A stretch of 64,000 nt of DNA from a virus. Its lineage: Duplodnaviria; Caudoviricetes. This document shows, in pieces, positions 1 to 64,000 of this stretch; position 1 is the first letter of the stretch, and the number at the start of each line of letters is the position of its first letter. Where the stretch lies: the IMG/VR virus record IMGVR_UViG_3300020069_000003, positions 1-64,000 of that record, one strand, 5' to 3'. Under the pieces are notes generated by a model. That model was given only the letters and a program-made list of their open reading frames with translations, was not told where the DNA came from and ran no database searches. A program made the translations under genes and the position numbers.

Positions 1-12
1 ACCATCACCACC

Positions 13-267
13 ATGAACCTCAAGCTGATGCAGAAGGCATATGAAGCAGGTGACGTTGAGTCCTTCTGCAAGCTTCAGGACCGGGTGCACGCCGTACACG
101 ACCGGCGTAAGAAGATGGTACCGGTCGAGGTGCCGACCCGGCTGGTGGTGGACCAGAACACCACGGTGCAGACCGACCAGGACCGCGAGCTGGCGGAGAT
201 GCTGGCGAACAAGGCCCAAGAGGTCGAGGACACCGTCCGCTGGCTGACCGAACAGACCCAGGGCTGA
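13..267 (+). CDS. hypothetical protein
   Basis: ATG ORF, 84 aa, GC3-rich codons. Confidence 0.7.
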   Translation: MNLKLMQKAYEAGDVESFCKLQDRVHAVHDRRKKMVPVEVPTRLVVDQNTTVQTDQDRELAEMLANKAQEVEDTVRWLTEQTQG

Positions 268-328
268 AGTTCTGTTTGCCCCGGCGGGGTACCTGCGTCC
301 CCGGCAATCGGTGCGATAGGATGACACC

Positions 329-595
329 ATGGCTGGACTTGTAGCAGACGGTGACCTCACCGACGCGATCGATCGGTATCTGCACGCTGTGGGCTGGGCT
401 GTCGCCGACCTGCCGGTGCTGGACGTGCTGGTGGTGATCCACCGGCGCGGCTACGACGAAGACGGAGCCAAGTCGCTGACGTCGACCATCGTGCCCACCG
501 ATTCGTCCGTACCGACCCTGATGGGCATGTGCAGGTCGGCCGAGATGCGCTTCGAGAAGATAGTCAGTGCGTCTTTCGTCGATCCGGAGGAGTAG
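329..595 (+). CDS. hypothetical protein
   Basis: 88 aa ORF with plausible codon usage. Confidence 0.65.
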   Translation: MAGLVADGDLTDAIDRYLHAVGWAVADLPVLDVLVVIHRRGYDEDGAKSLTSTIVPTDSSVPTLMGMCRSAEMRFEKIVSASFVDPEE

Positions 596-605
596 GGTCA
601 CCGTG

Positions 606-944
606 ATGACGCCCCTACGTCGGTACCACCCCACCAAGGAGTGGGAGGTGGTACCTCACGCAATGGTGTCGCCAGCGCCGGACGGGTCGGTAGCCTACTT
701 CCAGGACAGCCTGTCGCCGTCGGTCCGTAAGATCGTCGCCCTGTTCGACGACTCGATCGGGCGCGCGCTGTGCCGGTACCTGGTCGCCTCGATCACCGGG
801 CGCGGGTTCCAGATCACGGACGGGCCGTATCTGCAGGTCCTGGAGGAGGACGGCCTGGTACCGCACGGGTGGGTGATGCTGCGGGCGGTTGCCTGGTGCG
901 ACGAGTTCGATTTGCTGGTACCAGAGGAGGAGAACAAGCCATGA
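606..944 (+). CDS. hypothetical protein
   Basis: In frame with ORF 567..944; ATGA overlap with the next gene. Confidence 0.65.
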   Translation: MTPLRRYHPTKEWEVVPHAMVSPAPDGSVAYFQDSLSPSVRKIVALFDDSIGRALCRYLVASITGRGFQITDGPYLQVLEEDGLVPHGWVMLRAVAWCDEFDLLVPEEENKP

Positions 945-1051
945 CCGACACATACCCGGTGGGACCGCCCAGCAACCCCACGCCGCCTCCACCACCCCCG
1001 CCCCCTCCGCCGCCGCCTGGCCGGTCCTGGTGGAGCAGGTTCTGGCGGTGA
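941..1051 (+). CDS. polyproline micro-protein (36 aa)
   Basis: MTDTYPVGPPSNPTPPPPPPPPPPPPGRSWWSRFWR; GGAGGAG SD upstream; ATGA/GTGA coupling at both ends. Confidence 0.5.
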   Translation: MTDTYPVGPPSNPTPPPPPPPPPPPPGRSWWSRFWR

Positions 1052-1281
1052 CCGAGCCTGCATCCGCGCCAGCCGCCCACCTGATGACCGTTCGGGGCGC
1101 ACCGGAAGGGGGTGGTGTACTGGTCGGCCACCTGCGGTGCGAAGGCCCGGAGACGTACGTGCCGAACATGCCGGGCCAGGAGTACGCCCTGGTGATCGAC
1201 CAGATACAGGCGATCGTGCACCACGAGTGTCCGCCCGGTACCGGCGACAACGTGGGCGACGTGACGATAGGGGTGGTGTAG
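1048..1281 (+). CDS. hypothetical protein
   Basis: GTGA-coupled start, in frame with ORF 889..1281. Confidence 0.55.
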   Translation: MTEPASAPAAHLMTVRGAPEGGGVLVGHLRCEGPETYVPNMPGQEYALVIDQIQAIVHHECPPGTGDNVGDVTIGVV

Positions 1282-2027
1282 TGAGTGTCGAGAGCCGGGA
1301 ACCGGAGCCGGAGGAGCTGGTCGACCGCCTGAAGAGGGCGGTCCGCCGCCGCCCTGAGGTGTACGACCGCGAGGTGCGGCGTACGGTGAGAGAGGCCGAG
1401 TCCTTGACCCTGGCCCATCAGCGGGCGGTGTCGCAGTACCTGGCCGAGCAGGCGGGGGTGGTGTCGGGTGTGCCGGACGCTGCCTCGAGAGCGGTCGGGC
1501 ATGCCTGGCGCACCTACGACGATGTTGTGATCGAGATGATATTGAAGATCGACGATCGTCTGTTCATGGCACGCGAGCGGGTCGACGGCATGACCTGGGA
1601 GCTGAACTTCAAGCCTCGGGCCGACCGGTGGGAGGAGTTCTTGAACTTCTTCGCTCGCAAAGCGGTGGGTTCCATGTCTCAAGATCCCGAGCAGTTCGCC
1701 TACCTGCGGCGCAAGCTGTTCGTGGTCACCCCGGACGACCGGCACGACTCTCGACTGTGCCGGGCCTCCAACGACACCGGCCTGAACCAGGATCTGTGGC
1801 CGCGCTGTCTGTCGGGGGTGGTGCGAAAGGCCCTGCCCGTGAACCTGTTCTCGGTCATCGGTGACGGTGTCGGCCCTCAAGAGCTTCTGGCACAGCCGTA
1901 CCGTGACGGGCGCGCGCTGGGCAGGTGCCGCTGTCGGTGTCACCAGCATCCGCTGGCGGACGTCTGCGATCCCGAGTATCACAGCACCTACCTGGCCGAC
2001 TACGACGACCGCTTGTTCGTGGCGTAG
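1281..2027 (+). CDS. hypothetical protein, C-terminal Cys/His cluster
   Basis: GTG overlapping the upstream TAG; CRCRCHQH...C motif. Confidence 0.7.
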   Translation: MSVESREPEPEELVDRLKRAVRRRPEVYDREVRRTVREAESLTLAHQRAVSQYLAEQAGVVSGVPDAASRAVGHAWRTYDDVVIEMILKIDDRLFMARERVDGMTWELNFKPRADRWEEFLNFFARKAVGSMSQDPEQFAYLRRKLFVVTPDDRHDSRLCRASNDTGLNQDLWPRCLSGVVRKALPVNLFSVIGDGVGPQELLAQPYRDGRALGRCRCRCHQHPLADVCDPEYHSTYLADYDDRLFVA

Positions 2028-2054
2028 CGTCTGCGTCTGCGCTAAACTCGACAC

Positions 2055-2459
2055 ATGAGCTGGGAGAAGTGGGACCGAGACCACCGCCCGACGTCGGCCG
2101 ACAAGGCCGCGCGGTCGACCGGTGCGGATTGGGTCAAGCGTGAGTCGGATAATCTGACTCAACTGCACCCCGGACTCAAGCTCAACGTCAGTCGTAGTAG
2201 CGCCGGGCACGTGGTAGTGCACTCGATAGTGGTACCCAAGGACAACAGATCCGAAGGAGTAGGCAGCCACATCATGCAGCATCTTACCCGGCACGCCGAC
2301 GCCCACGGCGACACCATGGCGCTGACTCCGTCCAAGGATTTCGGCGGCACTGTATCCCGTCTGAAGATCTTCTACGGTCGACACGGGTTCAAGCCGAACA
2401 CCGGCCGAAGTCGAGATCTGTCGATCTCCGAGACGATGGTGCGGGAGCCGAAGAAGTGA
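2055..2459 (+). CDS. GNAT-like acetyltransferase with WxKWD leader
   Basis: IVVPKDNRSEGVGSHIM matches the acetyl-CoA motif A (R-x-x-G-x-G); RLKIFYGRHGF matches motif B. Confidence 0.75.
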   Translation: MSWEKWDRDHRPTSADKAARSTGADWVKRESDNLTQLHPGLKLNVSRSSAGHVVVHSIVVPKDNRSEGVGSHIMQHLTRHADAHGDTMALTPSKDFGGTVSRLKIFYGRHGFKPNTGRSRDLSISETMVREPKK

Positions 2460-2929
2460 GCGGTGCAGACGCAGACGGCGGGCAGTACACCAACGCGGTG
2501 TCGCGTGACCGCATGTCGAAGGGTTGGCCGCAGGACGTCGGCACGGCCAAGGCAGATCCATCGGCGGCCCAGGGAATCAACCAGTACCCGGGTGCCAACC
2601 CGACCACCGCCAAACAGCCTTCGGCGCTGGAGTACCAGACCTACGAGACAGTGCCGGGCCAGCAGCAGCACGTGGTGCACAAGGGGGTGCCGATCGGGTA
2701 TGTACAGAAGTACAACGACCCCGGGCACGGCCCGCTGTGGTCGGCTGTCATCGCAGACCAGGTACACGCCCGCAACCCCCACCGGGCACAGACCCAGCGC
2801 GGGTTTCTGCACGCTTCTGACGCTGTCGGGCATCTCACCGACGCCCATCGGGACGTGGCCCAGATCGAGTCCTCCGGTATCTGGCGACCCGGTCCGCCCG
2901 GTGGCGGTCCGAATCTCCCGGGTCACTGA
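2456..2929 (+). CDS. hypothetical protein
   Basis: GTGA-coupled 157 aa ORF. Confidence 0.7.
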   Translation: MSGADADGGQYTNAVSRDRMSKGWPQDVGTAKADPSAAQGINQYPGANPTTAKQPSALEYQTYETVPGQQQHVVHKGVPIGYVQKYNDPGHGPLWSAVIADQVHARNPHRAQTQRGFLHASDAVGHLTDAHRDVAQIESSGIWRPGPPGGGPNLPGH

Positions 2930-3070
2930 TGAACGCCCTATTGCGCAACTGGGACCAGGTCTGGCCCAATTTGGAGGGTAGCGCGGCGTGGTGCTGGCCA
3001 GCGCTGATCTGGCACCACCTGCTGATTAAGCGTCACATCAGCCGACTGTTTACAGAGAACGGAGGACGCC

Positions 3071-3265
3071 GTGGCGGAGAAGAAGGCAGGCGGGGGTGGT
3101 GGAGGCCGCAAGTCCCCCGGCCCGATGCACAGCAAGGCGCAGTGGAGGTTCCTGTACGCCACCAAGAAACCGTTCGCCCACAAGTGGGCCGAGCAGGTGG
3201 TGGCGGAGCGGGGTCCGAAGACCGGGTACCATAGCCTGCCCGATCGCAAGGGGGTTCATCGTTGA
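3071..3265 (+). CDS. small basic protein
   Basis: GGAGG SD plus GTG; K/R/G-rich with SKAQWRFLYATKKPFAHKWA. Confidence 0.65.
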   Translation: MAEKKAGGGGGGRKSPGPMHSKAQWRFLYATKKPFAHKWAEQVVAERGPKTGYHSLPDRKGVHR

Positions 3266-3459
3266 GTTTCTGGCGTCCGTGGCCGGACTATCCGGAACTT
3301 TCTCGATGGGACCTGTTCGTACAGATGTTGATGGACTGGTTCGGGTACCCACACCGCCACGATTGGCAACAGCAGTCCTACCCACGCCGGGGTTGGGACG
3401 GGTCGGTATTTTACCTGAGGGAGTGCTCGACGTGCCACAAGGTGAAACCGTACCGGTAA
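3262..3459 (+). CDS. hypothetical protein
   Basis: TTGA overlap; C-terminal CxxC. Confidence 0.55.
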   Translation: MSFWRPWPDYPELSRWDLFVQMLMDWFGYPHRHDWQQQSYPRRGWDGSVFYLRECSTCHKVKPYR

Positions 3460-3496
3460 ACGCCAGACCGCTATGCACAGAAAGGTCGAGTAAGAT

Positions 3497-4033
3497 ATGA
3501 GCACGCTTCCGCCTGCGGGTTCGATTGGGCTGGTTAAAGTCGAGGGTGTGGTCGGCGAGGCCATCCGGGTCGGCCAGTGGCTCGACGGCGACGGGTTCGA
3601 GGACTACGAGCACGCGTTCGTGTTATATCAGCGCGGCTCCCAGGCCGCCCTGTCGACTGTGGTCGAGGCTGAGCCGGGCGGTACCCGGTTTGCCGGTCTG
3701 GAGGAGTACCGGGGCCGGAAGGTCCTGTGGCTGCCGTGCCCGGAGCAGTACACCACTGCAGTGATGATGGCTGCGGTGACCTACGTCGGTCTGCCGTACT
3801 CGTTCACCGACTACGCCGCGATCGCCGCCCACCACCTGCACCTGCCGGTAGCCCGCCTGCTGGAGGCCGTGGTCGAGCACAGCCACCACGTGGTCTGCTC
3901 CCAGCTGGCCACGGCCTGCGCTGACAAGGCCGGTTGGCCGCTGTTCCCCCCGAGTGAGTGGCCGGGGTACGTCACCCCCGGGGCGCTGGCGAAGCTGGTG
4001 CCCGCCGGTACAGAGCCGCAGCTGATCGAGTGA
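3497..4033 (+). CDS. permuted papain-like (NlpC/P60, YiiX/YebB-like) amidase
   Basis: His in YEHAFV precedes Cys in VCSQLA; EAEPGG, YVGLPYSF and VTPGAL motifs. Confidence 0.75.
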   Translation: MSTLPPAGSIGLVKVEGVVGEAIRVGQWLDGDGFEDYEHAFVLYQRGSQAALSTVVEAEPGGTRFAGLEEYRGRKVLWLPCPEQYTTAVMMAAVTYVGLPYSFTDYAAIAAHHLHLPVARLLEAVVEHSHHVVCSQLATACADKAGWPLFPPSEWPGYVTPGALAKLVPAGTEPQLIE

Positions 4034-5733
4034 CTGTCATCGACACGCCGGTCGAGGCTGTCGAGGACTTCCCCACCCACATCATCCGGCCGTCCGAGCG
4101 TATCGGCTATCTGCGGGGCGAGACCTCCGAGACGTTCGACCCGGTATCGTACATCCGGTCCAAGGACATAGGGTGGAAGAGCCGACCGTCTCTGCTGGCC
4201 GATCCCACCTCCTCCGGTACCGAGTGGCGCAAGGCGCAGACCAAGCTCGACCCGATGCTGTTCGCGCTGCTGTACCTGCGCGACCACCTGAAGTCCGAGG
4301 CCACCCGGAACGAGATCACGTTCTGTGACGCCCACCTGGACTGGTGCCGTGAGGCCCTCGGCTGGGTGGTGCCGACGCGCCAGCCGCGCGAGGCGCGTGA
4401 CGTCTACGTTGCCCCGCGCGAGCTGGGCAAGTCAACCTGGTTCTTCCTGATCCTGCCGCTGTGGGCGGCAGCACACGGACACCGCAAGTTCATCGCGGCA
4501 TTCGCGGACGCGGGCACCCAGGCCGAGATGCACCTGCAGACTTTCAAGAACGAGCTGGAGAACAACCAGCTGCTGCAGAAGGACTTCCCGGACCTGTGCG
4601 AGCCTGCGACCCGGTACCGGGGCGCCACCCAGTCCGACACCAAGGGCCTGACGATCCGCAAGTCGGGGTTCGTGTTCGGTGCCCGGGGCGCCGACTCCAA
4701 GACCCTCGGCATGAAGGTCGGGCACCAGCGGCCCGACATGCTGATCCTGGACGACATCGAACCGGGCGAGGACCAGTACTCAGAGTTTCAGGTGCAGGGA
4801 CGTCTAACCACCATCACCGACGTCATCTTTCCGCTGTCCGAGTACGCCCGCGTGGTGATCGCGGGTACGGTGACCCTGCCGGGTTCGATCATCCACCAGC
4901 TGGTCCGATCGGTCACGGAGCCGGAGGACGACCACCCGGAGTGGATCTCCGAGCAGAATATGCGGGTACACTACTACCCGCCTATCCTGACGAACGACGA
5001 CGGTACGGAGCGCTCGATCTGGCCTGCCAAGTGGCCGATAGCCTACCTGCAGGCGATCCGCCACACCCGGTCGTTCCTGAAGAACTTCGCCAACTCGCCG
5101 ATGGGCATGGACGGCGACTACTGGACCAAGGACGACTTCAAATACGGGTCTCTGACCGGCAAGACCCGGGTGGTACTGTCGATCGACCCGGCGGGCAAGA
5201 CCAAGACCACCTCGGACTGGACGGGTCTGGCGGTGGTGGGCTGGTCCCCGCCGCTGGACAACGCCGATCCGCGCCGGAAGGCCATCGACGCCGACGACAT
5301 CCAGGCGGCTGTCCTCGGCAACCTCGGGATGTGCGAGGTGATGTACGCCCGCGCGGTGAAGCTGGTGGGCGAGAAGCTGCGTGCGGAGGTGCTGCGGGTT
5401 CTGGAGGCGTTCCCCGAGATCGGTCTGGTGCTGGTCGAGATCAACCAGGGTCAGGAGCACTGGTACGACATCCTGCACCATCTGCCGTGCAAGATCCAGC
5501 TGATCGACCAGACGGTCGACAAGCGGGTACGCGCGGCCGAGTCGCTGGCCCACTATCAGCGGGGCAGGGTGATGCACACCGCCCGCCTAGGCGCAGCCGA
5601 GGAGCAGATGGTGTCGTTCCCGCGCGGTCCGAACGACGACATGGTGGACGCGGTGGGGTCGGCAGTCACCCGGCTGCTGCGGCGCAAGAAACGTACCGGT
5701 ATCCAGGCCCAGAACGTCGGATCGTACGCCTGA
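4030..5733 (+). CDS. terL: terminase large subunit
   Basis: Walker A APRELGKST, Walker B LILDDIE, nuclease motifs SIDPA and DDMVDA; start taken at the GTGA overlap. Confidence 0.93.
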   Translation: MTVIDTPVEAVEDFPTHIIRPSERIGYLRGETSETFDPVSYIRSKDIGWKSRPSLLADPTSSGTEWRKAQTKLDPMLFALLYLRDHLKSEATRNEITFCDAHLDWCREALGWVVPTRQPREARDVYVAPRELGKSTWFFLILPLWAAAHGHRKFIAAFADAGTQAEMHLQTFKNELENNQLLQKDFPDLCEPATRYRGATQSDTKGLTIRKSGFVFGARGADSKTLGMKVGHQRPDMLILDDIEPGEDQYSEFQVQGRLTTITDVIFPLSEYARVVIAGTVTLPGSIIHQLVRSVTEPEDDHPEWISEQNMRVHYYPPILTNDDGTERSIWPAKWPIAYLQAIRHTRSFLKNFANSPMGMDGDYWTKDDFKYGSLTGKTRVVLSIDPAGKTKTTSDWTGLAVVGWSPPLDNADPRRKAIDADDIQAAVLGNLGMCEVMYARAVKLVGEKLRAEVLRVLEAFPEIGLVLVEINQGQEHWYDILHHLPCKIQLIDQTVDKRVRAAESLAHYQRGRVMHTARLGAAEEQMVSFPRGPNDDMVDAVGSAVTRLLRRKKRTGIQAQNVGSYA

Positions 5734-5734
5734 A

Positions 5735-5752
5735 CCCCCGCTGTCGCGGGGG
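5735..5752 (+). terminator. GC hairpin after terL
   Basis: CCCCCGC-TGTC-GCGGGGG between convergent genes. Confidence 0.5.
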
Positions 5753-5777
5753 CTCGGGGCGGGGGTGGTGCAGGGGG

Positions 5778-6005
5778 CTAGCTGACCCACGCGGAGACCG
5801 CCTCGACCTCTTCGGGGAGGCAGTGGACGTAGTACACCGTCGAGGTCTGTCCGTCCTCGTGGATCCGCTCGATGCGGACGCGCGCGGAGTCCCGGAGGGT
5901 TCCGCTCGCGGTGACCTCCTGACCGATCTGTCGGGTGGTACGGACGCCACCGGCGGGGGTGGTGTGCTCGATGACCTCGGTGGTGTCGGCCGTGAACTCG
6001 AACAT
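5778..6005 (-). CDS. hypothetical protein
   Basis: 75 aa, GAGG SD, part of the leftward cassette. Confidence 0.7.
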   Translation of the reverse strand: MFEFTADTTEVIEHTTPAGGVRTTRQIGQEVTASGTLRDSARVRIERIHEDGQTSTVYYVHCLPEEVEAVSAWVS

Positions 6006-6068
6006 CTCGGGTTCCTCTTTCTTCCGGCGGGGACCGGTTGTCCCCTCTACCCACAGTCAACCACGCCC

Positions 6069-6083
6069 TTGACCAAATGTCAA
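6069..6083. promoter_or_regulatory. TTGAC-N5-GTCAA operator / -35 element
   Basis: Perfect TTGAC-CAAAT-GTCAA, intergenic. Confidence 0.7.
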
Positions 6084-6128
6084 GATACGACGACGCCCGC
6101 CGGACAACCGGCGGGCGGGGGCGATGTA

Positions 6129-6323
6129 TCAGGCCACCAGCAGCCAGTCGGTGGCGGCGGTGTCCTCGTCGGTGGGCTCGTACCGGACCAGCGTCTCGGA
6201 CAGCTCGTCCCACAACTCGCGGCTTCCGTCCGGGTTCTGGCAGACCATCAGCGTCTGGGGCCAGCCCTCGCGCTGGACCGGCTCGCCGAGACCCAGGTAC
6301 TTGGCGGCGTCGTCGAAGTTCAT
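6129..6323 (-). CDS. DUF2829/Tad2-like small protein
   Basis: MNFDDAAKYLGLGEPVQREGW resembles the MxFxxALxxLKxGxxVxRxGW N-terminus of DUF2829. Confidence 0.5.
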   Translation of the reverse strand: MNFDDAAKYLGLGEPVQREGWPQTLMVCQNPDGSRELWDELSETLVRYEPTDEDTAATDWLLVA

Positions 6324-6372
6324 CTCAGTGCCTCTCGCTAGTTCTTAACCTTAACACCATTCAATCATACCC

Positions 6373-6387
6373 TTGTCTGGCTGTCAA
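6373..6387 (-). promoter_or_regulatory. operator/promoter TTGAC-AGCCA-GACAA (minus strand)
   Basis: Upstream of leftward gene 6129..6323. Confidence 0.6.
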
Positions 6388-6444
6388 TGTTGGGGCACAG
6401 TGGCGCCCCCGACCCGGTGCGGGTCGGGGGTCGCGGGCCGAAGA

Positions 6445-6924
6445 TCAGATCTCCGGGATCGTGATGTAGATCAGTCCGCCCATCGGGTGGTTTACGAGGA
6501 ACTCGGTGGTGCCGGTAGCCATCTGCTCCACGTGCGCCTGAGTCAGGGGGACCGTGTACAGTCCGTACTGGGCGTCCTCCTCCTCCACCATCTTGTCCAG
6601 CTGCTCGATCGTGACGGAGCTGTCGGCCAGATCCGCGCCGACCAGCTCGGCGATCGCACCCACGACCAGATTCCGGTCGGTGACGTAGGGGATGGCACCG
6701 GTGGAGGTCTCGTAGGACACGGCCACCTGCCAGCCCTGGGACAGCTCGGGCTTGGAGGCGACGGCCGGGGTCTCGATGATCGGCCGAGCGTCCACCTTCC
6801 CCAGCAGGTCGCGCAAGGTGTCGGCGTAGTCCGTCATGCCCGACTCGATCGCCTCGCGGATCACGGTGCCCAGCTCGCTCTTCAGAGCAGTGGCGGTTTC
6901 GGCGTCGATGATGTACTCGGTCAT
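6445..6924 (-). CDS. hypothetical protein
   Basis: ATG at 6924 with GAGA SD. Confidence 0.75.
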   Translation of the reverse strand: MTEYIIDAETATALKSELGTVIREAIESGMTDYADTLRDLLGKVDARPIIETPAVASKPELSQGWQVAVSYETSTGAIPYVTDRNLVVGAIAELVGADLADSSVTIEQLDKMVEEEDAQYGLYTVPLTQAHVEQMATGTTEFLVNHPMGGLIYITIPEI

Positions 6925-6989
6925 CTCGGTGTCTCTTTCGACCAGGGGGGCGGCCAGCCCGCCCCCTCTAGGACCAGTCAACCATAGGA

Positions 6990-7004
6990 TTGTCCCCCTG
7001 TCAA
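6990..7004 (-). promoter_or_regulatory. operator/promoter TTGAC-AGGGG-GACAA (minus strand)
   Basis: Intergenic, upstream of leftward gene. Confidence 0.6.
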
Positions 7005-7034
7005 TACTTCTGACAGGGGGACAGCCTGCGCCGG

Positions 7035-7259
7035 TCAGGCGCCTTCGTATTGGCGGTTTTCGAAGTTCTCGGTCAGGGAGGACTCGCCCGGCTCATCCTC
7101 CTCTTCCTCGGACTCGTCGATCTTGGTTTCGAGCCACAGCTCGCGGGCGATGTTCTGCGCGGATTTCTTGACGGCGTACTTGCGGGTGACGGCCTGCCAG
7201 CGCTCGGTCCCGTTCTCGCCCCGCAGCAGCGCCCAGACCTGGTACACCTTCTTAGCCAT
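7035..7259 (-). CDS. hypothetical protein with acidic tail
   Basis: ATG at 7259 with GAGGAG SD. Confidence 0.65.
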   Translation of the reverse strand: MAKKVYQVWALLRGENGTERWQAVTRKYAVKKSAQNIARELWLETKIDESEEEEDEPGESSLTENFENRQYEGA

Positions 7260-7270
7260 TGTTCCGCTCC

Positions 7271-7618
7271 TCAGCGTGCAATCTCGACGTGAACCAGGTA
7301 CCGGTCTTCGTAGATGCTGACCTCCCGGTCCCAGCGGACGCCGTCCAGCGCCAGCTCCGACAGCGCCTTCACGTCCAGCGGGATCAGCCACTGGCCGGGG
7401 ACACGGTCTGCGGTGTGGTCCGGCTTAATCAGACTGCGCCACTGGGGCTCCAGCGAGCTGTACATCGCGAAACCCAGGGCCTCCCGCACGACGGTGACGG
7501 CAACCAGCCACATCGTCACCGGCTTCAGACGCGCGCCCTCCTTGTCGACCGCGTGGATGTCGGCCAGCCAGCCGGTAGACAGGTCGCGGCCGGACACCTT
7601 CTCGTAGTCGTCACTCAT
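7271..7618 (-). CDS. hypothetical protein
   Basis: 115 aa, GAGGAG SD. Confidence 0.7.
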   Translation of the reverse strand: MSDDYEKVSGRDLSTGWLADIHAVDKEGARLKPVTMWLVAVTVVREALGFAMYSSLEPQWRSLIKPDHTADRVPGQWLIPLDVKALSELALDGVRWDREVSIYEDRYLVHVEIAR

Positions 7619-7630
7619 TTCGGTTACTCC

Positions 7631-7795
7631 TCAGTTGGAGCCGGTACGGCCCACGTTGTGGTAGGTGGCCTCGGACGAGGCAGCCGACTGGGTGTTCTGC
7701 CAGACGCTGCGCCACCCGCACTCGCAGGCGCCCCGGTGGTAGGTGCGCCCGTTGCGCTTCTCCGACTCGGTCCAGGTGTTGCTGTGCTTGGCCAT
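7631..7795 (-). CDS. small CxC-containing protein
   Basis: ATG at 7795 with GAGGAG SD; ACECGW motif. Confidence 0.6.
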   Translation of the reverse strand: MAKHSNTWTESEKRNGRTYHRGACECGWRSVWQNTQSAASSEATYHNVGRTGSN

Positions 7796-7849
7796 GTTCG
7801 ACGTCTCCTCGGGCGGGGGTGGTGTAACGGGGTCCATTCTAGCATAGTA

Positions 7850-7864
7850 TTGTCTAGTTGGCAA
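7850..7864. promoter_or_regulatory. degenerate operator TTGTC-TAGTT-GGCAA in divergent promoter region
   Basis: Flanked by inverted copies of the GGGGGTGGTGT motif (7815+, 7867-). Confidence 0.5.
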
Positions 7865-7962
7865 GCACACCACCCCCGTCTGCGTCCGCACGGGCGTGGC
7901 CGACAGCGTGCCTCGAATGGTTCAATAGACCCAACTTGCTTGAACAGACTCGGAGGTCGTTG

Positions 7963-9594
7963 GTGGCTAACCCCGTTGAGGCGACGCTGGCCGCCAGCCA
8001 AGACCTGATGGAGGGCCTGCAGACGCTGGCAAACTCTCTGCCGGACTACCACCGGGCAGAGATGTACTACGAGGCCACCAACCCGGAGTTCTTCGCCAGC
8101 ATCCGCCTGCGACGTGCTCTGGAGCGCACCGGCATCACTTTCCGGTTCAACCTGGCCAAGACCCCGGTTGACGTCATGGCCGACCGCCTGGAGATCAACG
8201 CCATCCAGGTGGCGGACGACGAACAGGCCGACCAGATCCTGCAGCGGATCTGGGAGCGGAATCTGATGGAACTGGAGTCCACCAACATCCACCGCCGGGC
8301 GGGGGAGTTCGGGGACGCATACCTGATCGTCTGGCCGTCGCCCGACCAGGACGAGGACGACCGATCGGGCACGGCGCTGGAGGAGGACCAGGCCGAGGAC
8401 GACCTGGACTACCAGCCGGTGGACATGTTCTACAACTCGCCGAAGACCACGCGGGTCGTGTACGACATTGAGAACCCGACCCGCAAGAAATACGCCATCA
8501 AGAAGTGGACGCTTCCGGCCCAGCTGGGGATGAAGTCGAAGCCCCCCACCCGGGTCAACCTGTACTACCCGGACCGGATTGAGAAGTACATCACAGTAGC
8601 CAACTCCAAAGGCAACCAGCGTCGCGACTGGATCCAGTTCCGGGACGACGACGACGAGGAGTGGCCCTGCCCCAACCCGTTCGGCGAAATACCGGTGTTC
8701 CACTTCCGCACCGGCACCCCCTATGGCGACCCGGAGCACCGGGCGGCGTACGGCCCGCAGGATGCCATCAACAAGCTGATCATCACGCACGCCGCGACGA
8801 TCGACTACTACGGCTTCCCCCAGCGGTACCTGCTCGCCAATCCGGACAAGGGATCGGACGAGCTGGCCGACTTCGACACCTCCGACGACATCAACCGATT
8901 TGAGGACACCGGCCACGACTCCACGCTGCGCGCGGGACCGGGCGAGGTGTGGTGGCTGAACGGCGTGCGGCAGGCGGGGCAGTTCGAGCCGCCGGACCCC
9001 CAGGTGTTCCTGTCGCCGCTGGAGGTCTACGTCCGGATGATGGCGCAGGTCACCAGCACCCCGCTGCACTATTTCGACCCGCAGACCTACTCCCGCCTGC
9101 CCCCGTCGGGCGAGTCGATCCGCGCGGCCGAGGTCCCGCTGCTGAAGAAGGTGCGCCGCCGACAGGTCACCTACGGGCGCGGCTGGACCGAGTCGATGCA
9201 GTTCGCGCTGAAGATCGCTACCTGGGAGGACGACTCCGGCACCGGGCGTATCTTCAACCCGAACGTGGTGGTGCGCTGGACGCCCAGCGCCACCATCGAC
9301 GACGCGGCAGGCTGGCAGATGATGAGGGTCAAGAAAGACCTGGGCGTGCCCGGCCGCCAGATCCTCCAGGAGGCGGGGTACGAGGAGGAGCAGGTCGAGG
9401 AGTGGCTGCCGTACGGCGGGGACGACCTTGACCAGCGGGTGGATCTGCTGGTCAAGGTGGCTGGTGCCGCACAGCAGCTGGCCACCGCCGCCAGTCTCGG
9501 AGCGATGGATTCCAAGCAGGTCAACTCGATCATCATGAACCTGCTGAACCTGCCTGACGAGAAATCTACCGAATACGACGAAGGGACAGCCTGA
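7963..9594 (+). CDS. portal protein (SPP1 gp6-like)
   Basis: GGAGGT SD plus GTG; position after terL; GEIPVFHFR and QDAINKLI segments typical of actinophage portals. Confidence 0.9.
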   Translation: MANPVEATLAASQDLMEGLQTLANSLPDYHRAEMYYEATNPEFFASIRLRRALERTGITFRFNLAKTPVDVMADRLEINAIQVADDEQADQILQRIWERNLMELESTNIHRRAGEFGDAYLIVWPSPDQDEDDRSGTALEEDQAEDDLDYQPVDMFYNSPKTTRVVYDIENPTRKKYAIKKWTLPAQLGMKSKPPTRVNLYYPDRIEKYITVANSKGNQRRDWIQFRDDDDEEWPCPNPFGEIPVFHFRTGTPYGDPEHRAAYGPQDAINKLIITHAATIDYYGFPQRYLLANPDKGSDELADFDTSDDINRFEDTGHDSTLRAGPGEVWWLNGVRQAGQFEPPDPQVFLSPLEVYVRMMAQVTSTPLHYFDPQTYSRLPPSGESIRAAEVPLLKKVRRRQVTYGRGWTESMQFALKIATWEDDSGTGRIFNPNVVVRWTPSATIDDAAGWQMMRVKKDLGVPGRQILQEAGYEEEQVEEWLPYGGDDLDQRVDLLVKVAGAAQQLATAASLGAMDSKQVNSIIMNLLNLPDEKSTEYDEGTA

Positions 9595-9878
9595 TGGCCT
9601 ATTCGAGCGGATACGCCAAGGGAGCGGCGAACGACGCCGATCTGCTGCACGGTTGCGGGCAGACGGGCCAGGTCACCCACGCCAGCGCCAGGGGCACCGA
9701 GACCACCTCCTCCACCAAGAAAGGCATGGACCCGGGCATGTCGGCCGCGCTAGGTCGGCCCCGGGCCAAGTCCGACATGCCGGGATCGACGCCGGAGGAC
9801 GTCAACGTGGCCCCCGGCCAGCGCACCACCAAGTCCCTGGGGTACGGCAAGACCCCGCCCCCGATGCCGCGCCGCTAG
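9594..9878 (+). CDS. small low-complexity protein
   Basis: TGATG coupling to portal. Confidence 0.6.
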   Translation: MAYSSGYAKGAANDADLLHGCGQTGQVTHASARGTETTSSTKKGMDPGMSAALGRPRAKSDMPGSTPEDVNVAPGQRTTKSLGYGKTPPPMPRR

Positions 9879-9899
9879 ACCGAGAGGACAGACCGCCTG

Positions 9900-10142
9900 A
9901 TGTCCAAGAAAAAGACACCCGCCGAGTACCGCCGTGCCGCCAAGCAGCTGGCTGCGAAGGCCCCGCAGAAGGACGACCGCGTGGTCGACCAGTCGGGGTC
10001 TAACGGCAGCGTGATCGGTACGGCGGCGGGGGTGGTGAAGGTGCAGCACGACGACGGCAAGATAGCCTTCCACGCGCTGGGAGCGGTACGCAAGGTCAAC
10101 CCGGCTCCGGCGGCGCCGGAGGTCAAGAAGAAGGTCAAGTAG
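9900..10142 (+). CDS. Lys-rich small protein with SH3/KOW-like core
   Basis: DRVVDQSGSNGSVIG...VKVQHDDG core between basic termini. Confidence 0.65.
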   Translation: MSKKKTPAEYRRAAKQLAAKAPQKDDRVVDQSGSNGSVIGTAAGVVKVQHDDGKIAFHALGAVRKVNPAPAAPEVKKKVK

Positions 10143-10153
10143 GGGTGGTGTGA

Positions 10154-11524
10154 GTGAACTGGGCCAAGTGGGATGCCGAGCACGGGCATGGCGGTACCGG
10201 CGTGTCCTCGGCCGACAAGATCGCGGCCCAGATCCGAGGTGCGCTCGGAGCGGGCAAGACCGACGAGCCCAAGGTCAGGACAGTCCGAGGTCGCAGCGGG
10301 TCCACGATCTCCCGGGCCGAGTCGGCACGGTCGGCCGTCTCCCACGTCCAGAAGAGCGACATGAAGCGCCCTGCCCCGGTCAAGGGTGAGAAGGACCAGG
10401 CGGATTCGTTCCGGACCAAGATACGGATGGCCGAGTACAACCGCAAGAAAGCCGCCGCCGTGTCGCAGGACCCGGTCGACAAGCACACCCCGCGCACCGA
10501 GGCCCGGTCCAACCCTGCATCTGACTCGTCCAAGAAAATCGCTGACCAGATACGGGGGGTCCACGGGGCGCAGCACGGGAAGGACGTCCCCGCACCAGCT
10601 AAGAAGACGGCGCGCGCGCCCAAGACCGTCAAAACCGAGGCAGAGCCGACCTTGTACAAGGACGACGAGTACGGACGTGCGTCCAAGGCAGCGGACGAGG
10701 CGACCCGGAAGGCTGAGGCCGACCCGACCGACGAGAACCACAAGGCGGCGATGGCCGCCCACAGCTACGCGGCGGGCAAGCTGGGGTCCGGCAAGGTCAG
10801 CAGCAAGAACCCGGGCGCGGTTACGTACCACAACGCCATGCGTACGTACCACTACTACGCCAACCACCCGAACCGTCCGAAGGCGGGGGTGGTGGAGGAG
10901 CACGGGGACCGGGTGGACCCGAACGCGGCTGCCGGGCAGTTTCTGGACACGAGAAGCCGGGCAGCGTCTGAGGCTGCGTACAACTCCATACCGGAGGTGC
11001 GCAAGACGGGGGTGGGTCCGGAGCACCTGGACTCTGTCAGGGCGTACACCAAAGGGTCGGACGCCACCATCAACAGCCACCTGCGCAGCGGGCCCAGTTC
11101 CGACCCCAGCGTGGCAGCGCAGGCCCAGGGGCATATCGACCGGCTGGACGAGGCTTTCGCCAAGCAGGCTCCGCTGTCCAGCGACCTGACCTCGTACCGG
11201 GGCGTGTCCCACGTGGAGCAGCTGTTCGGCAAGGTGGGGGAGAGGGTGGGTAGCGAGTTTGTCGACCACGGATTCTCCAGTACCACCACCAACCCGGAGA
11301 TCGCACGGTCGTTCGGGGCACAGCATCAGGGCGGGGCGTTGCTGCGGGTCACCACCAAGGCCGGTACGCGAGTGTTGAATCCGGCCGGTGCGGGCGGGTT
11401 CGGACGGTCCGAGCGCGAGATCATGATGCCTCGGGGGTCTTCCTACCGCGTCAAGGCAGACCGTATGGTCAGGCTGCACGACGGCACCCTACAACGTCAG
11501 ATCGACCTGGAGCACGGAGGATGA
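10154..11524 (+). CDS. ADP-ribosyltransferase 1 (VIP2-like, R-S-ExE)
   Basis: YTKGSDATINSHLR, SYRG, GFSSTT, SEREIMMPR; basic N-terminal region with WAKWDAEH leader. Confidence 0.9.
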   Translation: MNWAKWDAEHGHGGTGVSSADKIAAQIRGALGAGKTDEPKVRTVRGRSGSTISRAESARSAVSHVQKSDMKRPAPVKGEKDQADSFRTKIRMAEYNRKKAAAVSQDPVDKHTPRTEARSNPASDSSKKIADQIRGVHGAQHGKDVPAPAKKTARAPKTVKTEAEPTLYKDDEYGRASKAADEATRKAEADPTDENHKAAMAAHSYAAGKLGSGKVSSKNPGAVTYHNAMRTYHYYANHPNRPKAGVVEEHGDRVDPNAAAGQFLDTRSRAASEAAYNSIPEVRKTGVGPEHLDSVRAYTKGSDATINSHLRSGPSSDPSVAAQAQGHIDRLDEAFAKQAPLSSDLTSYRGVSHVEQLFGKVGERVGSEFVDHGFSSTTTNPEIARSFGAQHQGGALLRVTTKAGTRVLNPAGAGGFGRSEREIMMPRGSSYRVKADRMVRLHDGTLQRQIDLEHGG

Positions 11525-11664
11525 CGGACGTGGCGGATTCGAAGAAGTCCAAGCGGTTCACCTGGACACCGGGCGACCTGGTGTGGAAAGATCGTCCTAC
11601 CAGTGCCCAGAAGCTGGCTGGTCAGGCGAGCGTGCCTAAGCGGAAGCAGGAGGGGAGCAAGTGA
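11521..11664 (+). CDS. micro-protein A (47 aa, TWxPGDxxW motif)
   Basis: MTDVADSKKSKRFTWTPGDLVWKDRPTSAQKLAG...; ATGA and GTGA overlaps with ART1 and ART2; not in the ORF track. Confidence 0.75.
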   Translation: MTDVADSKKSKRFTWTPGDLVWKDRPTSAQKLAGQASVPKRKQEGSK

Positions 11665-13754
11665 GCTGGGCCAAGTGGGACGCCGAACACCGCAGCGCCG
11701 GTGTGCGCGTGGCCGACGTAGGTGGCGGTCGGTCCAAGGTGACCTCGGGCGGCAAGCACCTGGGGAACATCGAGAAGCAGGGTAACCTGTACAAGGCCGT
11801 AACCAAGGTCAACGGGAACCTGCAGTCCCACACCGCCCTTACCCACCAGGGTGCGTTGAATCACATCCGGGCGGTGCACGGACTGCCTGCGGTGTCGTCC
11901 AAGAAAGCGGCTGCTCCTCAGGTCCCGCACGTCCCCGGCATGGGCCTGGCGTCTCCGAAGAAGACGGCGGCCAAAAAGACGGCAGCCGCCGCCCCCAAGA
12001 CCGCTGCCGCAGCCCGCGACGCCATGCACGCTCCCGCACCGGCCAAGAAAACCGCCGCGCCCTTCCACGCCTGGAACGCTGAACACGGATCGGGCGGGGG
12101 TGGTGTATCGTCCGCCGACCAGATCGCCGCTTCGATCCGGGGTGCGCTCGGTCCGGGCAAGATGGACGCGCCGAAGATGACGTCCAAGACCGGCAAGTCC
12201 GGGTCGACCATCTCCCGGGCGGCCGAGTCGCGCTCGACCGCCGCGCACGTCCTGAAGAAGGACATGAAGCGTCCGGCACCGGTGAAGGGCGAGAAGGACC
12301 CGGCCGACGCCTTCCGTACCAAGATCCGCATGGCCGCCTACAACGAGAAGAAGAAGCAGGCGGTGGCGGCCGACCCGGTGAACGCGCACACCCCCCACAC
12401 CGAAGAGGCCCTGAACCCGCACGACATGTCTCCGACGGACAAGGCAGAGGCCTATATGAAGGCTCGCAAGGCTGCCAACGCCGCAGGGTCGAAGGCGATG
12501 CAGGAGAATACCGTAGCGGCCCACCAGGCGGCCTACGACGCCCACAACAAAGCGATGGGCCTGGCCACCAGCTACGGGATCAAAAAAGGCCACAGGGGCA
12601 ACATGGAGCTGCACGCCAAGCAGATCCAGAAGCTCGGCGGTACGGTCAACCCGGGCAAGGGAGCGCCCGCCGCCAAGAAAACGGCGGCGTCGTCCTCGGC
12701 CGACAAGATCGCGGCGGCGATCAAGGGCGCCCACGCCGAGCAGCACGGCAAGGTGGTACCCAGCGCCCCGGCGGTGAAGAAGGCAGCTGCGCCCAAGGCC
12801 AAGGCTCCGAAGGTGACTCACACCGTCCCGGCCCTGGTGGAGAACAAGCACGCGGAGGGCAGCACGGAGGACCTGGCGGACAAGGCGGACGCTGCTACCC
12901 ACGCCGCCAACGCCAGCCCGTCGTACGTCAATCACCAGAAGGCGTATCAGGCTCACGCGGCGGTGCTGTCGAAGCTCGGCAGCACGTCGCACTCCGGGTC
13001 CGACCAGTACAAGGCCCGCGACTACCACACCATGATGCAGGGATACCACCGGTTCGCGGCCGACCACCCGAGCAAGGTGATCCCGGCGGGAGTGAAGGAG
13101 GAGCACACGGACAAGCTGGCCGACCGGATACCCCAGGCCAGCGCACACCAGATGTTTACCTCGTTCACCGAGAGCAACTCCCGGCGGCACTCCCAGCAGC
13201 TGTACACGGCGCTTCCGAGGGCGTCCGAGGCCAAGCTGACGGCGGCCGAGAAGTCGTCGATCGGGGCGTACTCCAGCAGCGGATACGGGACGATCAACGC
13301 GCACCACCGCAACCCCGGAAAGCTGTCCGCAACCGACAAGGCGTACGCCGAGAAGCACACCGCCAACCTGGACTCGGCGTTCAGGAAGCAACCCGCTCTG
13401 GAGCACGACCTGGTGACCTACCGGGGGACCCGGGAAGCGGACAAGCTGTTCGGCAAGGTGGGGGAGAAGGTCGGGGGCGAGTTCGTCGACCACGGATACA
13501 CCAGTACCGCTACTCACGCGGCGGTCGGCGGCGGATTCGGCGGCGGCATGGCCGGTAGCAACACCAACACGCTGGTCCGCATCCTGCATCCCCAGGGGTC
13601 CAAGGTGATGAAGCTGTCCGACACCAGCAGCTTCGGCGATTCCGAGCGGGAGATCCTGACACCGCGCGGCACCCGGTTCCACATCGCCGCCGACCGGATC
13701 GTCACGCTACAGAACGGCCGGACTCAGCGGCAGGTGGACCTGATCCGCAAGTAG
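11661..13754 (+). CDS. ADP-ribosyltransferase 2 (VIP2-like, R-S-ExE)
   Basis: YSSSGYGTINAHHR, TYRG, GYTSTA, SEREILTPR; K/A-rich N-terminus, paralog of ART1. Confidence 0.9.
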   Translation: MSWAKWDAEHRSAGVRVADVGGGRSKVTSGGKHLGNIEKQGNLYKAVTKVNGNLQSHTALTHQGALNHIRAVHGLPAVSSKKAAAPQVPHVPGMGLASPKKTAAKKTAAAAPKTAAAARDAMHAPAPAKKTAAPFHAWNAEHGSGGGGVSSADQIAASIRGALGPGKMDAPKMTSKTGKSGSTISRAAESRSTAAHVLKKDMKRPAPVKGEKDPADAFRTKIRMAAYNEKKKQAVAADPVNAHTPHTEEALNPHDMSPTDKAEAYMKARKAANAAGSKAMQENTVAAHQAAYDAHNKAMGLATSYGIKKGHRGNMELHAKQIQKLGGTVNPGKGAPAAKKTAASSSADKIAAAIKGAHAEQHGKVVPSAPAVKKAAAPKAKAPKVTHTVPALVENKHAEGSTEDLADKADAATHAANASPSYVNHQKAYQAHAAVLSKLGSTSHSGSDQYKARDYHTMMQGYHRFAADHPSKVIPAGVKEEHTDKLADRIPQASAHQMFTSFTESNSRRHSQQLYTALPRASEAKLTAAEKSSIGAYSSSGYGTINAHHRNPGKLSATDKAYAEKHTANLDSAFRKQPALEHDLVTYRGTREADKLFGKVGEKVGGEFVDHGYTSTATHAAVGGGFGGGMAGSNTNTLVRILHPQGSKVMKLSDTSSFGDSEREILTPRGTRFHIAADRIVTLQNGRTQRQVDLIRK

Positions 13755-13762
13755 TTTATAGC

Positions 13763-13792
13763 GTGACACAAAGTCAATGGGTATGATACAAT
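13763..13792 (+). promoter_or_regulatory. promoter GTGACA-18-TACAAT with overlapping operator GTGAC-ACAAA-GTCAA
   Basis: AT-rich intergenic region before AAGGAGGT SD. Confidence 0.6.
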
Positions 13793-13815
13793 TTTCTTAG
13801 ATAAGGAGGTGTGTA

Positions 13816-13986
13816 GTGAAGACACCCAAGACGCCGACTGACGAACGAACCGCCGACAAGATGACTTGGAAGCCCGGGGATGTCCAGTGGGTCAAGGACC
13901 CACCGGCCCGTCCGAAGAGAACCGCTGCCCAGCGGCTGGCCGACCGGATCCGGCGCAGTGACGGAACCGACCAACAGCGCCGGTAA
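13816..13986 (+). CDS. micro-protein B (56 aa, TWxPGDxxW motif)
   Basis: MKTPKTPTDERTADKMTWKPGDVQWVKDPPARPKRTAAQRLADR...; strong AAGGAGGT SD; homologous to micro-protein A. Confidence 0.75.
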   Translation: MKTPKTPTDERTADKMTWKPGDVQWVKDPPARPKRTAAQRLADRIRRSDGTDQQRR

Positions 13987-15082
13987 CACCCCGGCCGAGC
14001 AACAGGCTGTGTCAACGGTGACGGTGGAGAACGCCGCCGCCGTCGCAGCCATGTTGGTGCTGGAGAAACATGCGGTCGAGGCCGTGTCCGGACCCCTGCG
14101 CAGGCAGCTGTCCGACACTCTCCGGCTTCTGGCCAGCAGGTATGTGCTGATGTTCGGGGGACTGGACCGTTCCACCACCCCCGCCCAGGCACAGCAGCTC
14201 GTCAGCGTATTGACTGTCGAGCTGGAGCAGATTCGACAGTACGACCCGGTACCGGCGCTGACCGCCGCCACCGACGATGCCCGACGGGCGGGGGTGGTGT
14301 ACGCCAACCGGCACCTGCCGGACCCGGTGTCGGAGGCAGAGGTACCGGTGGACAAGGCCGTACAGGACGCGGTCGAGGCTGCCCCGGCCGCGATCTCCGA
14401 CGCTGTGGACGCGGCGCAGCAGTTTGCGCAGCAGCTGCCCATCACCGGCTGGGACGACGCCGTGCGGGCGGTGGGCAAGGCCAGCCAGGCGGCCTCGAAC
14501 CTGGAGGGGCGAACCTCCTGGGTGGTCAACCGGGCCAACTCGTCCTCGATCTCCTACATCGCCGCCCAGCGCGGCGCCCTGCTGCTGTGGGTGGCGGAGC
14601 CGGACGCCTGTGTAGTCTGTCTGGCGCTGTCTGGACACACGGTCAACCCGGCCGAGGGCGAAGGATTTGACGAGACGGCCACTTTCGGAAAGCCGGGGTC
14701 GGCACCGGATATCTACCCGCCCGGTATGCCGCTGATGCGTCCGCCGCGTCACCGATATTGCCGCTGCCACCCGGAGATCTGGTACGGCCCGGCGGTACCG
14801 GCGGGCGGCCCCGAGGAGACCTCGCTGTACAACCGGCCGGGGGTCGGGGCCAACGTGGACCTGCCCGCCGCTCTGCGGCGCGAGGCCAAGCGGTCGATCC
14901 TGTACGGATGGTCGCTACCCAGCGAATCCAATATTTCACGACTCGATGCTGCGGCCCGTCTGCTGGCCAAGGGCGCAGGTCTTCCGAAGTCGGTTGAGGC
15001 CAAGTCCCGCGCGGCAGTCAACAAGGGCAAGTTCGACAACCGGGTACATCCGTCGAAGAGGCGCACTGCACACCGTCCGTAG
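13958..15082 (+). CDS. MuF-like minor capsid protein (start uncertain)
   Basis: WVAEPDACVVCLALSG and PPRHRYCRCH motifs of the SPP1 gp7/MuF family. Confidence 0.85.
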   Translation: MTEPTNSAGNTPAEQQAVSTVTVENAAAVAAMLVLEKHAVEAVSGPLRRQLSDTLRLLASRYVLMFGGLDRSTTPAQAQQLVSVLTVELEQIRQYDPVPALTAATDDARRAGVVYANRHLPDPVSEAEVPVDKAVQDAVEAAPAAISDAVDAAQQFAQQLPITGWDDAVRAVGKASQAASNLEGRTSWVVNRANSSSISYIAAQRGALLLWVAEPDACVVCLALSGHTVNPAEGEGFDETATFGKPGSAPDIYPPGMPLMRPPRHRYCRCHPEIWYGPAVPAGGPEETSLYNRPGVGANVDLPAALRREAKRSILYGWSLPSESNISRLDAAARLLAKGAGLPKSVEAKSRAAVNKGKFDNRVHPSKRRTAHRP

Positions 15083-15146
15083 CCGATGTTAAACTGGCTA
15101 CAGTTTGCAGATGCAGACAGCTGTCGCCCCCGTTGGGAGTTCGCAC

Positions 15147-15998
15147 ATGAGCCGTATCCGCCTGCTTCCCCCGCCCGGTCAACCGATCGGCCACCTCAGG
15201 GACGGACGTCCCGTCTACCCCGTGATCGGAGCAGCCTCCGACGAGTTCGAGATCGAGGCCGATGAGCCCGACGACGCGGAGGACGAGCCCGACGACGACG
15301 AGGAGGAGGACGAGGAGGAGAGTGGCCAGGACGGCAAGTGGACCCCTCCCTCGAAGACCGAGTGGCTGAAGGTCCAGAGCGCCCTGTCGAAGGCCAACGC
15401 GTCGGCCAAGGAGCGCCGTCTGGCGCTGGCCGAGAAGGAGAAGGCCATCGCGGAGCTGCAGAAGCGGGAGGCCGAGCGGGAGGCCGAGGCCGAGCGCAAG
15501 GCCCTACTGGACGGCCAGCAGCCGACACCGGCGGGCAAGGGTAAGAAGGGGGGCAGGGGTGGTGTAACGCCGCCTGCCCCGATGCTCCCGGACAGCGTGC
15601 TGACTAAGGCCCAGGTGCGGCAGCTGACCGCGCAGGCGGCGAAGGAGGCCGAGGAGCGTACAGCCGCCAAGTACCAGGACAAGGTGGTGAAGGCGGCGGC
15701 TCGTGCGGCTCTGAAGGACGCCGGTGCAGCGGGCAACGTCTCCCGGCTGGTGGCGCTGCTGAATCTGGAGGAGGTCCAGATCGACGACGACGGCGAGGTT
15801 GCCGAGGGTCTCGACGACCAGATCGAACAGCTGAAGCAGGAGCTGCCGCAGCTGTTCGCTCCGCCGGAGCCGCCCAAGCCGGTGCGCAAGCGGGCCCCGG
15901 CTCCGAAGGTCACGCCAGCCGGTCGCCAGGACATCGAGGAGCGTCCGCAGTCCTCAGCCGAGCGTATCGCCGCACTGGCACTCGGCAACCGCGTATAG
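15147..15998 (+). CDS. capsid scaffolding protein
   Basis: Acidic tract plus coiled coil, directly upstream of the capsid gene. Confidence 0.8.
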   Translation: MSRIRLLPPPGQPIGHLRDGRPVYPVIGAASDEFEIEADEPDDAEDEPDDDEEEDEEESGQDGKWTPPSKTEWLKVQSALSKANASAKERRLALAEKEKAIAELQKREAEREAEAERKALLDGQQPTPAGKGKKGGRGGVTPPAPMLPDSVLTKAQVRQLTAQAAKEAEERTAAKYQDKVVKAAARAALKDAGAAGNVSRLVALLNLEEVQIDDDGEVAEGLDDQIEQLKQELPQLFAPPEPPKPVRKRAPAPKVTPAGRQDIEERPQSSAERIAALALGNRV

Positions 15999-16001
15999 CT
16001 C

Positions 16002-16029
16002 TTGACGTCCTGACGTGGTAACATAGTCT
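16002..16029 (+). promoter_or_regulatory. putative capsid promoter TTGACG...TAGTCT
   Basis: Sigma70-like hexamers; lacks the right half of the operator palindrome. Confidence 0.5.
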
Positions 16030-16112
16030 CAGCTCGCGGGTGCGGGTGGGTACGGACCTGGATTGGTCTAAATCAACCAGCAACGACTCACCCAAACCCA
16101 GGAGACAAGCAG

Positions 16113-17159
16113 ATGTTCTCTGCTAACCGTCTGCCGGGCGGTCCTGGTATCGCCCCCAAGACGATCATCGGCTACATCGGCGACAGGCCGGTCTACGCCG
16201 TCGCGGGCGGTGCCCGAGACACGATGGAAGCGTGGATCCCCGAGGAGTTCGACTCCCAGGTGATCATGCGCGTGAACCAGATCTCCGGCGTCGAGGCGCT
16301 GGGATCTCCGGTCCCCATGAACTCCGAGACCCGGTCGGTTCCCCGGTCCGCCGGTGTCGGCGTGGCGCTGGTCGCCAAGGGCGGCACCTACTCCGAGGAC
16401 CAGTCGGTCAACGACTCGGTGATCCTGTCGGCGCAGAAGTTCGGCCAGGCGGTCCGGATCGCGGAAGAGGACATCGACGACGCGATCGCCGACGTCATCG
16501 CGACCAAGCAGAAGGACTGGGCTACCTCCTACGGCAAGATGTTCGACAACGCCTGCCTGGCGACGTCGGCCGCCGTCGGTACAGGCGTTCCGTTCGCGTC
16601 GGTGTACTACAGCCTGACCCAGACGAACTCGAACACCGGATACACCGCCAACGCCAACCTGACCCAGACCGGCAGCGCGGGCACCACCTACGCCACCCTC
16701 TCCAACTCGCTGGGCAACGTCGAGCGCGGCAACTACTTCGACATCTCGGAGATGGTCTGCCTCGCCCACCCGGCGTACCGCAACCTGCTGCGGAACATCA
16801 AGGACACGAACAACCGCCCGATCTTCCAGGAGTCGACGGCGGGCTTCCCCGGCGGCGGCATGGCCGCGTCTCCGGACACGATCTTCGGTATCCCGATCCA
16901 CTGGTCTCTCGGCGCGATGACCTCGGCGACGGCCACCCCGACCCCGACCGGCAACCCGCTGCTGATCTGGGCCAACCGCAACTACATGATCATCGGCCGC
17001 CGGTCGGGTCCGGAGTCGGTGTTCATCGACGGCCGGAACGGCCTGTCGGCGCTGACCGACGAGTCGATCCTGAAGATGTGCGCCCGGCGCGCGTTCGCGG
17101 TCGGCCACGAGGCGGCGTTCGCGGTCCACGAGGACAACTCGGGCAACATCAACCTGTGA
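16113..17159 (+). CDS. major capsid protein (HK97 fold)
   Basis: Position, 348 aa, ISEEDIDD-like segment (IAEEDIDD), KDTNNRPIF and IFGIPI motifs. Confidence 0.9.
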   Translation: MFSANRLPGGPGIAPKTIIGYIGDRPVYAVAGGARDTMEAWIPEEFDSQVIMRVNQISGVEALGSPVPMNSETRSVPRSAGVGVALVAKGGTYSEDQSVNDSVILSAQKFGQAVRIAEEDIDDAIADVIATKQKDWATSYGKMFDNACLATSAAVGTGVPFASVYYSLTQTNSNTGYTANANLTQTGSAGTTYATLSNSLGNVERGNYFDISEMVCLAHPAYRNLLRNIKDTNNRPIFQESTAGFPGGGMAASPDTIFGIPIHWSLGAMTSATATPTPTGNPLLIWANRNYMIIGRRSGPESVFIDGRNGLSALTDESILKMCARRAFAVGHEAAFAVHEDNSGNINL

Positions 17160-17196
17160 CGCGCGGCCTGACGGCCACCCGCGTCCCGCCACAGAC

Positions 17197-17255
17197 GGCG
17201 GACGGCGTCTCAGGCGGAACGCCGTCCGCCCAGCCGGTCCCTGCCGGGACCGGCT
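17197..17255 (+). terminator. tandem perfect hairpins after the capsid gene
   Basis: 12-bp stem 17197-17230 and 10-bp stem 17232-17255. Confidence 0.65.
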
Positions 17256-17282
17256 CCGGTATACCGCCGAAGGAGCGACCAG

Positions 17283-17783
17283 ATGCCCGACTACACCGGG
17301 GGACAGTTCCCGTCCCTGGACGGCAACCCGGCGGCCGAGGTGGCGCAGCGGACCGAGCCCGACACCGAGGGCAACTGGTTCCGCAAGGTGTTCACGGTGC
17401 ACAACCGGGCCCACACCGTCGGCCTGCCGGAGGATCACCAGATCCACCAGGACAACGCCGTGGGCGTACTGCAGGCGGCTCTCCAGCAGGGCCTGCATCC
17501 GAAGTCAGCCCCAGAGCTGGAGTCCGAGGAGCCGCACCCGTTCGACCCGAACCACACCAACCTGACCTACCGGGTACAGGTGGTTCCAGCGGTGGCGGAC
17601 GAGGACCCCGGCTCGACGGTCACCCCGTCCACGATGATGGGCGGCCACGACCTGATGACCGAGCCGCTGCCGGTGTACCCCGAGACGGGCTCCGGTGCGG
17701 TCTCGGAGGACCCGGAAGAGACGCCCGGCCCTGAGGACCCGGAGCCCGTGGGACAGGCGCCGGAAGAGGCCACGGAGGGCTGA
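17283..17783 (+). CDS. acidic hypothetical head-region protein
   Basis: AAGGAG SD; E/D/P-rich. Confidence 0.7.
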   Translation: MPDYTGGQFPSLDGNPAAEVAQRTEPDTEGNWFRKVFTVHNRAHTVGLPEDHQIHQDNAVGVLQAALQQGLHPKSAPELESEEPHPFDPNHTNLTYRVQVVPAVADEDPGSTVTPSTMMGGHDLMTEPLPVYPETGSGAVSEDPEETPGPEDPEPVGQAPEEATEG

Positions 17784-17789
17784 TCGCGG

Positions 17790-18419
17790 ATGTCCGCCAC
17801 CGGGTACGGCCAGACGGCGGACCTGTCCAGGGTCGCCAAGGTAGGCGACATCATGTCCGGCCCGCTGGTACTCAGCGGCAGCCCGCCGCTCCAGGTGGCG
17901 GCGGGGGCGGCTGCGGGCGACGTCTGGACCTCGGACAGCCAGGGCAACGGGTCCTGGCAGCCACCGGCGGGCAGCAACACCACCCCCTACCCGCGACAGT
18001 TCGAGGTGCGGGCAGACGGACCGGCCTCGACCCAGGTCGCCACGGTAGGTACTTGGACGCCGACCTACCTGTCGAACGCTGACACCGGCAACTTCGTCGG
18101 CTGGGTCAACATCTCCGACGGCGCCCAGAACGACAAGATCTCGTACGATCTGGCCTGCGCGGCCGGTACCTACACGGTCGAGCTTCTGCACCTGCCTTTT
18201 CAGAACCGGGGCATCTACACGATCCAGATCGACGGGGTGTCGGTCGGCACGGTCGACGGCTACGCTGCCAGCCTGACCCCGCAGCGTGCTAAGCTTACCG
18301 GCGTGGCGGTCAGCACGTCCGGGGTTCACACGGTCAGTCTGCTGATGGCGACCAAGAACGCAGCGTCCAGCAACTACGTGGGTGTGGCAGACCGGTTGAC
18401 GTTCACTCGGACTGCTTAG
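17790..18419 (+). CDS. putative head fibre/decoration protein with CBM-like beta-sandwich
   Basis: GDIMSGPL fibre-type motif; C-terminal GTYTV..IDG..G.HTV jelly-roll pattern. Confidence 0.55.
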   Translation: MSATGYGQTADLSRVAKVGDIMSGPLVLSGSPPLQVAAGAAAGDVWTSDSQGNGSWQPPAGSNTTPYPRQFEVRADGPASTQVATVGTWTPTYLSNADTGNFVGWVNISDGAQNDKISYDLACAAGTYTVELLHLPFQNRGIYTIQIDGVSVGTVDGYAASLTPQRAKLTGVAVSTSGVHTVSLLMATKNAASSNYVGVADRLTFTRTA

Positions 18420-18438
18420 GCGGGAGGGGGTGGTGTAG

Positions 18439-19287
18439 GTGACCATAAGCGTCAATCAAGGTCAGACAGCCGATCTGGTTGTGCAGTGGGACGCCTACCC
18501 GGGAGGTCCCCCTGCCGACGTTACCGGCCTGACCATAACCGTCAATCAGGTGGCCAACGGCAGCAACGTGCTAGGCCCCACGTCGGCGGGGGTGGTGCAC
18601 CAGGCTACCGGACTGTACACCTTCCAGTGGGCGGTGTCCACCAGCCAGGCGACCGGTGACTACGTGGCGATCTGGAACGCCACCTACGCCGGTTCTGCGG
18701 TCCAGACCTCCGAGATCGTAACGGTCGACGCGTACGACAACTCGGTGTTCCTGACCTGGTGCGACATCACGCTGGACGAGGATCTGATCGGCGGGCGCGG
18801 CAACGTGAACGCGGTGAATCCGGTCAACTGGGTGAACAACGTGACCGGGGTCACCCTCACCCCGCTGCAGATCCAGAACGCCCAGCAGGTACTGAACATG
18901 TTCAGCAACTACACCCCCGAGTCGTCCGGTTTCAACATGCAGCCGTCCGACCTGATGTATCTGCGCTACGGCCTGGCGTACCAGGCGGTGTGGCAGGTGG
19001 GGCAGCCGGGCCTGCTGTACCGGAACAACGCGAAGCAGCTGTCGCAGGATGGCCTGTCGACCACGATGGACGACCAGGGCACCGAGCGGTCTCTGATGCT
19101 GGCCCCGCTGGCGCTGCGGTCGCTGAAGCAGCTGTCCTGGCAGAAGTCCCGGTCGCTGCGGGTCCGTACGCCGTTCATCGACGACCAGACCCCGATCTCG
19201 TCGGACCCGGACGCCGAGGCCAACGACCTGTACGAGCGCTGGGTCGACATGTACAACTTCGGCTATCGAGGAAGCTCGACGCCGTAA
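18439..19287 (+). CDS. head-tail adaptor with N-terminal Ig-like domain
   Basis: Position; GLYTFQW...GDYVAIW Ig-like N-terminus. Confidence 0.65.
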   Translation: MTISVNQGQTADLVVQWDAYPGGPPADVTGLTITVNQVANGSNVLGPTSAGVVHQATGLYTFQWAVSTSQATGDYVAIWNATYAGSAVQTSEIVTVDAYDNSVFLTWCDITLDEDLIGGRGNVNAVNPVNWVNNVTGVTLTPLQIQNAQQVLNMFSNYTPESSGFNMQPSDLMYLRYGLAYQAVWQVGQPGLLYRNNAKQLSQDGLSTTMDDQGTERSLMLAPLALRSLKQLSWQKSRSLRVRTPFIDDQTPISSDPDAEANDLYERWVDMYNFGYRGSSTP

Positions 19288-19697
19288 TGAGCAAATCCGC
19301 CGACAGCATCGCCGCCCGCGAACAGGTGTACAAGCAGCTGTCCCGGCGGTTCCCGCCGGACGCCATCGCCTGGGTCAAGACCGTACGCTGGGACCCGGCC
19401 GCCAAGATCGACCTGGACGAGTTCGACACCTCCGATCGGTCGGACTGGGCGGCAGCATCCGAGCCTAAGCAGGTGGAGCGCGAAGTCAGCAAGTGGCAGG
19501 ACGGGACCGCCGCGCCAGCGGTCGCCATCCGGATCGGTGCCAGCCCGCAGTTGATCATCGTCGACGGACACCACCGGCTCATGGCCCGGGAGCACATGCA
19601 CAAGCGCCGCATGTTGACCTGGGTCGGGTACGTGCCGAACAACACCGGTCCGTGGATGGAGACCCACCTGTCCCAGTTTGGAGGCCCGTCAGGCTGA
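19287..19697 (+). CDS. ParB/Srx-like domain protein
   Basis: LIIVDGHHRL motif; TAATG coupling. Confidence 0.7.
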   Translation: MSKSADSIAAREQVYKQLSRRFPPDAIAWVKTVRWDPAAKIDLDEFDTSDRSDWAAASEPKQVEREVSKWQDGTAAPAVAIRIGASPQLIIVDGHHRLMAREHMHKRRMLTWVGYVPNNTGPWMETHLSQFGGPSG

Positions 19698-20026
19698 TGC
19701 AAGCCTTCCCCACCACCACAGTCAGCATCCTGCGGGGCACCCACACCACCCCCGCCGGTGACACCGTGGACTCGCTCACCCCGGTCCACACCGGCATACC
19801 CGCATCCGTCATGGAGCGCAACCGCAACGGGATCGACTCCCAGACCCAGGACCCCCGGGTGTACCGATACACCGTCTGCCGCCTCCCGGCCGGTACCGAC
19901 GTGCTCGACACGGACCTGCTGAAGGACGAGACCTCGGGCAAGATTTACTCCATCTCGGCGGTGTCTGTGCTCAACAGTCCGGTACACACGCCGGATCTGA
20001 GGCTGGACCTGCAGTACGTCAACTGA
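19697..20026 (+). CDS. head-closure/stopper protein
   Basis: Position, 109 aa, beta-rich. Confidence 0.65.
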   Translation: MQAFPTTTVSILRGTHTTPAGDTVDSLTPVHTGIPASVMERNRNGIDSQTQDPRVYRYTVCRLPAGTDVLDTDLLKDETSGKIYSISAVSVLNSPVHTPDLRLDLQYVN

Positions 20027-20089
20027 CACGGACCCGGTTCCAACTGTATACTTGGTCCAACATAAGCTTATCTTCGGAGGCGAAGCACC

Positions 20090-20314
20090 ATGGCCAACAT
20101 TCCGGACCTGGGGAGCCGCGACCCGCTGAACGCGGACCGGCCTGCGGGCAACGCCTCCAACGGCGTCTCGCCCGGCCAGACCGCGAAGCTCCTTCGCGGC
20201 CAGGGCGCGATCGGCGCGGCCCAGGAGGCGCACCACCAGCCGACCAAGGAAGCGCACCCGAACGGCCCGTTCGTCGACCGCGACGGCAGCCGCTACCGGG
20301 TCCCGAGCAAGTAG
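20090..20314 (+). CDS. small hypothetical protein
   Basis: GGAGG SD, 74 aa. Confidence 0.6.
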   Translation: MANIPDLGSRDPLNADRPAGNASNGVSPGQTAKLLRGQGAIGAAQEAHHQPTKEAHPNGPFVDRDGSRYRVPSK

Positions 20315-20417
20315 CCCGGCGCTCGTCCCACAAGCAAGCACCAGCGCCGTCCCCTGCAGCCGGGGTAGACCCGGTAGGGGGTGGTGTAACGACCCGACGT
20401 AGAGGAGGGTGTGTTCG

Positions 20418-20786
20418 GTGGCCACTGAACTGCAGATCAACGACGGCTGGTACGAGGACCACGTCCTACCCAGGGTCAACGAGGTTGTGATCCGTACCGC
20501 TGTCGCCGTGCGCGCAGATGCGCAGCAGATCTGCCCGGTGGATACCGGCGCACTCAAGGAGTCGTTGGTCGCTCTGAACGTGTCGCTGGGCGTCGCCCGC
20601 GTCTCCTCCCACCTGCCGTATTGCGCGGCGGTCGAGCTGGGCTTCCACGGCGAGGAGTACGTCAGGCCGTACATGCGCCAGGGTCACCAGGTGCGCGGCC
20701 ACATCCGGCAGGGCAACAGTCCCGAGCAGCCGTTCCTGCGTCCGGCGCTGTACCGCGTCCGCGACCTGTCCGCGATCATGGCGTGA
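20418..20786 (+). CDS. HK97 gp10-like tail-completion protein
   Basis: PVDTGALKES, VELG and PEQPFLRPAL motifs. Confidence 0.85.
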   Translation: MATELQINDGWYEDHVLPRVNEVVIRTAVAVRADAQQICPVDTGALKESLVALNVSLGVARVSSHLPYCAAVELGFHGEEYVRPYMRQGHQVRGHIRQGNSPEQPFLRPALYRVRDLSAIMA

Positions 20787-20787
20787 C

Positions 20788-21258
20788 ATGACGTACACCT
20801 ACCGCGCCAACACCGACCTGGTGACCGGGCTGTGGCTGTCCAGCCTGCCCGGTCTCAACTCCGGCATGAACGGACGCCAGGTGCCGGAGAAGGTCGAGCA
20901 GAACGCCAGCCTGGTCACCTCCGGTTTCGTAACCTGGGCGACGGTCGGCGGCAGCCCGAACATGTACGTACCCGAGCGCGAGCCGGTACTGTCGATCAAG
21001 TGCTATGGGTTCCCGGCCTTGACTGCCTCCCGCAAGCCCCAATGGGCCATAGCGAACGGTCTGGCCGAGAACATTGTCGCCGCCTGCCAGGATACCTCGA
21101 ACTTCAACGCCAAGCTGATACTGCCCAGCGGATACCCGCCCGCTCGGGTCCAGCAGGCGCACGCGCTACAGGAACCGCGTCCGCTGTACGGGGACCGTGC
21201 GTACTGGGCGGTCTACCAATTCGATCTGCAGATGTACTGGTTGGAGCTGCCATCATGA
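20788..21258 (+). CDS. tail terminator
   Basis: Position between gp10-like and major tail genes. Confidence 0.7.
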   Translation: MTYTYRANTDLVTGLWLSSLPGLNSGMNGRQVPEKVEQNASLVTSGFVTWATVGGSPNMYVPEREPVLSIKCYGFPALTASRKPQWAIANGLAENIVAACQDTSNFNAKLILPSGYPPARVQQAHALQEPRPLYGDRAYWAVYQFDLQMYWLELPS

Positions 21259-21482
21259 ACCGCAGGTACGCGATGGTGGGGGCAGTGTCGAACGAACCGC
21301 TGTCCTACGGCGGTCTGATCCTGATTCACGACGACCCGGCCGAGCTGGAGTTCCTGTTCCAGGGCGTGGCGAAGGTGGTGGAGCTGGGCGGCCAGTTCCC
21401 CGAGCACGACTGCATGTCGATCAAGCAGCACCCGGAACTGGCGTCGATGCGCTGGCCGCTGGACCGAGGGGATTTCACATGA
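21255..21482 (+). CDS. hypothetical protein
   Basis: ATGA-coupled 75 aa ORF. Confidence 0.65.
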   Translation: MNRRYAMVGAVSNEPLSYGGLILIHDDPAELEFLFQGVAKVVELGGQFPEHDCMSIKQHPELASMRWPLDRGDFT

Positions 21483-21703
21483 CCGAGCACCGGATCACCA
21501 CCACGATGCAGCCCGACCGGGTGATCGAGGTCTCCGACGAGGAGCTGCAGGACCTGCAGCGCATGAACGTGGTCGCCTCCCTGCTGGGCGACGACCCGCC
21601 GACACAGGAGGTAGCCGACGGTGGCCAGGAAGAGTCCGAAGCTGACGGCGGACAAGCGCCGGAGCCTGAAGAAATCAGATTTCGCCCTGCCGGGAAAGAG
21701 TAG
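21479..21703 (+). CDS. hypothetical acidic protein
   Basis: ATGA-coupled. Confidence 0.55.
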   Translation: MTEHRITTTMQPDRVIEVSDEELQDLQRMNVVASLLGDDPPTQEVADGGQEESEADGGQAPEPEEIRFRPAGKE

Positions 21704-21875
21704 CTCCACGCCCGGCGCGAAGGGATCGTACCCGATCGACACGCCGGGCCGGGCCCAGAACGCCCTCGGAAAGGCGAAGCGTTTCGCCAGCCCGGCGGAG
21801 CAGGCGACGGTCAAAAAGAACGTCGCCAAGAAATACCCGGGGATGAAGATCTCCGGCGGTAAGAAGAAGAAGTAA
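21621..21875 (+). CDS. Lys-rich DUF6582-like protein
   Basis: RRSLKKSDFALP...YPID...AQNAL pattern; GGAGGT SD; overlaps the previous ORF by 83 nt. Confidence 0.6.
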   Translation: MARKSPKLTADKRRSLKKSDFALPGKSSSTPGAKGSYPIDTPGRAQNALGKAKRFASPAEQATVKKNVAKKYPGMKISGGKKKK

Positions 21876-21932
21876 CCACACCACCCCCGCCCGAACCGCC
21901 TGCCGGGCCTCCACAGAAGACAGGAGTTCTCG

Positions 21933-22508
21933 GTGTCTGTCACCGTCACCAACCTGATCATGGGCCCCGGCACGATCTATCAGGGCCTGTTCGGCGCGGC
22001 TGAGCCGCCCGACTACAACGTGAACCTGACTCCGGCGACGTCCTCCTGGACCGACATGGGGGGCACGCTCAACGGCATCACCCTCTCGGTCGACCAGCAG
22101 TACACCGAGCTGATGGTCGACCAGCTGGTCGACTCGATCGGCCGCCGACTCACCAAGCGCGAGTTCCTGATCACGACCCAGCTGGCCGAGCCGACGCTGA
22201 ACAACCTGGCGGTGTCGCTGAACGGCGCCACCACCACCTCCGGTGCCACCTCGGCCGCCGGTACCTACCAGACGCTGGAGCCGCTGTACGCCACCTCGGC
22301 CACCCAGCCGACCTACATCGCGATGGTGATCGACGGGTACGCCCCGAACTCGCTGCGCCGTCGCGCGATCTTCCGCCGGATGCTGTCGACGGCCAAGGTC
22401 GACACCGCCATGGACAAGGTCAAGCAGACCGTGTTCACGGTGTCGTTCAACGGGCACTACGTCAGCTCCACCATCGCACCCATCCACGTCGTCGACCAGC
22501 TTTCCTGA
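21933..22508 (+). CDS. major tail protein
   Basis: MGGTLNGITL and TTQLAEPTLNNL typical of actinophage tail tube proteins. Confidence 0.85.
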   Translation: MSVTVTNLIMGPGTIYQGLFGAAEPPDYNVNLTPATSSWTDMGGTLNGITLSVDQQYTELMVDQLVDSIGRRLTKREFLITTQLAEPTLNNLAVSLNGATTTSGATSAAGTYQTLEPLYATSATQPTYIAMVIDGYAPNSLRRRAIFRRMLSTAKVDTAMDKVKQTVFTVSFNGHYVSSTIAPIHVVDQLS

Positions 22509-22540
22509 CCGGCGCGCCCCCACCTGAGGACACACCGCCT

Positions 22541-22981
22541 GTGGCCACCACCGTCAAAAAGACCGCCACCTCCCCGTCCAGCCGTGCCCGTACGGTCAAG
22601 GCGCCGACCGACCGCCCCCGGGCGCGTAAGAAGGCGGCTGCGGTCGAGGACATCCCGATGCCCGAGATCGACGTCCTCGACCTCGACGCGGAGGACCTGG
22701 AGGAGGGGGAGCCGGATTTTGTAGAGATCTTCCGCCTGGGCGGGAAGTCCTACTACATCGACCGGAACATCGGGGCCGGGGCGGCGCTGCGGATGCTGAA
22801 GACCATCAACACCAGCGGCGAGAACGCGGCAGTGGGGGCGATGCTGATGGAGCTGCTGGGCGAGGAGGCGTTCGACGCCCTGGCCAACCACCGGGGCATC
22901 AAGCCGCAGCACCTGGCGCAGGTGCTGCTGTCCTGTCAGAAGGCCATCCTGGGGGACGACAAGATGGGCCCAAAAGCCTGA
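22541..22981 (+). CDS. tail assembly chaperone (G)
   Basis: Position before the tape measure gene; ends in a slippery site. Confidence 0.8.
   Translation: MATTVKKTATSPSSRARTVKAPTDRPRARKKAAAVEDIPMPEIDVLDLDAEDLEEGEPDFVEIFRLGGKSYYIDRNIGAGAALRMLKTINTSGENAAVGAMLMELLGEEAFDALANHRGIKPQHLAQVLLSCQKAILGDDKMGPKA
22969..22975 (+). other. -1 programmed frameshift site C CCA AAA
   Basis: X XXY YYZ heptamer in frame; the -1 frame is open to 23379. Confidence 0.8.
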
Positions 22982-23379
22982 TCCTGCCCCGGCTGAAGTC
23001 CATGCTGTGGGTGCTGGAGATGGAGGGAGACGTAGAGTCCGACCTGTCGGTGTTCCACCGGGTAGACGACATGTACCGCATGGGATCTCGTCGGTGGGCG
23101 GTACTGGTGCCCCGGCTGTCCGCCTACGGCGGGGCGGTCCAGTACAGACTGCGTACCTGGGACCAGCAGGAGACGGAGCAGCAGGCGCCAGCTTCAACCC
23201 CGGCACCAGCGGTTCAACCCGGGCGTACCCCGGCGGGGGGTGGTGTAGAAGTGCAGATAGCGGCAGACGGTACCCCGATGCTACCGGGCCCACCGTCGCC
23301 GTGGGACGGCAAGGAGGTCGAGGCGACACCGGCAGCTCTGCGGTTCTCGGATATCGGTGACATGTTCAGCTTCGGATGA
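22975..23379 (+). CDS. tail assembly chaperone frameshift extension (T)
   Basis: -1 frame ORF containing 23002..23379. Confidence 0.75.
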   Translation, partial: SLILPRLKSMLWVLEMEGDVESDLSVFHRVDDMYRMGSRRWAVLVPRLSAYGGAVQYRLRTWDQQETEQQAPASTPAPAVQPGRTPAGGGVEVQIAADGTPMLPGPPSPWDGKEVEATPAALRFSDIGDMFSFG

Positions 23380-23396
23380 TCGGTTAGGAGACGTCG

Positions 23397-26300
23397 GTGT
23401 CGGACGACGGCATGGGTTTCGAGATAGCTCGTGCCTACATCCAGATCGCCGCCAAGGATCAGGGTCTGCGGGACCAGGTCAACGCCATGCTGGAGCAGGC
23501 GGTGGCGGGCCAGGTCATGCAGATCCAGATGGCCGCCAAAGACGACAACCTGCGCTCACAGGTGTCGTCCAAGGTAAAGGAAGCTGAAGCCGGGGAGCAG
23601 CTGGAGATCCCGCTGGTCTTCGAGAGCGAGGCGGCGACTGAGAAAGTCAAGGCCGAGATCGACGAGATCAAGGTCGAGTCTCACGTCGATCTGAACCTCG
23701 AGACCGGGGACGCCGAGGCCAAGCTGGCGGGAATCGCGGCCGAGGAAGAGGAGGTCAAGCGCAAGTCTGACGACCTCGGGAACAACGAAGGCATCGAACG
23801 CCTGCGTGCTTCGATAGACGGCCTGGCCGGGGACATCATCGGACTGAACCAGTCCACCGACGACGTCCGCAACGCCATGTCCAACATGAAGCGGTCGGTG
23901 GACGACGTCCAGTCGTCTTTCGGGTCCTCCAGGCGCGAGGCCCAAGATCTCGAGGTAGACATCGAGGTGGTGGCCGACAGGGCCGATCGCCTTGGGGAGT
24001 CTGCCTCAGGAGCCGCCTCCTCCGGCGGCGGCATGTCCTCCATGATGCTCGGCATGGCAGGTGCCGCGCTGGCGCTGGCCCCAGCGCTGGCCGCCATACC
24101 CGCCGCCATCGGCGGTTTCGCCCTGGGTCTGGGTACCGCCATGGGAGCGCTGAAGGGCGTGATGGCGGCGGTCTCGGCGGCGGGCCAAGAGGTGGGGTCG
24201 GCGGGGGCTGCGGGCAATCAGGCCGCGCAGACCGCCTTCTCGAACGCGATACAGATCCGGAACGCCGAGCAGGCGATCTCCGACGCCAAGCGCCAGTCTG
24301 CGATCGCGGCCCAGAACTCGGCCGACTCGATCACCTCCGCCGAGCAGCACATCGCCGACTCGATGTACTCGGTACAGCAGGCCGAACAGTCGCTGCAGAA
24401 CGCTGAGCAGTCGGAGACGCTGGCCCAGCAGGCACTGACTCAGGCGCGGCAGGACGCGGCCAACGCGCTGATCGACTCCCAGAACGCAGCAGCCGACGCC
24501 CACCTGTCGGTGGAGGCGGCCCAGCTGGCAGTGGCGGACGCGCAGCAGAACCTGACTGCCGTCAACGACAACAGCCTGTCGACCGACTTGCAGAAGCAGC
24601 ACGCGGCGCTGCAGCTGGCCCAGGCGCAGCAGCAGCTGATCGATGCCAAGCAGCGCGATGTCGAGGCCACGCAGAAGTCCAACCAGGCTACCCAGAACGG
24701 GGTGGACCAGGCACCGAACGTACTGTCGGCGCAGCGGGCTCTGCAGTCGGCCATCCAAGGTGTCGCGTCGGCCCAGCACGGCGTCACCCAGGCCAACCAG
24801 CAGGCGGCCGACGCACAGCATGCTCTGGCTGTCGCACAGCGCAACGCGGCCAACCAGCAGATCTCTTCGGCCGAGGCTGTACAGAAGGCGGAGCAGAACC
24901 TCACCGACACCATCAAGCAGCAGCAGCTGGCCGCTGCCGCCGCAGCTGCGTCCGGGGCGGGCGGTGCGTCCGCCTACCAGCAGGCGATGCAGAAGCTCAC
25001 GCCGGTCGGACGCGAGATCGTCGGTATCATCCTGCAGATGAAGCAGCAGCTGGACGGGGTGGCGCAGAACGCCTTTCTGCCTGGTTTTCTGAAGTTCCTG
25101 CAGGACATCCAGCCGCTGATGCCTGAGGTGAAGACCGCGATCACCGAAGCAGGCCAGGCGTTCGGCGGTTTCTTCGCCCAATTGGGCAGCCTGTTCCAGA
25201 ATAAGCAGTTCGTCCAGGATTTCTTCGAGGTCCTGCACCAGGGTGTCGGGTTCATGTCCACCGTCGGCGGCGGATTCCTGGACATGTTCGACAAGATCGT
25301 GACCGCCGCCTCACAGGCGGCTCCGATCGTCCAGGCTCTGGGGTCGGGACTGTCGGAGGTCCTATCCGGCATCGGGGACCTGTTCCAAGGTCTGGTCGAG
25401 GGTGGGTCGGGCGCAGGCGACACCATCCACATGATCCTGACTCTGATCTCGGACCTGATGGGTCCGGTCGGTAAGCTGGTGGGGGCGATATCGTCAGCGC
25501 TGGGTCCGGCACTGACTACGCTGATGCCTCCGCTGTCGCGTCTGATCAACGCTCTGGTTCAGATGCTGATGCCGGTAATCCAGGCTCTGTCGCCGTTCTT
25601 GAACCTGGTCGCCCAGATGCTGGGCGACATACTGGACGCGATCGACCCGATCCTGCCGCAGATCGGACAGCTGGCGGCTCTGTTGGTCAACCTGGCCACC
25701 CAGGTCCTGACTCCGCTGATGCCGCTGTTCCAGCAGCTGGTCAACATCATCGTAGCGTCTTTGTCCGGCAATATGTCGAACCTGACCAAGCTGGTGCAGG
25801 AGCTGACCAGCGCGATGGTTCAGATCATGCCCGCGCTGATACCGCTGATCCAGGACTTCCTGAATCTGTTCCAGGCTGTGCTTCCGCTGATCTCGCTGTT
25901 CCAGCAATTCGAGACAGCGGTGGTGTCCAAGGTCATACCGCCGATTGCTTCGATCATCACGTGGCTGCTTCAGCTGGTGGACAAGATCTTGGGCCCGGTC
26001 ACCCAGGGGTGGACCATCCTGGTCCAGGAGATGACCGGGTGGATGTCTCACATCGCCAGCGACGTGCAGAGCTGGCTGGGACACGTGGGGCAGTACTGGG
26101 ACAACATGGTCTCGTTCGTGTCCGGGCTGCCGGGTCGTATCGCCAGGGCGGCCTCGGGCATGTGGGACGGGATCTGGAGAGAGTTCAAGCAGGTGTACAA
26201 CAGCATCGCCAACGCGTGGAACAACCTGTCGTTCACGATCCCCGGCATCGACACCCACATCCCCGGTATCGGAACCATCGGCGGTATCACCGTCGGCATC

Positions 26301-26621
26301 CCGTCGTGGGCGGACATCCCCACCCTGGCGCAGGGCGCAAACATCACCCAAGGCGGTGTAGTCACCGTGGGCGACGCCGGTCCCGAGCGGCTGTATGTAC
26401 CGGCCGGGGCCAAGGTCGAGCCACTGGGATACGGGTTCACGCAGGCACAGAGTCCGCAGCCGACGGGAGGGGGTGGTGTAGTGGTGCAGAACCTGATCGT
26501 CAACATCACCAACAAGATGATGGCCGATTTCAGCAGACCGAACTCGCTCGACGCTAACGCGAAACTGTATGCTAAGCAGATTCGGGACGCGCTGATCACG
26601 GTACAGAGGGACAACCCATGA
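23397..26621 (+). CDS. tape measure protein
   Basis: 1074 aa; FEIARAYIQI start, Q/A coiled coil, amphipathic repeats, C-terminal GGxxxVGDAGPE. Confidence 0.93.
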   Translation: MSDDGMGFEIARAYIQIAAKDQGLRDQVNAMLEQAVAGQVMQIQMAAKDDNLRSQVSSKVKEAEAGEQLEIPLVFESEAATEKVKAEIDEIKVESHVDLNLETGDAEAKLAGIAAEEEEVKRKSDDLGNNEGIERLRASIDGLAGDIIGLNQSTDDVRNAMSNMKRSVDDVQSSFGSSRREAQDLEVDIEVVADRADRLGESASGAASSGGGMSSMMLGMAGAALALAPALAAIPAAIGGFALGLGTAMGALKGVMAAVSAAGQEVGSAGAAGNQAAQTAFSNAIQIRNAEQAISDAKRQSAIAAQNSADSITSAEQHIADSMYSVQQAEQSLQNAEQSETLAQQALTQARQDAANALIDSQNAAADAHLSVEAAQLAVADAQQNLTAVNDNSLSTDLQKQHAALQLAQAQQQLIDAKQRDVEATQKSNQATQNGVDQAPNVLSAQRALQSAIQGVASAQHGVTQANQQAADAQHALAVAQRNAANQQISSAEAVQKAEQNLTDTIKQQQLAAAAAAASGAGGASAYQQAMQKLTPVGREIVGIILQMKQQLDGVAQNAFLPGFLKFLQDIQPLMPEVKTAITEAGQAFGGFFAQLGSLFQNKQFVQDFFEVLHQGVGFMSTVGGGFLDMFDKIVTAASQAAPIVQALGSGLSEVLSGIGDLFQGLVEGGSGAGDTIHMILTLISDLMGPVGKLVGAISSALGPALTTLMPPLSRLINALVQMLMPVIQALSPFLNLVAQMLGDILDAIDPILPQIGQLAALLVNLATQVLTPLMPLFQQLVNIIVASLSGNMSNLTKLVQELTSAMVQIMPALIPLIQDFLNLFQAVLPLISLFQQFETAVVSKVIPPIASIITWLLQLVDKILGPVTQGWTILVQEMTGWMSHIASDVQSWLGHVGQYWDNMVSFVSGLPGRIARAASGMWDGIWREFKQVYNSIANAWNNLSFTIPGIDTHIPGIGTIGGITVGIPSWADIPTLAQGANITQGGVVTVGDAGPERLYVPAGAKVEPLGYGFTQAQSPQPTGGGGVVVQNLIVNITNKMMADFSRPNSLDANAKLYAKQIRDALITVQRDNP

Positions 26622-27874
26622 CGCAGTTCGGTGTAATCAACCTGGGGCGATTTCCGCTGGTGGAGTTCCCCACCCAGGCTGCCACCGACGCCAGCGCCGC
26701 GCCATCCTCCACCACCCCCACCGGCCGCACACTGAAGATTCAGGGGCAGGAGTCGGTCCCCTCAGCGACTGAGATCGCTACCACGTCCGCGATGCTGGAG
26801 GCCTGGCGAGCGGACATGGGGGGTCTGGTCGGCAGCTTCGTACCGGTTACGTTCACCGACAAAACGGGCCTGAACGGGTACTACACCGTGACCGACTCGA
26901 CGGCGGATCTGCAGAACTGGGAGGGGGAGCAGCAGACCCTGACCTGGGCGATCGATCTGATGCGGGTGGGCACTGACTTCGAGGTCGATGTCGAGTCTCG
27001 GCTGACCGGTACCACCCGCAACAACTCGTTCGGCCTGTCCGGCGTACGGTGGCATTCCCCGAGCATCGGACACTACTCCTACTTCAGCGCCCAAGGGAAC
27101 ACCCCGAGCGTGGTAAACCGGGTCGGGTCCGACGGTACCCACGTGGTTTATGTCGGGCTGCCCGCGTCCCTCACCACCATCCCCCGCTGGGGATGCTCGG
27201 TGTCCAACTACATGAACGGCCGAGTGAACTTCGTAGACCAGAACGGTGTCGAGCGGTCCGGTATCCTGTTCACCCCGTCCAACCCGACGAGCTGGACGTT
27301 GGCCAACGGCCTGCTGAAGGTCACTCCGGTACCGTCCGGCGCAGGTGTTCTGCGCCTACAGACCTACAACAACCCGGCGGGGTACGCTGCTGTCAAGACG
27401 TGGGACCTGCTGTTCAACGGGGCTAGTCTGGGGCAGCCCCAGGGCGTGTCGCTGCTGCGGAACGAACCCGAGATCATCGTGCTGCGCATGGTGTTCACCT
27501 ACCAGTCGGTGACCCGGGTCACCTGCGACTTGACCCTGAGGCGCGGTGCCCGGCACGTCGAGGTGTTTCTGCAGTCGCAGTCGTCCGGTCAGTTCAAGAT
27601 CGTGCGCACGACGCCGGAGGTGGGATCGTCAGCCACCGGGTACATCTTCGCCACCTCGGCGGACGCAGCAGGGGACAAGTATGTGGTAGGGTCGGCCCTG
27701 TCCTTCACTTCGGACCTGGTGAACGGGGGTATCTCCTCGTCCGCGTCTGTCGTGTACATGGACGCGATGGTGGGGGCCCAGGTGTCCACCTCGGCCGCTG
27801 GTGACCTGGCGGCCGATTTGTACAATCAGTACCTGGCCACCCCGTCCGAACTGGTGCAGGGGGTACGCCGATGA
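26618..27874 (+). CDS. minor tail protein (distal tail-like)
   Basis: Directly after the tape measure gene, ATGA-coupled. Confidence 0.75.
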   Translation: MTQFGVINLGRFPLVEFPTQAATDASAAPSSTTPTGRTLKIQGQESVPSATEIATTSAMLEAWRADMGGLVGSFVPVTFTDKTGLNGYYTVTDSTADLQNWEGEQQTLTWAIDLMRVGTDFEVDVESRLTGTTRNNSFGLSGVRWHSPSIGHYSYFSAQGNTPSVVNRVGSDGTHVVYVGLPASLTTIPRWGCSVSNYMNGRVNFVDQNGVERSGILFTPSNPTSWTLANGLLKVTPVPSGAGVLRLQTYNNPAGYAAVKTWDLLFNGASLGQPQGVSLLRNEPEIIVLRMVFTYQSVTRVTCDLTLRRGARHVEVFLQSQSSGQFKIVRTTPEVGSSATGYIFATSADAAGDKYVVGSALSFTSDLVNGGISSSASVVYMDAMVGAQVSTSAAGDLAADLYNQYLATPSELVQGVRR

Positions 27875-27889
27875 GGGGGGTGGTGTAGG

Positions 27890-30781
27890 GTGTCAGTTAC
27901 TGAGGCGATCATGTCGCCGGGGTCTTGGTCGATCACGCTGTCGGCCAACACTCCGCGCTCGATCATCGACGCACTGCAATATTTTCAGTGCGTGGTGATC
28001 TCCACCGGGCGCCACAACCCGACGATCGAGGGCAACGGCCAGTTCAATTCGGGCCGGTACGCAGGGGTGATCACCGGTCTGGATTTCCAGTCGCTGTCTC
28101 AGGGACGCGGGCCCGTAATCTCGGGCGACGGGATGGCCACCTGGCTGGGTAACGCCTCCAAGGTCGGACCGGTGATCGAGGGCAACAACACCCCCGGCGG
28201 GTCCGGCAACGGGTCACAGTTCACCAGTGCGTCCTACGCCACAGTGGTCAACACGCTGCGGCCTTCGTCCGTCGGTGCAGGCACGATCTATTCGATGCCG
28301 ACTTCGGCCACGTATACCGGCGGGTTCGTATGGAAGCTGCCGTCTGAAGCACTGACCTCGTTTGCCCAGCAGGTGACCCAGGGTCCGCTCCCTACCCAGA
28401 TCGCTGAGTGGCGGGTCAACAACAACTGCACGCTGGACTTCGGCCCGGTAGCTTCTCTGTACCGCACCACCCCCACCGTCGCGATCGTGTCCAAGAACAC
28501 CGGTCTCGATATGTCCGTGCGCGGTTTGTCCGGCGTGGCCGAGCTGATCGAGGATGTAAAGGACTACACCACGCGGGTGGTGGTGCTGGCGTCGGGCCAG
28601 GGTACCTCGACCGCGCTGGGCGCGGCCAACATTTCCGACGTCGGAGGGTCAAACCCTTACACCGACTTCTTCGGACATCCCGTGACTCTTACACGGATGG
28701 TGTCGGCGTCGTCGGTGTCCTCTCTCAACGCCACCCAGTCGGCGCAGGCTGCTCTGCTGCCCTACACCACCCCCGCCGACCAGGTACGCCTGTCCAGCGA
28801 CGAGTACGACATCAAGGGCGACCTGCAAGTAGGGGACTACGTCTGGCTGTACGACCCTGACGCCGGTTTTGTCGACACCAACAACGAGATCGTGTTCCGG
28901 GGCCAGCGGATCAACCCGACCAAGCAGCGGGTGATTCAGGCGGACTGGCCGGTCACGTCAGACATGACTGTGTCGTACCGGGACCAGTCGGGCAACTGGT
29001 ACGACCTTACCGACTACGTGATGTTCGAGGACGGGAACACCACCAACCTGACGGTAGGCGGGTTCAACAGGAACCTGATATCGACTTCGGAGCCAGTCGG
29101 TACCCGGCCCCAGCCGGACAACACCACCCCCGGCGTTCCGGTGTTCGGTGCGTTCTCCTCCACCACGTACCAGGGCACGTCAGACGGGCGCACCAAATCT
29201 CAGATACAGGTGCAGTGGTCCACCCCGACCAACACCGACGGCACCACCCTGATCGACCTGGCCCACTATGAGGTCAGGTACCGGCCGGATCTGGGTTTCT
29301 ACACCACCAACCCCACTTACTCTGCCCTGAATCTGGCCGGATACACCTACGCCACTCTGAACGCGATAGGTGGGACCTACGCCAACCTGATACCGACCAC
29401 GGTGTCCGACTGGAAGGTGACGTTTGTTGCTGGCGGTGTGAACCAGCTGCTGATCCAGGAGCTTACTCCGAACGTCCTGTACGACTTCCAGATCCGGGCG
29501 GTGGACACAGCCAACCCCCCGAACTACGGCGCCTGGTCGGCTACGTCCACCTACCAGGCACAGTCGGACACGATCGCACCTCCGACCCCGGATACGCCCA
29601 CAGTCGCCACCAACATGGCGTCAGTACAGGTCACCTGGGACTGCGGCTCGGCCAGCGGCGGTACCTTCAACCAGGCGGTCGACCTGCACCACATCGAGGT
29701 ACACGGATCATACGACCCGCTGTTCCTGCCGACGAACGCGACGAAGCTGGGCAACCTGCCCGCCAACATCGGCAACATCACCGGCCAGATACCGGTGGTC
29801 GGGTCGTTCACGATCCCGCCGAACCTGCCACCGGCGAATGCGATGTACGTCAAGATCATCGCGGTGGACGAGGCGGGAAACAAATCCAACCCCAGCGCCT
29901 CGGCCGGGTCGACCGCCACGCTGTGGTCGAACGCCTACATCACCGACCTGTCGGTGTCGAAGCTGACGGCGGGCACCGTCACCGCCTCGATCATCATGGG
30001 CGGTGTGATCGAGACCGCCGCCGCTGGTCAGCGGGTGGCGATGGATTCGACCGGAGTCCACGCCTACGACTCGTTCGGAAACATCACCTTCGACCTGAAC
30101 AGCAACTCGTCGGTGCTGACCCTGTCGTCGTCCTCCGGCGGCGAGAAGATCACGATCGACGCCTCAGCCATATACCCCATCATGAGGTTCTACGACACGG
30201 CCGGGTCGAACAACGCGTTCATCAACGCGTTCAATCTGGACAGCAACACAGCCGGTATCGGTGTCAACTCCGGTACGTACGTGGTCGGTGGGTCCACCTA
30301 CTTCAACCGCCTGATCATGGCGGGTCCGACCGGCGCTGCTCTGCAGGTGTTGGACACCACCCAGACTGCTCTGGGCGGATTCGTCCAAGTCACCAGCAAC
30401 TACGCCGCGCTGGGCATCTCCGGGGGTTCCGGGTCCAACAACGGGTCGTTGACCCTGACGTACGTAACCGGAAACACCGATACCAACTGGATCTTGAACG
30501 GATACCACAACGACAACAGCCTGACGGCTCCGGGCGCTACAGAGGCGGTCGTCGCAGGCCAGATCCGCAACATATTGGCCGGTACCACCTCGTTGACTTG
30601 GACGTACGGGCCCACCATGGTCAGCCACATGACCCCAACAGGCAACATATTCTGCTCCACCACCTCCGCTACTCCCGCGTCCATGTTCACCAACGTGGCC
30701 ACCACCGGTTTCACGTTCCAGGCAGCCGGTGCGCTGGGCGGCGGCTGGGACATATGCTTCTGGGCCCACAGGAACAGGTAA
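27890..30781 (+). CDS. tail tip/central fibre with FN3-like domains
   Basis: QVQWSTP...HYEVRYR, YDFQIRAVD, QVTWD...YVKIIAVDEAGNKS; TDLSVSKLTAGTV. Confidence 0.8.
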   Translation: MSVTEAIMSPGSWSITLSANTPRSIIDALQYFQCVVISTGRHNPTIEGNGQFNSGRYAGVITGLDFQSLSQGRGPVISGDGMATWLGNASKVGPVIEGNNTPGGSGNGSQFTSASYATVVNTLRPSSVGAGTIYSMPTSATYTGGFVWKLPSEALTSFAQQVTQGPLPTQIAEWRVNNNCTLDFGPVASLYRTTPTVAIVSKNTGLDMSVRGLSGVAELIEDVKDYTTRVVVLASGQGTSTALGAANISDVGGSNPYTDFFGHPVTLTRMVSASSVSSLNATQSAQAALLPYTTPADQVRLSSDEYDIKGDLQVGDYVWLYDPDAGFVDTNNEIVFRGQRINPTKQRVIQADWPVTSDMTVSYRDQSGNWYDLTDYVMFEDGNTTNLTVGGFNRNLISTSEPVGTRPQPDNTTPGVPVFGAFSSTTYQGTSDGRTKSQIQVQWSTPTNTDGTTLIDLAHYEVRYRPDLGFYTTNPTYSALNLAGYTYATLNAIGGTYANLIPTTVSDWKVTFVAGGVNQLLIQELTPNVLYDFQIRAVDTANPPNYGAWSATSTYQAQSDTIAPPTPDTPTVATNMASVQVTWDCGSASGGTFNQAVDLHHIEVHGSYDPLFLPTNATKLGNLPANIGNITGQIPVVGSFTIPPNLPPANAMYVKIIAVDEAGNKSNPSASAGSTATLWSNAYITDLSVSKLTAGTVTASIIMGGVIETAAAGQRVAMDSTGVHAYDSFGNITFDLNSNSSVLTLSSSSGGEKITIDASAIYPIMRFYDTAGSNNAFINAFNLDSNTAGIGVNSGTYVVGGSTYFNRLIMAGPTGAALQVLDTTQTALGGFVQVTSNYAALGISGGSGSNNGSLTLTYVTGNTDTNWILNGYHNDNSLTAPGATEAVVAGQIRNILAGTTSLTWTYGPTMVSHMTPTGNIFCSTTSATPASMFTNVATTGFTFQAAGALGGGWDICFWAHRNR

Positions 30782-30785
30782 CTCA

Positions 30786-31235
30786 ATGGACAAGATCACG
30801 CACACGATCACGGGGGTACGGGACGTCCGTGCCCCCGGATCTCCCGAACCGGTGTGGATGATCGACATGGCGTCGGACGACGGTACCGCACGAGCGGCCG
30901 GGTTCCCGCACAGCACGCTGGCCTGGCGGGCAGCTGAGTACGGTATCGACCCATCAGATTTCGACACGCTGCTGGACGTGGTGCTCCACGAGCCGCATAT
31001 GCAGCACACGGTGCACGATCCCACCTTCCTGTACAATACCGACCAGGACACCGCACGCGCGGCCCACCTGGAGCGAGTGAAGCAAGTGCGGCGGGGGGTG
31101 GTGCATCTGGACCCGGACGGGCACCTGAACCGGATTCAGGAGGCGTACGACCCCCAAGACCCGGCCGTCCATACGTTCCGGCGCCGGGTGGAGTCCATCC
31201 GACAGACCATGGCCGAGGAGGCTAGCGGTGGCTGA
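30786..31235 (+). CDS. tail-associated hypothetical protein
   Basis: AGG SD, 149 aa. Confidence 0.7.
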   Translation: MDKITHTITGVRDVRAPGSPEPVWMIDMASDDGTARAAGFPHSTLAWRAAEYGIDPSDFDTLLDVVLHEPHMQHTVHDPTFLYNTDQDTARAAHLERVKQVRRGVVHLDPDGHLNRIQEAYDPQDPAVHTFRRRVESIRQTMAEEASGG

Positions 31236-32238
31236 CACAAACACACCAAACATCCTGCTGCTGCTGCCGGACACGGGCGATACATTCAACTTCCCACTGC
31301 ATGTTGAGAACAACTTCAGCGTGATCGACGGCCTGATGGGCGCTGTCGACTGCACGTCCACCACCCGCCCCAGCAACACCTACAAGGGCCAGGTCATCTT
31401 CGAGCACGACTCGGGCCGGTACGTGCAGAACACCGGTTCGAAGGCGTCCCCGGTGTGGACCTACATGTCCCACGCGGCGGAGTCGGTGACCAACAGCACC
31501 CACCCTACCTCCGGACTGACCTCCGGCCTGATGATCTACGAGACCGACACCAAGTATCTGCAGGTGTGGAACGGGTCGGCGTGGGAGCAGAAGGCCTTCT
31601 CCAACCTGACCTGCACCTCGTCCGCCCACCCGTCGGTTCCGTTCACCGGTCTGGAGATCTACGAGACCGACACCGGGATGTCGGCGGTGTACAACGGGAG
31701 CACCTACTCCTACAGCTCCCAGCAGGCGGCGGCCACCCAGGTGCTCGGCGGCACCACCGCATCGATCACCTTCTCCAGCGTCTCGTCCAAGTACACCAAC
31801 GTCACGGTCTATTGGTCGGCTCGAGACACCAACGCGGCGCTGTCGGACAGCCTGCTTCTGCGTTTCAACGGAGACACCGGAAACAACTACGGCTATCAGT
31901 ACGTAGAGGGTCAGGGCACCACCGCGCAGGCTGCATCCGGGGCGATGTCCGCTACCAGCTCCATCACGATCGGTAAGATCACCGGTGCCTCCGCTACCGC
32001 CTCCTACTACAGCGGTGGCCGGTTCGACGTACTCGGGTGGAACAAGTCCGCTTCCGGGCGAAACGCGGTGGCGGTGGGTGTAGGATACGTGACGGGGTCC
32101 AACACCACCACCGGCCAGCTTACCGGGTCGTACGGTGGCGGCTACGTTCCGGCGGCCCAGCTGTCCAGCCTGACGCTGCTGCCCAGCGCCGGGTCGTTCG
32201 CGGCGGGGTCCCAGTTCTCCCTGTACGCCGAGATGTGA
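31228..32238 (+). CDS. minor tail/fibre protein
   Basis: Repeated GxxIYETDT..Y.G motifs; T/S/G-rich. Confidence 0.75.
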   Translation: MADTNTPNILLLLPDTGDTFNFPLHVENNFSVIDGLMGAVDCTSTTRPSNTYKGQVIFEHDSGRYVQNTGSKASPVWTYMSHAAESVTNSTHPTSGLTSGLMIYETDTKYLQVWNGSAWEQKAFSNLTCTSSAHPSVPFTGLEIYETDTGMSAVYNGSTYSYSSQQAAATQVLGGTTASITFSSVSSKYTNVTVYWSARDTNAALSDSLLLRFNGDTGNNYGYQYVEGQGTTAQAASGAMSATSSITIGKITGASATASYYSGGRFDVLGWNKSASGRNAVAVGVGYVTGSNTTTGQLTGSYGGGYVPAAQLSSLTLLPSAGSFAAGSQFSLYAEM

Positions 32239-32246
32239 GGTAGCGC

Positions 32247-32480
32247 ATGGTACGCAACGAAGACGACCGTCCGGTACACCTGGACGTCAACCTGGACACC
32301 GGGGCGGTCACCCACACCCCGGTCACAGACGCCGAATGGCTCGAGATCGAGGCCCGGGGTGCTGCAGCGGTGGCGGAGGAGATGGCGCGCCATCGGCAGG
32401 ACGAGCAGCTGCGACAGGCCGTGGCCGACCACCCGGACCCGGTCGTGCAGGCGCTGGCCAAGAGGGCGGGGGTGGTGTAG
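32247..32480 (+). CDS. small tail-fibre chaperone-like protein
   Basis: GAGGT SD; NLDTGAV..TDAE motif. Confidence 0.6.
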   Translation: MVRNEDDRPVHLDVNLDTGAVTHTPVTDAEWLEIEARGAAAVAEEMARHRQDEQLRQAVADHPDPVVQALAKRAGVV

Positions 32481-32665
32481 TGGCCGACTCCGACAACACC
32501 GAGCAGATCCCGAATCACCTGGTGATCGCGGAGCTGGAGCGGCAGCTGCACACGAAAACCTCGGAGCTGGTGCTGGCGAACGCCCGCGTCCGGGCCCGGG
32601 ACGAGAAGATCGCCGCTCTGCAGGAGTCGGTGCGCGACCTGGAGGAGAAGCTAACCCAGGTCTGA
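32480..32665 (+). CDS. small coiled-coil protein
   Basis: TAGTG coupling; heptad pattern. Confidence 0.6.
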   Translation: MADSDNTEQIPNHLVIAELERQLHTKTSELVLANARVRARDEKIAALQESVRDLEEKLTQV

Positions 32666-32670
32666 TGCAC

Positions 32671-32727
32671 ACACCACCCCCGCCGGGGATCACTCGGCTG
32701 CCCAGAGCCGACCGGCGGGGGTGGTGT
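32671..32727. terminator. 16-bp inverted repeat built from the polar motif, between convergent operons
   Basis: ACACCACCCCCGCCGG ... CCGGCGGGGGTGGTGT. Confidence 0.6.
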
Positions 32728-32741
32728 ACGGGGGTTCGGGG

Positions 32742-33095
32742 TCAGAGTCCGAGCTTGGCGACCACCTCCTCGGGGGTGGTGCTGGCGTTGCTGTGGTCAC
32801 AGACGAACAGCCCGTCCCACGACCGGCGGTTCCAGGTGCCGTCCGGGAACACCTTGTACTCGGTGCCGTCCGGGCACACCACCCGGTGGTACTCGCTGCC
32901 GGGCACCGGCGGGTGGTTCTCGGCGACCTTTCGCAGCACCTCGTTGTCGGGGCCACCGTTTCCCACCCCCAAGAAAGACACCTCGGAGACGAACGACCCG
33001 TCCCAGCAGCGTCGCACCCACGAACCGTCGGCGTACACCTCGTACTGGGTGCCGTCGGGGGCGACGATCTCGCGGGTGATGGTGTTCTCGGACAT
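32742..33095 (-). CDS. protein with internal duplication
   Basis: Two copies of PDGT.Y.V..DG.W.RR.WDG.FV. Confidence 0.75.
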   Translation of the reverse strand: MSENTITREIVAPDGTQYEVYADGSWVRRCWDGSFVSEVSFLGVGNGGPDNEVLRKVAENHPPVPGSEYHRVVCPDGTEYKVFPDGTWNRRSWDGLFVCDHSNASTTPEEVVAKLGL

Positions 33096-33144
33096 CTTGT
33101 CCTCCTGTCACGGCGGGCTGTACAGGGGACAGCCTAGCACGACC

Positions 33145-33159
33145 GTGACAGGAGGACAA
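33145..33159. promoter_or_regulatory. degenerate operator GTGAC-AGGAG-GACAA
   Basis: Intergenic. Confidence 0.4.
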
Positions 33160-33161
33160 TA

Positions 33162-33479
33162 TTAGTCCTCCAGCGACGCCAGCAGGGCCTCGTACTTGGC
33201 CTCGGCGTCCTGCCGGGCCCGGCGCTCCTGCTCCAGCGCCACCTCGAACATGGCGTTCTCGTGGACCATCATCGCGATCAGGCGGGCGTTCTTGTTCTGC
33301 ACCGCCTGCGCGAGCAGCTGCGGGTCGATCTGGATCTCGTCCCGGTCGACCGTCACGGCCCCGTTGGCGGACGCGCCCTCGCCCGGACCGGGGTCGGTGC
33401 CGTTGACGGCCTCGGCCACGGCCTGCGCGGCCAGCTCCTCAGCAGTCGGCTTGTGGTGGGCGCTCACGGGCTTGCTCAT
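33162..33479 (-). CDS. hypothetical coiled-coil protein
   Basis: ATG at 33479 overlapping the GT stop. Confidence 0.65.
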   Translation of the reverse strand: MSKPVSAHHKPTAEELAAQAVAEAVNGTDPGPGEGASANGAVTVDRDEIQIDPQLLAQAVQNKNARLIAMMVHENAMFEVALEQERRARQDAEAKYEALLASLED

Positions 33480-34336
33480 GTCAGGTCCTTCGCGATCTTG
33501 CGGTAGCGGTCCAGGATGTTGGTTGCCCGCACGGCCCGGCCCTGCGGGTAGAACGTGTAGTGCGAGACCAGGGCGTCCCCCACGATCACGTTGTCTTTGC
33601 CGATCAGCGGCGGCCGGTGCACCGTGATCCAGTGCTCCTCCTCCGGGTAGTCCAGCACCCCCGGTTCTGGCAGATCGCAGAAGTCCTGCCCGTCGATCAC
33701 GTGGCACGACACGCTGAACTGCTGCTTCGGTGCCAGCGGGAAGTTCTGGTAGAAGAACGCCTTCTCGGGCTCGCCGTCGTCCAGCCACCCCAGCAGCAGG
33801 TTGTGGATCTTGACGGCAAAACCGCCGTCTCCCCACCCGACCGGGTCCATGCAGAACGGGGACTGCACCACCCCGTACTCCAGCGGGATCTTGTCCAGCT
33901 TCTGGGCGTACCAGGAGGTGATGGCGTTGTTCCACATCAGCGCGAAGCAGGCCAGGGTGCCGGGCAGGTTGACCTTGGCGTTGCACAGATTCGACACCGC
34001 GTCCTCGTGCACGTACACGATGTCGTCGTCGAACCGGAAGAACAGCGCGTCCGGGTCGGCCATGTACCGGTAGGCGTAGCCGGTGTTGCGCTGCTTGGGC
34101 TGCAGCCGGGGCAGGTGGACCGGCCGCTCGATCAGGCGGACCCAGTCCTTGTGGCGCCGCGCCAGCCGGTAGGCATAGGCCAGGTCCGACCCTTGGCTGT
34201 CGTCGGTGTTTAGGTACAGCCAGTACTCGTCGACCAGCCCGCGCTCGTGTTCCCGCCGCAGGTAGTCGAACAGGATGCTGACGGTGGATTCACGCCCGTA
34301 GGGCGTCCACGCAACCACTTTCTTACCCGCGATCAC
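33476..34336 (-). CDS. GT-A fold glycosyltransferase
   Basis: FFRFDDDIVYV DxD motif; N-terminal TPYGR. Confidence 0.7.
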   Translation of the reverse strand: MIAGKKVVAWTPYGRESTVSILFDYLRREHERGLVDEYWLYLNTDDSQGSDLAYAYRLARRHKDWVRLIERPVHLPRLQPKQRNTGYAYRYMADPDALFFRFDDDIVYVHEDAVSNLCNAKVNLPGTLACFALMWNNAITSWYAQKLDKIPLEYGVVQSPFCMDPVGWGDGGFAVKIHNLLLGWLDDGEPEKAFFYQNFPLAPKQQFSVSCHVIDGQDFCDLPEPGVLDYPEEEHWITVHRPPLIGKDNVIVGDALVSHYTFYPQGRAVRATNILDRYRKIAKDLT

Positions 34337-35364
34337 TTGCGGCCTCCGAACAGCAGCGGCTCCCAGTAGGTGGCGGCGAGCCTCTCGACGGTGAACTTCT
34401 GGGCGACCTCGCGCGCGGCCCGGCCCATGGACTCGCGCAGTTCGGGGTTGTTGATCAGCTCCCGGACCGGGGTTTCCCAGTCGCCGCCGGGCGGAATCAG
34501 GAAGCCGGTCTCACCTTCAACCACGAACTGGCGGTAGGGGGTGGTGTCGGAGGCGACGATCGGGATGCCGAGAAACGCGGCCTCCAGCGCCTTGGTGGCT
34601 ACCTTCGCCTCGTTGTACTCGGTCCGGCGGTACGGCGCCAGCCAGATGTCGAAGTCGATGGTATCCAGGTACTTGTCGGTACCCGGCACCCAGCCGGTGA
34701 TCCGGGTGCCGGGCTGGGCGATACCGAGCTTCCGGGCGTGGTCGTACGGTACGCCGACGGTGTGCGCCCGGCCTCCCCAGTCGCCGACCGATGCCAGCAC
34801 CCGTCTGACGTCTCCGGACAGCTCCCACTGGGTGAAGGCGGACCCGGCCCAGCCCACTACCGGCCGGTGTATCGCCGCACCGACCCCGAGCTTATCCAGG
34901 CGTTCCCACGGCGCCTCGTACGCCAGGTACCGCTCAGGCAGGCCGTTCGGCACCATCACCACGTTGTTGCAGTAGATGTCGAAGATCTCGGCCAACCGCC
35001 AAGAGGCGCAGGTGGTGAAGGTGGCCGACGCGGCGTTGGCCAGCAGCCGCGCCTGCACCTGGGACTTGCTGTACTCGGTCGCCGCCGGTCCGAACTCCGG
35101 GTGCTGGTACATGTGGAAGTAGTCGTCGTCCGCGTCGAACACGGTGGTCTTCGAGTGCTCGAAGTTCCACCGGGCCCAGGAGGTGGTGGGTCCGGGCAGC
35201 GACAGCCGCTGGACCATGACCGCGTCTGCGTCCAGGTACTCGCCCTGGAACTCGATCCCCTGTCCGATGTCGTGGCCCCGGGCGCGCAGGGCCTCGGCGA
35301 CGATGACGGTGCGGTACCAGCCGCACCCGCCCTCGTCGGCCGACCACAGCCACGCCTTACCCAC
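34333..35364 (-). CDS. GT-B (GT4-like) glycosyltransferase
   Basis: GCGWYR, VFDADDDYF, MVPNGLP, KALEAAFLGIPIVASD...Y...G motifs. Confidence 0.85.
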   Translation of the reverse strand: MGKAWLWSADEGGCGWYRTVIVAEALRARGHDIGQGIEFQGEYLDADAVMVQRLSLPGPTTSWARWNFEHSKTTVFDADDDYFHMYQHPEFGPAATEYSKSQVQARLLANAASATFTTCASWRLAEIFDIYCNNVVMVPNGLPERYLAYEAPWERLDKLGVGAAIHRPVVGWAGSAFTQWELSGDVRRVLASVGDWGGRAHTVGVPYDHARKLGIAQPGTRITGWVPGTDKYLDTIDFDIWLAPYRRTEYNEAKVATKALEAAFLGIPIVASDTTPYRQFVVEGETGFLIPPGGDWETPVRELINNPELRESMGRAAREVAQKFTVERLAATYWEPLLFGGRK

Positions 35365-36340
35365 GGCGGTCGGACTGGTTCGCCGCCAGCCATGCCCGGT
35401 GGCCCGGCAGCCAGTGCTCGGCGTACCAGGCGACGGTACGCGACAGTCCGGAGTCCAGGGCCTCCAGTTCGGCCGGGTCCATGCCGATCTGCCGCATGGT
35501 CTCGTTCTTCGCGACGACGCGGGCGCCGGGGGTCTCACCCGGCCGCATCGGCACGTGCTGCAGGTTCGGCTGCGGAACACCGGTCGCCAGCGCCATCCCG
35601 CGCACCAGGTTCGCGACGTCGTTCACGGTGCGGTGCTCGGTCGGGCCGACCTCGACGATCTCCGGCAGCTCCAGGTGGTTCTCGGCGGTCCACTCCAGCG
35701 TGGACACCAGTGCCTTGGCCACGTCGCCGACGTAGACACAGTCCGAGATCTGCTCGCCGTCGCCGTAGACCTCGATCGGGGCGCCGGTGAGCGCACGGGC
35801 GATGAACGCCGGGACGATCTTGCGGACCTTGCCGGGGCCGTAGGGCCGGGCCATCAGCTGGCGCGGTCCGTAGGCGTTCACCACCCGCACCTGGTTGATC
35901 TTGGTTCCTCGATCACGGGCGTACATGTGGCCGAGGGACTCAACGCAGGTCTTGGAGGCGGAGTACGGGTTGGACATCCCGGCGTTCCCGACGCAGATGT
36001 TGACCATCGGGATGTTGTACTGGGTGGCCGCCTCCATCACGTTCATGCCGGAGATGACGTTGGTCATGACGGCTGGGCGCGGGTTGGCCACGGTCTCCTG
36101 CGTGCCGAGAACCGAGGCCAGGTGGATGATCCCGTCGACGTGGGCGGCCAGCTCGGTCACGGCGACCTCGTCCCGGCAGTCCCCCAGCATCACCGGCCAG
36201 TAGGCCAGCTGGTTGTCCGCCACGGTGTGCCGCCGGTCGCGGCGGTGGTCGAAGATCACCGGAGTGTGTCCGCGCCGGTGCAGCTCGTCCACCACGTGCC
36301 CGCCGATGAATCCGGCTCCGCCGGTCACCGCTATCTTCAC
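35357..36340 (-). CDS. NAD-dependent epimerase/dehydratase (extended SDR)
   Basis: TGGAGFIG, YSASK, NAYGPRQ, GDGEQISD. Confidence 0.92.
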   Translation of the reverse strand: MKIAVTGGAGFIGGHVVDELHRRGHTPVIFDHRRDRRHTVADNQLAYWPVMLGDCRDEVAVTELAAHVDGIIHLASVLGTQETVANPRPAVMTNVISGMNVMEAATQYNIPMVNICVGNAGMSNPYSASKTCVESLGHMYARDRGTKINQVRVVNAYGPRQLMARPYGPGKVRKIVPAFIARALTGAPIEVYGDGEQISDCVYVGDVAKALVSTLEWTAENHLELPEIVEVGPTEHRTVNDVANLVRGMALATGVPQPNLQHVPMRPGETPGARVVAKNETMRQIGMDPAELEALDSGLSRTVAWYAEHWLPGHRAWLAANQSDRRG

Positions 36341-36414
36341 TCTGTGCTCCTGTCGGGGGACGCCGATTCTGTCGCGTCGATTAGATCATGGCTCGGTAAT
36401 GGTACGATACTATC

Positions 36415-36690
36415 ATGGTTGACTTGGTGTTCGAGGACCCCCCGGAGTACTGGCCCGATGCCGACAGCGTGAGAAAGAACGCCGGTCGGGAACAGATCGT
36501 GGCGGAGCTTGTCCATCACCCTGGCCGGTGGGTGGTCGTCTCCCGCCACGTGTCCCGGCCCCGCGCCTCCCAGGTTGCCCGTAATCTACGGAGGCAGAAT
36601 CCGCCCCCGTACGAATTCCGGGCCTCTGCCAACCGTGCGGGGGAGGGGGTGGTGTATGGCCGATACTCGGCTCCTGATGCTAACATTTGA
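36415..36690 (+). CDS. hypothetical protein
   Basis: 91 aa, divergent from the glycosylation operon. Confidence 0.55.
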   Translation: MVDLVFEDPPEYWPDADSVRKNAGREQIVAELVHHPGRWVVVSRHVSRPRASQVARNLRRQNPPPYEFRASANRAGEGVVYGRYSAPDANI

Positions 36691-36756
36691 GTCAACGTAG
36701 CTGACTAAGGAGCCTTGAGTGTCCCTACTCAGTATGATGCTGGGGGTTCGGATCAG

Positions 36757-37083
36757 ATGACGACGTCCGTTGTCTTCCAGCAAGCCGGGCCCTGGGGTAT
36801 CGTGGCTCTTGTGGTGGGAGCGGTGGTGTTCGGGTACCTGGTGCCCAGACCCCTGCTGAAGGAGACCCGCCGGATCGCAGATATTTGGAAAGAGGCCTAC
36901 GAGCACGAACGGGAAGGCCGGGTTAAGGCAGAGGAGCAGCGTGACACACTACTGGTCGGGTATGCCAAGACCGCGAATCAGGTTATCAGCGCCCTTCCTG
37001 CCCCGAGCCACGGTTCCCCGCCAGCTGTTACAGGCCAACACTCCGACCCCAAGGGCGAGTCTGATGCGACTGTGGCAGTCTAG
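36757..37083 (+). CDS. holin-like membrane protein
   Basis: N-terminal TM helix GIVALVVGAVVFGYL plus charged coiled coil. Confidence 0.6.
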   Translation: MTTSVVFQQAGPWGIVALVVGAVVFGYLVPRPLLKETRRIADIWKEAYEHEREGRVKAEEQRDTLLVGYAKTANQVISALPAPSHGSPPAVTGQHSDPKGESDATVAV

Positions 37084-37369
37084 GAAGACGGCGCAGCTGA
37101 AGCGGGAGAGACGGGAGGCTGAGGCCGCCCGGCAGGAGGCTAGTATGCAGAAGGCTCGTGTCCAGGCGCAGAATTCCCGGGTCAAGGGGATGGTTGCGCA
37201 GCTGGCTCGCAACCGGGACGCCGACCAGCTGGCGGGCCGTATACAGACTGCCTTCCAGCACAAGTGGGCGGCAGACGCCAGCCGTACCGTCGGCAAAGTC
37301 AACTCTTTCGCGCAGGAGCTGACTGCGGAGGCCGACAGGAGGCGCGAGGGAGGTCCAGCACATGACTGA
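37064..37369 (+). CDS. basic coiled-coil protein of the lysis-type cluster
   Basis: Overlaps both neighbours. Confidence 0.6.
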   Translation: MRLWQSRKTAQLKRERREAEAARQEASMQKARVQAQNSRVKGMVAQLARNRDADQLAGRIQTAFQHKWAADASRTVGKVNSFAQELTAEADRRREGGPAHD

Positions 37370-37760
37370 GTCCGACAACTTGGCAACCGTGGGCAGCCAG
37401 CTGGCGCAGGAGGTGCGGGGTCTGTCCCAGCGGCTTCGCCTGTTGAAGCGTCTGACGATAGGCTTGGCGATCAGCTTCGCGATCGACCTCACCATCACCG
37501 CGATCTTGGCTACCGTGGTGAACGACCAGCGGAACACCGACCGCCGCCTGCAACAGGCACTGTCTCAGAACTACACCACCTCCCAGCAGCAGCAGCAGTT
37601 GCGGACCGAGAACCTGTGTCCGCTGTACCAGCTGCTGATCGGGCTGGCAGACGATCCGGTACGCCCTCCGAATCAGACTGCTGAGCAGCTGGCGAACACG
37701 GCGAAGGCCTCCGCCGCCCTGCACAAGCAGTACGCCCGGCTGAGGTGTTCGAGTCCCTGA
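37362..37760 (+). CDS. membrane protein (single TM, C-terminal Cys pair)
   Basis: TM LTIGLAISFAIDLTITAIL; LCP...LRC. Confidence 0.65.
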   Translation: MTESDNLATVGSQLAQEVRGLSQRLRLLKRLTIGLAISFAIDLTITAILATVVNDQRNTDRRLQQALSQNYTTSQQQQQLRTENLCPLYQLLIGLADDPVRPPNQTAEQLANTAKASAALHKQYARLRCSSP

Positions 37761-37803
37761 CCCGGTATAGCCAGGGTGTCAATCCTTGTGCTACCATACA
37801 GGT

Positions 37804-38085
37804 ATGGACAGCCCCACTGAAACACCCGTGAGCAACGCCTCATTCGGCAAAGCTATCGGCGTGCACTTCACGACGGCTTCCCGCTATCGCAATGGGGAGC
37901 GGGTGCCGTCCATCGACGTGGCACGCAAGATCGTCCAGGCGTACGACCTGGACCTGAACGAGATGACCGAGGCGATGGCCGGTGGCCGGGAGACGTTCGG
38001 CCACTACATCCGCATGCACGTCTTCGGTCCCGAACCCGCCGTCGATCTCAACGAGGACGGCACCGAGAGAAAGGCAGCCGCATGA
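37804..38085 (+). CDS. XRE-family HTH regulator
   Basis: FGKAIGVHFTTASRYRNGERVPS..ARKI. Confidence 0.85.
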   Translation: MDSPTETPVSNASFGKAIGVHFTTASRYRNGERVPSIDVARKIVQAYDLDLNEMTEAMAGGRETFGHYIRMHVFGPEPAVDLNEDGTERKAAA

Positions 38086-38399
38086 CCGTCACCCACATCG
38101 ACCTGCACGAACAGACTCGCCTCGACGTGTCCCGGCGGGCCCTGGAGGCCAGATCGGCGCTGGGTTTCGCCCGTACCCTGATGGCCAAGGCCGGGTACCT
38201 GCAGACCCGGTTCGACCAGTACCAGCACCCGGACCGCAAGACCATGGTGGAGACCGGGTACACCTACGGTGAGACCCGGCTGGTGGTCCACATCAGCCGT
38301 GGGGGGTCTTTCGAGCAACCGCCGGTCGACGTCCGTCTGGTCGGCGGCGAGTCTCAGAATCGGCTGCTGAAGGCGTTCGAGAACCTGATCCACGTCTGA
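38082..38399 (+). CDS. hypothetical protein
   Basis: ATGA-coupled. Confidence 0.7.
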   Translation: MTVTHIDLHEQTRLDVSRRALEARSALGFARTLMAKAGYLQTRFDQYQHPDRKTMVETGYTYGETRLVVHISRGGSFEQPPVDVRLVGGESQNRLLKAFENLIHV

Positions 38400-38434
38400 T
38401 CCGGGCGGGGGTGGTGTAGCGGGTTTCGCACTAC

Positions 38435-38463
38435 TTGACAACGGGTCAATAGTAGGATAGACT
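38435..38463 (+). promoter_or_regulatory. promoter TTGACA-17-TAGACT with perfect operator TTGAC-AACGG-GTCAA
   Basis: Direct reading. Confidence 0.75.
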
Positions 38464-38504
38464 GGTCCCCACAAGCCAGGAACACGAAGCTGGGGGTTCA
38501 GGAA

Positions 38505-39125
38505 ATGCCGAAGCTCGAGATCCGCAACTGCAACCCGCTGTTCGCTCTGAACAGCTCCGACGCCGAGAAGATCGCGGCCGAGACCGTGCGGCGCCACTCG
38601 CACCCGCAGCAGGCGGCCGAGGCCACCGACAAGGCCCGCAACTTCGCCTTGTCGCTGCTGGGCAGCCGCGAGCACAGCCTGTCCGAGGCGCCAATCGTGT
38701 CGGCGCTGCAGTCCGGGTCGTACGTCTCGGCCCGCGACTGCAGCCGCCTGATCGACTCGCTGAAGCCGCTGCCGTACAAGGCTCGCCCGGCGGTGTCCGC
38801 CCCCAAGACCACCAAGGTCGGCGACGGGTTCTATCTGCTGCCCGACCCGGACGGCGAGTTCTCCTCCTATGTGAAGGTGCAGGAGGCCCGCAACGGCAGC
38901 GGTCGGCTGTACGCCAAGCGCTGGGACGGCGAGCACTGGCAGTACGAGCCGGGCCTGGTCTACAAGATCACCCCCGAGATGACGCTGACCGCCGAGCAGG
39001 CGAAGGCGTGGGGCAAGCTGTACGGAAACTGCATCTACTGCAGCCGCGACCTGACCGACGACCGCAGCATCACCGCCGGTTACGGCCCCATCTGCGCCGA
39101 GAAGCGCGGACTGCCCTGGGGCTGA
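38505..39125 (+). CDS. DUF6011-like Zn-finger protein
   Basis: CIYCSRDLTDDRSITAGYGPIC. Confidence 0.8.
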   Translation: MPKLEIRNCNPLFALNSSDAEKIAAETVRRHSHPQQAAEATDKARNFALSLLGSREHSLSEAPIVSALQSGSYVSARDCSRLIDSLKPLPYKARPAVSAPKTTKVGDGFYLLPDPDGEFSSYVKVQEARNGSGRLYAKRWDGEHWQYEPGLVYKITPEMTLTAEQAKAWGKLYGNCIYCSRDLTDDRSITAGYGPICAEKRGLPWG

Positions 39126-39168
39126 GCACAGACCGCCGGGCCCGGACTGCAGACGGGCCCGGCTCCAC

Positions 39169-39303
39169 GGACCAGAAATCGGATGCGTCAAGCCCGTTCA
39201 AACCGGGCGTCCCCTCGGACGGGGTGTGGGGTTCGATTCCCCTTGATGTCGGCACAAAAAGGGCGGCGGCCCGCGCGCAGGTTCGAGTCCTGCCTGGTCC
39301 ACT
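39169..39303 (+). ncRNA. tRNA-like structured RNA with three T-loop hairpins
   Basis: GGACCAG/CTGGTCC 7-bp closing stem stacked on GCAGG-TTCGAGT-CCTGC; internal GCCCG-TTCAAAC-CGGGC and GGGG-TTCGATT-CCCC. Confidence 0.6.
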
Positions 39304-39343
39304 CGATATGCAAACAACGTATATACAAACGGAAGGCGTAGAC

Positions 39344-40117
39344 GTGAGCGACGAGAAGATGACCGACCCGGGGGACCCGTACGGCTGGATCGCGGCGGTG
39401 GAGCGCCACCCGGACCCGCAGGAGTGGTCGCACGCCGACCCCGAGGGCACGAACGGACCGAACGGAGAGCCCGCCCCGGCCACGGTCGAGAACACCCAGG
39501 GCGAGCAGGTCCCGGTGTCCAGCGGACCGTACGTGGCGGTGACCCCGTCGAACTCGCTGTCCCCCACGGACGTGTTCCACGACGCGGTGGCCACGGTGCT
39601 TCCGAACGGCACGCTGCTGGTGACGCTGCCCGGCCGTACCGTTCCGCTGAAGGGGTACGCCCCCGGCTCCTGGCTGACTTTCGAGCACGTCGGTGCCGAC
39701 TACTTCCGCAAGCCCGTCCGCTACACCCCGCCCACCCCTGCCGAGCGCAAGAACGAGATTCTGCGCGAGGACGCGCGCCGCAGGCAGGACCGGCCTACCG
39801 TCCCTTCGGAGATGCTGGACCTGCACGGTTACTCCACCGACGACGTCCTGACCCACCCGCAACGCCGCCAGCCGCCGACGCTGGAGCAGGACGCCGACGA
39901 GGACACCGCCGACGTGAAGTCGTTCGAGCAGATCGCGGATGAGAGGGCGGGGGTGGTGCAGGGCCCAAAAGCCCGTGGCGTCCGACCGGACGCGGGGTAC
40001 GACGGGCACCCGGACCGACCCGCTACCGGCGCCCCCGGCGAGACCGAGGAGAAAACCCCCGGTCGACTCCGGTCGCTGTGGCAGTCGCTGATGAGCCCGG
40101 ACTGGTCCGAGGACTGA
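39344..40117 (+). CDS. hypothetical protein (alternative start 39308)
   Basis: GGAAGG SD, GC3-rich codons. Confidence 0.7.
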   Translation: MSDEKMTDPGDPYGWIAAVERHPDPQEWSHADPEGTNGPNGEPAPATVENTQGEQVPVSSGPYVAVTPSNSLSPTDVFHDAVATVLPNGTLLVTLPGRTVPLKGYAPGSWLTFEHVGADYFRKPVRYTPPTPAERKNEILREDARRRQDRPTVPSEMLDLHGYSTDDVLTHPQRRQPPTLEQDADEDTADVKSFEQIADERAGVVQGPKARGVRPDAGYDGHPDRPATGAPGETEEKTPGRLRSLWQSLMSPDWSED

Positions 40118-40234
40118 CCGCCGCGTTCCGACCGAAGTACGGACCGACCTCCTACACCCCCACCAAGCTCTACCCCCGCACCACTGTCATACCTACCCGA
40201 TAGGATACGCACCACCGACTGAAAGGCATCAGAG

Positions 40235-40945
40235 ATGAACGCCGTCAAAGAGCACCGGCCCGTGGAGTCCTTCGAGCTGAACGGTAAGTGGTGCGCTCCG
40301 TGCGCCTGCGGCGAGAAGTTCACCGCCCCCTCCCCCAGCGGGGCGTACGTCAAGTGCCAGAAGCACGTGAAGAAGTACGAGTCGACAACCGACCAGACCC
40401 CCACCACCTCCGCCCCGGCACGCGCCAAGATCTGCGGCTGCGGCTGCGGCGAGGCGCTGGCGGTGCGGGCGGGCGGGCTGTTCCGGTCCGGCCACGACGC
40501 CCGGTTCAAGTCGATCCTGACCCAGGCGCACGCGTCCGGCGACCCGGTCCGCCACCCCATGACCGGCGAGCCGGGTGAGGCGATCGAGATCGCAAGCTGG
40601 CTGGACGAGCGTCGCGGTGGCGGCAGCTTCTGGCGCGACAAGGTGCTGGCCGGTCACCGCCCCCAGCCGGAGCGGCGGGCGCCCCGGGCGGCGGCCGTCC
40701 AGGACAGCCAGGCCCGCACCCAGGCCAGCATCGCCCGAGTGGATGCGATCATGCAGTTCCAGGCCACCCGCCGCCCCGCGTCCGGGGACGTCGGGGTGGT
40801 GAATCTCCGATCGGGTCGGTTCGGGGCCCAGGTCCTGCGCAGGCAGGGCAACGAGAACCTGCAGATCCGCCTGTTGGAGGGTTCCGCGCGTGGACAGGAG
40901 ATCGTGGTCGCGGACACCAAGTTCACGAAGTCGGGGAAGAAGTAA
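40235..40945 (+). CDS. Cys-rich protein (CGCGCG...FxxGHDAR motif)
   Basis: CACG...C and CGCGCG...GHD motifs. Confidence 0.75.
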   Translation: MNAVKEHRPVESFELNGKWCAPCACGEKFTAPSPSGAYVKCQKHVKKYESTTDQTPTTSAPARAKICGCGCGEALAVRAGGLFRSGHDARFKSILTQAHASGDPVRHPMTGEPGEAIEIASWLDERRGGGSFWRDKVLAGHRPQPERRAPRAAAVQDSQARTQASIARVDAIMQFQATRRPASGDVGVVNLRSGRFGAQVLRRQGNENLQIRLLEGSARGQEIVVADTKFTKSGKK

Positions 40946-40969
40946 CCGAGCGAGAGGCTAGGGAAACGC

Positions 40970-41851
40970 GTGGCAACAGCAGGCAAGATCACGGTGTCGT
41001 GGAGTGAAGTCGACGCCTACCGCCAGTGCCCCCACAAGCACGACCTGACGTACAAACAGCGGTGGGTGGGCAAGACCACCAGCAAGTCCCTGTCCATCGG
41101 GTCGCTGTACCACAAGGTGATGGAGGGACACTATCGGTCGCTGATGGAGCGGCCCGGAGACCTGATCTCGGCCCGGCTGGCGGCCGAGCAGTGGCTGACC
41201 GAGTGGTCGGCCGACTGGGGCGGTGAGGACAACGAGTTCGCCGAGCTGGTCTGGTGGATGTACGACGGGTACGTGCAGAAGTGGGGTTCGGACGAGGATT
41301 GGGACATCCGGGGGGTGGAGCAGAAGCTGGAGGTCCCGATTCTGACCGCCCAGGGACGTCCCAGCCGGTTCAACCTGAAGATGCAGATCGACCTGATCGT
41401 GCGCATCCGGTCGATGAAGAACAAGCTGGCGATCGTGGACCACAAGTCCGGGGCCGAGCTGCCCAAGCGCAAGAACCTGGACATGGCCGACCAGTTCGCA
41501 CTCTACATCTGGGGCATGCGCCAGCTGAAGCATCCGGTGTTCATGGGCATCTGGAACGCTGCCCGAACCAGGCGGCTCAAGACCAAGGAGTCGCCGCTGG
41601 ACGAGCGCTTCTCCCGCGAGCCGCTGGCCCGCACCGACCACGAGCTGGATGTGATCGTGCGGGAGGCCTACGACACCTTCCGCAAGGCCTACGCCGCCAA
41701 GGCGGTCGCCGAGCGGCATCCGGACGCCGACACCTGCACCTGGAAGTGCGGGTTCCTGGACGCCTGTCTACTCGGTCGCAAGACCGACGCCGGGCGCGAG
41801 CGTCAGTTCCTGCTGGACACCGGCTACATCCAAGACGACACCCGCCACTGA
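40970..41851 (+). CDS. PD-(D/E)xK exonuclease (Cas4/RecB-like)
   Basis: SWSEVDAYRQCP, GSLYH, VEQKL, QIDLIV, IVDHKSG, QFALY, CTWKCGFLDAC. Confidence 0.85.
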   Translation: MATAGKITVSWSEVDAYRQCPHKHDLTYKQRWVGKTTSKSLSIGSLYHKVMEGHYRSLMERPGDLISARLAAEQWLTEWSADWGGEDNEFAELVWWMYDGYVQKWGSDEDWDIRGVEQKLEVPILTAQGRPSRFNLKMQIDLIVRIRSMKNKLAIVDHKSGAELPKRKNLDMADQFALYIWGMRQLKHPVFMGIWNAARTRRLKTKESPLDERFSREPLARTDHELDVIVREAYDTFRKAYAAKAVAERHPDADTCTWKCGFLDACLLGRKTDAGRERQFLLDTGYIQDDTRH

Positions 41852-41860
41852 GGGGACACC

Positions 41861-42046
41861 GTGATCTACGTGCGACACAGGCACCACGTCTACGCGTGGC
41901 AGCTGCCGTTCATCGGTCTGTGGTACATCCTGGCCGGGTGCGCGTGGATCACGGTGTGGAGCGCGGTGTGGTGCTACGAGGTGTATGTCGGGGCTACCTA
42001 CCGGGCGTACAAGACCACGCGCGGCCTGTTCGGCTGGCCCAGATAG
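41861..42046 (+). CDS. small membrane protein
   Basis: GAGGGG SD; hydrophobic aromatic helix. Confidence 0.55.
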   Translation: MIYVRHRHHVYAWQLPFIGLWYILAGCAWITVWSAVWCYEVYVGATYRAYKTTRGLFGWPR

Positions 42047-42151
42047 ACAGGCTGCCCGGCGGTGTGGGACGATAGCCGGGCGGTGCAGTACCCACCGTGT
42101 TCCCAGAGGGCAGCCCGTCTGCGGGGTCCACTGTCAGGGACAGGTCGGGGT

Positions 42152-42289
42152 GGTGGCAGATGGACTGTGGAGCTGAATCCCTCCGCAGTTCTGAGTACAG
42201 GCGGCTTTCCGCCGGTGTCGGTTCTAGGTTCATCTCCCGACGCCGGTGTCTTTCCCGTCGCTAAGCCGGTTGGATTCCGGCTGCCACCC
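42152..42289 (+). ncRNA. candidate tRNA-like structured RNA
   Basis: GGTGGCA/TGCCACC stem stacked on GCCGG-TTGGATT-CCGGC; three internal hairpins; intergenic. Confidence 0.4.
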
Positions 42290-42355
42290 CGGCCGCACAA
42301 AGCAGACAGAAGAGAATAAAACAGAAACCAACATCAACCAACAAGAGAGAACAGA

Positions 42356-43294
42356 GTGGAACAACCGAACAAGTACAACCAGTCGCTGGACGACATGGCC
42401 GAGTACCTGAACATCCTGTACTACGGCGACCCCGGGTCGGGCAAGACCTCCGCCGCCGCCGCCATGGCTCATCTCGGTACGGTCTACCTGCTGGACGTCG
42501 AGTCCGGCGCCAAGAAAAAGCCGCTGCGCAAGCTGGGTATCCCGGTCCAGCGGATCCGGCCGGTGACGATCGCCTGCTACAAGGACATCGACGACTTCTA
42601 CTGGTACCTCAAGCAGGAGCTGGAGGACGGCGCCGACGTCGCGGGCGTGGTGTTCGACTCGATCACCGAGATCCACGATACCCTGATCGCCGAGCAGGTG
42701 GGCGTTCGGCACGCCAAGGCTGTGAAGAAGGTCACCGCGCGCGACGGGTCCCTGATCCAGGACGTCGACGACAACGAGTTCCTAGTCGAACTCCCCGAGC
42801 GCGGCATCGTGACTGAGCAGCTGCGCCGGATCACCCGCCGGTTCCGCGATCTGCCGTGCCACACCGCGTTCACCGCGCTGGCCAAGCGCGACGTCGACGC
42901 GAACGGGGAGGGGGTGGTGTATCTGCCCCAGCTCCCGCCGAAGTTCGGCACCCAGCTGCGCGGTTTCGTGGACGTGGTCGGATACTGCTCGAAGGCCCCG
43001 TCGATCGATGACGCGTCCGGGTACCTGGGTGTGTTCCGGGACGTGGGCAAGTACAAGGGCAAGGACCGCCTGGGCGGTCTGCCGGTGGTGATGGCGGATC
43101 CGTCGTTCCACCGGGTGAACCAGGTGATCTTCGAGGAGCTGGACCTGGGGTCCGACCCCACCCAGTCCCGGTACCTGGACCGGATCCAGGCCTCGCGCAC
43201 GCCGGACCCGGCGCCGGAGGAACCCACCGGCCCGCAGCCGGAGAAGTTCGACGAGAACCAGCCCGCCGACGACCAGGAGTCGGCTGCCGCATAG
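42356..43294 (+). CDS. AAA ATPase (AAA_24/Sak4-like)
   Basis: GDPGSGKT, LLDVESG, VFDSITE, GKDR. Confidence 0.85.
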   Translation: MEQPNKYNQSLDDMAEYLNILYYGDPGSGKTSAAAAMAHLGTVYLLDVESGAKKKPLRKLGIPVQRIRPVTIACYKDIDDFYWYLKQELEDGADVAGVVFDSITEIHDTLIAEQVGVRHAKAVKKVTARDGSLIQDVDDNEFLVELPERGIVTEQLRRITRRFRDLPCHTAFTALAKRDVDANGEGVVYLPQLPPKFGTQLRGFVDVVGYCSKAPSIDDASGYLGVFRDVGKYKGKDRLGGLPVVMADPSFHRVNQVIFEELDLGSDPTQSRYLDRIQASRTPDPAPEEPTGPQPEKFDENQPADDQESAAA

Positions 43295-43297
43295 GGA

Positions 43298-43327
43298 TTG
43301 ACTCCCTGGCAAGCTGTCAATTACTAT
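43298..43327 (+). promoter_or_regulatory. promoter TTGACT-18-TACTAT with operator TTGAC-TCCCT-GGCAA
   Basis: Direct reading. Confidence 0.65.
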
Positions 43328-43370
43328 GGGGCCAGCAGACGGAACTGGCCGCCGCGAGAGGATACACGAA

Positions 43371-43844
43371 ATGCCCAAGCTGAGCACCGCAACCGCCACC
43401 AAGGTCGAAGAGGCCGAGGACTCCTTCAAGCCGATCCCGGAGGGGATCTACAACGCCGTGCTGGACGGCGAGGTGGAGGTGAAGGACGGCACGAACGGTC
43501 CCTACTGGAAGTGGACCTTCAAGATCACCGAAGAGGGCTACGAGGGCCGCCAGCAGTGGCTGAACACGTCGCTGTCGGAGAAGGCGCTGTGGAAGCTGAA
43601 GGAGGTCTTCGAGGCCTTCGGCTACCCGGCCGACACCAACACCGACGACCTGATCGGCAAGCCGGTCAAGCTGATGATCGTTCAGAAGATCATCGACGGC
43701 GGCACCCGCAAGGGAGACACCGGCAACGACATCCGGCAGGTCCTGCCGCACAACCAGGCCACGACCGACGCCCCGGCGGCGTCCGGTGGCGCCAAGGCCA
43801 AGTCGAAGGCCAAGACCGCCGAGGAAGACGTCCCGCTGTTCTAG
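43371..43844 (+). CDS. single-stranded DNA-binding protein (DUF669-like)
   Basis: FKPIPEGIY, YWKWTFKI, DLIGKPV; acidic C-terminus EEDVPLF. Confidence 0.8.
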   Translation: MPKLSTATATKVEEAEDSFKPIPEGIYNAVLDGEVEVKDGTNGPYWKWTFKITEEGYEGRQQWLNTSLSEKALWKLKEVFEAFGYPADTNTDDLIGKPVKLMIVQKIIDGGTRKGDTGNDIRQVLPHNQATTDAPAASGGAKAKSKAKTAEEDVPLF

Positions 43845-43865
43845 ACGCGCGGGCGTAGAAACACC

Positions 43866-43904
43866 GCAGCCCCCGCCGTTCCCGTATCGGACGGCGGGGG
43901 CTGC
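43866..43904 (+). terminator. 14-bp hairpin
   Basis: GCAGCCCCCGCCGT / ACGGCGGGGGCTGC. Confidence 0.6.
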
Positions 43905-43958
43905 CCTATCTCCGATACACTCGGGCCTAGTCTCTCCAACAATTAAGCGGGTGGGCGT

Positions 43959-46421
43959 GTGCGTAACGAGCGGGTAGAGCAGCAGTGGCTGGAGCTGTTC
44001 GAGCAGGGGGTCTGGGTGTTCCCCCTGCCCGCTGGAGGAAAGAACCCTGGGGATCTGGGGGTGAAGTGGCAGAAAACCTGGGTCGAGAAGGGGCGCAACC
44101 CCTGGCCCCAGCTGGCTGCCGCGCAGTTCGACGCCGAGGGGCTGTGGATGGCCTGCGGTCAGGTGTCCAAGCGGGTGGTGCTGGACATCGACAAGCCCGA
44201 GGCCGGAGAGTACTGGCGAGACAAGATCGGGGCCAAGGTCTACGACCGGGCACTGCGGGTCACCACTGGCAAGGGCTACCACCTGCACTTCCGCATCCCG
44301 CCGGACGACGCCCGCGAGTGGCCCAGCCACTCCGATAACGAACTGGGGTACGACCTGCGGGGGGACGGGGGTGGTGTAGTGATCCCGCCGTCCGTACACG
44401 CTTCCGGACGTACGTACGAGTGGGCGGGCGGCGAGCTGCTCGACGTCCCGGAGGCCCTACGCCACCCCACCCGCGCGACTGCGTCCAACGTTAAATCACT
44501 GGACCGGGCGCGGGAGAAGCGGGAGCCGGGCAGCACGCTCACCGGCCTGCTGGCGGATCCGCCTAGCGAGGGCGGACGCAACAACTGGCTGACCAAGGTG
44601 GGCGGGCATCTGGCCAAGCTGTGGCCGGGCCCGATGCAGGACGCTTATCTGCAGCTGATGCAGTACATCGGCCAGAATCTGCCGGACCCGATGGACGACG
44701 GCGAGATGGCCAAGACCGCCGAGTCGGTGTGGGATCGGGAGAAGAACCACTCGGGTGTCCTGTCGCACGAGGCAGAGTCGGGCTGGCTGGCCGGTCGCGA
44801 CGGCAAGCTGTACACGCGTCGCAAGGGCGAGGACGGCAACATTCACGTGGTCGAGTGGGCAGACTTCGACGTCAAGGCCAGGCGGGTGGTGCAGGAGCAG
44901 GAAGAACGGGTGTTCTATGTCGACATCCACACCGCCCACACCACCTACCTCAACGAGCCCCTGCGGGCGGAGGTACTCGGCAGCATCAACCGCCTGAACG
45001 TCTGGCTGGCGGCTCACCACATCGGCATCGTGGGCCACCCGCAGGACCTGTGCAAGGTGGCGTACGGTACCCGCCTGATCCGCTACCTGCTGGCACAGAA
45101 CCCGGAGGAGGGGCGCATAGCCGATTTCTACGGGCAGCAGGAGGACGGCTCGTTCCTTACGCCGAACGGGCTGATCGAGGAGGGTGGTGTGACGCCCCAC
45201 CGGACGGTGGTACCGGCGGCCCATCTGTCCGGCTGGGTAGGGTACCACTACGGGACCTGCCCCAAGGACGAGGCGGTGGAGGTGCTGCGCGAGGTGCTGA
45301 CTTTCCAGGAGGAGACTGCCGCCTCGGTGTTCGGCGCCTGGTGGGCGATGTCGATTCTGAAGGGGCGCTACCCGGCCTCTCTGTTCCCGTTCATGCTGCT
45401 GGAGGCGGGTTCGGAGTCGGGCAAGACCACCGGGTTCTTCGCCATGATGGTGGCGCTGGCAGGCTCGCGGGACGGCGCGGGCCAGCACACCCCCGCCAGC
45501 TTCCGTGACGCCGTTGCCGCCCACCGCAACGGTATCGCGTGGCTGGACGACCTGACCGACGTGTCCGGCGGGCAGGTGGTGGACATCATCCGACAGGCTA
45601 CGTCGGAGGGCACCCGGGGCAAGAAAGGCCAGGACTCTAGGAAGACCGAGCGGGTGTCTCTGCTGTCTCCTATCCTGGTGTCGGGCGAGGGCTCGGGCAC
45701 GATGATGTCTGAGAAGGCGATGCACGACCGGGCGGTAAAGCTGACGTTCGAGTCCCCCAAGGGGCGCCGGTCGCTGCGGGATCCGGACCGCCCCCAGTGG
45801 GACGACGTGGTGGCCCTGACGGCGCGGTACGGGGGCCACACGTCCGGCCTCACAGCGGTGGCCGGTACCCTCGTGGCCCAGGTGCTGTCCGAGACCCCCC
45901 GTTTGTCTCTCCTGGCCTCTCTGCGGCCAGCGGGAGCCGGGCGGCACGCGGACAAGATGGCGATTCTTCGGATGGGTGCCCGCATCCTGGCGGCGGTGAC
46001 CGGTGACGAGGACCACGTGAAGCGGGTGGACGACTGGGTGGAGACCCAGGTGGATACCGGCGCGGCGAACCTGGCGGTGAATGTGATCATCCCGTGGGCG
46101 CTGCGCAGCGCAGGGGGTGGTGTACCGGTCTCGGCCCGGATGTGGCAGCCGGTGTACCTGGATGAGCGCTCCGGGGTTATCTGGGTGTCCATCCCCCGGC
46201 TGGCGGACGCCTGGCACAACCGGCAGAACCTGTCGGCTCGGGAGCGCCAGCTGGGGACGGAGGAGGCCATCCGTACCGAGCTGCGGGCGGTGGTGGGGGA
46301 CACCTTGGGCAAGACCAAGCACGTGGACGCCGAGGGCACGAAGAAGCGGTACGTGGCGCTCCCAGTGGAGCTGACCGGGACCGTCCTGGAACGGGCGGGT
46401 GTGGACGTAGACGAAGACTGA
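43959..46421 (+). CDS. bifunctional primase-polymerase fused to a helicase-like P-loop domain
   Basis: VLDID, TTGKGYHLHF, DLRGDGGGVVIPPSVH; PriCT-like EGGRNNWL; AGSESGKT and AWLDD. Confidence 0.88.
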   Translation: MRNERVEQQWLELFEQGVWVFPLPAGGKNPGDLGVKWQKTWVEKGRNPWPQLAAAQFDAEGLWMACGQVSKRVVLDIDKPEAGEYWRDKIGAKVYDRALRVTTGKGYHLHFRIPPDDAREWPSHSDNELGYDLRGDGGGVVIPPSVHASGRTYEWAGGELLDVPEALRHPTRATASNVKSLDRAREKREPGSTLTGLLADPPSEGGRNNWLTKVGGHLAKLWPGPMQDAYLQLMQYIGQNLPDPMDDGEMAKTAESVWDREKNHSGVLSHEAESGWLAGRDGKLYTRRKGEDGNIHVVEWADFDVKARRVVQEQEERVFYVDIHTAHTTYLNEPLRAEVLGSINRLNVWLAAHHIGIVGHPQDLCKVAYGTRLIRYLLAQNPEEGRIADFYGQQEDGSFLTPNGLIEEGGVTPHRTVVPAAHLSGWVGYHYGTCPKDEAVEVLREVLTFQEETAASVFGAWWAMSILKGRYPASLFPFMLLEAGSESGKTTGFFAMMVALAGSRDGAGQHTPASFRDAVAAHRNGIAWLDDLTDVSGGQVVDIIRQATSEGTRGKKGQDSRKTERVSLLSPILVSGEGSGTMMSEKAMHDRAVKLTFESPKGRRSLRDPDRPQWDDVVALTARYGGHTSGLTAVAGTLVAQVLSETPRLSLLASLRPAGAGRHADKMAILRMGARILAAVTGDEDHVKRVDDWVETQVDTGAANLAVNVIIPWALRSAGGGVPVSARMWQPVYLDERSGVIWVSIPRLADAWHNRQNLSARERQLGTEEAIRTELRAVVGDTLGKTKHVDAEGTKKRYVALPVELTGTVLERAGVDVDED

Positions 46422-46431
46422 TCCCGGCCCT

Positions 46432-46643
46432 GGAACAGCCGGGTGTGTTCCATGTGCCCCCTCCCTATGTTCCGTTTGCAGCGCGTTACTGTTCTGTAAC
46501 GCGCTGCAACTGTGTTTGGACACCTCATCCTACAATGGAACACACATGGAACATATATCTACTTTAAGAAGGAACATAGGTATGTTCCATGTGCTGCATA
46601 GGGTGTGACCTGCGGTGCGATACATGATGGAACGGGTGGAACA
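46432..46643. repeat. putative replication origin: GGAAC(A) iterons plus 14-bp palindrome
   Basis: About 9 GGAAC(A)/TGTTCC copies in both orientations, an AT-rich tract, and TTGCAGCGCGTTAC/GTAACGCGCTGCAA at 46476-46509. Confidence 0.6.
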
Positions 46644-46785
46644 GTCTCTCGGGGAGAAGCCTCGTGTGTGTGCGCTCTCGGATGAGTGCGTGCGTGCGAT
46701 ATCCCCGGCTTTTTGCGGGAGGTGTTCCATCCCCCCCGGAACGGCCTCCTGGGGGCCCGTTCCCTGGGTTTTATCCGGGCCGGAA

Positions 46786-46815
46786 TTGACAGCCTGGCAA
46801 CTGGTCCGGTACCGT
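46786..46815 (+). promoter_or_regulatory. Y-RNA array promoter TTGACA-18-TACCGT with operator TTGAC-AGCCT-GGCAA
   Basis: Predicted start near 46822, just before RNA1. Confidence 0.65.
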
Positions 46816-46823
46816 GGTCCCCA

Positions 46824-46902
46824 GAACGAGATGAACGGCAGTGGGTTACCCCAGTTATCGGAACCGGCTAGTACCGCCCGCAGCCAAATCCGTTTCTCGT
46901 TC
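46824..46902 (+). ncRNA. Y RNA-like 1 (short)
   Basis: GAACGAGA/TCTCGTTC terminal stem; GAGATGAACG-N6-GGTTAC motif. Confidence 0.7.
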
Positions 46903-46931
46903 GCAAGACAGCACAGACACACGTACATACG

Positions 46932-46994
46932 GTCCGAATTGACGCAGATCGGTTACCTGGCATGGAGAATCCGGCCTGCACCCGTTATTCGGAC
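46932..46994 (+). ncRNA. Y RNA-like 2 (short)
   Basis: GTCCGAAT/ATTCGGAC stem; begins GGTCCGA like canonical Y RNAs; TGACG-N6-GGTTAC. Confidence 0.7.
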
Positions 46995-47030
46995 GACCGT
47001 TTGAAGCACGACAGCCCCACCTGGTCTCCA

Positions 47031-47171
47031 GACCAGCCGAGATGAACGAGTGTCGGTTACCGTCTCAAAACCGGACAACGCGGGTTCGAATCCCGTCGCC
47101 GTCTCCGGACGGTGTAGTGTAGCGGCCTAACACGTTAAACCCGGCAGTCACCCCAGCTTTCTCGGCTGGTC
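47031..47171 (+). ncRNA. yrlA: YrlA-type Y RNA 3 (permuted tRNA module)
   Basis: 12-bp terminal stem; T-arm GCGGGTTCGAATCCCGT, then loop-closed acceptor hairpin, then D-arm GTGT..ACAC. Confidence 0.85.
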
Positions 47172-47206
47172 CCACCAGGGCACGGCCACGCACCACCCCG
47201 GATCTA

Positions 47207-47342
47207 CCGGGCGAGATGAACGCAGATCGGTTACCACTGTTAATGGAGTGTTGCAGGTTCGAGTCCTGTCGCCAGCCCCCGGGCGGCGTAGCTTAACTGG
47301 CAAAGCACTTATCCCGGTCCGCACGTCCCTTTTCTCGTCCGG
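47207..47342 (+). ncRNA. yrlA: YrlA-type Y RNA 4 (permuted tRNA module)
   Basis: 10-bp terminal stem; CTGTTAA Asn-like loop, T-arm GCAGGTTCGAGTCCTGT, acceptor hairpin, D-arm GCTT-AACTGGCA-AAGC. Confidence 0.85.
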
Positions 47343-47349
47343 CCCAGGA

Positions 47350-47413
47350 GGGCCAGTAGCTCAACACGGCAGAGCGGCGCAGGTTGCGGGTTCGAACCCC
47401 GCCTGGTCCACCA
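47350..47413 (+). tRNA. anticodon-arm-less tRNA-like RNA with Ala identity (G3:U70, A73, encoded CCA)
   Basis: GGGCCAG/CTGGTCC-ACCA, D-arm GCTC/GAGC, T-arm GCGGG-TTCGAAC-CCCGC, only 10 nt between the D and T arms. Confidence 0.7.
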
Positions 47414-47414
47414 G

Positions 47415-47447
47415 CCCGGCCCGTAACCCCCCCCCCGGCGGGCCGGG
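47415..47447 (+). terminator. 9-bp hairpin with poly-C loop
   Basis: CCCGGCCCG / CGGGCCGGG. Confidence 0.45.
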
Positions 47448-47487
47448 TGTCTTATTCGCACAACGAATTGAAGGGAGCATCACCGCC

Positions 47488-49173
47488 ATGTCTGACGCAC
47501 TGTCCAGGCACAACCCGTACGATCCGCCGCAGACCCAGCCGCTGCCGGGTCGCGAAACCGAGATGGTTCGCAACCCCGAGGGCGGCTACGTCTTCGTCAA
47601 GGACGTGTGGACCCGGCTGTCCGATTTCCTGGTGCTGGGTACCGAGGGCGGGACCTACTACGCCGACGAGCGCACCCACACCTACCAGAACATCGAGGCG
47701 GTGCGGCTCGCGCTGCTGGAGGACGGCCCCCGGGCGGTCCAGACCGCAGTGGAGTACTCCACCGGACGCCCGCCCCGCGCCCCGCGCAACCACCCGGCCC
47801 TGTACGTCGTCGCCTACGCGCTGGCGGCGGGCGACCTGGAGACCAAGCGGGCGGCGGCCAAGGCCGTGCCCAAGGTCGCCCGCACCACCGACCACCTCGC
47901 CCACCTGTTCGGCTACTGGAAGCAACTCAGCTCGAAGCCGGGCGGGCGGGGTGGTGCAGGGCGCGCCCCGGTCGGTGCGAACTCCCGGGCGACCCGCCGT
48001 GCCTGGATCAGCTGGTTCACGGACCGCACGCCGGAGCAGGTGGCGTACACCCTGCTGAAGGGACGGTCCCGCAAGACCGGGTCGGGCGAGGACTTCAGCC
48101 CCGGACACCTGCTGTCGCTGGTCCGGCCGGTGCCGTCGAACGAGGCCGAGCAGGCGCTGTACGCACTGGCCACCGGCCGCAAGACCCCGATGGAGGTGTC
48201 GGGCCACTTCGCCGCCGCGAAGGCCTTCTACGAGGCGCAGCGTGCGGACACCCCGGCCAAGGCGGTCAAGGTGATCAACGCCTACCACGTCCCGTGGGAG
48301 TTCCTGCCGGACGAGGTGCTGAAGGACGCCAGGGTGTGGCGGGCGCTGATCCCCCACCTGGGCATGACCGCCCTGATCCGCAACCTCGCCCGGATGACCA
48401 GTCTCGGGGTGTTCGAGCCGTTCGACGAGTCGGTGGGGCGGGTGGTGTACCGACTGACCGACGCGGGCGAGCTGCATCGGGGCCGAATCCACCCGTTCGA
48501 TCTGCTGCTGGCGCGTCTGGTGTACTCTTCCGGGTTCGCCCAGCCGAATCTGAAGGCACCGGCCCGTACCTGGGTGCCGGACGGACAGATAGTCGATGCG
48601 CTGGATCTGGCGTACACGCTGGCCGTCCAGGTTGCCGACAAGTCCCCCGGCCGCCTGGTCGTCGCGGTCGACTCATCCGGTTCGATGGGCCAGATGGTCC
48701 GGCACGGCGGGTCCCACCTCGGGTCGTGCTACCACCTCGGTACGGCGGTCGCGGCCACCCTGATGCGCAGCTTCGACGGCGACTGCTACCCGGTCGAGTT
48801 CGACAGCGTCTGCAGGCCGTCGAAGCTGCGGGCGGGGATGTCGCTGGGCGAGATCTACAGCCTGCGGCACGACGGCGGCGCCACCGACTGCTCCGCCCCG
48901 ATCGAGTGGGCGCTGCGGAACAACGTCGTGTGCGATGCGTTCGTGCTGATCACCGACAACGTCAGCTGGTCGGGCAACCGCCACACCTCGAAGGTCCTGG
49001 AGGACTACCGGCGCTCGATCAACCCCCAGGCGCGTGTGATCGTGTCGGCGATGGTGGCGAACGGACACTCGGTGGCCGATCCGACGGACCCGGGTGTGGT
49101 CAACGTCGGCGGTTTCGACTCCAGCCTGCCGACCCTGATCGCGGGCTACATGCGGACCGGCGGCGCGTTCTGA
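47488..49173 (+). CDS. rsr: Ro60/Rsr TROVE-domain RNA-binding protein
   Basis: MVRNPEGGYVF, FLVLGTEGGTYY, MTALIRNLARM, RIHPF; vWA MIDAS DSSGSM, GGATD, LITDN. Confidence 0.93.
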   Translation: MSDALSRHNPYDPPQTQPLPGRETEMVRNPEGGYVFVKDVWTRLSDFLVLGTEGGTYYADERTHTYQNIEAVRLALLEDGPRAVQTAVEYSTGRPPRAPRNHPALYVVAYALAAGDLETKRAAAKAVPKVARTTDHLAHLFGYWKQLSSKPGGRGGAGRAPVGANSRATRRAWISWFTDRTPEQVAYTLLKGRSRKTGSGEDFSPGHLLSLVRPVPSNEAEQALYALATGRKTPMEVSGHFAAAKAFYEAQRADTPAKAVKVINAYHVPWEFLPDEVLKDARVWRALIPHLGMTALIRNLARMTSLGVFEPFDESVGRVVYRLTDAGELHRGRIHPFDLLLARLVYSSGFAQPNLKAPARTWVPDGQIVDALDLAYTLAVQVADKSPGRLVVAVDSSGSMGQMVRHGGSHLGSCYHLGTAVAATLMRSFDGDCYPVEFDSVCRPSKLRAGMSLGEIYSLRHDGGATDCSAPIEWALRNNVVCDAFVLITDNVSWSGNRHTSKVLEDYRRSINPQARVIVSAMVANGHSVADPTDPGVVNVGGFDSSLPTLIAGYMRTGGAF

Positions 49174-49535
49174 TGACCCGCCGGGACGAGTTCGTACGCT
49201 GGGACGGGGACAAGCGGGTGTCGAACCCGCTAGACCAGTGGGAGGGCGACTGGAACGGTCTGTCAGCCCGCGACCTGACCGGCCGGGAGATCGAACCCGG
49301 TATGTGGCTGGTCAAGGCCTACCAGTCTGGTCGCTCCAGCAACCTGGAGATCCGTCAGGTGCGGGAGGTCCGTACGGTCACCTCCAAAGACTGGGACGGC
49401 AACAAGATCGTGTCCGAGCCCCGGGTGTTCCTGGACACCTCGAAGGTACCGGTGCAGTACCCCGGCCGGTGTCTGATCGTCGACTGGGATCCGGTGCTGG
49501 AGGCAGTCCGCACCCGAGCGGGCGGGGTGGTGTAA
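49173..49535 (+). CDS. hypothetical protein
   Basis: TGATG coupling to Ro60. Confidence 0.7.
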   Translation: MTRRDEFVRWDGDKRVSNPLDQWEGDWNGLSARDLTGREIEPGMWLVKAYQSGRSSNLEIRQVREVRTVTSKDWDGNKIVSEPRVFLDTSKVPVQYPGRCLIVDWDPVLEAVRTRAGGVV

Positions 49536-49712
49536 GTGACCGCGTATCAGGTGTTCAAGATCCTGATCGTGGCGCCTGCGCTGTCTCTGATCGTGCTGGC
49601 GGCGTGCATGCCCCACCTGTCCGACAGGTTCGAGAAGGTGGCGGAGTGGGTCGGCGGCGTGCTGCTGGTCGTGATGGCGGTGGCCACGGTCTGTGAGCTG
49701 ACGGTGTACTGA
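49536..49712 (+). CDS. two-TM micro-protein (58 aa)
   Basis: Translated manually: MTAYQVFKILIVAPALSLIVLAAC...VGGVLLVVMAVATVC. Confidence 0.55.
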   Translation: MTAYQVFKILIVAPALSLIVLAACMPHLSDRFEKVAEWVGGVLLVVMAVATVCELTVY

Positions 49713-50212
49713 TGCCTCTGAAGGAGAGGGTCGAGGTGTTCTGGGACGGTACCCGGGTCGGCCGGGTACCGCTGCCCCACGAGATCGAGGCGGTGGTCCT
49801 GCTGTCCGAGTCGTCGGGCGTCCGGGAGGTCTCGAAGAGGCTGGGCCTGCAGGAGCAACGGGCCCAGTACTGGATCCGGGGCGCGATGTACAAGCTGCAC
49901 GCGGCCTGCTCCTCCGAGGCCCTGTACCAGCTGTACCGGCTGCAGCTGGTGAAGACCCCGTCGAACCCGTGGCTGCAGCCGATCCTGGAGCCCGACCAGC
50001 GCGACCTGCTGTACATGCTGTGCCGGGAGGGCCTGAACTACGACCAGGTAGCCGCCCGCCTGAAGATCGGACACAACCAGGTCGGTAACCGGACCCGGTA
50101 CATGTTTGAGATCTTGGGGGCGACCCACCGGGTCCAGGCCCTGCGTCTGGCGGTAGAGCGCGGGGACGTCAGGATACGGCCGCCGAAGGACCTGTGGAAG
50201 GGGGTGGTGTAG
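49712..50212 (+). CDS. tandem LuxR-type HTH protein
   Basis: Two HTH repeats (REVSKRLGL; DQVAARLKIG...THRVQAL). Confidence 0.75.
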   Translation: MPLKERVEVFWDGTRVGRVPLPHEIEAVVLLSESSGVREVSKRLGLQEQRAQYWIRGAMYKLHAACSSEALYQLYRLQLVKTPSNPWLQPILEPDQRDLLYMLCREGLNYDQVAARLKIGHNQVGNRTRYMFEILGATHRVQALRLAVERGDVRIRPPKDLWKGVV

Positions 50213-50213
50213 G

Positions 50214-50321
50214 GTGACTGTGCACATTACGGCGGCCGGGGTTCTCCAGACCATCGGGGCGCTGGCGGTCGTGGCGGCGGTGGTCGCCGTCATCGCGGTG
50301 CTGGTGTTCTTTCACGACTGA
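50214..50321 (+). CDS. single-TM micro-protein (35 aa)
   Basis: MTVHITAAGVLQTIGALAVVAAVVAVIAVLVFFHD. Confidence 0.5.
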   Translation: MTVHITAAGVLQTIGALAVVAAVVAVIAVLVFFHD

Positions 50322-50330
50322 GGAGTCAAG

Positions 50331-50522
50331 TTGTCAGACCACATCCCGGTTACGGTGGCGTACGACCACCCGGCCAACGCGGGACAGCCGAACCCCCGCA
50401 CCCAGTACACGGTGTCGATGGACCCGGACGCCGTCGGCCAGGTGCTGATCCTGCTGGACGCACTGGACGGCGCCGACCCGGACCGGATCGACGAGGTACA
50501 GCAGCTGCTGACCCAGCTGTAG
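50331..50522 (+). CDS. hypothetical protein
   Basis: GAGGAG SD plus TTG. Confidence 0.6.
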   Translation: MSDHIPVTVAYDHPANAGQPNPRTQYTVSMDPDAVGQVLILLDALDGADPDRIDEVQQLLTQL

Positions 50523-50570
50523 CACGTACCGGCCCCAGCCTGCGGTGTCGAGCGGGCCGGGGCCTCATAC

Positions 50571-50600
50571 TTGACAAATAGACAAAGATGGGGATAGACT
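50571..50600 (+). promoter_or_regulatory. promoter TTGACA-18-TAGACT with operator TTGAC-AAATA-GACAA
   Basis: Direct reading. Confidence 0.7.
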
Positions 50601-50607
50601 GCTCCCT

Positions 50608-52578
50608 ATGACACCTACACTGACTTGGGGTCAGGCCGAGCAGGGTCTGGCCGAGCACTGGGGCAGCTTCTCCAGCCGCACCCAGCAGCGCGACTACGCG
50701 CACGCCGTTACCGAGACCCTGCACCGCAACGCCAAGAACCGGGTGCGCATGGCCCAGGCGGGCGTCGGCTGCGGCAAGTCCCTGGGCTACCTGATCCCGG
50801 CGATCGCCACCGGCGGACGCGTGGTGGTCGCGGTGTCCACCAAGGCGCTGCAGGACCAGCTGTTCCTGAAGGACCTGCCTTTGCTGAAGCAGGCGCTGTT
50901 CCCGGACCTGACCTACGCAATACTGAAGGGCCGGTCCAACTACGTCTGCCTGCGGGCGGCCGACAAGTCGGGCCACCCGGCGGGGGTGGTGCAGGGCTCG
51001 GCGGGCGAGCGCACCGACCTGGTAACCCCGGTTACCGACGAGCAGTGGCGCGAGATGACGGTAGACGCCGAAGGCTGCGTCGGCCGCAAGGCCTGCCCGT
51101 TCTCGGACAACTGCTACAGCGAGGCGGCGAAGCTGCGCGCGCTGTCGGCCCGGGTGCTGGTGGTCAACACCAGCCTGCTGACCCAGGACCTGAAGCTGCG
51201 GGCGATGACCCGGGGCAAGGCCTCCCTGTTCGGCGATTACGACTGCCTGATCGTGGACGAGGCGCACGAGATGCCCGACATCGTGGCCGGTGGCCTGTCC
51301 ATCCAGGTCACGCTGCACCGGATCTTGGACGCCACCTCGAAGCTGGCCTACCACCTGGACGCGGCCGGTGCCCCGTCCCAGGTCGAGAAGGTCAACACCG
51401 TGGCCAGCCAGTACTTCAACCAGATCTCGGACTGGTTCCGGGGCCAGCGCGACGCCCGCACCGCCGATCTGGCCGAGGACGACCGCCGGTCGGTCGGCCA
51501 GATCGTCGACGCCCTGCAGCCTCTGGTCGAGTGGGTCTCGCGTGCTCAGTGCAACTGCGAACCGATCATCGACCCGGAAACCGGCGAGGAGGACCTGGTG
51601 TGCGAGTACAACCGCCGGATGTCCTCCCTCATGACCGACCTGTGCAAGTTCGCCGCTCCGGAGTCCGAGGACTCGCCCACCGACGTGGTGTGGATGGAGA
51701 CGGTCGGACGTCGCGGTGCGGTGGCGCTGAAGTCGTCCCCGGCCGAGGTCGGCGGCTGGCTGCGCGCGGTGCTGTGGGAGGGTTTCAACACCTCCCGGGG
51801 TGAGCGCGAGCTGCCGACGGTGCTGACCTCGGCGACGCTGGCGGTCGGCGGAGACTTCACCTACCTGGCCCGCAGGCTCGGTATCCCGGCCTACGACGAC
51901 ATCGACGTCGGCACCCCGTTCGACTACGGCAAGCAGGCGATGCTGTACCTGCCCCCGATGTCCGCCCCCAGCCCGAAGAAGGGACTGGAGTGGAAGCAGT
52001 GGGCGCAGGACCAGATGTACCAGCTGGTCGAGGCGTCCGGCGGTGACGCGCTGATGCTGTTCACCAGCGTCTCGGCGATGCGGGAGGCTCACGAGAGGGT
52101 GGGCCCGCGTCTGGAGCGGCTGGGGATCGCCAGCCGGATGCAGGGCGATGGCATGGACAACCGGGCGCTGGCCGGGTGGTTCGCCAGCAATCGCCGGAAC
52201 GTCCTGTTCGCCACCCGGTCGTTCATGACCGGGGTGGACTTCCAGGGCGACACCTGCCGCCTGGTGGTGGTGGACAAGATGCCGTTCCAGCCGCCGGAGG
52301 ACCCGGTGTTCAAGACCCGGTGCAAGCTGGTGGAGCAGCGGTTCGGCGAGCGCTCCTCCTTCAGCCGGGTATCCATCCCCGACATGGGGATGGTTCTGCA
52401 GCAGGCGGGCGGGCGCCTGATTCGGTCGGTCCACGATCGGGGGGTGCTGGCGATCCTGGACCCCCGGATGCGGGCGGGATGGGCGGCCCCGATCCGGCGC
52501 AGCCTGCCGAAGATGGCCGACGCCCAGACGATCGAGCAGGTCCGGCAGTTCTACCGCCAGCTGGCGCTGGTGGACTGA
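50608..52578 (+). CDS. dinG: DinG/YoaA-family Fe-S helicase
   Basis: AGVGCGKS, LKGRSNYVC, C-x4-C-x5-C, VDEAHE, TSAT, TGVDFQG, QQAGGRLIR. Confidence 0.9.
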   Translation: MTPTLTWGQAEQGLAEHWGSFSSRTQQRDYAHAVTETLHRNAKNRVRMAQAGVGCGKSLGYLIPAIATGGRVVVAVSTKALQDQLFLKDLPLLKQALFPDLTYAILKGRSNYVCLRAADKSGHPAGVVQGSAGERTDLVTPVTDEQWREMTVDAEGCVGRKACPFSDNCYSEAAKLRALSARVLVVNTSLLTQDLKLRAMTRGKASLFGDYDCLIVDEAHEMPDIVAGGLSIQVTLHRILDATSKLAYHLDAAGAPSQVEKVNTVASQYFNQISDWFRGQRDARTADLAEDDRRSVGQIVDALQPLVEWVSRAQCNCEPIIDPETGEEDLVCEYNRRMSSLMTDLCKFAAPESEDSPTDVVWMETVGRRGAVALKSSPAEVGGWLRAVLWEGFNTSRGERELPTVLTSATLAVGGDFTYLARRLGIPAYDDIDVGTPFDYGKQAMLYLPPMSAPSPKKGLEWKQWAQDQMYQLVEASGGDALMLFTSVSAMREAHERVGPRLERLGIASRMQGDGMDNRALAGWFASNRRNVLFATRSFMTGVDFQGDTCRLVVVDKMPFQPPEDPVFKTRCKLVEQRFGERSSFSRVSIPDMGMVLQQAGGRLIRSVHDRGVLAILDPRMRAGWAAPIRRSLPKMADAQTIEQVRQFYRQLALVD

Positions 52579-52600
52579 TACGAAACGAACGGGAGGCAAC

Positions 52601-52741
52601 ATGCGCATCAAGAAATGGGTTGCGGCGGCGGCTGTACTGCTGGCGCTTCCGCTGGTCGCCGCCGGGAAGTGCGGAGACTGCCACAACAACGTCCAGGCCA
52701 ACGGGCCGGGCAAGACGTTTACCACCACACAGTGCAAGTAG
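52601..52741 (+). CDS. secreted/membrane-anchored Cys micro-protein (46 aa)
   Basis: GGGAGG SD; MRIKKWVAAAAVLLALPLVAAGKCGDC...QCK signal-peptide pattern. Confidence 0.6.
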   Translation: MRIKKWVAAAAVLLALPLVAAGKCGDCHNNVQANGPGKTFTTTQCK

Positions 52742-52750
52742 GACGTAGGC

Positions 52751-52793
52751 GGGCGGGGGTGGTGTAGGGCGCTGCTCTGCACCACCCCCGCCC
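52751..52793 (+). terminator. 17-bp hairpin built from the polar motif
   Basis: GGGCGGGGGTGGTGTAG / CTGCACCACCCCCGCCC with one G-U pair. Confidence 0.65.
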
Positions 52794-52808
52794 CGGGGGA
52801 GGGAGAAC

Positions 52809-53108
52809 ATGGGAGACACGCAGACGGGGTTCTACCACCCGGAGTACGACGAAGCTCTGAAGGACGCCCGAAACCGGCTGTTGCTGGGTCGCAGGCTAAA
52901 GGAGCTGGCCGACGCGCACAACCAGTCGGGGGACGCGCTTCTGCTGACCCGGGACTGGGACGGGGCCGACCTGCACTGGAGGGTCGGGGCCCAGTGTATG
53001 AGGGCCAGCCAGGCGATATCGTTCGCAAAACCCACCAACCGGACAGACTGGCTGCTGATTGAGGCAGCTTGGCTGGACATACGAGCAGGAAAGAAGGCGC
53101 AGAGATGA
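52809..53108 (+). CDS. hypothetical protein
   Basis: GGAGGGAG SD. Confidence 0.65.
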   Translation: MGDTQTGFYHPEYDEALKDARNRLLLGRRLKELADAHNQSGDALLLTRDWDGADLHWRVGAQCMRASQAISFAKPTNRTDWLLIEAAWLDIRAGKKAQR

Positions 53109-53398
53109 GCAGGCACACGACCGGACACACCACCAACCCGACGTACCGGGCGCGGAACGAGATTCGGGACCGGCTGCAGCGGCTGGCGGAGGAGGCCCGA
53201 GCCACCGCAACCAGCTTCTCCACGTTCGAGATGCCGGACACTGAGATGTGGAATCTGGTGGACAAGATGGCGTCGGGCATGGCCGACAGCCTGGACACCG
53301 CCAACCAGATCGACCAGGAGAACGCCGACCGCGTCCGCCAGGACGCCCGGCAGTCCAGCGCCGTCGGCTACGAGCTGCCGGACCTGGAGCAGCTGTGA
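53105..53398 (+). CDS. hypothetical protein
   Basis: ATGA-coupled. Confidence 0.65.
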   Translation: MSRHTTGHTTNPTYRARNEIRDRLQRLAEEARATATSFSTFEMPDTEMWNLVDKMASGMADSLDTANQIDQENADRVRQDARQSSAVGYELPDLEQL

Positions 53399-53616
53399 CC
53401 CCGGCCGAGCACCTGCGGCGCGGGCAGGAGCTGCTGGACCAGGCCGACGCCACGGCAGCGGCCAAGTGGGAGATCCGGTACGCTACCGCTGTCGTGGCGC
53501 AGGCTCACTTCCAGGCGGCGCAGGCGCTGGCCGAGATCGCGCACCTGGAGCGCCTGGACAACCCGCAGATCCAGGTCAACCCGAGTGAGGAGATACTTTC
53601 GTGGCCGACGAGCTGA
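53395..53616 (+). CDS. hypothetical protein
   Basis: GTGA-coupled. Confidence 0.6.
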   Translation: MTPAEHLRRGQELLDQADATAAAKWEIRYATAVVAQAHFQAAQALAEIAHLERLDNPQIQVNPSEEILSWPTS

Positions 53617-54008
53617 GGATGCGCCGGGTTTTGGCGCACATCGAGTCCAACCTGCCCCTGTGGGACCAGAACAACTGGGTCGTCGAGACCTCCTGCGGCA
53701 CCGCCTACTGCTACGCGGGCTGGACGGTGGTCCTGGAGGGCATCCCGGTGCACACCAACGTGGACGGCCTGCCGTACGTGGACCGCAGGACCCTGCCGCA
53801 GCCGTGGCTGGACCGTCTGGAGGCGCTGGACCTGGCCTACCTGGCGGACGGTGAGTACCACGTGGGGGTGTCCGACATGGCGGCCCTGATCCTCGGCCTG
53901 TACGACGACGGGCGCGAGCGCGATAAGTGGCACCTGTTCGGGGCCTGTCTGGGCCTGGACGGGCTGCGCCAGGCGATCGACTGGCTGTGTACGGGGAGAC
54001 GAGGATAG
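53601..54008 (+). CDS. conserved phage protein (WDQ..W...CGT..CYAGW motif)
   Basis: GAGGAG SD; motif recurrent in actinophages. Confidence 0.7.
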   Translation: MADELRMRRVLAHIESNLPLWDQNNWVVETSCGTAYCYAGWTVVLEGIPVHTNVDGLPYVDRRTLPQPWLDRLEALDLAYLADGEYHVGVSDMAALILGLYDDGRERDKWHLFGACLGLDGLRQAIDWLCTGRRG

Positions 54009-54011
54009 GCG

Positions 54012-54215
54012 ATGTCCGAACGGGGCAGGCGGATACGTAAGAAGCTGCGGGGCCTGGGGTCGAACATCCCGGTGGCCAGCCAGTCGGTGGAACCGGGGGA
54101 CAGCATCTGCTTCTACTGCCGACAGTCCTACAACCCCGGCCAGGAGGGGCAGCACCACTTCCCGGCCTGCGACATTTGCGGGGATCTGGGGCACGCAGGG
54201 TGCAAGCACAGCTAA
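54012..54215 (+). CDS. small Cys/His Zn-finger-like protein
   Basis: CFYC...HH..ACDIC...H..C. Confidence 0.6.
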   Translation: MSERGRRIRKKLRGLGSNIPVASQSVEPGDSICFYCRQSYNPGQEGQHHFPACDICGDLGHAGCKHS

Positions 54216-54250
54216 ACTCAACGAAAGACACGCAGAAGGGAAGTTCCGAG

Positions 54251-54655
54251 ATGAGCCGATACCCGCTGCAGGCGGTCGCACTGGACACGGACGGCGCCCC
54301 GTGGTATCCGTTCCGGGTGCCGGGGAACCCCGGCACGACGCTGTACGTTCAGAAGCCGGTATTGCCGACCGGACAGGCCGAGTGGGCGACCGTACCGCCG
54401 GAGTTCGCCGACCGGCCCCACCTGGACCTGGACGAGCTGCACCTGGCCGAGGTGTTCTACCTGGCCTCGACCGAGATCGACCTGGACACGCCCACCCCCG
54501 AGCAGGTCACGGAGGTCCTGGACCGCCAGCTGCGGGCGTGCGGGTGCGACGCCGGGCGGCTGGACAGCTGGTGCAGCGGCAGGCCGTACGAGGTCGTGCA
54601 CCACAACCGGATGAACAAGTGCCTGGCGCTGTCGCGTCGGCTGCTGGCTGCCTGA
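54251..54655 (+). CDS. hypothetical protein
   Basis: GAAGGGAAG SD. Confidence 0.65.
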   Translation: MSRYPLQAVALDTDGAPWYPFRVPGNPGTTLYVQKPVLPTGQAEWATVPPEFADRPHLDLDELHLAEVFYLASTEIDLDTPTPEQVTEVLDRQLRACGCDAGRLDSWCSGRPYEVVHHNRMNKCLALSRRLLAA

Positions 54656-54827
54656 CCGGGCGGGGTGGTGTGGGGCGCGGCCTTGCACCACCCCGCCGCA
54701 TATTGAGAGGTTTGACGTGTTGGGGATCGTGAACACAGTGTTCAACGCGGCGGTTCTGGTCACGGTGATCGTGCTGTCGGTCAAGACCAGGCGAAACATC
54801 AAGAAACGGAACAGGGAGTAATCCGAT

Positions 54828-55610
54828 ATGGAAGACAATCTGATCTACCACGACTGGGAGTTCCTGGAGGACGGGCGCAGCATCGTACCGATCAGCGTGG
54901 GGATGGTCACCGAGGCCGGTGACGAGTACTACGCGGTCAACGCCGACATGCCGTGGCTGCGAGTTTGCGGGCACCCGTGGCTGCGTAATCACGTCGTGCC
55001 CCACCTGCCGCTGGCGGGGGAGGTCGGGCCCGATCGGATGCCGGTCCTGGACCTGCTGCACCCGTCGGTCAAGACCGCCCGGCAGATCCGGCAGGAGGTG
55101 CGGGGGTTCATCCTGTCCCACCCCCGGCCGAAGCTGTGGGGCTGGTACTCGGACTTCGACCAGGTGGCGCTGGCGTGGCTGTACGGACCGATGATCAGCC
55201 TGCCGCAGGGTATGCCGATGCGTACCTCCGACGTCCAGCAGGAGATCGACCGGCTGCAGGTGCCGGACAAGGAGCTGCCGCAGCAGGACCCGGACGGACT
55301 GCACGATGCCCTGTCCGACGTCCGGCACATCCGCGTCCTGCACCGGTTCCTGCGGCAGCTGGAGCAGCAGCGTGTCCAGCAGCGCCAGAACCTGTCGTAC
55401 CAGATGGCTCGCGCAGCCGAGGCCCGTATGGACCTGCAGACCACCCGGATGCTGGCGCTGCTGGTCTCGCGCCTGGACAACCGGGTGGAGATCTCCGACG
55501 CCGACCTGGCCGCCGTGGACTCCGACCGGCTGGTCACCTACCGGCAGTCCCAGCTGGACCAGGCGTCCCCGCTCGTGATCGAATACCGTCCCAAGGAGGT
55601 GCAGACGTGA
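54828..55610 (+). CDS. DEDDh 3'-5' exonuclease (RNase AS/DUF5051-like)
   Basis: YHDWEFLEDG, ISVGMV, YYAVN, WYSDFD, LHDALSD. Confidence 0.8.
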   Translation: MEDNLIYHDWEFLEDGRSIVPISVGMVTEAGDEYYAVNADMPWLRVCGHPWLRNHVVPHLPLAGEVGPDRMPVLDLLHPSVKTARQIRQEVRGFILSHPRPKLWGWYSDFDQVALAWLYGPMISLPQGMPMRTSDVQQEIDRLQVPDKELPQQDPDGLHDALSDVRHIRVLHRFLRQLEQQRVQQRQNLSYQMARAAEARMDLQTTRMLALLVSRLDNRVEISDADLAAVDSDRLVTYRQSQLDQASPLVIEYRPKEVQT

Positions 55611-56770
55611 GCAGACGATACAGGACACTGGTCCGGGCGGTGCTGCTGGCGGCGGTGGTCACGGCGTCTGCCCCCCAGGTGCAGGCTGCCGGGCCGGTGT
55701 ACAACGCGTCCGGCGGTGTCGCCGAGGCCTACGCCCCGACCCAAGGCGCCTGGGACAACCAGACCCTGCGGCAGATCGTCGACCTGTCCAGCGGCGGTAC
55801 ACAGATCCGGGTCCGGCTGACCGACGCCTACTCCGCCCAGCCCGCGTGGATCGGGCACGTAACCGTCGGTGTCCAGGAGTCGGCGGCCCAGTCGATCGAC
55901 ACCCCCGTTACCGCCACGTTCAACGGCAGCCAGTCGGTGACGATCCCCGCCGGTGGCGACGCGGTGTCGGACCCGATCGCCCTGGCGGTGGCACCGGCCA
56001 CCCGGCTGGCGGTCAGCATCTACCTGCCGCACGGGGCCAACCTGTCGCAGGCGCCCCGGCACGATTTCGCCGACGAGACCAACTACAACTACGTCGGCGG
56101 CGACGTGTCGGGCGTCCAGGCGATGCCGGTCACCAACACGTTCACGTTCGACACCCTGATCTCCGGTGTCGACGTCCTCGGTACCGCCCCCCACACGGTC
56201 GTGGTGGCGGGGGATTCGATCTCCGACGGCCTGGGGTCGGGCGCCTCGACCGACACCCGCTGGCCGAATTACCTGGCCGAGCGCATGCCCGGCTGGTCGG
56301 TCCTGGATCAGGGCATCGGCGGCAACCAGGTCACGTCGGACCAGGGTGCCTCCGGGCTGTCGCTGCAGAACCGGCTGGCCCGGGACGTGTACGCGGTGCC
56401 GGGGGTGGTGGACCTGGTCGACGCCGACGGAATCAACGATCTGCGCAGCGGGGTCAGCGCGGACACGCTGGAACAGGCCCAGGCGGGGGTGGTGCAGCAG
56501 GCCCACCAGCACGGTATACGGGTGCTGCTGACGACCCTGACCCCGTGTGTAGGCGAGGTCAGGTGCACCCCGGCGGTGCAGGCTCAACAGACGGCCTACA
56601 ACGCCTGGGTGATGTCCAACACCGTCGCCGACGGGTCGATAGATTTCTACCGGGTGCTGGTATCGGCGAACGGGGCGATCGACCCGGCGCTGGACTCGGG
56701 CGACCACCTGCACCCGAACTCGGCCGGATACCGGGTCATGGCCAACTACGTCGACCTGAGCAAGTTCTGA
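55607..56770 (+). CDS. secreted SGNH/GDSL hydrolase
   Basis: Signal peptide; GDSISDG, GIGGN, GINDL, DHLHPN. Confidence 0.9.
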   Translation: MSRRYRTLVRAVLLAAVVTASAPQVQAAGPVYNASGGVAEAYAPTQGAWDNQTLRQIVDLSSGGTQIRVRLTDAYSAQPAWIGHVTVGVQESAAQSIDTPVTATFNGSQSVTIPAGGDAVSDPIALAVAPATRLAVSIYLPHGANLSQAPRHDFADETNYNYVGGDVSGVQAMPVTNTFTFDTLISGVDVLGTAPHTVVVAGDSISDGLGSGASTDTRWPNYLAERMPGWSVLDQGIGGNQVTSDQGASGLSLQNRLARDVYAVPGVVDLVDADGINDLRSGVSADTLEQAQAGVVQQAHQHGIRVLLTTLTPCVGEVRCTPAVQAQQTAYNAWVMSNTVADGSIDFYRVLVSANGAIDPALDSGDHLHPNSAGYRVMANYVDLSKF

Positions 56771-56782
56771 GGAGAACCGCAC

Positions 56783-57778
56783 ATGGCAGCTATGCTGGGG
56801 CCGGATATCAGCTCGTACCAGAACGGGCTGGACCTGTCCAGACTGAGGTACGCCTCGTTCGTGATCGCCAAGACCACCGAGGGCACCTACTACACCGACA
56901 AGAACTACCAGGGCTGGCGCCAGCAGGCCGCCGCGCTGCGCAAGCAGTTCCTGTGGTACCACTTCCTGTCGGGCGAGGGCTCGGCGATCCAGGCGGAGCA
57001 CACCAAGGCGAACGTCGGTGACCTGTCGCTGCCCGGCATGCTCGACGCCGAGCCCGCAGGGTCGTACAGCCCGACCCTGGCCCAGATCATCGGATACATC
57101 GACGCGGCGCACTCGGCCGGACTGAATCTTCGGCTGTGCTACCTGCCGAAGTGGTACTGGGAGCAGATGGGCAGCCCGAACCTGGGCGAGCTGCTCGCCC
57201 GAGGCGTCCATCTGGTGGCGTCCAGCTACCCCGGCGGCACCGGCGATCCCCGTACCCTGTACCCCGGCGACAGCTGGTCCGGGTTCGAGGCTTACGGCGG
57301 CGTCCCGGTCGAGATCGCCCAATACACGAACAAGGCGTCCGACGGCGGCCAGCCGCTGGACTACAACGCCTACCTAGGCACACCCGAACAGTTCCAGCAG
57401 CTGCTGTACGGCAGCGGCGCCACACCCGCAGGAGGAACCGACATGTCCTACACCATCAGCGCCAACTGGCAGAACGACTACCCGGACGCGGCGGCCGAGC
57501 TGCAGAAGCACGCCGCCCCGGGCACGGTGCTGGAGACCGACCAGGCGGCCGGTATCGCGGCGGTCCGGTCGGTGGTGATCGCCTACCGGGCCGGACAGCT
57601 GGAGGCGGGCCAGGCGAACCTGAACTCCAAGCTGGACCTGATCATCAGCACCCTGGCGAACCCGGCCGCGCTGGGCGCTGCGATCGCCAGCCACCTGCAG
57701 GCGGGGGGTGGTGCAGACGCGGCGGCCCTGACCGAGGCGATCGCCTCCCACCTGCGCGTCAACCTGAGCACCCAGTGA
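56783..57778 (+). CDS. GH25 muramidase endolysin
   Basis: GPDISSYQ, AKTTEG, WYHFL, LDAE, QYT, LDYN. Confidence 0.88.
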   Translation: MAAMLGPDISSYQNGLDLSRLRYASFVIAKTTEGTYYTDKNYQGWRQQAAALRKQFLWYHFLSGEGSAIQAEHTKANVGDLSLPGMLDAEPAGSYSPTLAQIIGYIDAAHSAGLNLRLCYLPKWYWEQMGSPNLGELLARGVHLVASSYPGGTGDPRTLYPGDSWSGFEAYGGVPVEIAQYTNKASDGGQPLDYNAYLGTPEQFQQLLYGSGATPAGGTDMSYTISANWQNDYPDAAAELQKHAAPGTVLETDQAAGIAAVRSVVIAYRAGQLEAGQANLNSKLDLIISTLANPAALGAAIASHLQAGGGADAAALTEAIASHLRVNLSTQ

Positions 57779-59064
57779 GCACACTCAAGGTCGACGACCG
57801 GGTGGTCTGGAACCGGGGACCCGGGTACGGGCTGCACCGGGGGCGGGGGGTGGTGAAGAGCTTCGAGACGTACAGCGGCGTGTACTACGTCCACGTCCGG
57901 TTCGACGACCCCGGCCTGGACGACGAGATGATACCGGCGTCCGAGCTGACCCGGGTTGAGCCTGTACCGGCGCTGTCCGAGCAGGCCGACCCGGTCCCGA
58001 ACAACCTGCCGCAGATCGCCGACCTGGTGAAGGCCGACATCGACGCGCGCCGGGCTCGGGGCATCGAGACCTACGGGCAGCCGCTGCAGCCGATGAACGG
58101 CCGGGACGCGCTGCAGGACATGTACGAGGAGCTGCTGGACGGGGCGCACTACGTCCGCCAGCGGATCGAGGAGGAGCGTGTGCACCTGGCCCGGCTGGCC
58201 GATGACGACGACGCCCCGGCCCGTATCGCCGAGATCACCAGCCTCGCCAACGGGATCGGGCGGAACGCCCCGGAGACCAGCGCGGCGCACGACCTGGCCA
58301 AGGGCACGCTGTACCTGCTGCGACTGTTCCACGCGCAGGCCCACGAGCTGCGCAAGGCGGTGCAGGCGCTGGTGCGGGCGGAGCACCCGCCAGCCGATCT
58401 GGAGGTGGCGGGGTACCAGTACCGCGTCGCCCACCCGACCGAGTCCCCGGTCTACGACCCGTACAGCTACGACCAGAACTGGATCGACCGCTGGTGCGCC
58501 AACCCGGACCGGAAGGGGGAGCTGGTCGAGGGCTACTTCCCGGAGTACCGGCCGGTGTACGGGGGCGCCTGGCGTCCGGTGGACCCGGAGAAGCCACCGG
58601 AGCCCCCTCCCGGGGGCTGCAGTGTGCCGGTGGCCACTGACACCCCGGAGGTCTCCGCGAGGCCGCCGGAGACGTCTCCGGAGCCGTGGGCCCCGATCGG
58701 TCCGGAAGACAGCCTGCCCCACCTGATCCGGCGGATCTGTGTCCGGGAGTGCCTCACCCAGATGCGGATGGCCGACAAGACAGGCATCCCCCTGTCCACC
58801 CTGGTCCAGATCCAGAACTACTATGTCCCGGTCGATCCGCATCTGATCACGTTGATCCACGACGCGTTCAACCTGCCCGACCAGGAGCTGGAGCACCTGG
58901 TCGAGCTGGCCGTGCGCAGCTGCAACAGCCCGGCGTCGTGTCCCAGCGCCAGCTGCGGGCACTCCCCCAGCCAGCACAGCCGCAATTGGGGCTGCATCCG
59001 GTGCACCTGCAAGTGGGGCAGGGTCCTGTCCAACCCTGATTTGACAGACAGTCAATCCCAGTAG
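57775..59064 (+). CDS. multidomain protein: SH3-like, all-alpha NTP-pyrophosphatase-like, HTH and Cys-rich tail
   Basis: R..RG..TYG..L...GRDALQDMYEELLDGAHY; LTQMRMADKTGIPLSTL; C..CGH...H...C..C.C. Confidence 0.6.
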   Translation: MSTLKVDDRVVWNRGPGYGLHRGRGVVKSFETYSGVYYVHVRFDDPGLDDEMIPASELTRVEPVPALSEQADPVPNNLPQIADLVKADIDARRARGIETYGQPLQPMNGRDALQDMYEELLDGAHYVRQRIEEERVHLARLADDDDAPARIAEITSLANGIGRNAPETSAAHDLAKGTLYLLRLFHAQAHELRKAVQALVRAEHPPADLEVAGYQYRVAHPTESPVYDPYSYDQNWIDRWCANPDRKGELVEGYFPEYRPVYGGAWRPVDPEKPPEPPPGGCSVPVATDTPEVSARPPETSPEPWAPIGPEDSLPHLIRRICVRECLTQMRMADKTGIPLSTLVQIQNYYVPVDPHLITLIHDAFNLPDQELEHLVELAVRSCNSPASCPSASCGHSPSQHSRNWGCIRCTCKWGRVLSNPDLTDSQSQ

Positions 59065-59070
59065 TAACCT
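59041..59070 (+). promoter_or_regulatory. promoter TTGACA-18-TAACCT with perfect operator TTGAC-AGACA-GTCAA
   Basis: Direct reading. Confidence 0.7.
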
Positions 59071-59108
59071 GGTGTAGACAGACCGGACAGACCAGGGAAG
59101 GAATCGAG

Positions 59109-59291
59109 ATGAACATCCACGGATTCATCACGAACAGCATGGAATCGGGGTGTGTGGCCCTGATCCTGGGGGTGTGGGCCGGTACCAGCCTGCTGGTGTC
59201 GGCGCGGATGCCCGCCCGGCGTACGCGGCGGACCCGGCGACCTGCCGCCACCACCACCGGCTCGATGCGGGTGCGCGGGGTCAGCCGTTGA
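59109..59291 (+). CDS. small membrane protein
   Basis: GGAAGGA SD; TM helix. Confidence 0.55.
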   Translation: MNIHGFITNSMESGCVALILGVWAGTSLLVSARMPARRTRRTRRPAATTTGSMRVRGVSR

Positions 59292-59785
59292 ACGCCCGCA
59301 AGGTACAGGTAGCGGCGGTGACCAGCTCGATGGTGACCGCCGCTACCTCCGCGTTTGCCTGGGCACTGACCCGGTGGGTCGACAGCCTGGCCCTGCGCTA
59401 CACGGTGCCGCTGGTGGTGTTCGGCACGGTCTGGGTTCTGACGGTGTCGTTCGCCGCCGGTGTCGCCTGGACGGCGGCCGAGCAGTTCGGTGTGTGGGCG
59501 GCCAAGCCCAAGCCGCCGCGCCCCCCGGGCCCGACGCCCCCGCCGCCGCAGCCGGGCGAGACACCGCGTCCGGCGCCCGGCCCGATCCAGCCCAGACCGC
59601 CCCGCCCGCCCAGGCAGGAGCTGCTGGCCGAGACCACCCTGGTCGACATGGAACCAGTCACCGAGACCCGGGAGATACCGGCGTGTGTCGACCGGATGGA
59701 AGAGCCGGTCGGGTACGTCCCGGTCTGGCGTCCCCCTGCGTCCAGTACCGCCCGCGAGCTTGTGGAAGGGAAGGCCGTTAAATGA
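59288..59785 (+). CDS. two-TM protein with Pro-rich tail
   Basis: TTGA-coupled. Confidence 0.55.
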   Translation: MNARKVQVAAVTSSMVTAATSAFAWALTRWVDSLALRYTVPLVVFGTVWVLTVSFAAGVAWTAAEQFGVWAAKPKPPRPPGPTPPPPQPGETPRPAPGPIQPRPPRPPRQELLAETTLVDMEPVTETREIPACVDRMEEPVGYVPVWRPPASSTARELVEGKAVK

Positions 59786-62193
59786 TTGAACCATCCGGCA
59801 CCCTCGTCGGCGACGTCCTGCTGCCGGAGCTGCCGCCCGGTACCTGGGTCGCCTACGACACCGAGACCAACGGGCTGCACCCGGACGGCGACCCCGGCAC
59901 CGACAGCGGCGACCCCGGCTCGCCCCCCGCGCGCGTGGCAACCGCCAGCATCGCGTACCGGGATCCGGGGGACCCCGGTCGGATATTGAAGTACGCCTGG
60001 GGGTTCGACCAGGGCCCGCACCCCAGCAAGGACGGGCGGATACGGCGCCCCCGGGAGGGGGGTGGTGTAGAGCCGCTGGACGTCGAGAAGCTGCTGGCGA
60101 ACCTCGCCAAAGCCGGATACAACAACGGCTGGCGGGACCAGATCGGCAAGAACGGCAAGCCGCTGAAGACCCGGCTGGCGGTGCCGTGGACGGTTGAGCA
60201 GTCGTACGAGGCGGTCGGGCTGGACTCGTGGCTGCGGCTGCTGGCGTGGCTGCAGCGCCGCGACCAGCTGGTGATGCACCACCGAAAGTTCGACGAGTGG
60301 ATGACCTGGGTCGGCCCCCGCAACTGGCGCATCCGCCACGAGTGGGTGCACAACCCGGCGCTGCGCCAGACCGTCCAGCAGCTGGGGGTGTACGACCCGG
60401 AGCTGATCGATCAGCTGATGGCGGATGACCCCGATCGGGACGTAGGAGGGTGGTTCGGTGCCGATCTGGATCTGACGGCCGACGGTCACGAACGACCCGT
60501 GCGGGGTATCTGGGACACCATGCTGGTGCAGGCGTTCTTCGACCCGGACCAGTCGGTCGCGCTGAAGAAGTCCGCCAAGCGGCTGTTCGGGGTGGACGCC
60601 GACGCCGACCAGAAGGCATTGCTGGCGGCGATGGGCAAGCAGGGTACCGGACTCACCAAGCGGTACGACCTGACCCCGTGGAAGATCATGGGGCCGTACG
60701 CCGCCACCGACCCCGAGCTTACCCTGCTGCTGGCGGAGAATCAGCTGCGCCGGATCTCCGAGGGCGACCACCCCGGGGACTCCCGGTTCCCGCAGCACCC
60801 GCACCTGCGCAACCCCAACCTGGTGTGGGACCAGATCGACAAGGAGTTCGAGCTGTCCCGGGTCCTGCTGAAGATGGAGAAGCGGGGGGTGGGATACGAC
60901 GTCCAGACGTCCAAGCTGGGGGCCCGGCGTCTGCAGGCCGAGATGGAGCGGGTGCGCCAGACCATCCCGTACGACCCGACCAAGCTGGACGAGATCCGCA
61001 GGTTCTATTTCGCACCGAAGTCCGAGGGCGGGCTCGGGGTCATGCCGCTGAAGCTGTCGGAGAAGACCAACGTGCCCTCGGTCGACGAGGCCCAGATGCG
61101 GCTGCTGATGCAGTCGGGGCACCCGGGCGCGGCCGAGTACGACCAGTGGTCGCACTGCAAGTCCGCCCTGGGCAAGTGGTACCGGGGATGGGCCGACCGC
61201 ACTGGTACGGACGGGCGTCTGCGCACCAGCTTCAAGCAGTGCGTGATGGCGGAGGAGCGGGCCGGTGCGAAACCCGGCGGCACGATCTCCGGCCGCCTGG
61301 CCGTCGGCCGGGTCCAGCTGCAGGCGATACCGCACAACGGCCAGCTGCCGGAGGTGGTCCGGGACATCCCGGTGCGCGACCTCATCCACGCCCGGCCGGG
61401 CCACGCCCTGTGGGAGATGGACCTGCCGCAGGGCGAGGTCCGGATAGCCACGGTGGTGGTGAACTGCCGGGCGATGTGGGACGTGATCGACTCGGGCGAG
61501 GATCTGCACGGGGCCAACGCCAAGCGTATCTTCGGCGTCACCGAGGACGACCCCCGGTTCAAGGACCTGCGGGGCGTGGCCAAGCGCATCGTGTTCGGCA
61601 CGCTGTACGGCGCGGGGGTCCGGACCCTGCGCAAGCAGATACTGGAGTTCACCGGGATCGACTACTCGGAGGACGAGACCCGGGAGGCGAAGCAGGCTTT
61701 CGAGCACACCTACCCGGAGTTCCCCCGAGTCGCCCGCCAGATCCAGCGCAAGGCCGACCGCACGCTGGGCGGCGCGGGGTACGTGAACCTGGTCGACGGG
61801 CGCAAGCGCTGGTTCGGTCCGGACGAGTTCGGCCACAAGGCCTTCAACGCGGTGATCCAGGGCGGCCTGGCCCAGTCGGGCAAGACCTGGATGATCCAGG
61901 TCGAGCGCCAGCTGCCGGGCATCCAGGTGCTGGCGATCCACGACTCGATCGTGGTGGAGGTTCCGGACAACGAGGCTGGGGCGGCGCAGGCCGCGCAGGT
62001 CGCCGCGATCGGCAAGCAGGTGTACGAGCGCGACTACGGCACCCGGGGACGCACGATGTACTTCGACATCGTCCCCGAGCGCTGGGACGAGAAGGAGCCC
62101 CCGGCGCCGACAGGCCTGGCGGACAAGGTTCGCGCCCAGCTGGCCGAGCACCGTGCCAACTCGGTAGAGGGCTTTAGGCAGCTGACCTCATGA
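59782..62193 (+). CDS. polA: family A DNA polymerase (3'-5' exonuclease plus polymerase, no 5'-3' exonuclease)
   Basis: YDTET, HHRKFD, YAATD; motif A DLPQGEVR, motif B AKRIVFGTLYG, motif C IHDSI. Confidence 0.93.
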   Translation: MIEPSGTLVGDVLLPELPPGTWVAYDTETNGLHPDGDPGTDSGDPGSPPARVATASIAYRDPGDPGRILKYAWGFDQGPHPSKDGRIRRPREGGGVEPLDVEKLLANLAKAGYNNGWRDQIGKNGKPLKTRLAVPWTVEQSYEAVGLDSWLRLLAWLQRRDQLVMHHRKFDEWMTWVGPRNWRIRHEWVHNPALRQTVQQLGVYDPELIDQLMADDPDRDVGGWFGADLDLTADGHERPVRGIWDTMLVQAFFDPDQSVALKKSAKRLFGVDADADQKALLAAMGKQGTGLTKRYDLTPWKIMGPYAATDPELTLLLAENQLRRISEGDHPGDSRFPQHPHLRNPNLVWDQIDKEFELSRVLLKMEKRGVGYDVQTSKLGARRLQAEMERVRQTIPYDPTKLDEIRRFYFAPKSEGGLGVMPLKLSEKTNVPSVDEAQMRLLMQSGHPGAAEYDQWSHCKSALGKWYRGWADRTGTDGRLRTSFKQCVMAEERAGAKPGGTISGRLAVGRVQLQAIPHNGQLPEVVRDIPVRDLIHARPGHALWEMDLPQGEVRIATVVVNCRAMWDVIDSGEDLHGANAKRIFGVTEDDPRFKDLRGVAKRIVFGTLYGAGVRTLRKQILEFTGIDYSEDETREAKQAFEHTYPEFPRVARQIQRKADRTLGGAGYVNLVDGRKRWFGPDEFGHKAFNAVIQGGLAQSGKTWMIQVERQLPGIQVLAIHDSIVVEVPDNEAGAAQAAQVAAIGKQVYERDYGTRGRTMYFDIVPERWDEKEPPAPTGLADKVRAQLAEHRANSVEGFRQLTS

Positions 62194-62465
62194 GCGCCAG
62201 GGAGCGGATGGTCGAGGTGGTTCGCCAGGCGCTGGCGCGGGAGGCCGTGTGTGAACAGACTGTGGAGTCGCTGACCGCCCACGTGGCCGAGGCCGTGGTC
62301 GGCGCGCTGGTGGCGCACGGACCGGCTGTCGACGGCGGCAGCTACCGGGCCGGGTGGCTCATCGGTTACGGCCGGGTGCACGACGTCACCGAAACCAGTA
62401 TGGAGGACGGACTGTACCACGTCTGGACCCGGGACCTCGACCCGGACAGCCCGGACTACGACTAG
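62190..62465 (+). CDS. hypothetical protein
   Basis: ATGA-coupled. Confidence 0.65.
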   Translation: MSARERMVEVVRQALAREAVCEQTVESLTAHVAEAVVGALVAHGPAVDGGSYRAGWLIGYGRVHDVTETSMEDGLYHVWTRDLDPDSPDYD

Positions 62466-62479
62466 AGAGACGAGGGACA

Positions 62480-62794
62480 ATGAAACCGCTGATCAACGAG
62501 GAAGACCCGGGGTACTACAGCGCCCAGACCGAGGCGGTCGAGGCGGTGGGGGAGTCGATCCGACGGGACGGTGACCTCAGGTCCGACCACACCGTCTCCG
62601 CCTACGCCTGGGCGGCGATGGGGGCGCTGTGCGAGACCGACCCGGATCTGCCGGAGGGCGGCTGGCTGTTCGTCCGAGGCCGGGTGTACCGGGTGACCGA
62701 GGCCGAGCAGGTCGACGACGGCGAGAACCGGGACGGCGTCCTGTGGGCCGTCGAGACCCGACCGGAGCGGGACGAGGAGGAGGACGAGCAGTGA
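62480..62794 (+). CDS. hypothetical acidic protein
   Basis: GAGGGA SD. Confidence 0.65.
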   Translation: MKPLINEEDPGYYSAQTEAVEAVGESIRRDGDLRSDHTVSAYAWAAMGALCETDPDLPEGGWLFVRGRVYRVTEAEQVDDGENRDGVLWAVETRPERDEEEDEQ

Positions 62795-63021
62795 CCACCG
62801 TCAAGACCGTGATCGAGGTGTCGGACGGCGCCGAGATGCACGTCGGTGTGAACGCCGAGGGACGGATGTACGTCCGGATCGGCGGTGAGCACGAGCAGCA
62901 GGTCGAGATCGTGTGCTCCAGCTACGACACCATCCGGATGGCGTCCGAGATCATGGACCGGACCGCCGGATACGTCTCGGAGCTGGAGCGCCAGCTGGCC
63001 CGGTGGGTGAACACCGGGTGA
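62791..63021 (+). CDS. hypothetical protein
   Basis: GTGA-coupled. Confidence 0.65.
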   Translation: MTTVKTVIEVSDGAEMHVGVNAEGRMYVRIGGEHEQQVEIVCSSYDTIRMASEIMDRTAGYVSELERQLARWVNTG

Positions 63022-63081
63022 CCCGGTTTACCTCGTCAGTCTGACTGTACACCGGTGGGGCGGGGGTGGTGTACTGGCGCG

Positions 63082-63591
63082 GTGCAGACCATCGATTGGG
63101 GTACCGACCTGTTCTGGGCGATCGACCCTGGTGAGACCAAATGCGGGGTGGCGATCTTCCAGCACGGCCGGTGTGTCCAGGCACTCGCCAGCACCCCCGA
63201 CGAGTGCCTGGACAAGCTGTGGGAGCACCTCGGGTACGACCTTGCGGGTCCTACCCGGCCACGGGGGGTCGTGCTGGAGACGTTCGCGCTGCGTGCCGAC
63301 CTGGCTGCACAGCAGACAGGTAGCGAGATGGGTACCTCCCAGATGATCGGGGCGGTCCGGTGGATGTGCCGCCACCGGGAGGCACCGCTGGTGATGCAGA
63401 CCCCCCGCCAGGCCCACAGCATCGACGAGAACCCCGGCACCGAGCCGTTCCGCAGCTGGCCGCTGCGCCGGTGGGCCAGCTACGGCCAGGGCAGGGACGC
63501 CAAGATGGCCGAGCGTCACGGGCTGTTCCGGGTGTCGACCTCGTGGGAGACCCGGGAGCAGCGAGAGGCGTGGCGTGTATCAATGTCCTGA
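63082..63591 (+). CDS. RuvC-like Holliday junction resolvase
   Basis: AIDPGETKCGVA, VVLETF, QMIGAVRW, RDA..A..H. Confidence 0.8.
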   Translation: MQTIDWGTDLFWAIDPGETKCGVAIFQHGRCVQALASTPDECLDKLWEHLGYDLAGPTRPRGVVLETFALRADLAAQQTGSEMGTSQMIGAVRWMCRHREAPLVMQTPRQAHSIDENPGTEPFRSWPLRRWASYGQGRDAKMAERHGLFRVSTSWETREQREAWRVSMS

Positions 63592-63597
63592 TAGGAC

Positions 63598-63612
63598 TTG
63601 ACTACGGGGCAA
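63598..63612 (+). promoter_or_regulatory. operator/-35 TTGAC-TACGG-GGCAA
   Basis: Upstream of purZ. Confidence 0.6.
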
Positions 63613-63680
63613 GCTGTAGGGAAAAATACTGGTACAGCCGCCTGCACGTGCAGCGGCGCGGGCATGAGAGGCAGGTAGGT

Positions 63681-64000
63681 ATGGCCAGTAACCTGTACGT
63701 GGTGGTTGGCGGACAGTACGGGTCCGAGGGCAAGGGAGCCGTTGCCGGACGCATCTGCGCGGACATGCAGGTCCGGGGGCAGGAGGTGGTGAACGTCCGG
63801 GTCGGCGGACCCAACGCCGGGCACACGGTGATCGGGAGGTGTCCGGCCGACTGCGGCGACACCCACGAAGTGGGCAAGCACCCGTGGCGGCTGCGCCAGG
63901 TGCCGGTGGCGGCGGTCACCGCAGCCGACAGCACGCTGGTGATCGCGGCCGGGTCGGAGGTCGACCCGTATGTGCTGGCCGACGAGATCGGACAGCTGAA
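63681..64000 (+). CDS. purZ: PurZ/PurZ0-type diaminopurine nucleotide synthetase (3' truncated by window end)
   Basis: Manual translation MASNLYVVVGGQYGSEGKG...RVGGPNAGHTV...IAAGSEVD: PurA fold with Ser replacing the catalytic Asp of GDEGKG. Confidence 0.82.
   Translation, partial: MASNLYVVVGGQYGSEGKGAVAGRICADMQVRGQEVVNVRVGGPNAGHTVIGRCPADCGDTHEVGKHPWRLRQVPVAAVTAADSTLVIAAGSEVDPYVLADEIGQL

What the first reader, a model, noticed from the sequence alone, without database searches (positions are those of the whole stretch)
47350..47413. 64-nt tRNA lacking the anticodon arm but retaining full alanine identity
Seen: a perfect 7-bp acceptor with G1:C72, G2:C71, G3:U70, A73 and encoded CCA, an intact D-arm and T-arm, but only GGCGCAGGTT between them. 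Known: AlaRS recognises G3:U70/A73 independently of the anticodon, as in tmRNA and minihelices. Inference: an aminoacylatable, non-decoding RNA immune to anticodon nucleases. It could act as a decoy, an Ala donor for tRNA-dependent transferases, a ribosome-rescue mimic, or a Ro60 cargo. It is not simple decay, because all other elements are intact.
Basis: partly seen in the sequence, partly recalled or inferred. Interest (0 to 1): 0.75.

Follow-up and report, generated by a model that had tools for sequence, protein, structure and literature searches.

The report
Anticodon-armless tRNA ending phage Y-RNA operon
A soil phage carries a conserved 64-base RNA gene shaped like an alanine tRNA whose codon-reading arm is cleanly missing; it closes the small-RNA operon in front of the phage's Ro60 gene and most likely marks where tRNA-processing enzymes cut the transcript, rather than serving as a translation adaptor.

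Summary
Window 47350-47413 has a perfect 7-bp acceptor stem (G3:U70, A73, encoded CCA), a D arm and a T arm, with only 10 nt where 23 belong. It scores 46.2 bits on the Rfam tRNA model; ARAGORN finds nothing.

- **Not an artefact or recent deletion.** Three independent assemblies hold it, one from a strain about 2% diverged. A phage whose Ro60 is only 62% identical carries the same 13-nt gap while the flanks have diverged.
- **Origin.** It derives from the tRNA-Ala(GGC) that relatives keep full-length at this position, the last RNA gene of a Y-RNA operon.
- **A family.** Six further IMG/VR contigs without Ro60 carry the same architecture. All seven acceptor pairs covary (98.6% of cells paired; 0 of 500 shuffles as good).
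- **Alanine identity is not conserved.** It is A3:U70 in the closest armless copy and G:C or C:G in others.

Best reading (about 0.45): a non-decoding tRNA body kept as an RNase P and 3'-processing signal. It would set the 3' end of the last Y RNA, 7 nt upstream, and separate the RNAs from the terminator and Ro60 leader. A trans-acting, possibly alanylated tRNA mimic remains open. This scan had already noted armless tRNA-likes in other phages. I found no published description.

The parts
46786..46815 (+). Promoter-like site of the RNA operon: a -35 hexamer, an 18-nt spacer and a TAnnnT-type -10
   Evidence: Read. A similar -35/-10 pair sits at the same place upstream of the first Y RNA in L014, L015, L104, L020 and L107. 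The consensus scan did not flag it. It is inferred, not mapped.
46824..46902 (+). Y RNA unit 1 (short, no tRNA-like module)
   Evidence: The 5' motif and a complementary 3' strand were read. It has the same build as the units in relatives.
46934..46992 (+). Y RNA unit 2 (short, no tRNA-like module)
   Evidence: Read.
47033..47169 (+). Y RNA unit 3, YrlA type (T arm, closed acceptor hairpin, D arm)
   Evidence: Partial Rfam YrlA match of 20.6 bits at 47079-47133, below the gathering score. The closing stem was read.
47207..47342 (+). Y RNA unit 4, YrlA type. Its closing stem ends 7 nt before the armless element.
   Evidence: Rfam YrlA match of 28.9 bits at 47224-47323, below the gathering score. 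The core is conserved in L105, L018 and L100.
47350..47413 (+). Anticodon-armless tRNA-like gene. Acceptor 47350-47356 with 47403-47409; D arm 47359-47375; linker 47376-47385 including the 5-nt variable loop; T arm 47386-47402; A73 at 47410; CCA at 47411-47413.
47414..47456 (+). G+C-rich hairpin with a weak T-rich tail, a terminator-like site directly after CCA
   Evidence: A hairpin sits at the same place after the last tRNA in L100, L101, L105 and L107.
47488..49173 (+). Ro60 (TROVE plus vWA) gene, with a ribosome-binding site 8 nt upstream
   Evidence: Pfam vWA_Ro60 at 6.6e-36 and TROVE at 2e-20. Homologues start at the same residue.

Best explanation
The element is a tRNA-Ala(GGC) gene that lost positions 29-41, leaving only the top two base pairs of the anticodon stem. 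It has since been kept by selection as a tRNA 'torso' that cannot decode.

In this phage it is the last RNA gene of a single transcription unit: promoter, four Y RNAs, armless tRNA, hairpin, Ro60 leader. The proposed mechanism follows.
1. The nascent transcript folds into the acceptor/T-arm stack with the D/T-loop elbow.
2. RNase P cuts at 47349/47350 and leaves the last Y RNA with a 7-nt 3' tail.
3. 3' processing at the encoded CCA frees the element from the hairpin and from any read-through Ro60 mRNA.
4. A stable 64-nt L-shaped RNA with a CCA end is released. AlaRS could probably charge it in this phage, but charging is likely a legacy of its origin and not its function.

Shown: the structure, its derivation from the tRNA-Ala of this position, its conservation and covariation, and its place in the operon. 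Inferred: co-transcription, the cleavages, the stability and any charging.
For: Structure and score.

Same position in relatives:
- Full-length tRNAs of varied identity sit between the last Y RNA and a hairpin. These are Ala(GGC) in L101, L103, L107 and L108; Arg(ACG) in L018 and L101; Asp(GTC) in L014 and L020; Lys, Asn and Ser in L103, L104, L106 and L108.
- Identity is therefore interchangeable.
- The first tRNA starts 7-10 nt after the last Y RNA's closing stem in the window, L018, L101 and L105.

Decoding is dispensable at this position. L100 has two tRNA bodies with 5-nt and 4-nt 'anticodon loops', and L104 has one with a 4-nt loop. All three still score 39-60 bits or are called by ARAGORN.

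Derivation: the body is 41/48 identical to the tRNA-Ala(GGC) of L103 and L108.

Selection:
- L105 (Ro60 62% identical) has the same 13-nt gap. Apart from a D-loop insertion, the element is about 94% identical, while spacers and the terminator have diverged.
- In the 8-member family, 98.6% of cells are paired, 11 of 18 pairs show compensatory change, and 0 of 500 shuffles reach this.

Family context: members sit at the end of a tRNA array 23 nt before a start codon (L234), 17 nt before a start codon (L237), and after a tRNA-Ile (L233).

Precedents:
- M. smegmatis YrlA is cut by RNase P and receives CCA in vivo (PMC4201824).
- Plant mitochondrial t-elements are tRNA-like signals cut by RNase P and RNase Z at transcript ends (PMC1920247).
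Against: - No transcript ends are known. The RNA-labelled runs hold the whole 77-kb genome as one contig, so they do not show transcription.
- L015/L023 and prophiGD43A-5 have no tRNA at this position, so a tRNA is not required for Y RNA production.
- RNase P and RNase Z need little more than the acceptor/T-arm helix, yet the D arm and the tertiary-pair nucleotides are kept in all 8 members. That may point to a partner that reads the whole L shape.
- L235 looks like a stand-alone gene with its own terminator and no neighbouring RNA to be cut from.
- G3:U70 is present in 4 of 8 armless members, against 3 of 30 full-length tRNAs with the same D stem and variable loop. Charging may therefore matter, although shared descent from tRNA-Ala could explain the excess.
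Confidence: 0.45

Rival explanations
1. It is a trans-acting tRNA mimic. The released L-shaped RNA is the functional product: a free-standing counterpart of the tRNA-like domain of YrlA, with an open CCA end and no Ro60-binding stem. It would bind a tRNA-recognising factor such as AlaRS, EF-Tu, SmpB, a modification enzyme, an acceptor-end toxin, or the unknown YrlA partner. In G3:U70 copies it would be alanylated without being able to decode.
For: - The whole tRNA core is conserved in 8 members, not just the RNase P minimum: D stem invariant, A14, A15 with U48, G18G19 and the T loop.
- G3:U70 with A73 is enriched, 4 of 8 against 3 of 30 controls.
- L235 is a stand-alone gene.
- YrlA units in the same operon mimic the same three arms.
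- AlaRS charges minihelices without an anticodon (Francklyn and Schimmel 1989, as listed in PMC9976931).
Against: - G3:U70 is lost in L105 (A:U), the closest armless copy, and in L233, L237 and L238.
- No common neighbouring protein was found, and the other members have no Ro60.
- The enrichment for alanine identity may reflect common descent or ascertainment, because the search patterns were modelled on a tRNA-Ala body.
Confidence: 0.3
2. It is a neutral relic: a dead tRNA-Ala gene that lost its anticodon arm by slippage across the hairpin and has not yet decayed.
For: - Relatives have the full tRNA-Ala here.
- The remnant is symmetric, keeping two bases from each strand of the stem, as expected from deletion across a hairpin.
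- Armless forms are rare: none among about 417 ordinary tRNAs in 119 unrelated phage loci.
- Some relatives have no tRNA at this position.
Against: - All 16 stem pairs and the tertiary-pair nucleotides are intact.
- The same deletion is kept in L105 at about 94% identity while flanks have diverged, and in L235 (41/48).
- The family shows compensatory changes in all seven acceptor pairs.
Confidence: 0.12
3. It is a DNA-level feature, such as an attachment or recombination site resembling the 3' part of a host tRNA gene.
For: Phage attachment sites often copy tRNA 3' halves (general knowledge). The T arm and acceptor 3' strand are tRNA-like.
Against: - The element includes the 5' acceptor strand and D arm, which attachment cores lack.
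- It lies inside an RNA operon with no integrase nearby.
- Covariation preserves RNA pairing, not DNA sequence.
- An exact search for its core in 185,579 species genomes found nothing.
Confidence: 0.03

Closest known systems
Canonical tRNA-Ala(GGC), as found at the same operon position in related phages (L101, L103, L107, L108)
   Same: Acceptor stem (identical 5' strand in L103 and L108), G3:U70, A73, D arm, variable loop and T arm. 41 of 48 comparable body positions are identical.
   Different: Positions 29-41 are absent, so there is no anticodon and no decoding. ARAGORN does not call it.
YrlA-type bacterial and phage Y RNAs (Rfam RF02553; Chen et al. 2014, PMC4201824)
   Same: A tRNA mimic without an anticodon arm, next to Ro60 and in the same operon. 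M. smegmatis YrlA is an RNase P and CCA-adding enzyme substrate.
   Different: YrlA is circularly permuted (T arm, closed acceptor hairpin, D arm) and joined to a Ro60-binding stem. This element has the canonical order, an open acceptor stem with CCA and no Ro60-binding stem.
Plant mitochondrial t-elements (Forner et al. 2007, PMC1920247); mascRNA-type tRNA-like 3' modules work similarly (from my own knowledge)
   Same: Non-decoding tRNA-like folds with a conserved T arm, placed at transcript boundaries and cut by RNase P and RNase Z.
   Different: Different domain of life, no sequence relation, and less regular cloverleaves. Cleavage has not been shown here.
tRNA-like domain of tmRNA
   Same: An alanine-type acceptor stem (G3:U70, A73, CCA) and T arm without an anticodon.
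   Different: There is no mRNA-like part and no pseudoknots. A true D stem is present. Rfam tmRNA does not match.
Synthetic alanine minihelices and anticodon-deleted tRNA-Ala (Francklyn and Schimmel 1989, cited in PMC9976931)
   Same: They show that AlaRS needs only the acceptor helix with G3:U70 and A73.
   Different: They are laboratory constructs. The natural element also keeps the D arm and elbow.
Armless tRNA-like genes noted earlier in this scan in other phages (e1-3488084, e1-5324937, e1-5373638, e1-5319284)
   Same: The same idea: a tRNA body without the anticodon arm, conserved among related phages and often between genes.
   Different: Different sequences and parent tRNAs. None was reported in a Y-RNA/Ro60 operon. 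These are unchecked AI notes.

Membership tests
Decoding tRNA (Rfam RF00005) | 7-bp acceptor stem, discriminator base, D arm with G18G19, and T arm with a T-loop | tested here: met
   Scores 46.2 bits against a gathering score of 29.
Decoding tRNA (Rfam RF00005) | Anticodon arm: 5-bp stem and 7-nt loop carrying an anticodon | tested here: not met
   13 model positions align to 0 bases. ARAGORN finds no tRNA.
tRNA-Ala identity set (bacteria: A73, G2:C71, G3:U70, G4:C69, G20; PMC9976931) | Major determinants G3:U70 and A73, plus G2:C71 | tested here: met
   They are not conserved: A3:U70 in L105, and G:C or C:G in L233, L237 and L238.
tRNA-Ala identity set (bacteria) | Minor determinants G4:C69 and G20 | tested here: not met
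   C4:G69 and C20 are read. The full-length tRNA-Ala genes of L103 and L108 share C4:G69.
tRNA-Ala identity set (bacteria) | Actual alanylation by AlaRS | not testable with these tools
   Needs an in vitro or in vivo charging assay.
YrlA / Y RNA (RF02553) | Terminal Ro60-binding stem with the conserved 5' motif | tested here: not met
   No YrlA match over 47350-47413 at E up to 10. The motif seen in units 1-4 is absent.
YrlA / Y RNA (RF02553) | Permuted order: T arm, loop-closed acceptor, D arm | tested here: not met
   The order is canonical and the acceptor stem is open.
YrlA / Y RNA (RF02553) | Encoded next to Ro60 | tested here: met
   It ends 74 nt upstream of the Ro60 start. Six family members have no Ro60 nearby.
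tmRNA | mRNA-like reading frame and pseudoknots between the halves of the tRNA-like domain | tested here: not met
   The element is only 64 nt and gives no Rfam tmRNA match.
tRNA-like processing signals (t-elements) | tRNA-like fold with a conserved T-arm motif, placed at a transcript boundary | tested here: met
   It starts 7 nt after the Y4 closing stem and lies directly before the hairpin. L234 and L237 lie 23 and 17 nt before start codons.
tRNA-like processing signals (t-elements) | RNA ends that coincide with the element's ends; cleavage by RNase P and RNase Z | not testable with these tools
   Only contigs were available, and they cannot show RNA ends.
Phage anticodon-armless tRNA-like family (defined here: N26, four bases, 5-nt variable loop) | Perfect acceptor stem, D and T arms, a 10-nt linker, and covariation across members | tested here: met
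   Eight members. 98.6% of cells paired, 11 of 18 pairs with compensatory change, 0 of 500 shuffles as good, slid controls 36-49%.

The most novel reading that the evidence does not exclude
Phages carry a conserved class of chargeable but non-decoding alanine tRNA bodies that act in trans on the translation or RNA-quality-control machinery. Possible modes are a free counterpart of the YrlA tRNA-like domain, a competitor of the tmRNA tRNA-like domain for AlaRS, EF-Tu or SmpB, or a sponge for toxins that attack tRNA acceptor ends. Here one such RNA would have been recruited into a Ro60/Y-RNA operon.
Probability: 0.2. Interest if true: 0.85.

Novelty: new variant of a known kind. Interest (0 to 1): 0.55.

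Why it matters
Natural tRNAs that lack a D arm or a T arm are known. A conserved, covarying family that lacks the anticodon arm does not appear in the review of non-canonical tRNAs I read (PMC7609411) or in the five literature searches I ran.

If the processing reading is right, phages use stripped tRNA bodies as compact cut-here signals in RNA operons, as plant mitochondria use t-elements. Annotators should then stop ignoring them or calling them pseudogenes.

If the trans-acting reading is right, it gives a natural test of whether an anticodon-free, alanine-accepting tRNA is charged and what it does in a cell. It would also give a new handle on the still unknown partner of the tRNA-like domain of bacterial Y RNAs.

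The two natural variants, G3:U70 in this phage and A3:U70 in L105, form a ready-made experiment.

Tried and rejected
- **Assembly error or very recent deletion:** rejected.
- **Link between the armless form and Ro60 in other lineages:** 80 metagenome Ro60 loci (30-77% identity) and the IMG/VR Ro60 loci were scanned with a structural script. Only the window and L105 have the armless form. The six other family members have no Ro60.
- **Exact searches for the junction:** the 25-nt junction found nothing in IMG/VR or in one genome per species. A Ro60-based search of genome contigs found nothing, so the host remains unknown.
- **BLAST of the 64 nt against INPHARED phages:** only T-arm matches.
- **Evidence of transcription from RNA-labelled runs:** not usable, because X2 holds the whole genome as one contig.
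- **Thermodynamic support:** the cloverleaf-like fold is the minimum-energy structure of the isolated RNA, but it is no better than shuffles (z = -0.43). With flanks, the minimum-energy fold breaks the acceptor stem. This is uninformative, as is usual for tRNAs in G+C-rich sequence.
- **A common protein neighbour** (lead from note e1-5319284, a small cysteine-rich protein): none seen downstream of L233-L238.
- **The four linker bases as a dimerisation palindrome:** seven of eight members are self-complementary there. I attribute this to the retained top two base pairs of the old anticodon stem and not to selection. The search pattern fixed the linker length, so no preference for that length can be claimed.
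- **Literature:** five searches found no description of such phage RNAs.

Full report
**1. What is there**

Window 47350-47413 reads as a tRNA without an anticodon arm.
- The acceptor stem has 7 bp, with G1:C72, G2:C71 and G3:U70. A73 and an encoded CCA follow.
- U8 and A9 are present.
- The D stem has 4 bp and a 9-nt loop holding A14, A15 and G18G19.
- The T stem has 5 bp and a canonical 7-nt loop.
- Ten nucleotides join the D and T arms. The last five are an ordinary variable loop, and its final U can pair with A15.

Rfam's tRNA model scores the element at 46.2 bits (gathering score 29; E = 1.1e-06 for the window). It aligns everything except 13 positions of the anticodon arm. ARAGORN reports no tRNA in the window. 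The window is 64 kb of a 77,480-bp IMG/VR virus record with direct terminal repeats. Two ordinary tRNAs, Met(CAT) and Ser(GCT), lie outside the window.

**2. Not an artefact**

Contigs from runs X1 and X2 hold the region without any difference. DNA run X5 holds a variant strain with 22 substitutions and 6 gaps over 46700-47800. None of these lies inside the element. The runs labelled as RNA contain the whole genome as one contig, so they say nothing about transcription.

**3. Surroundings**

- Upstream lie four Y-RNA-like units (46824-47342). Each has the same 5' motif and a closing stem. The last two are YrlA-like, with a permuted T arm, closed acceptor hairpin and D arm. Their Rfam YrlA scores are 20.6 and 28.9 bits, below the family threshold.
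- A promoter-like site lies at 46786-46815. A similar -35/-10 pair occupies the same place in relatives.
- The closing stem of unit 4 ends at 47342, 7 nt before the element.
- A G+C-rich hairpin with a weak T tail follows directly after CCA.
- Ro60 (TROVE plus vWA) starts at 47488.
- Neighbouring genes include a primase-polymerase and a DinG-type helicase.

**4. Relatives**

I fetched Ro60-based loci from IMG/VR, JGI metagenomes and Logan assemblies. They show the same operon build, and they place ordinary tRNAs between the last Y RNA and the hairpin.

| Content of this position | Loci |
|---|---|
| Ala(GGC), with G3:U70 and A73 | L101, L103, L107, L108 |
| Arg(ACG) | L018, L101 |
| Asp(GTC) | L014, L020 |
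| Lys, Asn, Ser | L103, L104, L106, L108 |
| No tRNA | L015/L023, prophiGD43A-5 |

- Three tRNAs at this position have intact bodies but shortened anticodon loops: L100 with 5 nt and 4 nt, and L104 with 4 nt.
- The window's body is 41/48 identical to the tRNA-Ala(GGC) of L103 and L108, which share its 5' acceptor strand.
- The element is therefore a tRNA-Ala(GGC) that lost 13 nt.

**5. Conservation**

L105 is a 74-kb phage contig with the same gene order, but its Ro60 is only 62% identical. It carries the same armless element with an identical 10-nt linker.
- The 28 nt from the D-loop through the T loop are identical.
- The T-arm differences are compatible with pairing.
- A hairpin of about 22 nt is inserted in the D loop.
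- Position 3:70 is A:U instead of G:U.
- Spacers and the terminator are diverged.

I searched IMG/VR with patterns covering only the stretch from the 3' strand of the D stem to the T loop. This returned six contigs of 42-68% G+C (L233-L238). Every one proved to be an armless tRNA-like gene with a perfect 7-bp acceptor stem and a D arm.

On the alignment of the eight members:
- 98.6% of pair cells are standard pairs.
- 11 of 18 pairs, including all seven acceptor pairs, show compensatory change.
- None of 500 shuffles reaches this, and slid controls give 36-49%.

An earlier, looser pattern found 11 more armless or stub-armed elements with other linkers, many inside phage tRNA arrays. Armless forms are rare: I found none among about 417 ordinary tRNAs in 119 unrelated phage loci. 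None of the non-family loci holds Ro60.

**6. Alanine identity**

G3:U70 with A73 occurs in the window, L234, L235 and L236. L105 has A:U, and L233, L237 and L238 have G:C or C:G.

Among full-length phage tRNAs with the same D stem and variable loop, 3 of 30 have G3:U70. The excess suggests descent from tRNA-Ala or some benefit of charging. However, my patterns were modelled on a tRNA-Ala body and the members may share ancestry, so I do not treat the excess as proof.

A further point from general knowledge: anticodon point mutants of tRNA-Ala stay chargeable and would misincorporate alanine. Loss of the whole loop or arm may therefore be the only harmless way for such a gene to stop decoding. 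That could enrich alanine-type bodies among armless survivors.

**7. Mechanism**

The best-supported reading is a processing signal. The evidence:
- The identity of the tRNA at this position is interchangeable among relatives.
- Decoding has been lost repeatedly there.
- The first tRNA always starts a few nucleotides after the last Y RNA.
- The last tRNA is always followed directly by the hairpin.
- In other family members the element lies 17-23 nt before a start codon, or at the end of a tRNA array.

RNase P recognises the acceptor/T-arm stack and the elbow. The anticodon arm is not needed (established knowledge). M. smegmatis YrlA is cut by RNase P and receives CCA in vivo (PMC4201824). Plant mitochondrial t-elements give a tested precedent for tRNA-like cut signals (PMC1920247).

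Three things count against this being the full story: the whole L-shape core is retained, one family member stands alone (L235), and G3:U70 is in excess. I therefore keep a trans-acting tRNA mimic at about 0.3, a neutral relic at about 0.12 and a DNA-level role at about 0.03.

**8. Novelty**

The review of non-canonical natural tRNAs (PMC7609411) and five literature searches gave no description of anticodon-armless tRNA genes in phages.

This scan has noted the phenomenon before on other DNA: e1-3488084, e1-5324937, e1-5373638 and e1-5319284. Those are unchecked notes. One of them led me to the t-element paper.

I classify the element as a new variant of a known kind, namely tRNA-derived, non-decoding tRNA-like modules. 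Its specific placement at the end of a phage Y-RNA/Ro60 operon is new.

Noticed in passing
window 46824-47342: Four tandem Y-RNA-like units behind one promoter-like site. Units 3 and 4 are YrlA-type permuted tRNA mimics that score below the Rfam threshold (20.6 and 28.9 bits against 69).
   Followed up: partly
window 47451-47490: The Ro60 leader carries a motif like the 5' motif of the Y RNA units, just before the ribosome-binding site. A similar leader motif is seen in L100, L101, L102 and L018.
   Followed up: partly
window 39169-39303: A second tRNA-like element. Its acceptor stem is the same as in the L105 armless copy, with A73 and a canonical T arm, but about 100 nt with further T-loop-like hairpins replace the D and anticodon arms. 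Rfam gives only a weak tRNA-Sec match (23.3 bits).
   Followed up: partly
L100 148-218 and 223-296; L104 1219-1289: tRNA genes in the Y-RNA operons of relatives with intact bodies but 5-nt or 4-nt 'anticodon loops'. This is repeated loss of decoding at this operon position.
   Followed up: partly
L105 1294-1379; L235 2253-2356: Armless elements with large hairpin insertions in the D loop (31-nt and 49-nt loops), at the same insertion point.
   Followed up: no
L100 ~310-480, L101 ~300-480, L018 ~880-1080, L107 ~1370-1470: A conserved G+C-rich, stem-rich segment of roughly 100 to 200 nt lies between the operon hairpin and Ro60 in relatives. The window lacks it. It may be another structured RNA or a leader.
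   Followed up: no
L104 1219-1289; L108 ~545-615: An odd tRNA-like gene with a C1:G72 acceptor stem, G73 and an encoded CCA, conserved in two relatives just before the tRNAs that follow the Y RNAs.
   Followed up: no
L001 3992-4113 (MW584167 26001-26123): The annotated 'tRNA-Thr(tgt)' of Mycobacterium phage prophiGD43A-5 overlaps a YrlA-like unit (Rfam YrlA 39.3 bits). That unit is one of four or five upstream of the phage's Ro-like gene, so the annotation is probably wrong.
   Followed up: partly
L005 2467-2531; L011 1214-1278: Homologous tRNA-like genes whose anticodon arm is reduced to a 3-4 bp stub with a 2-4 nt loop, in the tRNA arrays of two different viral contigs.
   Followed up: no
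L099 2150-2700 (Gordonia phage Rabbitrun, NC_060133): An array of Y-RNA-like units with T arms lies upstream of an 'RNA-binding protein' that is probably Ro60. It overlaps small annotated 'hypothetical protein' genes, and a nucleotidyl transferase gene lies nearby.
   Followed up: no
G000 74551-74619 and 76270-76353 (outside the window): The phage's only ordinary tRNA genes, Met(CAT) and Ser(GCT).
   Followed up: partly
run X2: A library labelled as a metatranscriptome holds the whole phage as one 77,367-nt contig. It is either DNA carry-over or genome-wide transcription, and it cannot serve as evidence of expression.
   Followed up: no
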